A stretch of 38,510 nt of DNA from Verrucomicrobiales bacterium (GTDB lineage: Bacteria; Verrucomicrobiota; Verrucomicrobiia; Verrucomicrobiales; SLCJ01). Positions 1 through 38,510 of this stretch are shown here, piece after piece. The DNA lies in contig JBJTQJ010000073.1 in NCBI GenBank assembly GCA_046075565.1, forward strand, positions 1-38,510. Direction: 5' to 3'. Position numbers and translations under genes: made by a program. Within the stretch, counting starts at the first letter, position 1; the number at the start of each line of letters is the position of its first letter. The notes under the pieces were generated by a model. The model was not told the origin of the DNA and did not search any database. It was given only the letters and a program-made list of their open reading frames with translations.

Positions 1-83
1 GGTGAGAGCAGGACTGTTTGGCTCGGAGTCTCTTTCGCGGCGGAGCTGACGATGGCCAAAGCGAGTGCGGTGATGGTTAACAT
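1..83 (-). CDS. N-terminal part of a probable exported protein (runs off window)
   Basis: ATG at 83 on - strand; MLTITALALAIVSSAAKETPSQTVLLS looks like a signal peptide; frame open to window edge. Confidence 0.5.
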   Translation of the reverse strand, partial: MLTITALALAIVSSAAKETPSQTVLLS

Positions 84-1032
84 AAAAGTGCGGCTGCTAG
101 GAATTTGCTTTTGGGGTGAAGGCCGTTGAAAGAGCCGGTGGCCGGACCGGAGGGCGGGGAAATGGGGGTTGCGGGGGAAAGGGGGGGGCGAAGGAAGTGA
201 AAAGTGCCGAGTGAGCAGTGAGCAGAGAAGAAAAACGCGACGAAACAGCCGTGTGGCAGACGCCCTTGCCGCTTTTGGCAGTCACATTCATCGGGAGTGA
301 GCGTAGCTTTCCCGACCGCTTTGCCAAGTTTTTTTTGGCGGCGGGAGCATTTTTTCGGCGGGAGCGGTCAGGTGGATTCGAGAACCAGGATGCGGCCGTC
401 GTCCAGTTGGATTTCCACGGGTTTCCATCCGGGGCTCTGGTCGATGCCATCCGGGTCGGGATTTGGCGGATACCGGGGACGGTTGAACCAGTTTAGGTCG
501 GGTTCGTCAGCTGGAATCCGGCAACGCGAAACAATCCTCCGAAAGCCCTTGATCCGCCTCGCCGATCTGGCAGAGGTGTGACGGATGGACAAGCCCCCTG
601 CCAACACTGACTACGCTCCCGGAACACCGGAGGGCGGCGGTCGGACAGGGGTGGAAATCCTCCCGAGTTCCGCGACAGAATCCCCGGATTCCACACGGAT
701 TTCACACAAAACGACCGTCTAGGACCGCACACCCTGCGGCACCCCGGTCAACCCACCAACGCACCAATGCCCATGATATCGCAACCAGAAGCACAGTCGG
801 CAGGTCTCCTTGCCGATCCGCCATTCTTCGCTTCCATTTGGAAGCTACGAACGGCAGGCCATTCCCCTGGGGATTCGAACCCACGGTCTGGAAAACCGGT
901 TCGATTGCCGCGGTCGCGGCAAAGCGGCGAGCGGGTCACTCCCACCCTCTCCGGCTAATACCCCCTGAAAATGAATGCTTGTCTAACGGAGCGTCTCGTC
1001 CAATAATGGGCGGACTCCAAGCCAATTTCCTC

Positions 1033-1281
1033 ATGGCCGTAATCGACACCACAAAGTTCCTCGAAGTAATCCACGATGCCTATGGTCTGCGCGTCGCCAA
1101 TCTCGAACTCTCCACCCTTTTCCGGAAGCTCAACGAGTGGGATTCCATGGTCGCCGTTTTTATCGCCGCCGCCGCCTACGATCATTACGATGTGCAGGTG
1201 TCCAGTGAGGATCTTCTTACCTGCAATACTCTGGAAGACCTGAAAAAGCTCATCGAATCCCGGCTCCCCTCGCAACCCTGA
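1033..1281 (+). CDS. Acyl carrier protein
   Basis: 82 aa acidic protein, EWDSM phosphopantetheine-Ser motif, C-terminal CNTLEDL; stop overlaps start of FabH-like gene. Confidence 0.85.
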   Translation: MAVIDTTKFLEVIHDAYGLRVANLELSTLFRKLNEWDSMVAVFIAAAAYDHYDVQVSSEDLLTCNTLEDLKKLIESRLPSQP

Positions 1282-2333
1282 TGGACCAACTCATCCAGCA
1301 TATCCGCGTTGCCGGCCTCGCCGCTGCCGTTCCCCGTAACGAAGAAAAGCTGGCCGAAAGTGAATACGGCACTCCGGAAGCACGGGCTCGATTTGTTGCG
1401 ATGACCGGGATCCACGCCCGCCGCCTCTGTCTTCCTGAGCAGTTTTGCTCCGATCTCGCTGTTGCGGCGGCCGAACGTTTGCTCGACGACCTGGCTTGGG
1501 ATCGCGCCGAAGTCGAGAATCTCATCCTGATTACCCAAAGCCCGGACTTGGATCGCCCCTCCACCGCCTGCCTCATCCAGGCTCGTCTTGGTCTCCCGAC
1601 CACCTGTGCGGCGTTCGACATCAACCTCGGATGCTCCGGCTATCCCTATGGGTTGTTCGTCGCTTCGAAGTTGACGGCCTCTCGCCCGGGCGCGAAAACT
1701 CTCCTGCTTGTCGGCGATGCGGGTGGAAAATACGAACTCGCCACGGATCGCCGAACCCGCAGTCCGTTGTTCGGCGATGCCGCCACTGCGACTGCCTTGG
1801 AATGGCACCCCGATGCCGCACCCATGCGCATCCAATTGCACACCGATGGCAGCGGCTGGAATACCATCATGGCACCTCGTGCCGGGGGCCGTCCGGGTTT
1901 GTCCGCGGCTGATTTTCGTTTTGAGGAGAGGGAAGGAGAAATCCATATCCATTCCCCGTCGCGCATGCAGGGTGAGGATGTCTTCAATTTCACCGCGTCG
2001 ACCATTCCTCCCGCGATCCGCTCCATGCTCGCATCGATGGACTGGTCGAAAGAATCCGTTGATGCCTTCGTCCTGCACCAGGCCAGCCGCACCGTCAACG
2101 ACATGCTCTGCAAACGCATCGGTGTGACGGTGGATCGGGCTCCCCGCTCCCTGGAGCAGTTCGGCAATACCAATTCCGCTACCATACCGCTCACTCTTGT
2201 CACCCAATGGCGGGAAAAGCTGCGCCAATCCCGGCAGCGTCTCATCCTGTGTGGATACGGCATCGGGCTCTCCTGGGGCACTGTCGCCTGTGAATGGGAC
2301 CGCATCGTCTGCCCGGAACTAATCGAAATCTAA
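1281..2333 (+). CDS. fabH: 3-oxoacyl-ACP synthase III (FabH-like), glycan-cluster type
   Basis: FDINLGCSG (Cys), LHQAS (His), FGNT (Asn), LFGDAATA, GYGIGLSWG. Confidence 0.9.
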   Translation: MDQLIQHIRVAGLAAAVPRNEEKLAESEYGTPEARARFVAMTGIHARRLCLPEQFCSDLAVAAAERLLDDLAWDRAEVENLILITQSPDLDRPSTACLIQARLGLPTTCAAFDINLGCSGYPYGLFVASKLTASRPGAKTLLLVGDAGGKYELATDRRTRSPLFGDAATATALEWHPDAAPMRIQLHTDGSGWNTIMAPRAGGRPGLSAADFRFEEREGEIHIHSPSRMQGEDVFNFTASTIPPAIRSMLASMDWSKESVDAFVLHQASRTVNDMLCKRIGVTVDRAPRSLEQFGNTNSATIPLTLVTQWREKLRQSRQRLILCGYGIGLSWGTVACEWDRIVCPELIEI

Positions 2334-2344
2334 TCAGTGTTCTC

Positions 2345-3007
2345 ATGCCTGCGCACAAACAGAAACTGATCATCATCAGTGCCGGTGCGTTCGGCCGCGA
2401 GGTCCGCGCCATGGCGGCGGGTATCGAGTCTTCCCTCGGCGCGTCTTGCCCATGGAGTGTGGCCGGTTTCCTGGATGACCGACCGAGGATACTCGGTGGC
2501 AAGGATTCCACCGGTGTGCCGATCCTTGCCTCGCCGATGGACTACGTCCCCGCCGACGGGGACAGATTCATCTGTGCTATTGGCGACCCTAGGCAGCGGC
2601 AACACTACGCGGCAATCGTCGCCGACCGGGGGGGCGTCTTCCTCTCGCTCACCTGGCCTCAGTCCGCCGTGTGTGACTTTGCCGGGCGCCGCGGGGATGG
2701 TTCGCTCATCGGGCCGTTCTGTGCCGTCTCCGCGGATGTCGCGATCGGCCCGCACACCATGATTGTCGCCCAGGCCACCATCGGCCATGATGTCATAATC
2801 GGTTCCTGTTGTCATATTGGCGCTTATGCCTTCCTCGGCGGTGGGGCAACCATTGGCAACCGCGTCACCATTCATCCGCATGCCTGCATTCTGCCAGGCG
2901 CCGTGGTCGAGGATGATGCCACTGTCGGGGCCGGCTCCGTGGTTTTGAAAAGAGTGTCCGCCGGGCAAACCGTCTTCGGCGTGCCCGCGCTCCCGGTGAA
3001 AACATGA
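2345..3007 (+). CDS. Sugar O/N-acyltransferase, NeuD/PglD/VioB family
   Basis: IIISAGAFGREV N-terminus, GFLDD, AIGDP, hexapeptide repeats (IGHDVIIG, VGAGSVV), GVPA end. Confidence 0.88.
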   Translation: MPAHKQKLIIISAGAFGREVRAMAAGIESSLGASCPWSVAGFLDDRPRILGGKDSTGVPILASPMDYVPADGDRFICAIGDPRQRQHYAAIVADRGGVFLSLTWPQSAVCDFAGRRGDGSLIGPFCAVSADVAIGPHTMIVAQATIGHDVIIGSCCHIGAYAFLGGGATIGNRVTIHPHACILPGAVVEDDATVGAGSVVLKRVSAGQTVFGVPALPVKT

Positions 3008-3921
3008 ATGCGCTTTCCATGTCTGGTCCTGCTGGCTCGGCGCCGCTTGTTAGCGTCCTCATTCCCACGTTCAACCACGAACGGTTTCTGGCCCGGGCCA
3101 TCGAAAGCGCGTTGGCTCAGATCACCGACTTTCGCGTTGAAATCCTCGTTGGCAATGATGCTTCCACGGACAACACCGGAAATATCCTCAAGGATTTGGC
3201 ATCCCGTCATCCCGACCGCATCCGCGCCTTCCATGCCGAGACCAATGCCGGCGGCCACGCCAACTTCTCGCAACTCTACGCCGCCGCCCATGGCCAATAT
3301 ATCGCCCTGCTGGAAGGCGATGACTATTGGACCGACCCCGGCAAACTCCAGACCCAGATCGATCATCTCGCGGTTCATCCCGAATGCTCGCTCTGTTTCC
3401 ACCAAGTGGAAATACGCGATGAAATCGGCGACTTGCCCGCGACGATCTCCAACCCCTCCGATCCACTGGTGAGCGGACTCTCCCGCATCACCCGCTTTAA
3501 CTATATCCACACCCCATCGGTTGTCTTCCGCAACCGCCTCATCCCGGGGGTGCCCGCCTGGGTCCATTCTCTGCCCATGGGAGATTGGCCGCTTTTTGTC
3601 CTGCTTGCGGAGCATGGTGAACTGCATCTCATCCGGAAACCCATGGCCGTCTATCGGGTTCAAAGCGGCAGCGTCTGGGCATCGCGCACCCAACTTAGTC
3701 GGCTGGTCAGCACGGTTCATGTCGCCGAAGTCTGCGTCCATCACCTCGGCCATCCCGGTTTCCGGGACTGCATCTTCAAGACCTCCCGCACGATCGCCCG
3801 CATGGCCTTGGCGGAACGCGCTCCCTTCCTCTGGCTCAGGCACGCTATGAAATGCGCGCGCATGATCATCAGCCAACCGGAATTGCGCCGGTCGCTTTTT
3901 TCGCCCGGAAAGAAGGTATGA
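3004..3921 (+). CDS. Glycosyltransferase family 2
   Basis: PLVSVLIPTFNHE, NDASTDNT, YIALLEGDDYW, GDW motifs. Confidence 0.92.
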   Translation: MNALSMSGPAGSAPLVSVLIPTFNHERFLARAIESALAQITDFRVEILVGNDASTDNTGNILKDLASRHPDRIRAFHAETNAGGHANFSQLYAAAHGQYIALLEGDDYWTDPGKLQTQIDHLAVHPECSLCFHQVEIRDEIGDLPATISNPSDPLVSGLSRITRFNYIHTPSVVFRNRLIPGVPAWVHSLPMGDWPLFVLLAEHGELHLIRKPMAVYRVQSGSVWASRTQLSRLVSTVHVAEVCVHHLGHPGFRDCIFKTSRTIARMALAERAPFLWLRHAMKCARMIISQPELRRSLFSPGKKV

Positions 3922-3991
3922 CCCCGGGCAAATTGACCGAGAGAGGCGACGCCAGAATCAAGTTCCTTCGAACCGAACCTCCCAAAGCCTG

Positions 3992-4464
3992 TTATGCTTG
4001 CCCGGGTTCGTGTCGTAGCGGGAGGACACAATCCATCATGAGAAACTCTCCGGCCTCCCCGGTTGCGCGGAAGCCAACTCTCTCGTAGAGGCTCCCGGCA
4101 GCCTTGTTGGTTTTGGCAACCTCGAGGGTGATACGACCGACTCCTCTCAAGATTGCGGCTTCAATACACCGCTGCAAAAGAACGGATCAATCCCCCTTCC
4201 GACATGCCCGACGGTCACGGAGATGTTGGAAATGTGCGCCGAAGGCTGGTTCTCCATGCCGAAGTAGACAGCGACCAGACCAACCAAACTTTCGTCGGAC
4301 CAAGCCTCGAATCGTGTGGACTTCACCGCGATCTTCCGGGCGTATTCCGCCCTCTCCACGCGACTGTCCAATAGGCGGATAAACTCCGGATCACAACGGG
4401 CGAAATGGTCAATGACGGCGGTTGTATCCGCCGTGTCCGTATCATATCGAAGATCCTCTTTCAT
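3992..4464 (-). pseudogene. GNAT N-acetyltransferase, frameshifted at ~4187
   Basis: MKEDL...HISNISV...GRGI continues in the -1 frame as SVLLQRCIEAA...ITLEVAKTNKAAGSLYERVGF; one base missing in ATT GA TCC. Confidence 0.8.
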
Positions 4465-5420
4465 GGTTCGCAGATTGCCAGCCCGAATCCACGGCGTCCG
4501 AATTCGTTGCCGTTGCATAAAAGGTAACTCCGGCCATCCAGCTCGAAAACATGCGGATAACACTGCATGTCCGAGTCCCACTCGCCGGGTGTGCCGTCCA
4601 GCCGGAAGCTCTCATCGTCCCGGTTCCAGTTTTCCAGATCCTTCGACCAGGCATGGCCAATCCTGTAGCCATTGGCGGGATCGGTGCGGAAATCGCAGGA
4701 CGGTCGGTAACAGAAGAACATGTGGTAAATGCCTTCGATTTCACAAACCATTGGAAGCGCCTGTGCCTCGTCCTCGCCCAGCCGGTCCGGGATGATTCGA
4801 CGTCCCTCCTCTTTCTGCCAATGGACTCCATCAGGAGAGACGGCATGGCCGATCTTGTAGGTCCGCTCGGGCGCGGAACCAGGCGCGTAACGACGCCATT
4901 CGGTGCCGAAGATATACCACATGTGGAACACGTCGTTGATGATCTTCACGAAACCGTCTCCCACCAGGAACGGCTCCTGCAAGGAAGCCGAAAGCACCGG
5001 GCCAATCCCAAACCGCTCGAAGGTCCTGCCATTGTCGTGGCTCACCACCAGTCCGATTGAGGTTTCGACCGAAACGGAAACCCTTCGGCTCCATCCGCAG
5101 GTGTAGGCCAGAACCCGGTCATGGTGGCGCACGACATGGAATGGGAAAATCCCATGTTCGTCGAAACAACCGGGGCCGCCAAGGGGCAGGACCGGATGTT
5201 TGCTCACGCTGAGAACTTCCCGCAGATCCTTGCTGAAATCCGCGAAGGCGACGTGGCTCAAATACTTGCGGTTGGAAGGCTCAAGGACGCGGGTGGAGAA
5301 ATAGATCCGCACAAAATCGTCAAAAACCAGCGCCTGCGGGGACTGCGCGAATTCCTCACATCCGTTGGGCAGCGTATGCTCAAGCGGGTCGAAGATCCTG
5401 CCCAGTTTTTTCCATTTCAT
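4461..5420 (-). CDS. Five-bladed beta-propeller glycosylase-like protein (GH32/43/130-like fold) of polysaccharide clusters
   Basis: MKWKKLGRIF start, FAQSPQALVFD, repeated S-x-D-G-x-x-W/F blades, GYRIGHAWS, CYPHVF, NGNEFG. Confidence 0.75.
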   Translation of the reverse strand: MKWKKLGRIFDPLEHTLPNGCEEFAQSPQALVFDDFVRIYFSTRVLEPSNRKYLSHVAFADFSKDLREVLSVSKHPVLPLGGPGCFDEHGIFPFHVVRHHDRVLAYTCGWSRRVSVSVETSIGLVVSHDNGRTFERFGIGPVLSASLQEPFLVGDGFVKIINDVFHMWYIFGTEWRRYAPGSAPERTYKIGHAVSPDGVHWQKEEGRRIIPDRLGEDEAQALPMVCEIEGIYHMFFCYRPSCDFRTDPANGYRIGHAWSKDLENWNRDDESFRLDGTPGEWDSDMQCYPHVFELDGRSYLLCNGNEFGRRGFGLAICEP

Positions 5421-6393
5421 GCCTCGCCTCCCTTGCCAAGTTCTCCATCCAGCACCGCAAGCCCGAATCCCTCCCGGCCGACTTGATTTCCCAGATAGGC
5501 CATGTAGGTCCGCCCATCCACTTCGAACACGTGGGGATAGCTGATCATCTCGGAGTCCCAGCCCTCGTTGGAAACGTCAATTCCGGCCATCGCGTCGTCG
5601 CGCGTCCACTCCTTGAGGTTTGAACTGTGGGCATAACCGATGCGATAGCCTCGCTCGTGCCCGCGGTAGTGGCTACTATAGCGGTAACAGAAAAACATGT
5701 GATACCTGCCGCCGGAATAGAAAACATCAGGGCTGGCTTGGGCCTCGTCTTCCTCGATCCGGCTTTCAATCAGATCGCGCTGGTGGCGAACCCAGTGGAT
5801 TCCGTCGTCAGAGGTTGCCATGCGGATCTTGTAAACTGGTTCCGGGCGGCCATCGACCTCTTTCCATTTCCGACCGGGGATATACCACAGATACCAAAGC
5901 CCTCCGAAGCGCCTGATTTTGGGGCCACTCAGGACAAACGGCTCGTCGGGCGAGAAGCCGAGCACGGGACCCCGGCCGATTTTCCTGAATGTCTCGCCGC
6001 CATCCTCGCTCACGGCGCATCCGATTGCCACGTTGAAAGGAACCGATTCGCACCGTGTCCATACCGCGTAATAGGCGCGGATCAATCCCCATTGCGAATC
6101 ACCGAGATCGGATAAGTTCCAAACTCATCGAATTCGCCCGTTCCACCAAGGTCGAGAACCGGCTCCCGGGCCAATCGTTGGATCTTGAACAAATCGGCCC
6201 GATCCAGATCAACAAAGGCGCATCGGCTCGTGTATTGGACGCTTTCATCCGCCGGGGCACGGCAGGACAAGTAAATCCGCACGAAGTCATCAAAAACCAA
6301 AGCCGAGGGAGCTTGGGCGAATTCCCTCATCCACGGTCGTTCCGCGCCACCGCAGGGTGTAAAAACCTTCCCGAGTTTTTTCCGATGGAACAT
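5417..6393 (-). pseudogene. Paralogous beta-propeller glycosylase-like gene, frameshifted at ~6083
   Basis: 103-aa and 222-aa ORFs join into a full-length paralogue of 4461-5420 (GTYPISVIRNGD / IRAYYAVWTRCESVPFNVAIG); one base missing. Confidence 0.8.
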
Positions 6394-6396
6394 GGT

Positions 6397-7094
6397 TCAG
6401 ATCAATTCGTAGCCGTGGAAAATCACATCGTGCAGAGACTCTGGTTCAACACACATCATCATATCGAGAATTGACAACGAAGGACAAAAGGCCCGCCGGA
6501 CTGGGGATAGGAGAATTCCCGCGGCATGAGGAATTTCAATTCCACGCCTTGGGCCAGGAAATCGGATTTCTGATAAAGAGCGATGCCGCCAGGTGGATTC
6601 AGATAGGTGCTTGCGCCCATGGCCGCGCACATGGCCAGCACCTTGTCCTGTTTTTTGAGGTCATGCTTTATTCCAATGCCGGAAAGAACCTGGATTTCTG
6701 TTCCGATTCCGAGGTGAGCGCAGACCCTGAGGATCGAGTGATGCAGGAAGGTGAAAAGATTGCGTTCGGTAAAGCCGAGGATTTCCTCGATCACCGGCCA
6801 CGTGCGGCGGAACTACGGTGCTTGGCGATAGGCGGCGCGAAATTGGTTGAGCAGTTTGCCCGGGTTGAAGTTCGCGGTCAGTTCCCGTTCCCGGATCTCC
6901 AGCGAGTCCGGGGCATGCTTCAAAGGTAGGGAAAACGGGACTGCCTTTCCATCCCTGAGAAAACGATTGCGGTTGATCCAGCCCTTTTTCGTATACTTGA
7001 TGTTGTCATAAACGACGAATAGATCCGAGGCGGCGATCAACTGGAAGTATCCGGAGTAGGGCAGAAAATAGGGCTGCATGATCGACAGCTTCAT
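6397..7094 (-). pseudogene. wbqC: WbqC-family protein with in-frame stop and frameshift
   Basis: IMQPYFLPYSGYFQLI, GWINRNR, YLNPPGG, LSILD motifs; TAG at 6813-6815 where APYF is expected; -1 shift at ~6481-6483. Confidence 0.85.
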
Positions 7095-8230
7095 CGGAGA
7101 TCATACAGGTTGAGAAAACTCTGGGGGGCGGCCACCAACCCGCAGATTCTCTCGACCTGCGCGAGTTCAAGTTCGGGATAGATGGGGAGGCATAGCAACC
7201 GGCGGGCGGCGTCTGTGGCCACGGGAAGGTTGGCGGCATTTCCCGAGGGCAGGTCGCGATACATCGGAAACTGCGGGATGAGTGGATGGAAATAGCGGCG
7301 GGGATGGATGCCGTTGTCCTTGAGCGCCTGATACAGTTCGTCCCTGCCCAGAGGATATTCGTCCCCGACAAGAATGGGGAAATAGGCATGGTTAAAGCCC
7401 GGCTCGTCCAGGGTATTCAGGCACTGCAGGCCGGGAACGCCGGAGAGCAAGGCGATGTAGGTATCATTGACCCGCTTGCGCCCCTCCATTACCCGATCCA
7501 TGTGCTTCAGTTGGCAAAGTCCCAGGGCCGCGTTGAACTCGCTCATTTTCCCGTTGATGCCCGTGGCCACCACCTCCACTTCATTGGTGAATCCAAAGTC
7601 TTTCATTTGGTCAAGCCGCTCCTTGCTCACGGCGTCGGGACAGACGATGGCACCACCTTCGAATGTGTTGAAAATCTTGGTGGCATGGAAACTCATGACG
7701 GAAAGATCACCATGCCGGAGGATGCTGCCTCCCTCGTCGCGTGTGCCGAACGCATGGGCGGCATCATAAATGACCGCGAGACCATGTTTATCCGCGATTT
7801 CCCGGATCGCGCCGGTGTCGCAGGATCGCCCGTAACAATGAACGGCGAGGATGGCCGTGGTTCGTGGTGTGATGGCGGCTTCTATCCTTCGCGGATCCAG
7901 ATTCAAGGTCGTGGGTTCGATGTCCACAAAAACGGGCTTGAGACCATTCCAGATCAGGCAATGTGAGGTCGCGACGAAGGAAAATGGGGTTGTGATCACC
8001 TCGCCGGATAGCTCGAGGGAACGAAGGGCCGTGAGCAACGCCATGGTTCCATTGGTGAAAATCGAAATATGATCGACACCAAGATGCGCGCCAACCGCCT
8101 CCTCGAACTCCTCCAGGATTGGGCCGCGATTCGTGACGACCCGGCTTTCCCAGATCCGCTCCAGATAGGGCAAAACCTCCCGCAAGGGGGGCAGGAATGG
8201 CCGGGTCACGTATATTTCGGATTCGCTCAT
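7091..8230 (-). CDS. DegT/DnrJ/EryC1/StrS PLP aminotransferase (VioA-like)
   Basis: IYVTRPFLPP, NGTMAL, YDAAHAFG, SFHATKIFNTFEGG (PLP Lys), GINGKMSE, RRYFHPLI. Confidence 0.93.
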   Translation of the reverse strand: MSESEIYVTRPFLPPLREVLPYLERIWESRVVTNRGPILEEFEEAVGAHLGVDHISIFTNGTMALLTALRSLELSGEVITTPFSFVATSHCLIWNGLKPVFVDIEPTTLNLDPRRIEAAITPRTTAILAVHCYGRSCDTGAIREIADKHGLAVIYDAAHAFGTRDEGGSILRHGDLSVMSFHATKIFNTFEGGAIVCPDAVSKERLDQMKDFGFTNEVEVVATGINGKMSEFNAALGLCQLKHMDRVMEGRKRVNDTYIALLSGVPGLQCLNTLDEPGFNHAYFPILVGDEYPLGRDELYQALKDNGIHPRRYFHPLIPQFPMYRDLPSGNAANLPVATDAARRLLCLPIYPELELAQVERICGLVAAPQSFLNLYDLR

Positions 8231-8406
8231 TCGTTTTCCTGACAATAGGGAAACGTCGGCCAATTGCCGGGACTTGCAGCCAAGATTTCACTCGACCGGC
8301 GAGATTGGCCGAATGGCCGGCCATACGCTCGATTGGCCCACCCGGGTGGGGGGCAGTGGCGCTCACAAGGTGCGGGCTTTCACACGGACAACCTAACGAA
8401 GCATTC

Positions 8407-9786
8407 TCATCCCTGTTTCTTCCCCGTGAGCAGTCGGATGAATTCGGCCCGGCGGCCGTCTGGATCGGGGCCGATGTTGGAGCGGGCAAGGGCCAGGGCG
8501 TCCTCCATGCGGTAGTGTTGCATGCCGGGGGCGCGGTCGAGAAGGAGGGCGCAGGCGGCGACGGCGGCGGAAAACTCGAAGTCGTCGCGCGGGAGAGGTG
8601 TCTTGGAGTCGTTCAGATGAACGAATGTTTGTTCCTTGAATTCCTTGTCACGCCCGGGCAAACGGTAGTTGATGCGGGAGACGAGCAATTCGTCGGGGGC
8701 CCGGCCGCGATTCACGCCGGCGGTTTTTTCCCAGCGGGCTTTGTCGCGTTCCACCCACGAGGATTTGGCCGGTCCGGTGGGGACGATTTCGTAGATGGCG
8801 GTGATGGATTGTCCCGCCAGCAAGTCGGCACCGCGCAATTGGCCCAGCGGCGGTTGGTTGGGAATGGGTTCGGAGCCACCGTAACCGACGAGGCGGTAAG
8901 CGGAGACAAGGGAAGGATTGAAGTCGATCAAGAGGCGTAGGTCGCGCACGGCCAGGCTCTTGCTGGCGGGCACTAGCCGCGGGTCGGAGCTGGCTTGAAT
9001 CCCGACATGCACCAGCTGATTGCCGGGTCTCCACGGGCAGGGACCGGTTTGCACGCTGAGGGAAAGGGCTTCGCCCGACTCCGGGGCGGGATAGGAGTAG
9101 CGGAAATGCTGGATGAGCGCGGCGGTGGACGCACGGCCCGCACCAATTGGAGCAGGGAGAAGATCCGCCAATGGTGTGTCGGCAGCGCTCGCCAGCGCGG
9201 GCACGACCTCGGAGACATTGGCCATCGCGGTTGGCTGGAACCCTCCACCGGTTCCGACGGCGGACCAATCCCCTTTTGAGGAGAGAGGATTGTGGGCGAC
9301 ATTCGCGGTGTTCCGCACGAAGTTCTCGCCCGGCCAGAGACGGACATGAAATGAAGGCTCGGAGCTTTCTTGTCTCTTTTCGAAGGCGAGGTCCCAGGCC
9401 GCCGGATTGATGCCCCAGGTAACCGGAATATGACGAGCCCCTAACAAAAGGGCGATCATCGCGGCGGCGGCTCCGGCGATCCAGCGGTAGGGCGGAGCCG
9501 GGGCGCGGGCGGGCTCGGGAACCGGCTTCGTCCAGGCTCCCGTGTGCAGGAAAACCGGATGACTTGCCGCCGAGAGAATGGCTTCCCTTTGCGAGGTTTC
9601 GAGGCCGCCCGGACCCATACGCAGGGCGGAGCCGAGTTCGCGGGCGAGCGTTTCCCATTCTTCTCCTTCAGCGATGGAATCGGGACTCAGATCCTCACGC
9701 CAATCGCCGCCATCTTCGAGAGCGCACAGAACGGCCTCGAGGGCGGGATCGAGATTGGTCTCGGGTTGAGGGAGGGTTGCTTTCAT
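8407..9786 (-). CDS. Membrane-anchored YfbK-like protein (vWF_A N-part + DUF3520), probable anti-sigma partner
   Basis: TM helix WIAGAAAAMIALLLGA; FRYSYPAP..PCPW..LVHVGIQ; IDFNPSLVSAYRLVGY, AGQSITAIYEI, DPDGRRAEFIRL; translationally coupled to ECF sigma. Confidence 0.7.
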   Translation of the reverse strand: MKATLPQPETNLDPALEAVLCALEDGGDWREDLSPDSIAEGEEWETLARELGSALRMGPGGLETSQREAILSAASHPVFLHTGAWTKPVPEPARAPAPPYRWIAGAAAAMIALLLGARHIPVTWGINPAAWDLAFEKRQESSEPSFHVRLWPGENFVRNTANVAHNPLSSKGDWSAVGTGGGFQPTAMANVSEVVPALASAADTPLADLLPAPIGAGRASTAALIQHFRYSYPAPESGEALSLSVQTGPCPWRPGNQLVHVGIQASSDPRLVPASKSLAVRDLRLLIDFNPSLVSAYRLVGYGGSEPIPNQPPLGQLRGADLLAGQSITAIYEIVPTGPAKSSWVERDKARWEKTAGVNRGRAPDELLVSRINYRLPGRDKEFKEQTFVHLNDSKTPLPRDDFEFSAAVAACALLLDRAPGMQHYRMEDALALARSNIGPDPDGRRAEFIRLLTGKKQG

Positions 9787-10337
9787 GACGGACCTCCTTG
9801 GCTTGCTTCCTGACGGCGGCGTTGTTCCAAGAGACCACGCAGGCGGCGCATGGCATCGTGCAAAAGGAATCCAATTTGGCCGGTGCTCACGCCGGTGATG
9901 GTGGCGATTTCGCGGTAGCTTAGATTCTGTTGGAATCGAAGGCGCACGACATCCTGTTGGTTGGAGGGGAGGCACTGCAGGCAGTCGAGGACCTCGCGTC
10001 CGGTGTCGGATCGGTCGGCGGATTCGGAGGGATTAGGAGAGGATTGCGCGATGTGTTCGAGCGCGTCATTGTGCATTTGCCAGCGTTGATCGCGGCGCAG
10101 GAGGTCGTAGGCGCGATTGCGGCAGACGGTGTAGAGCCAGGATTTTACATTGTTCTCCACGAGATCGGGATCCTGGCGGCACAACTTGAGGAAGGCTTCT
10201 TGGACGACATCACGGGCGCTGTCCCAGTCGCCGTTGAGCAGCCCGGAGGTGTAATGCACCAGCGCCGACTCGTAATCGCGGAGCGACGTTTCCACCAGAT
10301 GGCGGATGCGGTCGGATTTGGTTGCCGTGCCGGTCAT
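9783..10337 (-). CDS. ECF RNA polymerase sigma factor
   Basis: ARDVVQEAFLKL, SWLYTVCRNRAYDLLRR (region 2), LPSNQQDVVRLRF..LSYREIA (region 4). Confidence 0.93.
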   Translation of the reverse strand: MTGTATKSDRIRHLVETSLRDYESALVHYTSGLLNGDWDSARDVVQEAFLKLCRQDPDLVENNVKSWLYTVCRNRAYDLLRRDQRWQMHNDALEHIAQSSPNPSESADRSDTGREVLDCLQCLPSNQQDVVRLRFQQNLSYREIATITGVSTGQIGFLLHDAMRRLRGLLEQRRRQEASQGGPS

Positions 10338-10495
10338 GGAAAAACTCCCTCTAGATTGGGAACGTCCCACCAACACGATTCTTGGCAGTTTTTCCTCCGG
10401 AAGGCAAGATTTTCCGATTTTTGAGCCGGGAGCCCCCTTTTGGGGGTCAACGGAACATTTTGGCGTTCCGTTCCAGCCTTGAAATCAGGAGCTGC

Positions 10496-11662
10496 TCAAC
10501 GCCCCACGGGGATGGCGACGGCCTCGTCGAGACGATCTTTCAGAGCCCGGGCTTTGGCGAGGGCGGTGCCGGTTTCCGGGGCGAGCACGCAGAAATGTCC
10601 CATCTTGCGGCCGCGGCGGGCCACCCGCTTGCCGTAGAGATGGAGGCGGGTGTCCGGGTCTTCGAGGAGGGGAGACCAGTCCGGATCTTTTTCCGGGCCC
10701 GGCCAGACGTCGCCCAGGAGGTTCACCATGACGACGGGGGAAATAAGGTGAGGCTCGGCCAGTCTCTGGCCGGTGATGGCGCGCAGTTGCTGGCCGAATT
10801 GGCTCACGCTGCACGAGTCGATGGTGGCGTGACCGGAATTGTGGGGCCGGGGGGCAATTTCGTTGACGAGTAATTTTCCCGAGGTATCGAGGAAAAACTC
10901 CACCGCCAGGGTTCCGACGAAGCCGAGCGCGTCGGCGATTTGTTTGGTGATCGCAACGGCGCGGTTGGTGGTGTCGGCATCGACGCGAGCCGGCAAGATG
11001 GTCGTGTCGAGGATGTGGCGGCGGTGATCATTTTCCGCCAGGGGAAAGGCGACAAATTGCCCGTCCATCCCTCGCGCGGCGATGACGGACAATTCCATCC
11101 GGCAGGGAATCCACGCTTCGAGCACGCCACGGGGCGAGCCGAGATTTTTCCATGCTTCGTCGATTTGCGCGGTATCGGAAATCTTGATTTGGCCTTTGCC
11201 GTCGTAGCCGAAATCTGCGGTCTTGAGCACGCAGGGCGTGGAAATCGCCGCCACGGCATCGCGCAGTCCATCGAGGGAATCGATGATAGCGAATGGTGCA
11301 CAGGGAATCTTGTGGGCACGCAGGAACAATTTTTCCCGTTCGCGGTTCTGGCATGTCGAAAGGGCCGTCACCCCGGGACGAACGGGCACGCCGGAAGACT
11401 CCAGTTTTGTGAGGAAATCCGCGGGCACGTTTTCGAATTCGTAAGTGACGACCTCGATCCGTCGCGCGAAATCGGCCGCCGCGGCGGCATCGGTGTAGGG
11501 GGCGCTGATTTCGAAATCGGCGATTTGGCCGGCCGGGCTGCCCGGAGGTTCATCGGTGAAGACTACCACTTTGTATCCGGCGCGCCGGGCTTCGAGGGTG
11601 AACATGCGGCCCAGTTGGCCGCCGCCGACCACGCCGATGGTGTGACCAGGTTGGAGAATCAT
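10496..11662 (-). CDS. purK: N5-carboxyaminoimidazole ribonucleotide synthase
   Basis: [45 protein letters not shown]. Confidence 0.97.
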
Positions 11663-12165
11663 GAAGAAGGAGAGTCCGAAGTGGGAAGTTCTGCCGCGAG
11701 CACCGCGGCGGTTTGCCTCGAACGGAAGTCGCGCAGGCGTTCGCGCAATGCGGGGTCCTCGAGGGCAAGGATGGCGATGGCGCTGAGGCCGGCGTTGCGG
11801 GCACCCGCTTTACCGATGGCGAGCGTGGGCACCGGGATACCCGCAGGCATCTGGACAATCGACAAAAGGGAATCCACGCCGCGCAGGACCTTGCTCTCGA
11901 CCGGCACACCAAGCACCGGGAGCAGGGTCATGGAGGCGGCCATGCCGGGCAAATGGGCCGCGCCGCCAGCTCCCGCGATGAGAACCTTCAGTCCCCGACC
12001 CTCGGCAGTTTTCGCATACTCGGCCAGCAGGTCCGGGGTGCGGTGAGCGCTTACAACCTTGGTCTCAAACGGAATACCGAATTCCTCCAGAACAGCCGCC
12101 GCCTCGCCCATGGTGGGCCAGTCGGAGGTGCTGCCCATGATAATGCCGACGACGGGGGTTGACAT
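11659..12165 (-). CDS. purE: N5-CAIR mutase
   Basis: [38 protein letters not shown]. Confidence 0.98.
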
Positions 12166-12347
12166 GAGGGAATGCTCTCCTTTTGTGGGATTTGTCCCGA
12201 CATTTGCCGGGTCAGCAACCTAAGGCCGGAACGGAAAATTTTCAAGGGAATTCGCCTTGTGGCCCATGGGTGGTCCCGGGTGACCATGCAATCGTAGTCG
12301 GGCGCTGGACGCGGACCGGATTCGCACTTACTGTTCATGTTTCCCGA

Positions 12348-14066
12348 ATGCCCGCCTCTCAGCCATCCAACAACCGCCCGAGTTCCAGTGCCCCGGTCTT
12401 GGTAATCGGACACAAGAACCCCGACACCGATGCGGTTTGTTCGGCGATCGGGCAGGCGGAATTTCTCCGCCGATCCGGGGTCGCGTCGGCGGTGGCGGCT
12501 TGCTGCGGCGGATTGAACCCGCGCACCACGTGGGCGCTCGAACAAGCCGGCATCGAGCCGCCCCGGCTTGTCATGGACGTGCGTCCGACCGCCGCTAGTA
12601 TCTGCCGTCGCGAAATCATTTCCGCCCGTGCCGATGAGACGTTCCTCGAAGTTTACCACCGCATGAAACAGGAGGACGTGCGTTCCCTGCCCGTGCTCGA
12701 TGCCGAGGGTAAGGTCTTGGGCGTGCCCACCATCGGCGATTTGATGGAACTGCTCATGCATGCCGCCGACTCCCGCGAGTCTTCGCCGGATCAAGCGAGG
12801 CAACTCACAACATCGTTGGCCAATGTCGCGTCAACCCTCGGTGCCGAGGTGCTCACCGGTTTCGATTTGGAGCGGCAGCAGGAGTTCACGCTCACGGTTT
12901 CCGCCTCGAGCGAACCGGTGGTCGCGGAACGATTGAACCGATACCCGTCCGGGCAGATCATGGTCATCGTGGGGGACCGCCCCCGGGTGCATGATCTCGC
13001 CATCGAACGCGGCGTGCGCGCCATGGTCATCACTGGCGCCGCGTCGCCTCCATCGGAAATGGTCGAGCGCGCACGTGCGGCCGGGGTTTCTCTGCTGCGT
13101 TATCCCTTCGACACCGCCTCGGCCGTGCAATTACTCCGTTGCTCGCGTTCCATCGCGGCGGCCGTGCCTCCACGTTTTCTTTCCATCCCATCCAACACAC
13201 TCGCCAGTTCGTTGCCGACCCTCGTGCAGGACACCCATCAGGCGCTTTTTCCCGTCATCTGCGACGAAGATGGTTCGTTGCTTGGTGTATTCTCGAAAAG
13301 CGACCTCATCGACCCGCCGCGGCAGAAGCTCGTGCTTGTGGACCACAACGAATTCTCGCAAGCCGTCACCGGAGCTGATGAGGCGGAAATCCTTGAAGTG
13401 ATCGACCACCACCGCCTCAGCGGTAACCTCGTATCGCGGGAGCCCGTGCGGTTCATCAACGATCCGGTGGGTTCCACCTCAACCATCGTGGCGCGTGCTT
13501 TCCGCCAAAGTGGTTGGACACCGGATCGCTCGACCGCCATTTGCCTGTGCGCGGGCATGATCTCGGACACGCTCAACCTGACCTCACCCACCACCACCGA
13601 TACCGATCGGGAAATCCTGCCTTGGCTCGCGGGAATCGCCGGCGTCGATCCGGAGGTCTTCGCGCGCGAGTTCTTCGCGGCCGGTTCAATGTTGCGGTCC
13701 GCTCCTGCCGGCCGGATCATCGGCCTCGACCGCAAGGAGTTCCACGAGCACGGCTGGCGAATCAGCATCAGCCAAATCGAGGAAAACCGTCTCGACGATT
13801 TCCCGGGACGCCAGAAGGAACTCGAGGAAAGCCTCGGTGCGCTGTGCGAAGATCGCGACCTTGACTGCGCCGCGCTGCTCATCACCGATATCCGGCGTCT
13901 TTACAGCCTCCTTCTCATCTCGGGTGAGGAAGCCATTGTCCGGGAGATCGATTGCCCGCGTGACAAATGCGGAACCTTCCGACTTGATGGGGTGGTAAGC
14001 CGGAAGAAACAATTTTTCCCCTACATGAGCCGCGTGCTTGCCAAGGCCCGTCGCCGGTCCGCCTGA
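12348..14066 (+). CDS. ppaC: Mn-dependent (family II) inorganic pyrophosphatase with CBS and DRTGG domains
   Basis: GHKNPDTD, CBS/DRTGG insert (IVGDR), LVDHNE, IDHH, VGSTSTIV, SDT, SRKKQ. Confidence 0.92.
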   Translation: MPASQPSNNRPSSSAPVLVIGHKNPDTDAVCSAIGQAEFLRRSGVASAVAACCGGLNPRTTWALEQAGIEPPRLVMDVRPTAASICRREIISARADETFLEVYHRMKQEDVRSLPVLDAEGKVLGVPTIGDLMELLMHAADSRESSPDQARQLTTSLANVASTLGAEVLTGFDLERQQEFTLTVSASSEPVVAERLNRYPSGQIMVIVGDRPRVHDLAIERGVRAMVITGAASPPSEMVERARAAGVSLLRYPFDTASAVQLLRCSRSIAAAVPPRFLSIPSNTLASSLPTLVQDTHQALFPVICDEDGSLLGVFSKSDLIDPPRQKLVLVDHNEFSQAVTGADEAEILEVIDHHRLSGNLVSREPVRFINDPVGSTSTIVARAFRQSGWTPDRSTAICLCAGMISDTLNLTSPTTTDTDREILPWLAGIAGVDPEVFAREFFAAGSMLRSAPAGRIIGLDRKEFHEHGWRISISQIEENRLDDFPGRQKELEESLGALCEDRDLDCAALLITDIRRLYSLLLISGEEAIVREIDCPRDKCGTFRLDGVVSRKKQFFPYMSRVLAKARRRSA

Positions 14067-14070
14067 TGCC

Positions 14071-14745
14071 ATGAAATCGCTCCGTTCCATTTCCATCATC
14101 TGCCTTTTCTTGGGCGCCGCCTCGTTGGTCCGCGCCGAAGGACTGGTCTTCGGAAGCGAGCGTGTCGTCGTGAAGGCCACTCCGGATCAGGATGTGGTGC
14201 GGGCCGAGTTCAGTTTCACCAACAAGGGCAAAGGAGAAGCGATAGTGCTTTCGGTGGTCTCCGGCTGCCAGTGTCTTGAGGCGGATGCACCAGAAGGGCC
14301 CATCCCCGCCGGGGCGGAAGGCAAGGTGGTCGGCTTCTTCAAGATCGGTGCCTATCAAGGGCTGATTGAGAAACAAATGGCCGCCCGCGTGCGCGACGAC
14401 AATGGAGAGCGCGATATCCTGCTTACCGTCGCCGTGGAGGTCCCGACCGTGATCGTCGTCGAGCCGGGCACGCTGACATGGGATGTCGGGGCCGCTCCCA
14501 ACCCGAAGGAATTCACCCTCAAGATCACCTGGCCCGAAAAGGTGAATCTCAAGTCCATCGAATGCTCCCGTGAGGAATTCGTTCTCACCAGCCGTGTGAT
14601 CGAGGATGGCAAGGAATACCGCATCACCGTCACACCGAAAACCACCGCCCAACCGCTTCTCGGGCTCGTGCAATTCCGCACCGACTCCCGTTTCGAGAAA
14701 TACCGCGACCCCATGGCCTTCGTCCACATCAAGGCCCAACCCTGA
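14071..14745 (+). CDS. DUF1573-domain exported protein
   Basis: Signal peptide; FSFTNKG...SGCQC..IPAG motif. Confidence 0.75.
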   Translation: MKSLRSISIICLFLGAASLVRAEGLVFGSERVVVKATPDQDVVRAEFSFTNKGKGEAIVLSVVSGCQCLEADAPEGPIPAGAEGKVVGFFKIGAYQGLIEKQMAARVRDDNGERDILLTVAVEVPTVIVVEPGTLTWDVGAAPNPKEFTLKITWPEKVNLKSIECSREEFVLTSRVIEDGKEYRITVTPKTTAQPLLGLVQFRTDSRFEKYRDPMAFVHIKAQP

Positions 14746-14754
14746 CCTCACATC

Positions 14755-15225
14755 ATGCTCCGCGCCATTCAACAACTCGGCCTCATCGGTTTCCTCTGGA
14801 TCCTCTTTGGAGGACTCATCTTCTGGGTCCATCCCCAAGCCAAAGGACTTTTCACGGGCGCGGCCGTCGCCGTTCCGGTCGAGGAAGGTGAGATTTCCCT
14901 CGCCGACGCCCGGCGGTTCACTCTCGAGGGAGTCGCCCTCTGGATCGACACGCGTCCGGCAGCCGAATATGCTCGCGAGCACGTGCCTGCCGCCCACAAC
15001 ATTCCCGCCGATGAATCAGGCGCTTTGGATACGAAACTCTTCGAATGGACAAGAACAGGCACGCTCAAAACCGATACCGTGCTCATAATCTATTGCGCTA
15101 CCAGCGGGTGCAACACCAGTCAAGAGTTGCGCCGCCACCTGCTCGGTATGAATTCTGATCTGCGCGTCTATGTGCTCGCCGGTGGATGGAGCGAATGGAA
15201 ACGAGGCGAAGCCGACGCGAGCTAA
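14755..15225 (+). CDS. Rhodanese-like domain protein, N-terminal membrane anchor
   Basis: WIDTRP..EY..EHVPAAHNIP, IIYC, VLAGGWSEW. Confidence 0.85.
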   Translation: MLRAIQQLGLIGFLWILFGGLIFWVHPQAKGLFTGAAVAVPVEEGEISLADARRFTLEGVALWIDTRPAAEYAREHVPAAHNIPADESGALDTKLFEWTRTGTLKTDTVLIIYCATSGCNTSQELRRHLLGMNSDLRVYVLAGGWSEWKRGEADAS

Positions 15226-15243
15226 GATGCCAATCAGATGACG

Positions 15244-17085
15244 CTACCGCGTCTCCTCCCTTTTCTCCCTCAGCATCTCGCGGTGGCGGTCGAGCCAGCG
15301 GAGCACGATACCCTCCATTTCTTTGGCGCGCTTATCGGTGCAGCCGTCATAACGGATGGAATGATACTCCTCGACTAATTCCTCGATGCCGTTGTCGGCA
15401 ATGTGGGCGCGGCGCAGGAACTCGAGGTGTTCGCGGGCCGTGCGTCCCCGCCGGCGTGGTGCACCGAGCCGGGCCGAGGCATCGAGGAAGGCTTGGAACC
15501 ATGCGGGCTGGGGAATGGACCATTCCCCGCTGCGTTCCAGTTCGCGGGCCCGGGCATGCGACCTCCACCGCGCGGCCAGCCAGGCGAGCAAGAACAAAAC
15601 AAGACCGGCGCCCGCCATGATGCTCCAGTACCTCCAATCCTGCGGCTGCTCCTCTTCCCGAACTTCCGGTTGCGGCGGTGATTCGGGAGCGGATTCTTCC
15701 GCCAGTTCGGGTGCATTAGCGGCGCCCGCGCCGGGTGGCGTGCACTCCACCACAACCCAGCCCATCCCCGGCACAAGGATTTCCGCCCAAGCGTGGAAAT
15801 CCTTCGCCCCGTAGGTGATCATGCGGCTGGATTCGGCGAGCGTGCCACCGGCGTAGCCGTAGGCAATGCGGGAAGGAATCCCAAGGGCACGGAAAAGCAA
15901 CACACCGGAGGCGGCGAAGTGCTCGCAGATGCCCGTGCGTCCGATTTCAAGGAAATTGACCAATGATGGAAGTGTATTGGGGTTGGAATACACTTCGGAA
16001 TAACGACAGCGGCGGGCGAGCCACACCGGCACCGAAGCGACAAGATCGCGGAAGGATAGGTTGCGATCGAAGTCGCCGGTCATGCCCCGCAGCAGATCCC
16101 CGACCCGATCATTCGGCAAGGCGAGCAGGGGATCGTCCGGAGTGCGGGCAGGGAAAACCGGCTTCTCCGGGAGCAAAATCCCGTTCTCGCCTGCGACGAG
16201 GGGCCGGGACGAGCCCGCGAAGCTGCCCGAAGGCGCATCCAGCATCCACAGGGCGGAGCCTGCCCTGATCACGGAGTCGGCGCGGAGTTTATCCAAGCCG
16301 AGCAGGCTTGGCACATTGCGGGTGTCTTCGGGTGTGAAGATCGACCATGCCACGGATTCGCCGGCTTCGCGAGGGGATTCCGGATTCGTGACCATCCCGT
16401 CGGCCGTGCCATCATCGGCGTCGGCTATGGTTGGTGGTTTCACCGGGAGCGGTTCCCAGTTCCCGCCGTAGTCGCCGACCACTTCGAGTGCGGCCACTCG
16501 CACGTAAATCGTCCGCTTTTTCCAGTTGGCCAAGTCTTCCGCCCGCTCAAAAGTGAGCAGGAGTGGCGGGGCATCGGGCCGGGATGATTGGTCGTCCGAA
16601 GCGAGCGGTAAGGATCGGTTGCTCCACGAGGCAAGCGTGTCGCCTTCGCTCGGCGAGTTGGTATTCTCTTCGGCCTTCTCCGGTGGTGGTTTTTCCTTTT
16701 CTTCATCCGGGTTTCCCCAGACGAGATCGGAAATGTGATCGGCTGCCATGCCGAGCGGCCGGGTGCCCCATCCGAGCAGGGTTGCTAGCAACAGCAAGCC
16801 ACCTAGGAGTCCGCAGACCAGAGGAAGAAAATCCGCTATCCCGAAAGGTCGCAATGATTGTCCCCGGGCTAATGGTCCCGTCGCCTCCGGCCACCACGAG
16901 GCCAGGCCGATGACCAGCAAGAAAACCGCCGCCGGAAGGCGGAACATTTCCGGCACGGGAATGACGTGGCGAAGAATCAACCACGCGCAGATAACCATCG
17001 TGAGCAGCCAGCAGGCCGACAGCCACGCTGGCATGACATCCGCTTTCCTGCGCGCGTTCTTTCGTTTTCCGGCGGCAGGGATCAT
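15244..17085 (-). CDS. Transglutaminase-like domain membrane protein
   Basis: GICEHFAAS..LFRALGIPSRIAYGY, HAWAE..GWV; TM segments; third gene of MoxR-DUF58 operon. Confidence 0.85.
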   Translation of the reverse strand: MIPAAGKRKNARRKADVMPAWLSACWLLTMVICAWLILRHVIPVPEMFRLPAAVFLLVIGLASWWPEATGPLARGQSLRPFGIADFLPLVCGLLGGLLLLATLLGWGTRPLGMAADHISDLVWGNPDEEKEKPPPEKAEENTNSPSEGDTLASWSNRSLPLASDDQSSRPDAPPLLLTFERAEDLANWKKRTIYVRVAALEVVGDYGGNWEPLPVKPPTIADADDGTADGMVTNPESPREAGESVAWSIFTPEDTRNVPSLLGLDKLRADSVIRAGSALWMLDAPSGSFAGSSRPLVAGENGILLPEKPVFPARTPDDPLLALPNDRVGDLLRGMTGDFDRNLSFRDLVASVPVWLARRCRYSEVYSNPNTLPSLVNFLEIGRTGICEHFAASGVLLFRALGIPSRIAYGYAGGTLAESSRMITYGAKDFHAWAEILVPGMGWVVVECTPPGAGAANAPELAEESAPESPPQPEVREEEQPQDWRYWSIMAGAGLVLFLLAWLAARWRSHARARELERSGEWSIPQPAWFQAFLDASARLGAPRRRGRTAREHLEFLRRAHIADNGIEELVEEYHSIRYDGCTDKRAKEMEGIVLRWLDRHREMLREKREETR

Positions 17086-18302
17086 GAGCGTCCTCCTTTC
17101 CTCGGCGGCAGACGCAAGGGCTTTGCTCCGCCGATGTGGCCGGGATCAAAGACATGGGTGCGCCGGGCTCCTGCCGTTTTTCCAAGCTCCGTGGCCCATC
17201 CGGCCATCGGCAGATCGCCGATAATCACGAGCATGGCCTGTTCTTGGGTGGCACGGACGACCTTGCGTGTTTCCTCGAGAGTGGTTTCGCGGGCGCGTTT
17301 CACCTTGGCCAGGTGGGAATGAAATTGCCGCGTCTCTTCGTCATTGGAACACCGGAAAGCCCGCCAACCCAGGAAGTCTGCCCGGATTTCGAGGGCAATG
17401 CCCTGCTGGCGGAGCCTCCAGACCGCTCCGGCTAACAAACGCAGTGCTGATTCAAAGTCCTGCGGTTTGATCAAGCAGCGGGAGGAACTCGATGAGTGGA
17501 AGACCACCACCGCGATCAATGGCTGGAGACGGGGGCGATCGAACTCGCGTGTCATCAAACCCAGTCCTCTCGCGCTGGCTGGCCAGTGGATCAAACGCAG
17601 GGCATCGCCCGCTTGGTAAGCGCGCAAGCCATGGAGTTCTCCCTGGCCCGCCCATTTCACGGGTTCAGCCTCCATTTCCTCGGTGTCGTTGGCCAGGCAA
17701 GGATCCTGCAAAGCCTTTGGGATGAGGGGACGCGGCATGACCAACATCCGCTCGGACAGTTGCCCCCGGGCTTGGCAGCGGAACAGGCCGAAAGGAAATG
17801 CCGACCGCAGCGCCACCGCCGAGCCACCGAACACGCCGCGCCGCGGCACGGACCCATCGAGCTGCACCTCCGATTCTCCGCGCGCCGGTGTCCACGGTGC
17901 GTGGAAATGCAACATGCCGCCGCCGGGCAGTTGTTGTTCGGCGAAGATTTGGAAGGCATCACCAAGCGGGCGGCCATTGTTGACCCGCAGCACACAGTCG
18001 AATCGTTCTTCCGCAACCACCTTTTCCGGAACACTCGCGGCAAGTTCGATACTCCGCAGGTTCCACCAGGCGAGACAAGCCATGGGTCCTAACAAAAGCA
18101 CCGCACCAACGCCGAGCGCCGTCAGATCCCCGTCGCGGGTGAGCAGTCCGGCCAGGATCATCATGAGCCCGGCGGCGAGCACGGCCGCACCGCGACCGGT
18201 TAAACGCGGGCGCGAGCGTTCCTCGTCCGTTTCCAAGCGGACGACCCGGAAAGCCTCTGGGGATTGGCCTGCCATGGGGACGGGCGGTTCAGGGCACGTC
18301 AA
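17082..18302 (-). CDS. DUF58 domain protein
   Basis: RRG..FPFGLF, LRAYQAGDALRLIHWPASAR, MTREFD. Confidence 0.88.
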   Translation of the reverse strand: MTCPEPPVPMAGQSPEAFRVVRLETDEERSRPRLTGRGAAVLAAGLMMILAGLLTRDGDLTALGVGAVLLLGPMACLAWWNLRSIELAASVPEKVVAEERFDCVLRVNNGRPLGDAFQIFAEQQLPGGGMLHFHAPWTPARGESEVQLDGSVPRRGVFGGSAVALRSAFPFGLFRCQARGQLSERMLVMPRPLIPKALQDPCLANDTEEMEAEPVKWAGQGELHGLRAYQAGDALRLIHWPASARGLGLMTREFDRPRLQPLIAVVVFHSSSSSRCLIKPQDFESALRLLAGAVWRLRQQGIALEIRADFLGWRAFRCSNDEETRQFHSHLAKVKRARETTLEETRKVVRATQEQAMLVIIGDLPMAGWATELGKTAGARRTHVFDPGHIGGAKPLRLPPRKGGRS

Positions 18303-19191
18303 CTGAATCAGTGATGTCGCTCAGCCATTTTTCCGCGCCGCCATCTTCGGCCAGGGGCGCGAGGCGATGGCGAAAGACCGGCGGCAACACCGATTTGACA
18401 TCATCGGGATGAACGGACACGCGTCCGGCAAACAGGGCGGCGGCTTGGGCGGCCTTGGTCAACGCCAGTGAGGCGCGAACGGACAACGCATGGGGATGCC
18501 CGGCCATCTGACGGGCGGCTTCGCAGAGGCGCACGATGTATTGGCGCACCGGAGCGCTTACCGGATGTGCGGCGACGCGGCGTTGCCAGGCAATCACATC
18601 CGCCGGTTGGAGCAGGGGAGTCGCCGCGTGCGCGGTGGCGGGCTTGTCGAGGTGGTGGCCAAGCACTTCGACCTGCGTTGCCGGATCCGGCAGGGCGATG
18701 GAGATCGACATGAGGAATCTATCCAATTGCGGTTCCGGCAATGGAAAAGTGCCGGTGGCAAATACGTCGTTGCGGGTGGCCACGACCATGAAGGGAAGGA
18801 CAATCGTGTAAGTCGTGCCATCGACACTCACCTGGCCTTCGTTCATGCACTCGAGCAACGCGCTCTGGATACGCGGGCTGGTGCGGTTGATTTCGTCGGC
18901 GAGCAGCAAGTTGGTAAAAATAGGTCCGGGAAGAAACCGGAAGGCCTGCTTTGACTGGTCGAAAATATTGCAGCCGACCAAATCGGAGGGCAGCAGATCC
19001 GGGGTGAACTGGACGCGACGGAAATTTCCCCCGATGGCACGGGCCAAAGTATGGGCGATGGTCGTTTTCCCCACCCCGGGCGGGCCTTCGACGAGGGCAT
19101 GACCGCCCGCGATCAAACAAAGGACCAAGAGGCGCGCGGGTTCCGCCGCCCCCAAAATTTCCCCGGCCAGCCGGGCCTGTAGCTCACGCAT
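18289..19191 (-). CDS. moxR: MoxR-family AAA+ ATPase (start could be GTG at 19218)
   Basis: GHALVEGPPGVGKT, RVQFTPDLLPSD, LADEINRTSPRIQSALLECM, GTFPLPEPQLDRF. Confidence 0.93.
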   Translation of the reverse strand: MRELQARLAGEILGAAEPARLLVLCLIAGGHALVEGPPGVGKTTIAHTLARAIGGNFRRVQFTPDLLPSDLVGCNIFDQSKQAFRFLPGPIFTNLLLADEINRTSPRIQSALLECMNEGQVSVDGTTYTIVLPFMVVATRNDVFATGTFPLPEPQLDRFLMSISIALPDPATQVEVLGHHLDKPATAHAATPLLQPADVIAWQRRVAAHPVSAPVRQYIVRLCEAARQMAGHPHALSVRASLALTKAAQAAALFAGRVSVHPDDVKSVLPPVFRHRLAPLAEDGGAEKWLSDITDSVDVP

Positions 19192-19577
19192 CGGATTTTC
19201 CACGCCGCCAGAGTCCACATGACCGCCCGCTCCGGCAAGCAAAATTCCCGATTTATGGGCGGCATGAGGAAAAAAACCACGGTTTTGGCATATTTCGCCT
19301 TGCCGGGGGCGCAAAATTTCGGTATGAAACGGTTCAGACAGGGTCAATTAATTTCTGGATGCGGATTCTCCTCCCTCAATATCTATCTTCCAGGTCCAAT
19401 CGGACCGGGGCTTTTCGTCTTTATTCCGGCGTGGCCGGGGACTCCCAGACTGCCTCCGCAGCGGTTTCGCTATTTGCCCATGTTTGAGAGAACCGCTGCT
19501 GCCTGTCCGGCCCATGCCCGCGCGCTTCCGAATGCGGTGGGGGAAAAGTTTTTGCCTGAATTACCCATGATGACCCA

Positions 19578-19584
19578 GAGGAGG
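19578..19584 (+). promoter_or_regulatory. Shine-Dalgarno GAGGAGG of infC
   Basis: Located 8 nt upstream of an in-frame ATA at 19593. Confidence 0.75.
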
Positions 19585-19592
19585 ACACTGCC

Positions 19593-20252
19593 ATAAGCCA
19601 GCCCAACCCCAATCCACGCCCACCCTACAACGGCCCGAACCGTGATCGTGATCGCGATCGCCGCCGTGGGGACCAAACCCGTGTCAATGAACGCATTCGC
19701 GCGCCCAAGGTGCGGGTGATTGACGGAACCAATAACAGCCAGGTCGGCGTCATGTCGGCGGCGGATGCCGTTCGACGCGCGCGTTCCATGGGATTGGACC
19801 TTGTCGAAATCGCTCCCAATGCCGACCCGCCCGTGTGCCGTATCTGCGATTACGGGAAGTGGAAATACGAGCAGGCCAAACAGCAGAAGAACAAGGCCAA
19901 AGTTTCGAAGCTCAAGGAAGTCAAATTCCGCATGGGGATCGATCCGCACGACTACAACATCAAGATGGCCCGGGCCGAGAGCTTCCTCGAAGAAGGGCAC
20001 AAACTTCGTGTCGTCGTGATGTTCAAGGGACGCCAGATGGCCCACCCGGAACTCGGATTCGAACTCATGAAGCGGATCATCGACGACCTCAAGACCATGG
20101 GTCATTCCGATGTCGTGCCCCGCCAAGCGGGACGGAATATCGGCACGATGATCTCCCCGCTCGCCAAACATCTGCGCAAGCCGCGCTTCACCGCCCACTT
20201 TGACGCCAACGCCACCGAAGAGGACGACGGCGAAGAGGATGAAGAAAGCTGA
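19593..20252 (+). CDS. infC: Translation initiation factor IF-3, non-canonical ATA start
   Basis: RVNERIRAPKVRVID, LDLVEIAPNADPPVCRICDYGK, LKEVKFR, KGRQMAH; conserved N-terminus extends upstream of the GTG called at 19710. Confidence 0.93.
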   Translation: MSQPNPNPRPPYNGPNRDRDRDRRRGDQTRVNERIRAPKVRVIDGTNNSQVGVMSAADAVRRARSMGLDLVEIAPNADPPVCRICDYGKWKYEQAKQQKNKAKVSKLKEVKFRMGIDPHDYNIKMARAESFLEEGHKLRVVVMFKGRQMAHPELGFELMKRIIDDLKTMGHSDVVPRQAGRNIGTMISPLAKHLRKPRFTAHFDANATEEDDGEEDEES

Positions 20253-20373
20253 GCCGGATATCTCACGCCCTTTCTACGGCGGCTTGGTCTTTCCCGTCGT
20301 GGCGGTGTTGCGCTAACTCGCCACGTCACGAAAGGTGGGAAACATGCCGGCTGTGGGAGTTGCTTGGAGTGTG

Positions 20374-20394
20374 CCACCGACATTTTGCCGGTGG
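20374..20394. repeat. Degenerate REP-like hairpin
   Basis: ccaccgaca-ttt-tgccggtgg, resembles cacgggcatcctgcccgtg at 23586. Confidence 0.4.
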
Positions 20395-20485
20395 TTCGGA
20401 GACGAACAGGCGAGATGCCCAATACTGTGAGTTTATTACTAAGAATCTCGGGCTTGCGGGTTTTCGTTGTTCAATTCCTTGTAGG

Positions 20486-20509
20486 GCAAGAGCGAGACGC
20501 TCTTGCTAC
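20486..20509 (-). repeat. GTAG-type REP-like hairpin
   Basis: - strand reads GTAGCAAGAGCG-TCT-CGCTCTTGC (9-bp perfect stem). Confidence 0.6.
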
Positions 20510-20717
20510 GCTTGAGGTGTAAACTCAAGGCGATATAGTCTGTGAGGATCCATCGGAGTCATAGCAAGACCGTTGAAGCCTTCGAAGCCTTGGCGAAGTA
20601 GGCCCGGTCTTGCCCTGAGACTTGATAGCTCTTTGCCATTTCTAGAGCTAAACCGACAGCAATGGGTAGGACTTCTCTTTTGTCGCCGCTTTGTCGAGAC
20701 GGCAACTCCCTCCCCGC

Positions 20718-20742
20718 GGACGTTTGGGACAAACGTCCCTGC
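20718..20742 (-). repeat. REP-like hairpin
   Basis: ggacgtttg-gga-caaacgtcc 9-bp perfect stem, preceded by GCAG on - strand. Confidence 0.5.
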
Positions 20743-20805
20743 CTTTGTTGTTCGGCTGGTTGGGTGAAAAGGCAATGGCTGCCCATCCGGGGCGGACCCG
20801 CCTGA

Positions 20806-22113
20806 CTACGCTCTTGAATTTGGCGCGGCGGCCATCAGGGTTTCGATCTCGTCGGCCTCGATCGGGGCACCGGCCAGCAGGTTGATGTTTTCGGTTTCCC
20901 CGATGAGGTAGTCGTTCTCGAGGCGGACACCGAGGTTTTCTTCCAGAATGTAGATGCCGGGTTCGATGGTGAAGACCATGCCGACGGCGACCGGTTCCTC
21001 GTCGATGTTCACGTCGTGCACATCGAGGCCGAGGTGATGTGAAGTGCCGTGCGGGAAGTATTTCTTCACCAATGGTTTGTCCTTCGACTGCGCCCTCGCC
21101 TCCTCTTCGGTGAAGAGGCCGAGGCCAATCAGTTCTTTTTCCATGAACTCGAGCACTTGCTTCTGATACTCCGAAATCCGGATGCCCGGGCGCAGGATGC
21201 TCTCGCAGTGGCGGAAAACACGGAGCACGGCATCATAGACGGCACGCTGGCGCGGGGTGAACTTTCCATTCACGGGAATGGTGCGGGTGAGGTCGGCGTT
21301 CCAGTTGTAGTATTCGGCGGCCACATCGAGCAGCACCATCTGGCCGTCCAGGCAGCGGTCCCCATTCTCGATGTAGTGGAGCACACAGGCATTGCCACCC
21401 GATCCGACAATCGGGTGGTAGGCAAATCCCTTGGAGCCCAGACGGGTGAATTCATGCACGAGTTCGGCCTCGATTTCCCATTCGCCGACCCCGGGGCGCA
21501 CGAAACCAAGCAGGCGCTTGAATCCGGAGGCGGTGATTTCACAGGCCTTGCGGAGCATCTCGATTTCCTCGGGCTCCTTGATCATACGAAGACGCGTGAT
21601 CAACGGGGCGAGGCGGCGGTAGGTATGCAGGGGATAATGTTCCTTGCACCAGAGCGCGAATCGGTCGCTGCGGGTCTGCACGCGGTTTTCGGCACGCGAA
21701 TGCTCGTTCAGCGAAAGGAAGATGTCTTCGGCCTGGCAAAACAAAATGCGAAGCAGCCCGTCGAAGTCCTTGGTCCAGCGCACATTTTTGATGCCGGATA
21801 GACGCGTGGCATCTTCCTTCGAATGCTTGCGCCCTTCCCACAAGGCGACAAGCTCGTTTGTTTCGCGCACGAAAAGCAGCTCGCGGTTCTCCTCGCGCGG
21901 GGCGTCGGGGAACATCACGAGCACGCTTTCCTCTTGATCGATACCGGTAAGGTAGAAGAAATCCGCGTTCTGTTTGTAACCGAGCGTCCCATCGGCATTG
22001 CTGGGGATCACATCATTGGAATGAACGATGGCCATGGCTCCCTGCGGCAGCTTTTCGCGAAGGCGGGCACGGTTACGGGTGAAAAGTTCGGCGGGAGCGG
22101 GTGAGCGACGCAT
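20806..22113 (-). CDS. pepP: Xaa-Pro aminopeptidase
   Basis: QNADFFYLTGIDQE, LHY, LDVAAEY..ADLTRT, HGTSHHLGLDVHD, TIEPGIY, GVRLEND. Confidence 0.95.
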   Translation of the reverse strand: MRRSPAPAELFTRNRARLREKLPQGAMAIVHSNDVIPSNADGTLGYKQNADFFYLTGIDQEESVLVMFPDAPREENRELLFVRETNELVALWEGRKHSKEDATRLSGIKNVRWTKDFDGLLRILFCQAEDIFLSLNEHSRAENRVQTRSDRFALWCKEHYPLHTYRRLAPLITRLRMIKEPEEIEMLRKACEITASGFKRLLGFVRPGVGEWEIEAELVHEFTRLGSKGFAYHPIVGSGGNACVLHYIENGDRCLDGQMVLLDVAAEYYNWNADLTRTIPVNGKFTPRQRAVYDAVLRVFRHCESILRPGIRISEYQKQVLEFMEKELIGLGLFTEEEARAQSKDKPLVKKYFPHGTSHHLGLDVHDVNIDEEPVAVGMVFTIEPGIYILEENLGVRLENDYLIGETENINLLAGAPIEADEIETLMAAAPNSRA

Positions 22114-22229
22114 GGTCTCCTGATGATGGCTAGGGTGAGTGGAAAAGTGCAATGAGGCAAACCATCGGGCCGCCCTGCGCCCCACGCAAGCGCTTCCATT
22201 TTCCCATGTGGAAGCTCGCCCTCGCGTGG

Positions 22230-23381
22230 CTACAAACCGAGCGACTGGCGCGGCACGGCGCGGAGGAAGTCATCCAATAGTTCGCGCCCGCTTCCGAGTC
22301 TTTCATCTCCGCCCAGCGCGTAATCCCGGCTAACAATCGAGCCATTGGCATATCGCCCGTCGAGGGTGGAGTGCGACCCCCGGATCCGCACGATCCATTG
22401 CGGCACCCCGGCTTTCTCCGGGTAGACCTGGGCCGCACTTTCCACCAGGCCATCCAGCGGCCCCGTCGTGGCCTTGAAATGGCCCTCCGCCAGCTTCCCG
22501 ATGCTGCCGAAGAGCACGTCGTTGTTGGTCCGGCCATCCGGACCTTCCGGCAACACGACATACTGGATGGCCTGCATCCTCGGCAGAACGGAACGCGGCT
22601 GCCATTTTTCCTCGCCATTCCATGGGTCTCCGGAAATGGAATACAGGTCCTGGCACCCATCGGCACCATCGAAGGCCTGCAGGGCGAGCAGGGTGCGGAA
22701 AATGCCGCCGGCGAGTCTCGTATCCGTGGCCGCCCAAGCCGCCACGGCCGACCCCTGCAAGGCACCGGCGAAATTCACCACCAAGCGGACCTTGTCCCGC
22801 TCGCGTTCCGGCAATTCTTTGCCGTGATTTTTCATCCATTCGATCAGGTCGTATCCGCCTTTGGAAAAGCCCACCAGCACGGCGCGTTTCACTTTGGGCA
22901 GTTCGCCATCGAGAAACCGCTGGATAAGCACGGCATTCTCGGCGGCGGTTCCCCGGTTGGGCACTCCGATAAAGGCCGCGTTCCAGCCTTGTTCTTTCAG
23001 ATGGTCGGCCACCCGCGCGACAATGGCCGGGGATCGATTCCCGGTCTGGCGGAATCCCAGCATCAGGAAAATCCCGACTTCCGGGCGTCGGTCCGGTTCC
23101 AGCGTCGCCATCGAGTCCGGAAAAACCAGGGATTTGTCGGCATTCGTCTTCCAGATCCGTTTTTCAAACCAACCATCCTTGGCATCGACTTCCACCAGTC
23201 GGCTGTCCAAACGCTCGCGTGCCTCCACTAGACCTTGCTCTTTGCGCCAACCTCGCGCTTCCGCCACAAGATCTGCACCCGGCGGGAGTTCCGCGCCGCC
23301 TCGTTTGGAAACGGCGGCACATCCCGCCAGCATGCAGCAGAGGCAGCCTGCGAGGATGGTTAACAATCCGCGCTCCTTCAT
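22230..23381 (-). CDS. Lipoprotein, alpha/beta-hydrolase fold
   Basis: Lipobox LAGC; LVGFSKGG nucleophile elbow; DGLV and GSH candidate Asp/His. Confidence 0.7.
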   Translation of the reverse strand: MKERGLLTILAGCLCCMLAGCAAVSKRGGAELPPGADLVAEARGWRKEQGLVEARERLDSRLVEVDAKDGWFEKRIWKTNADKSLVFPDSMATLEPDRRPEVGIFLMLGFRQTGNRSPAIVARVADHLKEQGWNAAFIGVPNRGTAAENAVLIQRFLDGELPKVKRAVLVGFSKGGYDLIEWMKNHGKELPERERDKVRLVVNFAGALQGSAVAAWAATDTRLAGGIFRTLLALQAFDGADGCQDLYSISGDPWNGEEKWQPRSVLPRMQAIQYVVLPEGPDGRTNNDVLFGSIGKLAEGHFKATTGPLDGLVESAAQVYPEKAGVPQWIVRIRGSHSTLDGRYANGSIVSRDYALGGDERLGSGRELLDDFLRAVPRQSLGL

Positions 23382-23581
23382 TTCGCCAACTATGGCCGGG
23401 ACCCGACGACTCTGGCAAGGAAATTGCCAATGGGTCAAAAATTGGGGGTGCAGGACAAAAAGGTCAGCGTGCCTTTTCCACCTTTCCATCTGCGGAGGGA
23501 CACGATCCCACAGGGTCGTGTCCGTAGTTCGCTCGAACGAGGGGCCATCGTGGAGGAGTTGCGGCGTCATCCGCCGAAAAG

Positions 23582-23639
23582 GGAACACGGGCATCCTGCC
23601 CGTGGTTGGGACAAGTTCCGGGCGGGACGCGCGAACTCC
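23582..23639. repeat. REP-like doublet
   Basis: cacgggca-tcc-tgcccgtg (23586-23604) plus oppositely oriented GGAGTTCGCGCGTCCCGCCCGG (23618-23639, - strand). Confidence 0.55.
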
Positions 23640-23750
23640 TCTTTTTATCGAGAAAAGAACAAGTGTTGTGACTTCCGAGCCACGTTCCGCGTTGGGCCCG
23701 ATGGGGTTCGGTCTTGGCCTTTACTCTACAAGGGTTCTTTTCCCCAACCG

Positions 23751-23832
23751 TGCCGGAAAGGGGACTCGAACCCCTACTCCTTGCGGAACCAGATCCTAAG
23801 TCTGGCGCGTCTACCAATTTCGCCATCCCGGC
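23751..23832 (-). tRNA. tRNA-Leu (anticodon TAG), CCA not encoded
   Basis: GCCGGGATGGCGAAATTGGTAGACGCG-CCAGA CTTAGGA TCTGG-variable arm-AGGGGTTCGAGTCCCCT-TTCCGGCA. Confidence 0.97.
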
Positions 23833-23900
23833 GCACGGTTTGCGGAAAGATGCTAGCATGGGCGGGATTTGACCCGAGGCAAGGGAGAATGCGACCCCGG

Positions 23901-23940
23901 AAAACAATGCGGCGGACCCTATGAAGGATCCGCCGCATTG
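23901..23940 (-). terminator. Probable intrinsic terminator of pilin-like gene
   Basis: 12-bp stem caatgcggcgga/tccgccgcattg followed by TTTT on - strand, 30 nt after the stop. Confidence 0.6.
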
Positions 23941-23970
23941 GATTGGGTGTTCGGAAAGGGGAAATCAGGA

Positions 23971-24546
23971 TTACCAGGAGCGGGCGTTGTCTTTGGTGGC
24001 GTCGACACCCTCATCATTTGTTCCGCTGATTTTCTTGTCCACGCTGCCGGAAATGACGGCCACCTTCATGTAGAGGGTGGTGCCACCGCCCGCGCCCGTG
24101 CCTTCGGGATTCGTGACCTCTCCATTGCCATCGTGGTCGATGTAAATGTCAAAGTAGTTGCCCCACGGGTCGAAGACTTCGCCGGTGTTGCCAGTGCGGT
24201 AAAGGCCGTTCGAGGGCGGGTTTCCTTTGGCCATGCGGATGTCCTTGGCGAAGTTGATGCCCCGCTTGTTCACGGAGGTGTCGGTGCCGAGCAGGTTCGT
24301 CATGAAACTGGAGTTCGATTTGTGTTGCTCGCCACCGGTCGCCGGCCAGCGGCCGTATTCTTGCCTGAACTGGCCGATGGCCTGGGCCAAGGCGACAGCC
24401 GTGTTTTGCGCCTCAACTTGGCGAGCTTTGCGCAGGGCAAACTGGGCGGCAGTGAAGATACCGCCGGCAAGAAGGGCGATGATAGTCATCACCACAAGAA
24501 GTTCAAGGAGGGTGAAGCCGCGTGCGATGCGTTTCCGGGTTTTCAT
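23971..24546 (-). CDS. Prepilin-type N-terminal cleavage/methylation protein (GspG/pseudopilin-like)
   Basis: RG|FTLLELLVVMTIIALLAG, EYGRWP, DPWGN. Confidence 0.9.
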   Translation of the reverse strand: MKTRKRIARGFTLLELLVVMTIIALLAGGIFTAAQFALRKARQVEAQNTAVALAQAIGQFRQEYGRWPATGGEQHKSNSSFMTNLLGTDTSVNKRGINFAKDIRMAKGNPPSNGLYRTGNTGEVFDPWGNYFDIYIDHDGNGEVTNPEGTGAGGGTTLYMKVAVISGSVDKKISGTNDEGVDATKDNARSW

Positions 24547-24797
24547 ATTTGGGATGGTTGTGTTTACAATGGCAATACCTTTTCCGAGCTCAGTAGAACG
24601 CTTTGGCGGGGAAAAGGCAAGAGCAAAAATTTCAAAATTCGAATTTTTTGATGATTTGCCCCATACTTCCCCGGCTATGCCGGTTTGCTGAGGCTTCTGC
24701 CGGGGGTGGAAGGGCGGCGGCGATTCATCAGGCACCCTGCCCGCCTGGCCGGGAAAAATCTGTTTCTTCGTGGCGGGAATGGCCTATAGATGCGCAC

Positions 24798-25538
24798 ATG
24801 AGAACTATTCTGTTTGCCGGTTTCCTGGCCTGTTTGATGCAAAACGCGATTTTCGCCCAAACCGCTGCCGCCGAGGCCCCCCCAGCCAAGCCACCATCGA
24901 TCACGCCGGTGCCGAGGGATGCCGGTTGGATGAAACGCCATGAAAAGTTCAACGCCCTTGCTGAGGAGGGCCGGTTTGATGTGCTCTTCATCGGGGACTC
25001 CATTACCCAGGGTTGGGAGGGAGCCGGCAAGGCATCGTGGGAGAAACACATCGCTCCGATGAAGGCCGCCAATTTCGGCATCGGCGGCGACCGCACCGAG
25101 CATGTGCTCTGGCGTTTGGAAAATGGCAACCTCAAGGGAAAACTCAAGCCCAAGGTCATCGTCGTGATGATTGGCACCAACAACACCGGGGCCAACAATC
25201 CGCCGGACCAGATCGCCATGGGGGTCGAAGCGATTGTGAAAAAGCTCACCGCCCGCTTTCCCGATGCCACGGTGGCGATTCTCGGGATTTTCCCCCGGAG
25301 TGAAAAGCCGGATGATCCGAAACGCATCAACAATGTCAAAGCCAACGAATTGATCGCGAAACTCGCCGATGGCAAGAAAGTCGTTTACACCGATGAAATT
25401 GGCCAGGCCTTTCTGAAACCAGACGGCACTCTCGGCAAGGATATCATGCCCGACCTGCTCCACCTCTCTCCGGCCGGTTACGAAATCTGGGGCAAATTGA
25501 TGGAAGAAAAGATTCCGGAGTGGAAACGCTTGAAGTGA
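24798..25538 (+). CDS. Exported SGNH/GDSL esterase (PAF-acetylhydrolase Ib-like)
   Basis: FIGDSITQGW, NFGIGGDRTEH, IGTNN, DLLHLS. Confidence 0.92.
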   Translation: MRTILFAGFLACLMQNAIFAQTAAAEAPPAKPPSITPVPRDAGWMKRHEKFNALAEEGRFDVLFIGDSITQGWEGAGKASWEKHIAPMKAANFGIGGDRTEHVLWRLENGNLKGKLKPKVIVVMIGTNNTGANNPPDQIAMGVEAIVKKLTARFPDATVAILGIFPRSEKPDDPKRINNVKANELIAKLADGKKVVYTDEIGQAFLKPDGTLGKDIMPDLLHLSPAGYEIWGKLMEEKIPEWKRLK

Positions 25539-25588
25539 ACCTTCGCGCCTCCTGCGAAGCCCCACGATGGTTCGCCTCAGCTATCCGC

Positions 25589-26428
25589 ATGAGACACGCA
25601 ATCTTCTCCATCTTCTTCCTCGTATCCCTCATCGCGTCCGTTCCGGCGGCGGATGAACCTGCAATCCTCAAGAAGGGTTGCTGTATGGGCGGCGCGGATG
25701 CCGAACGTACCGAGAAAAGGATCAAGTCCCTCAATGTCGGCTGGCACTATAACTGGACGGCTAGTTGGAAAGGACGTGACATCAAGGGCGTGCCCTTCGT
25801 GCCGATGATTTTCAAGAACGACCAATGGACCGCCGGTTCATTGGACAAGGTGAAGGTCGCCAAGTCGAAGATGGGTTCCAGCCCTCTGCTCGGGTTCAAC
25901 GAACCGGATGGCAAGGCCCAGGCCAACATGACCGTCGAGCAGGCCCTGAAATTCTGGCCCGAACTCGAGAAAACCAACCGCCGTCTCGGCAGCCCCGCCA
26001 CCGTTCACCCGGACAACGAATGGATGAAGGCATTCATGAAAGGCGCCGATGAGAAGGGCCTGCGTGTGGACTTCGTCTGTGTCCATTGGTATGGCCAACT
26101 CGACGCCGAAAAATTCATCGAACGCATGCGTGAAATCCACGAACTCTACGACAAGCCGATCTGGATCACGGAATTCGCGATCGCCGACTGGTCGGCCAAG
26201 AGCCTGCGGGAGAATAAATATACCGATCGAGATGTCCTCAAGTTCATGGAAGATGTGCTGCCGGAATTGGAAAAACTCGAGTTCGTCGAGCGATACGCGT
26301 GGTTCGACGCCAAAGCCGATGATCCGAAACTCGGGAGGTCGGCATTGTTCGACAAAGCGGGCGAACTCACCGAACTCGGCCGGTTCTATGCGGACTTCAA
26401 AAGCGGTGTCGTGCGGGCGAAGCGCTGA
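25589..26428 (+). CDS. Exported glycoside hydrolase, GH128 (Glyco_hydro_cc)-like
   Basis: WHYNW, FVPMI, LLGFNEPD, LGSPA, VHWY, PIWITEFA, VERYAWF. Confidence 0.88.
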   Translation: MRHAIFSIFFLVSLIASVPAADEPAILKKGCCMGGADAERTEKRIKSLNVGWHYNWTASWKGRDIKGVPFVPMIFKNDQWTAGSLDKVKVAKSKMGSSPLLGFNEPDGKAQANMTVEQALKFWPELEKTNRRLGSPATVHPDNEWMKAFMKGADEKGLRVDFVCVHWYGQLDAEKFIERMREIHELYDKPIWITEFAIADWSAKSLRENKYTDRDVLKFMEDVLPELEKLEFVERYAWFDAKADDPKLGRSALFDKAGELTELGRFYADFKSGVVRAKR

Positions 26429-26530
26429 GCATCGAGCCGCCGGATACAAGGAATCGAAAGTTCCCGCGTCTCTTTTTGAGAACGCTGGTTCCAGAAATGC
26501 CCGCGCTTTGGCCTCGAGTGACTCTTGGTC

Positions 26531-28009
26531 TCAGGCCAGAATGCCCTTCACGATCTTGGCGGGCTTCACTCCGGTGAGTTTCTGATTGAGTCCTTGGAAG
26601 GGGAAGGAGAGTTTGTGGTGGTCGAAGCCGAAAAGATGCAGCAGCGTGGCATGGAAGTCGCGCACATGCACTCCGTCTGCGGCGACCCGGTAGCCGAGTT
26701 CGTCGGTTTCCCCATGGGTGATGCCGGGTTTCACGCCGCCGCCCGCCATCCAGATGGTAAAGGCATTCGGATTGTGGTCGCGTCCCACGAAGGCATTGGC
26801 GGCCCCGCCGCCGCGGTTCTCCTGCATTGGTGTGCGCCCGAATTCGCCGGCCCAGACGACGAGGGTGTCTTCGAGCATCCCGCGCATTTCGAGGTCGGTG
26901 AGCAAGGCGCTGATCGGGCGATCGATCTCCAGGCATTTTTTCACGAAGCCATCCTTCAACGATTCGGATGCATTGGAGCCATGGGTGTCCCATCCCCAGT
27001 CGAAGAGTTGGATGAAACGGACGCCATTTTCTGCCAGCCTGCGGGCGAGCAGACAGTTGTTGGCGAATGAGCTTTTGCCCGGAACCGCACCATACATCTC
27101 CTGAATGGGAGCGGGTTCGTCGCTGATGCTCATGACTTCCGGCACCGAGACCTGCATCCGATACGCCATCTCGTATTGGGAAATCCTCGTCACGGTTTCG
27201 GGATCGCCGATTTCCTCATGGGTGCGGGCATTGAGCTTGTTCAGGGCATCGAGCGCGGTGCGGCGGATCTCCCGGTTCACTCCCGGCGGATTGGCGGCGT
27301 TCAGCACCGGATCCCCGCCGGTCCGGCATTGCACGCCTTGGTAAACGGAGGGCAGGAATCCATTCGCCCACAGGGCGGCTCCCGCACGGGGAGGACGTCC
27401 GCCGGATAACATGACGATGTAACCGGGCAGGTTCTGGTTCTCCGTGCCCAGTCCCCAGGTGAGCCATGCTCCCATCGACGGATAACCGAGGTTCTGGTTG
27501 CCCGTGTGCATGAGCAATTTGGCCGGAGCGTGATTGAACTGATCGGTCTGCATCGACTTGATGATGCAGAGTTTGTCGGCGTGGCGGTGAAGCCATGGCA
27601 AGCGGTCGGATATCCATGCTCCCGACTTGCCATGTTTTTCAAATCCGAACTGCGGACCGAGCAGGCGCGGAACCCCCTGGATGAAAGCGAACCGTTGACC
27701 TTCGAGATATTCGGCCGGGCATTGTTTGCCGTCGTATTTCGCGAGCACCGGCTTGTAGTCGAACAACTCCATCTGGCTCGGCGCGCCGGCCATGTGCAAG
27801 AAGATGATGCGCTTCGCCTTGGGCGCGAATGATGGCGCAAGAGTGGCGAGCGGGTGCGCGACATCACGTTTCACCGCGGCTCCTCCGGCGGCAATGGCAT
27901 CCCGCGCCCCGAGATAAAGCGCGCCGAGTCCGAAGGCGGATTCCTTCAGGAAATGCCGGCGTGTCGAGTGGCGGAGCCTTTCGTGCAGGAGGTGTTGCAG
28001 GATGTTCAT
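26531..28009 (-). CDS. DUF1501 protein (Tat-like signal)
   Basis: TRRHFL, AKRIIFLHMAGAPSQMELFDYKP, CLLARRLAENGVRF, WDTH, GEFGRTP, GRDH. Confidence 0.93.
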   Translation of the reverse strand: MNILQHLLHERLRHSTRRHFLKESAFGLGALYLGARDAIAAGGAAVKRDVAHPLATLAPSFAPKAKRIIFLHMAGAPSQMELFDYKPVLAKYDGKQCPAEYLEGQRFAFIQGVPRLLGPQFGFEKHGKSGAWISDRLPWLHRHADKLCIIKSMQTDQFNHAPAKLLMHTGNQNLGYPSMGAWLTWGLGTENQNLPGYIVMLSGGRPPRAGAALWANGFLPSVYQGVQCRTGGDPVLNAANPPGVNREIRRTALDALNKLNARTHEEIGDPETVTRISQYEMAYRMQVSVPEVMSISDEPAPIQEMYGAVPGKSSFANNCLLARRLAENGVRFIQLFDWGWDTHGSNASESLKDGFVKKCLEIDRPISALLTDLEMRGMLEDTLVVWAGEFGRTPMQENRGGGAANAFVGRDHNPNAFTIWMAGGGVKPGITHGETDELGYRVAADGVHVRDFHATLLHLFGFDHHKLSFPFQGLNQKLTGVKPAKIVKGILA

Positions 28010-28043
28010 GGCCGGAGGCGGCAAATGGGTAGAGGTTTGTTTG

Positions 28044-30929
28044 TTATCTGGTGACCGACTCGTCCAGGTTGAGCAGAATCGACGCGACGACCGCGAGCGC
28101 GGCGGCATCAGGAGTTTCGGCAAGGCCCTTCATGGTTTCCGGGGATTCCTGGTATTCCTGAAGCAGATCATCATAAACTTTCCGGAGATCGGTGGCCCGT
28201 TCCGCGGTGATCTCGCGGGAGGCGGCTATACGATAGCCACGGGCGATGGCGGCATCGATGTCTCCGGGCGCGGGCTCACTCATGCGTTTGGAGAGTGCGA
28301 GGGAGGACTCATGGAAGGCGGCGTCATTGAGCGTGGTCAGCGCTTGGAGCGGTGTGTTGGAAACGAGGCGGCGTTTCGATGAGATGTCGCGCATGGGCAC
28401 ATCGAAGGAACTGAAGAGGGGATAGAGGATGCTCCGCTTGAAATAGACGTAGACCGAGCGGCGGTAGCGCTCCGGATTCCCCGGTTCTGGCGTCATCCAG
28501 TCATCCTTGGTAAACGGCTTCCAGACCCCGGGTGGAAGTGGAGGGAAGATGGGACGTCCGCCGATATCATGGTGAATCAATCCGGCGGCGGTGAGCGAAT
28601 GGTCCCGCATCATCTCGGCGGTCAATCGTTGGCGCGGGCCGCGGGCGAGCAGGCGGTTGTCGGCATCACGTTCGGCCAACTCGGCGCTGACATATGAACT
28701 CTGCCGGTAGGTGGCACTGGTCACGATTTCCCGGAGCATGGATTTCACACTCCACTTCATCTCCGTGGAAAAACGCACGGCCAGATTGTCCAGAAGCTCG
28801 GGATGGGTCGGCGGCGACCCGGCGGAACCGAAATCCTCCGGTGTGGGAACAATGCCGACGCCGAACAGTTCCAACCACAGACGATTTACCGCGACGCGGG
28901 CGGTAAGCGGGTTTTCCGGCGAAGCGATCCACTTCGCGAGATCGAGGCGCGTGGCTTTGTCTCCGCTTTTGTGCAGGGGAGGGAAAATCTCCGGGGTGTT
29001 GCCTTCTTTGACGTAGTCGGTTTTGTCGAGCCAGTTGCCGCGATGGAAGACATGGGTGGCGCGCGGGAAGCCCGGATCGCGTTCGACCATCACCGGTGTG
29101 GCGACGGAAGGAATGTCGGCGAGCTTTTTCCTTGCCCCGGCGATTTGTTCTTTCGCTGAGATGATCCCCGGATCTTGGCGGTGCTGGATCCAAGCGGGAT
29201 CATCGGTGACCGAGATACGACCACGTTTGACGACCATCGGGTAACTGGACAGATAGATGTAACCGTTCTTGATGGTCACGCGCAATCTCGAGCCCGCGGG
29301 AATGGCCAAGGGTTCCGTGAGCACGAAGGTCGCGTGGCGCGGAGTGAAAATCTTCGAGTAGGTTCCCCAGGCCCGTTCGTCACCTTTGACCGAAAGGTTC
29401 GGGTCATACATCGGATGGGCTTCGTCCGCGATCCCTTCATGGAAAGGAACACGCGTGGCTTTGCCGGATGGGTCCACGATGTCGAGCAGAATGTGCCGGA
29501 CGATGCCGCCCCATTCCGGAGTGTGGGTGGCTTTTTTCTCGTCGATGGGCAGAAGTTCAAGTCGCACCGCGGTGACGGTTTCCAGCGGGCTGGAAAATGT
29601 CAGCATGTATTCGGCTCCGGCGGCGACGTTCGGATCGGCGCGGAACTCGGGCATGCCATCCTTTTCCATCACGCTCAGAACCGCCTTGGTGGCTTCCGCG
29701 GTCATCGATTGCGGTTGATGCCATCGGGTGGCGGCGGCGACATTTTTCCGAACTTCATACAGTCGCTCTTCGGCTCCATGAATTTCCTCCAGCAGGGCAT
29801 TCGCCTCCGAGTAACGCGACTTGTCCAGGGGCACACTCAGCTTGGGCAGGTCTTCAATCAGGTCGGCATCGGAGGACTGGTTGAAAAACTCCATGAAGTC
29901 GTAGAACTCCTCGGACTTGATGGGGTCGTAGGGGTGGGAGTGGCATTGCACGCAACCGAAGCTCACGCCCATCCATGCTTCCCAGGTCGTGCTCATCCGG
30001 TCGATAACCGAGACCACGCGGAACTCCTCGTCGTCGGTTCCGCCTTCGTGGTTCACCTGGCTGAGCCGGCTGAAGGTAGTGGCGATTTTTTGCTCAAGGG
30101 TCGCTCCGGGAATCTCATCGCCGGCGATCTGCTCGATGGTGAATTGGTCAAATGGCAAATCGCGGTTGAAGGCATCGATCAACCAGTCACGGTATTTCCA
30201 GACTTCGCGCCGACCATCATCGGCATAACCGGCGGAGTCCGCATAGCGCGCGAGGTCGAGCCACACCGATGCCCAGCGCTCGCCGAAGCGCGGGGAGGCC
30301 AGCAGCCGTTCCGTCTCCTTCTCGATGGCGGCATTGGCATCGATGGCGCTGGCCTTTAGGAAGGCATCCAGTTCCTCCAGCGTCGGAGGCAGGCCGGTGA
30401 GATCAAAGGAAGCCCGGCGAAGCCATTGCTCGGCGGGCGCGGCCGGAGAAGGAGAGAGGCCCTCCTTTTCAAGTCGGGCGAGGATGAATTGATCGAGTTC
30501 ACGCACGACCCAGTCCTGATTCTTTACGGCGGGTGGAGCATGTTTTTCCGGTGCGACAAACGACCAGTGTTCTCCCCAATGCGCACCTTCTTTGATCCAC
30601 TGCCGGATCGTTTCGATTTGCTCCTTGGTCAGGGGCGGCCCGTGCTCCGGTTTGGGCATCACATCATCCGGGTCCTTGCTCTCGATCCGCACGACCATTT
30701 CCGAGGCATCCGGGTTTCCCGGCACGATCACCTTCTTTCCGGAATCTCCCGCGCCGAGGGCGAGGTCGCGGTAGATGAACGAGACATTTCCGGCTTCCTT
30801 GACCCCGCCGTGGCAGGCCGTGCAATTGGCATTGAGGAGCGGGCGGATGTCACGGGCAAAATCGATCTCCGCCTGGGCGAATCCGGGCAACGCGAAAAGG
30901 AAAAGAAAAAAGCGGAATGGGGGCTTCAT
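28044..30929 (-). CDS. Planctomycete cytochrome c / DUF1549 (PSD1) / DUF1553 protein
   Basis: IDFARDIRPLL..CTACHG, HWSF, LRRASFDLTGLPP, WLDLARYADS, CVQCHSHPYDP, NPLTARVAVNRLW, NTPLQAL. Confidence 0.93.
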   Translation of the reverse strand: MKPPFRFFLFLFALPGFAQAEIDFARDIRPLLNANCTACHGGVKEAGNVSFIYRDLALGAGDSGKKVIVPGNPDASEMVVRIESKDPDDVMPKPEHGPPLTKEQIETIRQWIKEGAHWGEHWSFVAPEKHAPPAVKNQDWVVRELDQFILARLEKEGLSPSPAAPAEQWLRRASFDLTGLPPTLEELDAFLKASAIDANAAIEKETERLLASPRFGERWASVWLDLARYADSAGYADDGRREVWKYRDWLIDAFNRDLPFDQFTIEQIAGDEIPGATLEQKIATTFSRLSQVNHEGGTDDEEFRVVSVIDRMSTTWEAWMGVSFGCVQCHSHPYDPIKSEEFYDFMEFFNQSSDADLIEDLPKLSVPLDKSRYSEANALLEEIHGAEERLYEVRKNVAAATRWHQPQSMTAEATKAVLSVMEKDGMPEFRADPNVAAGAEYMLTFSSPLETVTAVRLELLPIDEKKATHTPEWGGIVRHILLDIVDPSGKATRVPFHEGIADEAHPMYDPNLSVKGDERAWGTYSKIFTPRHATFVLTEPLAIPAGSRLRVTIKNGYIYLSSYPMVVKRGRISVTDDPAWIQHRQDPGIISAKEQIAGARKKLADIPSVATPVMVERDPGFPRATHVFHRGNWLDKTDYVKEGNTPEIFPPLHKSGDKATRLDLAKWIASPENPLTARVAVNRLWLELFGVGIVPTPEDFGSAGSPPTHPELLDNLAVRFSTEMKWSVKSMLREIVTSATYRQSSYVSAELAERDADNRLLARGPRQRLTAEMMRDHSLTAAGLIHHDIGGRPIFPPLPPGVWKPFTKDDWMTPEPGNPERYRRSVYVYFKRSILYPLFSSFDVPMRDISSKRRLVSNTPLQALTTLNDAAFHESSLALSKRMSEPAPGDIDAAIARGYRIAASREITAERATDLRKVYDDLLQEYQESPETMKGLAETPDAAALAVVASILLNLDESVTR

Positions 30930-31109
30930 CACACGGGGGGAGCGGATGCGACGGCCACGGTAGCCGAGGTGCAAGCCCGGCGAAAGCCCGTCTTTGGCAC
31001 CAACGGGAATTCCCCGTGGGCGCCGGGCGGTTTTCGTGCCGACCCGGCCGCTTCTTTCACTTTTTTCGGTAAATGGGGGCGGCACGCCGGCATTCCGCCG
31101 TCCGGTCCG

Positions 31110-32147
31110 TCACTTCTCGAGCGTTGGCTCGAGCGTCCGCGCCACCCGCTTGCTAATGAACGGCCGGTCTTCCTCGCGGGTGTGGTCGCCGTCGGCGAAG
31201 TGCTCGAAGACGATTTCCGGGTCGAGGGATTCATCGGCGAAGCCATGGCCATTCGCGGCGGCCCAGGCCTTGAACTGCTCCATATACACCCGGGTCGCCT
31301 CCGGCACTTGCCAGTCCTTGTTCGTGTGGTCGCGCTGTTTCACCCGGTAAAAGACCAGCCGGATCTTTTTCTCCGCCGCGTATTTCTCAAGGTGGGGGAG
31401 GAAGCCGGCGGTCGGACTGGTGGACCACTCCGGTTGACCCAAATCGTCGTAGGAGATGTCTTCATCCATGTCCGCCGCATCACCCGCGAGATCCGGGCGC
31501 AGGTTTTCGATCGAGAAAACGACATTTATGTAATAGCGCAGCGGATCCTTATCCATTCCGAACTTGCTCCAGCCGAGGGCGATGTTGCCGACTTCTTCGG
31601 TGGCCATATCGCGGTAGCCGTCAACCCGCCAGGTGGCGTCGAGAATGTCGTTGGTCTCGTTGAGAATGGGGTTGCCCCCGGTGGGTGCTCCTGCGAGCAC
31701 GGATTCGAGTTCGGGTTCGGCGCCGAGGCTCAGGCTATCGATCAAGGCGGCGCGTTGTCCGGTCGTGCGGTAGCGAGGCAGATGGAAATAGGTGTCGCGG
31801 AAAAAGAACACCACCGTGCGCGGTGGCTTGTCCATGGCGCAGACCACGTTTTTGAAAAGCAGGAACCAGCCCGCCGTGGCCGAGCCGTTGAAGGAAAGCA
31901 GGCTCACCGGTTGGCCGATTTCTCCGCTCAGGATTTCCGGGTCCACGCGGCAGGGCGCCATCGAGTCGCCAATGATCACAATCGATGGGCTCTCCCCGTT
32001 GAGCCGGGTGATCTCATCCGGCACCGACACGGCATCGCGCGCGGACTGGGCCCGTGATTCCCGCTGGAAGGGAATGAGCGCGGGCAGACCGATGGCCAGG
32101 CCGATGAAGACAGCCAGTTGCAGCAATCCGCGGAGTTTGGAGGTCAT
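31110..32147 (-). CDS. Membrane-anchored SGNH-like protein (partner of MBOAT)
   Basis: N-terminal TM, IVIIGDS, C-terminal FADGDH (DxxH); directly downstream of MBOAT. Confidence 0.65.
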   Translation of the reverse strand: MTSKLRGLLQLAVFIGLAIGLPALIPFQRESRAQSARDAVSVPDEITRLNGESPSIVIIGDSMAPCRVDPEILSGEIGQPVSLLSFNGSATAGWFLLFKNVVCAMDKPPRTVVFFFRDTYFHLPRYRTTGQRAALIDSLSLGAEPELESVLAGAPTGGNPILNETNDILDATWRVDGYRDMATEEVGNIALGWSKFGMDKDPLRYYINVVFSIENLRPDLAGDAADMDEDISYDDLGQPEWSTSPTAGFLPHLEKYAAEKKIRLVFYRVKQRDHTNKDWQVPEATRVYMEQFKAWAAANGHGFADESLDPEIVFEHFADGDHTREEDRPFISKRVARTLEPTLEK

Positions 32148-32166
32148 GCTATTGGTGTGCCGTTGG

Positions 32167-33708
32167 TTAGAATTGGAAATAGATGAAATCGCTGCCCACC
32201 TGCGAAGAGAGGGTCAGGATCACGAGGATGAAAAGCGCGGCCACGGTGGCGTCGATGATGACCCGCGGCCAACCATCGGCGGCGGGCAGGCGCCGCCAGT
32301 CCTCGCCGAAAATTTTCTCCGCGAAAGGCAGCAACCAGAGCGGCAGCGAATAGAGGAAGACCTGGGCCGCGACATAGACACCGGTGCGCCACATGTTCGG
32401 CGAGGCGATGAAGGCATTGAGGGTGAACGATCGCCAGAGCTGCGTGAGATTCTGTTCGCGGAAGATCAACCACGCCACATGCACGAGCACGAAGGTCGCG
32501 CCCCAGCGGAGGAACGAGCCCGCTTTGCCACCGCCATGGGCGAGGGCGGGGGACTTGGTTTCGGCAAAATGCCAGCCCGCGACGAGCAGTCCGTGGAATA
32601 AACCCCAGAAGACGAAATTCCAGTTCGCGCCGTGCCAGAGGCCGGAAAGACCGAAGGTGAACAGGATATTGCGGGTCACCCGGGCACCGGAGCCGCGGTT
32701 TCCTCCCAGCGGGATGTAAATGTAGTCGCGGAACCAGGTGGAGAGGGAAATATGCCACCGCCGCCAGAAGTCGGCTGGATTGGCCGCGAGATAGGGATGG
32801 CGGAAGTTGTGGCAGATCTCGATGCCTAACAAACGTGCTGAACCCCGGGCGATATTCGTGTAAGCGGAGAAATCGGCGTAGATCTGCACACCGAAGGCGA
32901 ACACTCCCGCCCAGAGGATGGGGAAGCTGTTTTGTTCGATGGCGAAGACCTTGTTGGCCAGCACGGCGCAGTTGTCGGCGATAACCCGTTTGAGCAGCAA
33001 ACCCCAGAGGATGAGCACCAGTCCCGAGCGGATGGCTTTGGTATCGAACTTCCGGTCCGCCTCGAGTTGGGAGAGCAGATGCCCGGCGCGTTCGATCGGC
33101 CCGGCCACCAACTGCGGGAAAAAGCTCACGAAAAGCGCGTAGTCGAAAAGGTTTTTCCTCGCCGCCGTTTGCCCGCGATAGACATCGATCACGTAGGACG
33201 CGCTCTGGAAGGTGTAGAACGAAATGCCGACCGGCAAGAGGACCTGCCAGTGCGGGCCCTCGAGTTTCCAACCCGCCGCGTTGGCCAGGGCCAGCACGTT
33301 GTCCATGAAAAAGCCGAAATACTTGAAGACGGCGAGGATGGAGAAATTGACCGCGAGGCTGAGGGCGGCGAAGCGCTTCTTCCGATCCGGACGGCGGGTC
33401 AGTCCGCGCGCGCAGGCCCAGTCAACGGTCGTGGTCAGGGCGATGAGCAGGGCATACCACGGGTGGATGTAGGCGTAGAAAAAGTAACTCGCCACCAGGA
33501 GCATCAGGTTGCCCGGCCGGGCCATCGGCCAGCGGATCTCCGCCAGGACAACCAAGCCCGCCACCGTCGCCGGGATCACCTGCCCGTGCCAGGCCATGAA
33601 TCCCGCGAAGGCCAGCGTAATGATCCTCTGCACTCCCCGCGGCGCCAACCAGTAGACCGCGAACACGGCCAGCAAGAAAACAAGATAGTCGGTGCTCTGG
33701 AAAACCAT
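32167..33708 (-). CDS. MBOAT O-acyltransferase (AlgI/DltB-like)
   Basis: LPVGISFYTFQ, FFPQLVAGPIER, QIYADFSAY, FWRRWHISLSTWFRDYIYIPLGG, GLWHGANW. Confidence 0.95.
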   Translation of the reverse strand: MVFQSTDYLVFLLAVFAVYWLAPRGVQRIITLAFAGFMAWHGQVIPATVAGLVVLAEIRWPMARPGNLMLLVASYFFYAYIHPWYALLIALTTTVDWACARGLTRRPDRKKRFAALSLAVNFSILAVFKYFGFFMDNVLALANAAGWKLEGPHWQVLLPVGISFYTFQSASYVIDVYRGQTAARKNLFDYALFVSFFPQLVAGPIERAGHLLSQLEADRKFDTKAIRSGLVLILWGLLLKRVIADNCAVLANKVFAIEQNSFPILWAGVFAFGVQIYADFSAYTNIARGSARLLGIEICHNFRHPYLAANPADFWRRWHISLSTWFRDYIYIPLGGNRGSGARVTRNILFTFGLSGLWHGANWNFVFWGLFHGLLVAGWHFAETKSPALAHGGGKAGSFLRWGATFVLVHVAWLIFREQNLTQLWRSFTLNAFIASPNMWRTGVYVAAQVFLYSLPLWLLPFAEKIFGEDWRRLPAADGWPRVIIDATVAALFILVILTLSSQVGSDFIYFQF

Positions 33709-33784
33709 CGGGTTGCGGTGGCCAATCAGTAACGCCGACCCGCTGGCCCCGCAATCCCAACCTTGGGGGGCGCCCTGCGGGAAA

Positions 33785-34137
33785 GACCGGAAAATGAGAA
33801 CCACGGATGCCGCCCTCCGCCGCCCTGCGGGCTATGAAGGGCGAATGGATGGGAAAGGATTTTGAAAAGAATTCTGTGGGCGGATTGGATAAACGCACGG
33901 GTGAAGAAATCTTCTTTTCCAACCTCCTCCGTATCCGCTTTGCCTGATCGATCGCGGCTTCCGATTCCCGAATTCGGGCTTAAGCCCGGACTCCAACCCC
34001 TGAGCCACCTCATCCGGGAAAGGGAGCGCGGGCGTCCTCGCCCGCGAACAGGCCATTCCGAAAGACGACCAATCAGCAGATGACGTGTCTCCTCCCCGCT
34101 GCATCCCCGTTGGAGTTCGGGCTTTCAGCCCGTTCTG
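33785..34137 (+). repeat. ~350-bp direct repeat, copy 1 (REP mosaic)
   Basis: Aligns at offset 2198 with 35983-36335, about 15 mismatches over the 339-bp core by manual count. Confidence 0.95.
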
Positions 34138-34174
34138 ACCGCCGCCCTCCGCCACCATCAAATGGTTCATATTG

Positions 34175-34305
34175 CGCCATATATGACGTATAAATCCCAG
34201 ATATTGCCTATAGATTGCCACTTCTGACGCTTAAATAAATATCCTACAAAGCGTCTTCTATGGCGTTTTATATTGACAATGACCGATAATACGCCATTTT
34301 AGGCG
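34175..34305 (+). promoter_or_regulatory. hipBA promoter/operator region
   Basis: Four imperfect palindromes YGCCA-N4-WGRCG at 34175, 34216, 34252 (reverse), 34292; TTGACA at 34273 and CATTTT at 34295. Confidence 0.6.
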
Positions 34306-34308
34306 TGT

Positions 34309-34662
34309 ATGAAGATCGACTCCAAGCTGACCGACGAAGCGCTCTTGCGGCTGGTCGGGGAACGCTTGGCCGGGGTCCGGCTGGCGCGTAACTTGACGCA
34401 GCAACAGCTGGCGGAAGAGGCCGGACTCGGCCTGCGGACGGTCCAGCGGCTGGAACTGGGTGCCGCGGCGACGCAGTTGTCGGGATTTATCCGCGTGTGC
34501 CGGGTGCTCGGCCTGGTGGAGAATCTCGAGGCATTCATTCCGCAGCCGGCGGTCAGCCCGATGGAGCAATTGAAGCAGGCGGGCCGGAAGCGCCAGCGGG
34601 CGACGGGCCGGAAAGCGGCGACGGGCGGGTCGAAAAAATGGACGTGGGGTGAGCCGTCATGA
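34309..34662 (+). CDS. XRE-family HTH antitoxin (HipB-like)
   Basis: GERLAGVRLARNLTQQQLAEEAGLGLRTVQRLELG; ATGA overlap with hipA. Confidence 0.88.
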   Translation: MKIDSKLTDEALLRLVGERLAGVRLARNLTQQQLAEEAGLGLRTVQRLELGAAATQLSGFIRVCRVLGLVENLEAFIPQPAVSPMEQLKQAGRKRQRATGRKAATGGSKKWTWGEPS

Positions 34663-35963
34663 TCGCGAAGGTCCAACTCTGGGGCCGGACGATCGGCGCG
34701 GTGTCGCTCGACGAAGGTCGCGAGATCGCGGCATTCCAATACGATGCGGACTTCGCGCGCAGCGGGATCGAGCTATCGCCGCTGGTCATGCCGCTGAACG
34801 AGCGGGTCTATGAATTTCCCGCGCTGCCCCGGAACACCTTCCACGGCCTGCCGGGGCTGCTGGCGGATTCGCTGCCCGACAAGTTCGGCAACGCATTGAT
34901 CGACGCATGGCTGGCCACGCAAGGCCGCACGCCGGAAAGTTTCCATGCGGTGGAGCGGCTCTGTTACACCGGCACGCGCGGCATGGGCGCGTTGGAGTTC
35001 GCGCCGGTGATGGGACCAAGACCGCGCCAGGCATCGAAGATCGAAGTGGACGCGCTGGTGCGATTGGCCGGAGAGGTGCTCACGCATCGAGGCGATTTGC
35101 AGGGTCATTTTCACGAAGCCGGAAGGAAGCAGGCGCTGCGGGATATCTTGAGCGTGGGCACTTCCGCCGGCGGCGCGCGGGCCAAGGCGGTGATCGCGTG
35201 GAATCGCGCGACGAACGAAGTGCGCTCCGGGCAGATCGCGGCGGGCGAGGGATTCGAATACTGGCTGCTGAAATTCGACGGCGTGGCCGGCAACAAGGAC
35301 AAGGAACTGGAAGACCCGAAAGGTTACGGGGCCATCGAGTATGCCTATCACCTCATGGCGAGGGCGGCGGGCATCACGATGAGCGAGTGCCGGTTGTTGG
35401 AGGAAAATGGGCGGCGTCATTTCATGACCCGCCGCTTTGATCGCCTGGCGGGCGGGGCGAAGCTGCACATGCAGTCGCTCTGCGCGCTGGCGCATTTCGA
35501 TTTCAACCAGGCCGGAGCCTACAGCTACGAGCAGGCGCTGCTCACCATCCGCCAGTTCGAGCTACCGATGGCGGCGGTGGAGGAACAGTTCCGCCGCATG
35601 GTCTTCAACATCGTGGCGCGGAATCAGGATGACCATGTGAAGAACATCGCCTTTCTCATGAACCAGCAAGGCGAGTGGTCGCTCGCGCCGGCCTTCGACG
35701 TGACCTACAGCTACAATCCATCCGGCTCATGGACCGCGACCCATCAGATGACGCTGAATGGGAAACGGGACGGATTCACGCTCGCGGATTTCGAGGCCTG
35801 CGCGAAGGCGGCAATGATGAAGCGCGGCCGGGCCGGAATGATCATCGGGGAGGTGCTGGCCGCGGTAAACCGCTGGCCGGAGTTTGCAGCCCAAGCACAG
35901 CTCTCGGATAAATGGCGAAACCAAATCGGAAAGATGCACCGGCTGACTTTCCCTGAAAAGTGA
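34659..35963 (+). CDS. hipA: HipA-family Ser/Thr kinase toxin
   Basis: N-terminal couple domain (LWGRTIG, FQY, DSLPDKFG), SAGGARAK P-loop, LLKFD, RFDR, NQDDHVKN, LAPAFDV. Confidence 0.93.
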   Translation: MIAKVQLWGRTIGAVSLDEGREIAAFQYDADFARSGIELSPLVMPLNERVYEFPALPRNTFHGLPGLLADSLPDKFGNALIDAWLATQGRTPESFHAVERLCYTGTRGMGALEFAPVMGPRPRQASKIEVDALVRLAGEVLTHRGDLQGHFHEAGRKQALRDILSVGTSAGGARAKAVIAWNRATNEVRSGQIAAGEGFEYWLLKFDGVAGNKDKELEDPKGYGAIEYAYHLMARAAGITMSECRLLEENGRRHFMTRRFDRLAGGAKLHMQSLCALAHFDFNQAGAYSYEQALLTIRQFELPMAAVEEQFRRMVFNIVARNQDDHVKNIAFLMNQQGEWSLAPAFDVTYSYNPSGSWTATHQMTLNGKRDGFTLADFEACAKAAMMKRGRAGMIIGEVLAAVNRWPEFAAQAQLSDKWRNQIGKMHRLTFPEK

Positions 35964-35982
35964 GCGCCCATTAGTATGGGCC

Positions 35983-36335
35983 GACCGGGAATGCAAAACC
36001 ACGGATGCCGCCCTCCGCCGCCCTGCGGGCCATGAAGGGCGAATGGATGGGAAAGGATTTTGAACAGAATTCTATTGGCGGATTGGATAAACGCACGGGT
36101 GAAGAAATCTTCTTTTCCAACCTCCTCCGTATCCGCTTTGCCTGATCGATCGTGGCTTCCGATTCCCGAATTCGGGCTTAAGCCCGGACTCCAACCCCTG
36201 AGCCACCTCATCCGGGAAAGGGAGCGCGGGCGTCCTCGCCCGCGAACAGGCTATCCAGCGAGGTGACCAATCAGCAAATGACGTGTCTCCTCCCTGCTGC
36301 ATCCCCGTTGGAGTTCGGGCTTTTAGCCCGTTCTG
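35983..36335 (+). repeat. ~350-bp direct repeat, copy 2 (REP mosaic)
   Basis: Matches 33785-34137; followed by a third partial copy of its 5' end at 36339-36378. Confidence 0.95.
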
Positions 36336-36596
36336 GCAACCGGGAAAGGAAAACCACGGACATCGCCCTCGCCCGCCCAAGAAAAAATTCTTGGTCTTTT
36401 CGCCCCGAAATCGTCGGGGGAGGCTTGCAGTCTGGCGTCTTCTAGTGTCTAACTGACTCAGTTGTCGCATTTCCGATTCTCCATGCCTGCCCGTGGCAAA
36501 GCTTCCTCACCCAAAGACTCGGCCGCCAACCTCGGCTTCGAGGCCAAGCTCTGGCTCGCCGCCGACAAGCTCCGTAACAACATGGACGCGGCGGAG

Positions 36597-36662
36597 CCGA
36601 GCGGAGCGAGACAGCCTGCCCGACAGGGCAGCCCGAAGGGGCAGCGCGGGGGCGCTGAGCAA
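36597..36662 (+). repeat. 66-bp in-frame multi-hairpin insert in hsdM
   Basis: Splits MDAAE|YKHVV; stems ctgccc/gggcag, ccc/ggg, cagcgc/gcgctg. Confidence 0.8.
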
Positions 36663-37015
36663 TACAAGCACGTCGTCCTCGGCCTCATCTTCCTCAAATA
36701 CATCTCCGACACCTTCGAGGAACACCGGGAAAAACTCATCGCTGGCGAGGGCGACTACGCCGGGGCCAATCCCGAGGACCCGGACGAATACAAGGCCGAG
36801 AACGTCTTCTGGGTGCCCGCCGATGCCCGCTGGTCCCACCTCCAGGCCAGCGCCAAGCAGCCCACCATCGGCAAGACCGTGGACGACGCCATGGTCGCCA
36901 TCGAGCGCGACAACCCGCGCCTCAAAGGCGTCCTGCCCAAAGACTACGCCCGCCCCGGCCTCGACAAGCACCGCCTCGGCGAACTCATCGACCTCATCGG
37001 GACGATCGCCCTCGC

Positions 37016-37090
37016 CTGTAGCGGCGGTCTGCGACCGTCGCACGATGCCAATGAAGAGGAATCAGCGACGGTCACAGAACGCCGCTACAG
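37016..37090. repeat. REP doublet (REPIN-like) inside hsdM
   Basis: 26-nt inverted arms 37016-37041 and 37065-37090 (24/26 match), each with GTAG at the outer end. Confidence 0.85.
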
Positions 37091-37268
37091 TTCCCACCGC
37101 TCCGTCGATCTGCTCGGCCGCGTGTATGAGTATTTCCTCACCCGCTTCGCCAGCGCCGAGGGCAAGAACGGCGGCCAGTTCTACACCCCGTCCTGCGTCG
37201 TGCGCTGCCTCGTCGAGATGCTCGCCCCCTACAAAGGCCGCATCTACGACCCCGCCTGCGGCTCCGGC

Positions 37269-37697
37269 GGCAGGGGCGAAGTGGGAAATCAGAATTATGA
37301 AGGAAGACAACGACCTCAAGGACCGCACCAAACAGTTTGCGCTGCGAATCATCCGCCTGTTCGGCAGTCTGCCGAAATCGACGGAAGCTCAGGTGCTGGG
37401 CAAACAACTGCTCCGTTCGGGAACATCCGTCGGGGCGAACTACCGGGAAGCGCATCGTGGACGGAGCAAAGCCGAGTTCATCGCCAAATGCGGCGACTCG
37501 CTCCGGGAACTGGAAGAATCGGCGTATTGGTTGGAGCTGCTTGTCGATGGGGAAATTGTGCCAGCGGCCAAGCTGCAACCACTCCGTGCCGAGTGCGACG
37601 AACTCACCGCCATCTTTGTCACGGTCATCAAACGAGCGAGAGACAGCGCCTGACTCCCTTTCTTCCTTCATCATTCTTCCTTCAAACTTCCCCTGCC
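37269..37697 (+). mobile_element. Inverted-repeat-bounded cassette carrying a four-helix-bundle gene
   Basis: IRs 37269-37307 and 37661-37697 (GGCAGGGG..AAGT..AGAATKATGAAGGAAGA) enclose the ORF; no recombinase visible. Confidence 0.6.
37297..37653 (+). CDS. Four helix bundle protein (23S rRNA IVP / TIGR02436-like), nested in hsdM in another frame
   Basis: [65 protein letters not shown]. Confidence 0.93.
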
Positions 37698-37718
37698 TGG
37701 GTGCAGCACTTCATCCAC

Positions 37719-37748
37719 TGCATCCTCCGTAGCCTTGGCGAAGGGGGA
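37719..37748 (+). repeat. 30-bp in-frame hairpin insert in hsdM
   Basis: Splits QHFIH|HLAP; tcctccgtagccttggcgaaggggga. Confidence 0.75.
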
Positions 37749-38099
37749 CACCTCGCCCCGCAAGGCATGGCCGGCTTCGTCCTCGCCAATGGCAGCATGT
37801 CGTCGAACCAGTCCGGCGAAGGCGACATCCGCCGCGCCCTCATCGAGGCCGACCTCGTGGACTGCATGGTCGCCCTCCCCGGCCAACTCTTCTACAGCAC
37901 GCAGATTCCCGTCTGCCTCTGGTTCCTCGCGAAAAACAAAAACGCCGACACCAAACGCGGCTTCCGCGACCGCCGCCAGCAAATCCTCTTCATCGACGCC
38001 CGCAAACTCGGCACCCTCATCGACCGCGTCCACCGCGAGCTGACCGACGCCGATCTTGAGAAAATCACCGCCACGTATCATGCGTGGAGGGCAGAAAGT

Positions 38100-38174
38100 C
38101 TCACGCAAAGCCGCAAAGTCGCCAAAGTAGGCAATGAATCTTCATCTCTTAGCGCCTTTGCGCCTTTGCGTAAG
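38100..38174. repeat. Octamer-periodic inverted repeat inside hsdM
   Basis: ctcacgcaaagccgcaaagtcgccaaa pairs with cttagcgcctttgcgcctttgcgtaag (22/27). Confidence 0.8.
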
Positions 38175-38397
38175 TATTCCGATGTCCCGGGCTTCTGCAA
38201 ATCCGCCACCACCGCCGAAATCGCCGCCCACGGTCACGTGCTCACGCCCGGCCGCTACGTCGGCGCCGAGGAAGTCGAAGACGACGGCGACCCCTTCGAG
38301 GAAAAGATGCCGCGCCTCGTCGCCGAACTGCACGCCCAGTTCGCCGAGTCCGCGAAACTGGAGCAGGCCATCAAAGCAAACCTGAGGGGGCTGGGTT

Positions 38398-38510
38398 ATG
38401 GCGGGTGAATGGAAAACCATCGCACTAAAAGACATCGCCGAGTCCATTAACACGGGACTAGATGCAATTACTCGCGCCCCGATTGTGTCCTATCCAACTG
38501 AAATCAAGTG
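38398..38510 (+). CDS. hsdS: Type I R-M specificity subunit, N-terminus (partial)
   Basis: [14 protein letters not shown] start overlapping hsdM end; GC content drops as expected for a TRD. Confidence 0.75.

Follow-up and report, generated by a model that had tools for sequence, protein, structure and literature searches.

Type I system hsdM with five extra segments

How does an hsdM gene that carries five extra segments keep a single reading frame from end to end, and why is that frame open? The window analysed here is one entire contig of 38,510 nt, positions 1 to 38,510 of the forward strand of JBJTQJ010000073.1 (assembly GCA_046075565.1), from a Verrucomicrobiales bacterium (GTDB SLCJ01). 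The hsdM gene lies at the contig end. The assembly, denoted G000, has 3.9 Mb in 129 contigs with 59.6% G+C; marker genes put its completeness at 100%, although it is fragmented. A preliminary description had reported that the hsdM frame is open throughout and contains five segments, none of which breaks it. This observation holds in part: the open frame and the positions of all five segments were recovered, but the largest segment is not a plain insert. The gene and its neighbour are as follows:

36462..38408, forward strand: hsdM-derived ORF, 648 codons from TTG 36462, open end to end and lacking the methyltransferase core
38399..38510, forward strand: start of hsdS, its ATG overlapping the end of hsdM (ATGGCGGGTGA); the contig stops about 110 nt into the gene

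The ATG at 36483 is a more plausible start of hsdM than the TTG at 36462. The downstream piece is presumed to be hsdS by its likeness to typical HsdS N-termini; Pfam Methylase_S was undetectable on this very short piece, and no HsdS or HsdR domains were found elsewhere in the assembly. The hsdM ORF contains an HsdM_N domain and an N6_Mtase domain split in two (Pfam). The latter is the sole N6_Mtase match and covers profile positions 2-59 and 172-311, with positions 60-171 of 311 absent. In alignment with an intact relative, methyltransferase motif I (DPACGSGG) is retained and catalytic motif IV (NPPF/Y) is gone. The 100 missing core residues, used as a tblastn query, had no match anywhere in the 3.9-Mb assembly. 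Judged by its sequence, the HsdM of the window is catalytically dead, because about 100 core codons, including the NPPF motif, have been replaced.

The 423-nt cassette

The segment that replaces the core is an IVS-type cassette with the following parts:

37272..37694, forward strand: IVS-type cassette, replacing HsdM residues 229-328 and read through in the hsdM frame
37278..37305, forward strand: left arm, four GAAnnnn heptads, with the IVP start codon (37297) inside the arm; conserved across loci
37297..37653, forward strand: IVP gene (PF05635, 23S_rRNA_IVP), encoding a 118-aa four-helix-bundle protein in frame +1 relative to hsdM
37660..37694, forward strand: right arm, five TTCnnnn heptads complementary to the left arm; conserved across loci

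Matches (tblastn) to an intact relative, P0013, stop at 37271 and resume at 37695, and the cassette substitutes residues 229-328 of that protein (MFVQ...NPPF...GNANF) instead of being added to it. The preliminary description had taken 37272-37694 for a simple insert; it is a replacement of about 100 core codons and holds a complete PF05635 gene in another frame (E 2.9e-21; score 76.1 bits, cut-off 33.8). In both the MFE and the centroid fold the terminal 40 nt or so on either side of the cassette are paired with each other, and its MFE of -174.4 compares with -157.1 for shuffles (z -2.8). Among relatives, the IVP gene has a dN/dS of 0.01-0.06, and the linker peptide obtained by reading through in the host frame has about 75% amino-acid identity at 89% DNA identity.

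Several conceivable devices of such a cassette were rejected. A programmed frameshift at GGGAAAT in the left arm fails since the motif is not conserved (GCGAAAT in L001) and also since a -1 shift misses the IVP frame. DGR-like retrohoming was dismissed because a reverse transcriptase (RVT_1) profile search of the assembly gave no match; template and variable repeats were likewise not seen. A literature search found no published account of such cassettes, and Rfam gave no match on the cassette or on insert 1.

Related cassettes in other hsdM genes

Cassettes of the same clade are found inside hsdM at about 25 related loci, at many different junctions. The junction pairs include 229/329, 229/347, 229/296, 56/347, 36/318, 118/195, 117/347 and 46/241, among others. 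On every side where hsdM flank homology is detectable, it lies in the -1 frame relative to the IVP gene. Of 18 database proteins in which the read-through peptide occurs, 17 have HsdM domains.

The catalytic domain is partly missing in every cassette-bearing allele seen. It had been suggested that the elements may diversify or switch defence genes; the loss of part of the catalytic domain in all these alleles points instead to inactivation. No simple insertion, that is, a cassette without loss of target, was found among about 35 alleles, which leaves unsupported a route of core replacement through two in-frame cassette insertions followed by recombination.

Stop avoidance in the host frame

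Openness of the host frame was scored in two collections, a genome set of 80 IVP genes and a second, independent metagenome set of 80. In the genome set, the -1 (host) frame is open in 16 of 18 IVP genes at least 82.6% identical to that of the window, whereas the remaining genes give 5 of 62; only one of the 80 has an open -2 frame. The metagenome set contains 8 loci with an open -1 frame, all at least 80.9% identical to the IVP gene of the window, together with one locus at 81.7% identity that has 4 stops; none of 71 more distant loci has an open frame. When synonymous codons were shuffled, the probability of an open -1 frame was 0.004-0.16 per gene, and the -2 frame behaved as expected.

The stops are avoided through the choice of third-position bases. 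In a codon alignment of 17 IVP genes with 76-90% DNA identity to that of the window, T in third position before AA, AG or GA codons occupies 1 of 536 cells, against 190 of 1434 elsewhere. Counted by column the figures are 1 of 19 against 41 of 74 (p 5e-5), and 15 of those 19 positions are variable. A control restricted to the same dinucleotides gave 1 of 536 against 68 of 629 (p 5e-18), a cell-based value inflated by shared descent, as the aligned genes are kin and not independent samples. In distant IVPs the figure is 199 of 1828; the more distant cassettes that lie between genes do not avoid host-frame stops.

On this comparative codon evidence, the host frame through the cassette is held free of stops by purifying selection, and the hsdM frame is readable through the cassette because selection removes host-frame stops. 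The idea that translation through the locus is under selection is thus borne out for the 423-nt cassette. The argument first offered for it, that five random inserts would all keep frame with a chance of (1/3)^5, was overstated: inserts 2 and 5 lie in tolerated loops, and the length of the insert 1 family is intrinsically 63 or 66 nt.

The four short inserts

The remaining segments are listed below, numbered in the order of the five along the gene, the cassette being the third:

36597..36662, forward strand: insert 1 (model R1), a 66-nt three-hairpin element splitting NNMDAAE / YKHVVLG and encoding 22 residues in frame
37016..37090, forward strand: insert 2, a 75-nt hairpin (CTGTAGCGGCG...CGCCGCTACAG), a GTAG-tagged REP doublet (REPIN-like) in a variable loop after reference residue ~161
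37719..37748, forward strand: insert 4, 30 nt between FIH and HLAP at a cac/CAC site, with exact bounds
38100..38174, forward strand: insert 5, a 75-nt hairpin with CGCAAAG-type arm units (CTCACGCAAAGCCGCAAAG...CTTTGCGCCTTTGCGTAAG) in a hypervariable linker, reference residues ~452-456

The exact bounds of insert 1 were obtained from the empty site gcgGAA/tac in L024, L007 and L080. Alignment of the R1 family gives three helices in which 95.8% of cells are paired, compared with 37-42% for slid controls, and 6 pairs have compensatory changes. With the R1 covariance model, insert 1 is the only strong copy in its own genome (E 8.6e-17), and the family is present in 101 of 151 genomes of the order. 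Among the best 29 matches in other genomes, all 15 hsdM-adjacent copies are 63 or 66 nt long, against 8 of 14 elsewhere. R1 favours sites after E/D/Q codons and before Y/F codons. R1, with its 63-66 nt and three hairpins, is an uncatalogued structured repeat that is widespread in this bacterial order.

Inserts 2 and 5 each have 26-nt arms with 23 nt between them. The arms of insert 2 recur at about 9 other loci of G000 (hairpin family D), and an allele with an ordinary loop at this site is found in public contigs (joint 36999>37093). The 16-mer of insert 5 fetched 80 loci, one with an adjacent IVP (L329) and one enclosing a PDDEXK_3 gene (L332); the remainder appear to be gene-less, and the arms of inserts 2 and 5 were rejected as arms of a cargo-bearing cassette. 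Insert 4 contains the 18-mer CCGTAGCCTTGGCGAAGG, which forms the core of a repeat found in exact copy 6 more times in G000. A genome-wide scan identified 115 hairpins and the families A-D; in this G+C-rich genome, spanning ORFs and GC3 were too noisy to place them in genes. A 41-kb 'palindrome' in another contig, C52, is an artefact of extension with arms only 26% identical.

All five segments had been described as able to fold into stem-loops, with at least two of them in structured cores. Inserts 2 and 5 do fold strongly (z -7.9 and -5.0), while inserts 1 and 4 are no better than chance by energy (z -1.0 and 0.0); the three small hairpins of insert 1 are supported by covariation all the same. 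As to position, inserts 1 and 4 do interrupt conserved motifs, and the sites of inserts 2 and 5 are hypervariable loops, not conserved cores. Alignment with homologues did reveal the predicted variety, different inserts at the same positions in other alleles: the loops of inserts 2 and 5 hold different inserts in other alleles, intact hsdM members included.

A probable explanation and its alternatives

The locus is probably a catalytically dead hsdM that was colonised by several kinds of small selfish elements, which are translated with the host ORF. An IVS-type cassette with heptad arms and a PF05635 gene would have replaced the methyltransferase core. It would be dual-coded: one frame would carry its own gene, and the frame of the host, -1 relative to that gene, would be kept stop-free through purifying selection. 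Ribosomes that initiate on hsdM would traverse the cassette, continue through the 3' portion of hsdM and arrive at the hsdS start that overlaps its end. The families of the short elements would have copies inside genes that are free of stops and a multiple of three nucleotides long. The anatomy of the cassette, the loss of the core, the relative frame fixed at many junctions and the stop avoidance, all read from sequence comparison, are established parts of this account. A more tentative part is the reason for it: continuous translation may perhaps be needed to protect the cassette gene and the genes downstream from polarity and from loss of mRNA. As no HsdS or HsdR domain was found elsewhere in the assembly, the downstream genes on which polarity would act lie outside the available sequence. 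Counting against the explanation, the benefit of an open frame to an already dead gene is not evident, because none of the cassette-bearing alleles seen has a complete catalytic domain.

The frame could be kept open for the sake of the protein, the read-through fusion being itself functional, with the dead HsdM, made up of its N-terminal domain, an arbitrary linker and the C-terminal region, serving as a scaffold that might still bind HsdS or HsdR and act, for instance, as a regulatory or dominant-negative subunit. This is unlikely. The host frame does remain open for 47-491 codons past the cassette on both sides at related loci, and hsdS is kept, overlapping or following the hsdM ORF, in the window, L001 and L009. 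Among cassette-bearing alleles the long C parts of the hsdM flanks have a dN/dS of 0.21-0.38, inside the intact range of 0.08-0.39. The N part is raised to 0.32-0.58, although the values of both parts overlap those of intact alleles (0.08-0.44; median 0.16), so that dN/dS does not discriminate. Many alleles, among them L006, L013, L019 and L197, retain merely 40-80 hsdM residues per side, at several loci type I partner genes are missing from the neighbourhood, and the linker is unconstrained in sequence, as its identities given above indicate.

Less probable still is a plain pseudogene, in which the open frame would be a by-product of G+C-rich sequence and the noticing of a chance survivor. 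The core is lost, long spurious ORFs abound in this genome of 59.6% G+C, and there were merely five events, two of them in tolerated loops. Against this, stop avoidance is restricted to one frame and one clade and was replicated in the metagenome collection, and the relative frame is identical at more than 8 different junction pairs. For the cassette, the pseudogene reading is largely refuted.

It had also been proposed that the hairpins are skipped or removed at the level of RNA or ribosome. Restoration of a normal HsdM by RNase III excision and re-joining, intron-like splicing or ribosomal bypass is very improbable. The cassette ends form a stem of the kind described as cut by RNase III in rRNA IVSs (PMC4990558), and inserts 2 and 5 are strong hairpins; but the 100 core residues are absent from the assembly, so that removal cannot recreate them or restore the enzyme. 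Frame preservation and stop avoidance would be needless under removal, and RNase III would sever the mRNA, not splice it. Rfam searches up to E 1 gave no intron or other family, apart from spurious sub-threshold miRNA-like matches on the insert 2 hairpin. A bypass of the ribosome between take-off and landing codons that match fits L001 (CAA...CAA) and fails in L011.

An assembly artefact or a chimera of the metagenome-assembled genome is scarcely credible: the gene does lie at the end of a 38.5-kb contig in a fragmented assembly and the public runs also contain other hsdM alleles, but the cassette-in-hsdM architecture, partly with identical junctions, recurs in more than 20 independent assemblies, and assembled contigs of public run X1, the only form of the public-run data and possibly from the source sample and so not independent, cross insert 1 with 2 differences in 434 nt and, over 551 nt, the entire cassette together with insert 4 with 0 differences. 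Stretches without coverage in these runs, and small word shares, do not enter the evidence.

Relation to known elements

The comparisons with 23S rRNA IVSs and with Rickettsia palindromic elements, made in the preliminary description, proved apt, and its interpretation as a whole is supported to that extent and for selection on translation. As described (PMC4990558), the IVSs of 23S rRNA in Coxiella burnetii, Leptospira and others carry a PF05635 four-helix-bundle gene (S23p), are about 420-440 nt long with purine-rich heptamer-type arms pairing as a long terminal stem, have the start codon at or in the 5' arm and replace target sequence instead of adding to it; the cassette shares all these characters. 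In Coxiella they measure 428-444 nt, have a terminal stem of 28 bp and heptamer repeats, and are excised by RNase III (PMC4990558). Unlike them, the cassette lies inside the protein-coding hsdM and not in a 23S rRNA helix, and the host frame through it is stop-free by selection (dual coding).

Rickettsia palindromic elements are short hairpin-forming repeats that lie in frame in protein-coding genes and are apparently translated with the host protein. By description, R1 and inserts 2 and 5 appear similar, being in-frame, stop-free hairpin repeats in coding genes. They differ in being elements of 30-75 nt from several families in Verrucomicrobiota-type genomes, and R1 in its three covarying hairpins and its E/D/Q-to-Y/F site preference.

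Di Nocera et al. 2013 (PMC3733652) describe REPs that lie within genes, as well as GTAG repeats from a verrucomicrobium. Insert 2 resembles the GTAG REP doublets or REPINs of that account in its outer GTAG/CTAC, its two inverted 26-nt units and its further genome copies. Unlike GTAG REPs, this copy sits in a coding loop. With respect to the GTAG REP/RAYT system, the assembly has 11 Y1_Tnp matches, at most candidates for a RAYT of the insert 2 family. Finally, Avd of diversity-generating retroelements is described as a PF05635 homologue (PMC10053308), and 23S_rRNA_IVP genes as occurring inside cas operons (PMC3936711); the cassette shares with these the protein family and the habit of sitting in defence loci. 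It is unlike the Avd/DGR arrangement, given the negative RVT_1 search and the lack of visible template or variable repeats, and unlike the cas-operon IVPs in that its gene is nested within a gene and not between genes.

Significance

IVS elements, with the four-helix-bundle proteins that they encode, were recognised over 30 years ago and to our knowledge have no established function or mode of spread. That one IVS clade lives inside a protein gene under measurable selection for a translatable host frame offers a testable handle on them. Where long 'HsdM' entries of databases are read-through products of nested elements, they constitute a source of annotation error. The finding also connects IVS-type elements with type I restriction-modification systems losing their function. 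More speculatively, IVS-type cassettes and mini-hairpins might form a class of 'translation-transparent', dual-coded selfish elements inside protein-coding genes, chiefly hsdM, which would disarm defence by core replacement (a gene-replacement anti-defence element) and whose spread may use conserved hsdM flanks or microhomologies.

The interrupted hsdM gene and its setting

The window is one complete contig (C73, 38,510 nt) in a 3.9-Mb, 129-contig assembly of 59.6% G+C, and the locus comprises the following features.

33785-34084 and 35983-36282: direct repeat of 300 nt, two copies, 94% identical
34309-34662 and 34659-35963: hipB/hipA toxin-antitoxin pair
36462-38408, forward strand: hsdM-derived open reading frame of 648 codons, at the 3' end of the window
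36597-36662: insert 1, 66 nt, placed by empty-site DNA of relatives
37278-37305: left arm of the cassette, four GAAnnnn heptads, with the ATG of the IVP gene inside
37297-37653, frame +1 relative to hsdM: complete IVP gene of 118 codons, PF05635 '23S rRNA-intervening sequence protein' (E 2.9e-21)
37660-37694: right arm of the cassette, five TTCnnnn heptads, inverted to the left arm
37719-37748: insert 4, 30 nt, placed by empty-site DNA of relatives
38399, forward strand: ATG of hsdS, overlapping the hsdM stop; the contig ends 110 nt further on

In the 648-codon frame, which was aligned with 11 relatives, Pfam identifies HsdM_N and N6_Mtase, the latter split into two stretches. The nearest solved structure, 3khk_A, aligns with query residues 66-271 and 430-546, and its chain residues ~259-383 find no match. 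The 300-nt repeat, present genome-wide in just these two copies, flanks hipB/hipA on both sides, and its second copy ends ~180 nt upstream of hsdM.

Replacement of the catalytic core by an IVS-type cassette

By tblastn, residues 1-228 of the intact reference HsdM (P0013) match the window up to 37271 and residues 329-541 match from 37695, while the 100 residues between them (MFVQ...NPPF...GNANF) have no match across the whole assembly. Genome-wide, N6_Mtase gives a single match, to profile positions 2-59 and 172-311. The 423-nt segment at 37272-37694, listed in the preliminary description as an insert, is on these alignments a replacement of hsdM sequence, and the window HsdM is predicted to be dead as a methyltransferase. 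Methylase_S and HSDR_N gave zero matches in the assembly, an absence not thereby proven because the contig breaks inside hsdS.

Judged from its sequence, the anatomy of the cassette is that of ORF-bearing 23S rRNA intervening sequences. Its termini pair in the predicted fold (-174.4 kcal/mol, a value not reached by any of 100 shuffles, versus -157.1 for shuffled sequence). According to PMC4990558, the Coxiella IVS measures 428-444 nt, carries heptamer repeats upstream of its S23p ORF, is closed by a 28-bp terminal stem and is cut out by RNase III; the S23p ORF, heptamer repeats and terminal stem recur in the window cassette. The only other PF05635-like gene in the genome (36% identity to the window IVP) is found on contig C15 (4600-5300), between long inverted GAACATT heptamer arrays that read AATGTTC/GACGTTC on the right side; this unit is a classical IVS-type cassette with heptamer arms that is not nested in a gene. 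The presence of the PF05635 family inside cas operons (PMC3936711) and its homology to DGR Avd (PMC10053308) are in print, and no reverse transcriptase was matched in the assembly.

Distribution of the cassette

With the IVP protein as query, 79 loci were fetched from species-representative genomes. The nearest IVPs (84-97% identity) are nested in hsdM and come from various Verrucomicrobiota MAGs and from MAGs labelled Gammaproteobacteria and Planctomycetota. Their junctions vary, with left ends at P0013 residues 229, 134, 118, 108, 56 and 36 and right starts at 329, 347, 318, 296 and 195. The read-through peptide was found in 18 proteins of a 5.8-billion-protein collection, 17 of them with HsdM domains and the 18th also with an hsdM fragment; these add left junctions at 189, 181, 157 and 141 and right junctions at 266, 279 and 378. 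No simple insertion of the cassette into hsdM was encountered among the fetched loci and the 18 proteins. Flanking hsdM homology, where it can be detected, is in frame -1 relative to the IVP on both sides, as do all 8 flanking hsdM matches (6 loci) in a metagenome set. DUF1016/YhcG PD-(D/E)XK nuclease genes lie downstream of the cassette-bearing hsdM at L004:2178-3254 and L009:2568-4826, the latter fused into the same open frame as hsdM.

More distant IVPs are intergenic, and most of 63 such loci have ordinary genes on both sides. Seven stand beside HsdR and/or HsdS genes (L017, L042, L052, L056, L067, L070, L076) and one beside an HsdM_N fragment (L015). In L056, L067 and L076 a free-standing IVP at ~3001-3350 separates hsdR from hsdS in type I operons.

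Stop avoidance in the host frame

Eighty IVP genes were compared in the -1 frame, which is that of hsdM. It is free of stops in 16 of the 18 genes with at least 82.6% identity to the window IVP, versus 5 of the 62 others; the -2 frame is free of stops in one of the 80. In an independent set of 80 metagenome loci, the -1 frame is open in 8, every one at least 80.9% identical to the window IVP; a locus at 81.7% contains 4 stops, and the frame is closed in all 71 more distant loci. Synonymous-codon shuffles within each clade gene predict 1.5-3.9 stops in the -1 frame (P(open) 0.004-0.16), and the -2 frame is as expected.

The avoidance can be located when the codons of 17 clade members (76-90% DNA and 83-97% protein identity to the window) are aligned. 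Third-position T before codons starting with AA, AG or GA occurs in 1 of 536 cells versus 190 of 1434 elsewhere, and by column at 1 of 19 risky versus 41 of 74 other positions (p 5e-5); 15 of the 19 nonetheless vary among A, C and G. A dinucleotide effect was ruled out as the cause, as T stands ahead of other codons beginning with A or G in 68 of 629 cells (p 5e-18). Because the sequences are related, p-values computed on cells are inflated, and the column test and the replication give the safer figures. Distant IVPs carry T at risky positions in 199 of 1828 cases.

The IVP is under strong constraint (dN/dS 0.01-0.06) and the read-through peptide is not conserved (~75% identity where DNA is at 89%), so the target of selection would be uninterrupted reading and no peptide sequence. 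In the hsdM flanks dN/dS is 0.21-0.58 versus a baseline median of 0.16 (range 0.08-0.44), and favours neither account of what the open frame is kept for. The stop counts and codon patterns argue that selection keeps the cassette stop-free in the hsdM frame, in agreement with the earlier proposal that translation through the locus is selected.

The short elements

Inserts 1 and 4 are missing in close relatives, whose empty sites bear out the coordinates first assigned to them, and split the conserved motifs NNMDAAE|YKH and FIH|HLAP. Inserts 2 and 5 share one hairpin geometry (75 nt, with 26-nt arms and 23 nt between) and lie in loops where other alleles bear different inserts; across 81 aligned alleles, inserts of at least 8 residues concentrate after reference residues ~161, 401-405 and 452-456. 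The preliminary description had placed at least two inserts in structured cores, which fits 1 and 4 and not 2 and 5, and had suggested looking for different inserts at the same positions in other alleles, as seen here. Its stem-loops hold for inserts 2 and 5 (fold z -7.9 and -5.0) and the paired cassette ends; the folding energies of inserts 1 and 4 do not surpass those of shuffled sequence (z -1.0 and 0.0), and for insert 1 a structure emerges from covariation.

Insert 1 belongs to a three-hairpin element with the layout (CC/TG)GAGCGGAGCGA, hairpin 1, CCCGAAGGG, hairpin 3, CAA. In an 11-sequence alignment 95.8% of cells are paired versus 37-42% with slid partners, 6 pairs show both-side changes, and the covariation score is reached by 0 of 500 shuffles. 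Among the hsdM loci with a cassette, L001, L002 (several copies), L003, L005, L011, L015 and L024 contain similar elements of 60-66 nt. With a covariance model, the hsdM copy is the one strong match in the genome (E 8.6e-17), beside two weak hits (E 0.046 and 0.14); in the window and the 79 IVP loci together the model gives 25 matches at E<=0.1, of which 24 are on the hsdM strand. In 80 loci with intact hsdM there was no strong match and two weak hits (E 0.019 and 0.032). Across the order, matches at E<=0.001 are present in 101 of 151 genomes, with a maximum of 33 in one genome; Rfam contains no match. Among the 29 best hits in other genomes, all 15 adjoining hsdM homology measure 63 or 66 nt, and 8 of the remaining 14 have a length that is a multiple of three. 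Insertion in hsdM follows E, D or Q codons and precedes Y or F codons. One element links hsdM site 39 to site 178, 185 or 314 (L003:2622-2684, L164:509-571, L167:1501-1563), and recombination between in-frame copies therefore apparently produces in-frame hsdM deletions. In one relative a copy interrupts the IVP gene itself (L015:3223-3288).

The arms of insert 2 (CTGTAGCGGCG...) bear the REP tag GTAG and recur at ~9 other genome loci. PMC3733652 reports GTAG REPs, REP dimers and REPs located within genes, as well as an abundance of such repeats in a verrucomicrobium. The genome has 11 Y1_Tnp matches; two such IS200/RAYT-like genes (C112:42996-43588 and C124:12573-13029) directly adjoin long hairpins, suggesting REPtron-/TIRtron-like units with the potential to mobilise the hairpin families of this genome. 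Insert 4 has an exact 18-mer in common with six copies of a longer repeat. Exact copies of the insert 5 arm 16-mer ACGCAAAGCCGCAAAG (38103-38118) exist at no fewer than 121 loci from widely different phyla, mostly as short gene-less intergenic hairpins of the form CTCACGCAAAG(N)CGCAAAG...CTTTGCG..GTGAG, and an inverted partner lies within 140 nt in 40 of 80 fetched loci (L272-L351). In these 80, an IVP abuts the arms once (L329) and a PDDEXK_3 gene is enclosed once (L332). A similar 'LTRSR...LRA.A..RE' peptide at the insert 5 site in relatives P0005, P0007, P0009 and P0031 indicates that the insert is old or recurrent in functional alleles.

In X1, a public run with 60% of sampled words and possibly the source sample, contigs cross insert 1 with 2 differences over 434 nt and the whole cassette plus insert 4 with 0 over 551 nt. 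Other alleles in public runs show an empty insert-1 site, an ordinary loop replacing insert 2, an intact core continuing past 37272 and, once, the cassette joined at a different hsdM position; these may come from other organisms, since members of this hsdM subfamily share 60-88% identity across bacteria and archaea.

Why the frame is open

The hsdM frame is probably open because translation runs through the elements. Selection holds the cassette stop-free in the host frame, the short elements derive from families with in-frame, stop-free intragenic copies, and two of them occupy loops tolerant of inserts in working alleles. Alternatively, the fusion protein itself might have a role that keeps the frame open. 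Removal or skipping at the RNA or ribosome level, as first proposed, is not supported, because it could not bring back the missing core and would leave the frame constraints without point. A literature search outside subscription journals and supplements located no paper on protein genes with an IVS-type cassette nested in frame, or on the three-hairpin element. The favoured reading is avoidance of polarity: the open frame in a dead gene would spare the cassette gene and the genes downstream.

Follow-up and report, generated by a model that had tools for sequence, protein, structure and literature searches.

The window analysed here, a 38,510-nt stretch of DNA from a Verrucomicrobiales bacterium (assembly GCA_046075565.1, contig JBJTQJ010000073.1), carries near its end an hsdM gene, for a type I methylase, in which the centre of the catalytic domain has given way to a hairpin-bounded cassette with a small gene of its own in another frame. 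The locus raises the question of what this cassette is, and of why the reading frame of the host gene stays open across it from one end to the other. An earlier note on this DNA had described the insert and proposed several readings of it, which we followed up by computational analysis of the window, of its relatives and of public sequencing runs. Our comparisons suggest, with a probability that we put at roughly 0.6, that the insert is a selfish cassette of the kind known from the intervening sequences (IVS) of rRNA genes, living in frame in a dead carrier gene.

Results

An hsdM gene without its catalytic core

In the ORF analysis of the window the hsdM frame extends over 648 stop-free codons, 36462 to 38408, with its likely start at ATG 36483, which lines up with the N-termini of orthologs, and with a stop that overlaps the ATG of the next ORF at 38400 (Table 1). 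The gene can be assigned to the HsdM family by its HsdM_N domain (Pfam, 1.6e-22) together with AdoMet motif I, which lies in the first part of the N6_Mtase domain (profile positions 2-59, ending at GSGG). The N6_Mtase match as a whole is strong (2.9e-59) and comes in two pieces only. When PF02384 was run against the whole 3.9-Mb assembly, its sole matches were these pieces, profile positions 2-59 at 37101-37271 and 172-311 at 37749-38285; positions 60-171 are absent from the window gene, and that search found no second N6_Mtase gene in the assembly. The window gene lacks the complete HsdM catalytic domain with motif IV (NPPF), and at 70.7 bits it falls below the cut-off of 242.75 for the TIGR00497 hsdM equivalog.

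Intact orthologs from relatives (L012, L011 and L009), whose flanks are 82-89% identical to those of the window, read GSGG-MFVQSEKF...GQE...NPPF...NANF-AWVQHF at the insert site, the native segment between GSGG and AWVQHF being 100 residues long in L012. In the window, 423 nt (141 codons) replace these roughly 100 codons, from the end of GSGG at 37271 to the GCC of AWVQHF at 37695. The missing core was not found elsewhere in the assembly by tblastn or blastn with native segments (best E 0.059). Since the AdoMet-binding and catalytic motifs sit in the lost stretch, the HsdM of the window is unable to methylate and is catalytically dead. These results uphold the earlier claims of a replacement, as opposed to a simple insertion, and of a dead HsdM. 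Searches for Methylase_S and HSDR_N gave no match in the assembly, which marker genes rate as 100% complete but which is a draft in 129 contigs.

The hsdM gene also contains smaller additions: two in-frame inserts lie in its 5' part, at about 36595-36660 and 37000-37092, while its 3' part has gained 30 nt in frame (37718-37747) as well as a palindromic sequence at roughly 38090-38180. An Rfam scan returned only sub-threshold miRNA-hairpin matches, on the palindrome at 37014-37092, and no match to rRNA families within 33000-38510; a tRNA scan found none.

Table 1. Features of the hsdM locus and of the cassette nested in it
Feature	Position in window	Strand	Remarks
hsdM 5' part	36483..37271	+	HsdM_N and N6_Mtase profile 2-59, up to motif I (YDPACGSGG)
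Left arm, purine-rich	37273..37307	+	Contains the 4HB start codon (37297-37299); conserved in relatives
Nested four-helix-bundle (4HB) gene	37297..37653	+	118 aa and stop; PF05635/TIGR02436
Right arm, pyrimidine-rich	37661..37697	+	End ...CTTCCCC(TGCC) common to the cassette of relative G010
hsdM 3' part	37695..38408	+	AWVQHF to native stop; N6_Mtase profile 172-311
Start of next ORF	38400..38510	+	hsdS-like by eye; cut by the contig end

Anatomy of the cassette

The nested 4HB gene is read one base off the hsdM frame, hsdM codons starting one base before 4HB codons. Its product matches PF05635 over profile positions 1-103 of 106 (2.9e-21; 76.1 bits, cut-off 33.8), TIGR02436 'four helix bundle protein' (9.9e-28; 96.5 bits, cut-off 24) and PDB entry 2RLD (7.7e-24), and is a full-length member, above the curated cut-offs, of the PF05635/TIGR02436 (S23p) family, in agreement with the earlier description of a 423-nt insert holding an intact four-helix-bundle gene. 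The entry 2RLD, the nearest solved relative, was deposited with five chains. PADLOC gave no match of the protein to a defence family. The 4HB gene is the only ORF of the insert with a family match; neither a transposase nor a target-site duplication is evident, and by eye the junctions have 1-3 nt in common with the native gene. A promoter search, confined to sigma-70-like sites and weak as evidence, yielded 0 sites in 36250-38510 against 0.3 expected.

Around the gene, positions 37275-37307 and 37661-37693 form inverted repeat arms of 33 nt that are 79% complementary, with inner arms of 16 nt (88% complementary) that cover the 4HB ATG and an outer 8/8 pair, GGCAGGGG and CCCCTGCC, at 37269-37276 and 37690-37697. 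By our own scoring the arms of the window reach 15.5, the maximum in 100 composition-preserving shuffles being 11. In the minimum-energy RNA fold (-174.4 kcal/mol, z -2.77) the arms close into one long stem that holds the AUG, in support of the earlier note, which had the 4HB start sequestered by long-range pairing. In RNAalifold on 19 cassettes the inner 6-bp stem alone was kept, compensatory change was seen in 2 of 53 consensus pairs, and the outer arms, which contain indels, aligned poorly.

The outer ends of the inverted repeats had also been equated with the junctions. The arms do bracket the gene, but the letters GGCA at the left outer end are hsdM codons (GGC GGC ATG): relatives have GGCATGGG there, and contigs of the native allele in public runs match the window as far as 37272, so that the perfect outer 8-mer is partly host-derived. 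From these comparisons the cassette proper appears to start at about 37273-37276 and to end at about 37693-37697. The cassette of G010 has the same right end, which there abuts another hsdM position.

Relatives of the cassette and their junctions

Relatives were surveyed by the 4HB protein at 79 loci (68-97% identical), drawn from the best 80 of 496 confirmed relatives. At 15 of the 79 (L026-L032, L034, L036-L040, L044 and L049) the cassette lies inside a same-strand ORF derived from hsdM; a further relative, G010, has an hsdM remnant followed by hsdR, and one database protein (P0011) has the cassette in a sulfatase gene. Other loci with gene-internal cassettes of this kind, whose absence would have refuted the earlier interpretation, are thus many. 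A purine-rich left arm complementary to a pyrimidine-rich right arm is the rule in the family: out of 78 testable loci, 54 scored above every one of 100 shuffles. The same genome has three further full PF05635 genes (on contigs C118, C58 and C15), and each lies between inverted arrays of short tandem repeats, the C15 gene, for example, being preceded by a GAACATT array and followed by the complement of that array.

Some 20 of these 79 loci are situated in type I restriction-modification (R-M) loci, a count that leaves loci without a Pfam match unclassified and depends on a heuristic choice of flanking ORFs that sometimes picked antisense ones. The 4HB gene stands between hsdR and hsdS in L081, L092 and L101, with a similar situation in L067, L077 and L095, and further relatives adjoin other restriction genes. 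By eye, the chimeric gene of L026 is followed by an unknown ORF and an hsdS-like ORF. An RVT_1-like ORF downstream of the cassette in L039 scores 29.3 bits, below the cut-off of 29.6.

The right junctions lie progressively deeper in hsdM, from RLAxRGIEAD (P0004 and P0005) through VLANPPF (L032), AWVQHF (the window, L026, L049, L028, L030 and L044) and VLANGSM (L027, L029 and L031) to GEIR (G010), and the left ones fall at GSGG and at least five positions further upstream. Taken together, the aligned junctions read as a nested deletion series anchored at both ends of the cassette. A cassette in an otherwise whole hsdM, that is, a simple insertion, was found at 0 of 16 loci and in 0 of 13 database proteins; with no pair of empty site and simple insertion, the insertion itself is not observed. 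Four full-length chimeric ORFs reach the native hsdM stop. Elsewhere the upstream part of hsdM has shrunk to 25-60 codons (L031, L044 and L037), and some alleles have lost the 3' part of hsdM, with the cassette kept in both cases. In the hsdM genes of relatives there are also solo hairpins that have the same arms but no gene; they lie in phase and sometimes replace a few codons, as in P0007 compared with P0008, which by eye are otherwise near-identical. The nested deletions and the solo hairpins fit recombination between two elements, and the earlier suggestion that the window allele is the recombination product of two such elements is plausible.

An open carrier frame around a conserved gene

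Read in the frame of the carrier, the cassette is stop-free in all 16 embedded copies, the window included, compared with 5 of 64 other loci, and the third frame is open in none of the 13 embedded copies examined. When the 4HB genes were shuffled among synonymous codons, the probability of an open carrier frame was 0.003-0.17 per gene, and 0.036 for the window, where 2.5 stops would be expected. A quick IQ-TREE tree, in which 48 of 76 inner branches were unresolved, gathered all embedded copies into one supported clade of 23 rows (SH-aLRT 96). Inside that clade the frame is open in 16/16 embedded rows versus 2/7 non-embedded ones, which have 0, 0, 1, 1, 4, 5 and 5 stops; a hand calculation gives about 6e-4 for this difference, a figure that overstates the case as the rows are related. 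With the 16 embedded copies in a single clade, the counts are not independent and the open frame could be partly inherited. Furthermore, at least eight distinct junction pairs could be read from the DNA, and in every one the two hsdM parts are in one phase. If the deletions arose by recombination between in-phase arms, a shared phase is automatic; otherwise it needs selection.

The two frames have evolved very differently. Compared with 12 embedded relatives, the 4HB gene shows a dN/dS of 0.008-0.094 at a dS of 0.44-1.3, with 24-51 of 28-76 differences at third positions. Read in the hsdM frame, the same DNA encodes a peptide that is not conserved (dN far above dS). For the hsdM flanks dN/dS is 0.20-0.59 among cassette alleles, which differ there by a dS of 0.3-0.6, and 0.05-0.23 against the intact gene of L012. 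These rates argue for strong purifying selection on the 4HB gene and for a relaxed carrier gene of which the frame alone is kept open. The dS values of both flanks and cassette indicate that the chimeric allele is old, and its distribution among relatives shows that it is widespread.

Much of this bears on the reading of the locus as an ordinary decaying pseudogene, in which a single event, the arrival of a gene flanked by repeats together with a deletion, would have hit an hsdM whose frame is still open through its GC-richness and the recency of the event. The raised dN/dS of the flanks, the many small repeat inserts in hsdM, the confinement of embedded copies to one clade and a second hsdM frame that is likewise open (36493..37653, 386 codons) would all suit such decay. 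Recency, however, is at odds with the age of the allele, at which four chimeric ORFs nevertheless reach the native stop, and chance openness with the low probabilities from the synonymous shuffles, with the 1-5 stops that non-embedded members of the same clade have accumulated, and with junction pairs that are distinct and yet all in phase. We therefore consider simple decay unlikely.

The flank dN/dS of 0.2-0.6 is not neutral either, so that some function of the protein may persist. The chimeric HsdM might still work as a protein, perhaps as a scaffold or regulator that has no catalytic activity but binds HsdS or HsdR, with the arginine-rich 141-residue read-through as a linker and the cassette coding in two frames. 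An ORF that is uninterrupted as far as the native stop, with an overlap onto the next start, would be in keeping with this, as would N- and C-terminal parts with dN/dS values of 0.2-0.5 rather than 1 and the hsdS-like ORF downstream in L026. Yet half of the Rossmann core is missing, the would-be linker is not conserved, alleles reduced to 25-60 upstream codons or deprived of the 3' part retain the cassette all the same, and in one copy the carrier is a sulfatase, which together make a working chimera quite improbable.

Stability and reality of the allele

Native-allele contigs, which agree with the window as far as 37272 and go on from there with the MFVQ codons, were recovered from runs X1 (2 contigs), X2 (6) and X15 (2), which indicates that intact alleles of relatives co-occur in these waters. 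Over 37093-37272 one intact-allele contig of X15 has exactly the sequence of the window, pointing to hsdM flanks that are very conserved and probably exchanged. The metatranscriptome runs X15 and X16 gave no cover over 37336-37705, and the words sampled from these two runs came from the hsdM flanks of intact-allele relatives.

Across the contigs of four runs, from which rare variants drop out, the cassette showed neither inversion nor excision nor any alternative joint. The long terminal inverted repeats might suggest a removable or switchable insert, in which DNA inversion or excision, or excision of the hairpin from RNA, would restore HsdM or make it phase-variable, and a precedent for the RNA route exists in IVS hairpins that RNase III cuts from rRNA, as described in PMC4990558. 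Since the 100-residue core is absent from gene and assembly alike, however, removal of the cassette cannot restore the methylase, and RNase III excises without religation; with the lack of strand-change or excision joints in the four sets of contigs, this makes a switch highly improbable. The exchangeable cassette envisaged in the earlier note is not supported, as we found neither an inversion or alternative joint in those runs nor an allele that restores the core.

The chimeric allele is not an assembly artefact. A 551-nt unbranched contig from public run X1 equals window positions 37243-37793 with 0 mismatches or gaps and spans both junctions, at a depth of 10 compared with 14.9 for a neighbouring non-hsdM contig; X1 is possibly the source sample, so that this contig tests the assembler and not the biology. 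A comparison of related strains, which the earlier note had proposed, revealed the same chimeric allele in other Verrucomicrobiota assemblies: L026 and L049 align with the window across both junctions over 37176-38383 (85.1% nucleotide identity), and L028 over 37231-37936 (86.8%). A collapse across two cassette copies that hid the NPPF segment, or a chimeric join, which a draft of 129 contigs and a window ending just past the gene could invite, is scarcely credible against a mismatch-free contig from a different assembler and junctions common to three other assemblies, the segment itself being absent from the assembly.

Discussion

A model for an ORF-dwelling cassette

Based on these observations we can present a proposal for how an IVS-type cassette might live in a dead carrier gene; it should be noted that both the movement of the cassette and the reason for the open frame are parts of a model and not results. 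The cassette would be a selfish, horizontally spreading element without a promoter of its own, which uses the transcription of the carrier ORF, here from the hsdM promoter, and probably also its ribosome traffic. Dependence on transcription and ribosomes of the carrier would lead to selection for an open carrier frame in spite of the dead methylase, either as protection against polarity, or because ribosomes moving along the carrier frame would melt the stem over the 4HB AUG, or both. The catalytic segment would have been lost not in a clean swap but through deletion or recombination at the hairpin arms, which, being repetitive and palindromic, would seed deletions into the carrier; either two hairpin elements in phase with each other would have recombined, or deletions would have occurred next to the element. 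For spread between genomes the cassette would rely on the strongly conserved hsdM flanks as sites of homologous recombination.

A bolder version, which we offer tentatively and think doubtful, is that the cassettes represent an IVS-type 4HB lineage that has specialised to protein-coding genes, above all hsdM, where it would knock out type I methylase and restriction together and spread via the hsdM flanks. Its synonymous sites would have evolved for read-through by host ribosomes, and the dead carrier would supply a promoter, protection from polarity and the unmasking of the 4HB start. If this is true, the cassette would be the first ORF-dwelling relative of rRNA intervening sequences and an anti-restriction element of a gene-conversion type.

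What the S23p/4HB genes of rRNA IVS do, and how they move, are questions that date from their first description. An element that sits in a protein gene offers new purchase on them, as purifying selection on the 4HB gene, relaxation of the carrier and avoidance of stops in the carrier frame can all be read from sequence alone, and the resulting model, in which 4HB expression is tied to host translation and deletions begin at the arms, is testable. The cassette also provides a concrete link between the PF05635 family and restriction-modification loci. Finally, it carries a warning for annotation, since genes without a core are annotated as if they encoded complete type I methylases: the database name of one relative is 'type I restriction enzyme M protein', though its catalytic core is gone.

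Comparison with known systems

The cassette shares single features with several known systems. It differs from transposons and insertion sequences in that the transposase and target-site duplication that define them were not evident here. The Rickettsia palindromic elements are in-frame palindromic repeats within protein genes that have no gene of their own and leave the host protein functional. Like them, the cassette is palindromic selfish DNA lying in phase in ORFs whose frame remains open, as all 16 embedded copies and the shuffle probabilities of 0.003-0.17 attest, and the gene-less solo hairpins that share its arms in the hsdM of relatives resemble them further. Unlike them, it is not a short non-coding repeat: it has a conserved gene of 118 aa in another frame, and its host has lost segments, including the catalytic core, and with them its enzyme function.

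Two further settings are known for the protein family. Avd, the accessory protein of diversity-generating retroelements (DGRs), belongs to the same fold family as the 4HB protein, whereas hairpin arms and an hsdM carrier are not features of DGRs. PF05635 is reported as the commonest Pfam beside DGR reverse transcriptases (PMC10053308). Eighteen PF05635 genes have been reported within cas loci, one of the sites being the gap between cmr3 and cmr2 (PMC3936711). The presence of about 20 of our 79 loci in type I R-M loci, including the order hsdR-4HB-hsdS in three of them (L081, L092 and L101), is reminiscent of this; however, as far as that source describes them, the genes in cas loci are separate ones between operon genes, whereas here the gene is nested in an ORF, with arms and an open frame.

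The closest counterpart is the 23S rRNA IVS, for which we draw on an account of the Coxiella burnetii element (PMC4990558). That IVS is 428 nt long, has a terminal inverted-repeat stem of 28 bp and shows an AG-rich stretch with heptamer repeats upstream of the S23p ATG; RNase III excises it, ideas about its mobility remain hypotheses, and IVS with an S23p ORF are named there also for Leptospira and others. The cassettes described here agree with it in size (423-429 nt, 423 nt in the window), in a terminal stem of 33 nt that in the minimum-energy fold closes around the ORF, in a 5' arm that is AG-rich and has short tandem repeats by the ATG, in a start that lies in or beside the stem, and in a four-helix-bundle ORF in the hairpin loop. 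The location differs: an IVS lies in 23S rRNA helix 25 or 45, the cassette within an hsdM ORF, where its host is a protein-coding gene on the same strand, in phase and stop-free across the cassette. The fate of the ORF differs as well: here it is under strong purifying selection, whereas the Coxiella ORF is reported to be decaying and probably untranslated (PMC4990558). Our search of the full-text literature outside subscription journals turned up neither an hsdM-nested PF05635 cassette nor a carrier frame described as free of stops. To the size, stem and gene of the IVS, the cassette adds two features for which we found no earlier description, in-phase nesting in a protein gene and a host frame without stops.

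Small inserts and apparent mosaic structure of hsdM

The cassette is not the only insertion in its carrier. The same hsdM holds four further small inserts, all of them in phase and free of stops, and parts of two of these recur in the genome. Seven other contigs of the same assembly (C52, C119, C38, C106, C104, C21 and C3) carry sequences 92-97% identical to the arms (37016-37092) of the 93-nt palindrome, and the core of the 30-nt insert comes back in six exact copies spread over four contigs. A contig from another study's RNA library (record 13 of the public run X15), which carries an intact hsdM allele, is identical to window positions 37093-37272 over 180 nt (100%); upstream of this block it lacks the 93-nt palindrome, and downstream it continues into the native core. 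The hsdM alleles look mosaic.

Coordinates of inserts, cassette derivatives and neighbouring genes (~, approximate)
Feature	Location	Remarks
66-nt element	window ~36595-36660	in hsdM; skipped by relatives
93-nt palindrome	window 37000-37092	in hsdM; takes the place of 39 native nt
30-nt insert	window 37718-37747	in hsdM
Palindrome of GCAAAG-like repeats	window ~38090-38180	in hsdM
300-nt direct repeat	window 33785-34084, 35983-36282
hipB-like HTH gene	window 34309-34662	between the direct repeats
hipA gene	window 34659-35963	between the direct repeats; HipA_C 9.4e-53
Small ~66-nt element	L020 (G010:C3) 2800-3220; L040 3001-3420	within the 4HB gene itself
Tandem partial cassette copies	L035 57-170, 1336-1692; L037 19-287, 1330-2048
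Other PF05635 genes	C15:4529-5325; C58:860-1624; C118:16471-17176	own genome; intergenic
Arm-like stretches (GAAGGATGAAGG type)	C13:3512-3550 (contig end); C15:241-276; C80:5543-5575	own genome; no 4HB gene

Immediately upstream of hsdM, the two copies of the direct repeat (94% identical) enclose a hipB-like/hipA toxin-antitoxin pair, and this arrangement looks like that of an inserted module.

Rearranged cassettes in relatives

Among related loci encoding four-helix-bundle (4HB) proteins, the cassette itself has been altered in several ways. An inserted element of about 66 nt lies within the 4HB gene in two of them: in the relative genome G010 a stop from this element cuts the ORF to 83 aa, and at L040 the 4HB match continues through it. 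At L035 and L037, 3' parts of the 4HB gene with right arms follow one another several times, head to tail, and such tandem partial copies fit with arms that would be prone to recombination. The carrier can be shuffled as well: in P0001, a metagenome protein of 397 aa, the hsdM segments stand out of order in a single open frame, with NANFAWVQHF placed ahead of FRKDDDVRWQ and FYTPS. A number of small inserts derived from repeats separate the segments, and the protein contains the cassette too.

PF05635 genes and arms elsewhere in the genome

Arrays of tandem heptamer-like repeats, in inverted orientation, flank each of the three other PF05635 genes of the genome. On C15 the upstream array counts more than 20 units of the GAACATT type, and the complementary array follows downstream of the gene. 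The three arm-like stretches are followed by AAGAC-rich tandem repeats, and could represent solo arms or else simple repeats of a related kind.

Relation to known systems

Directly downstream of the hsdM-embedded cassette at L039, an ORF (3585-4265) matches the reverse-transcriptase family RVT_1 at 29.3 bits, just under the cut-off of 29.6; it is a possible link to the context of diversity-generating retroelements, whose accessory protein Avd shares the fold family of the PF05635 4HB proteins. Finally, the arms of the window's 93-nt palindrome begin with GTAG, and these recurring arms resemble the GTAG-tagged REP repeats (PMC3733652).
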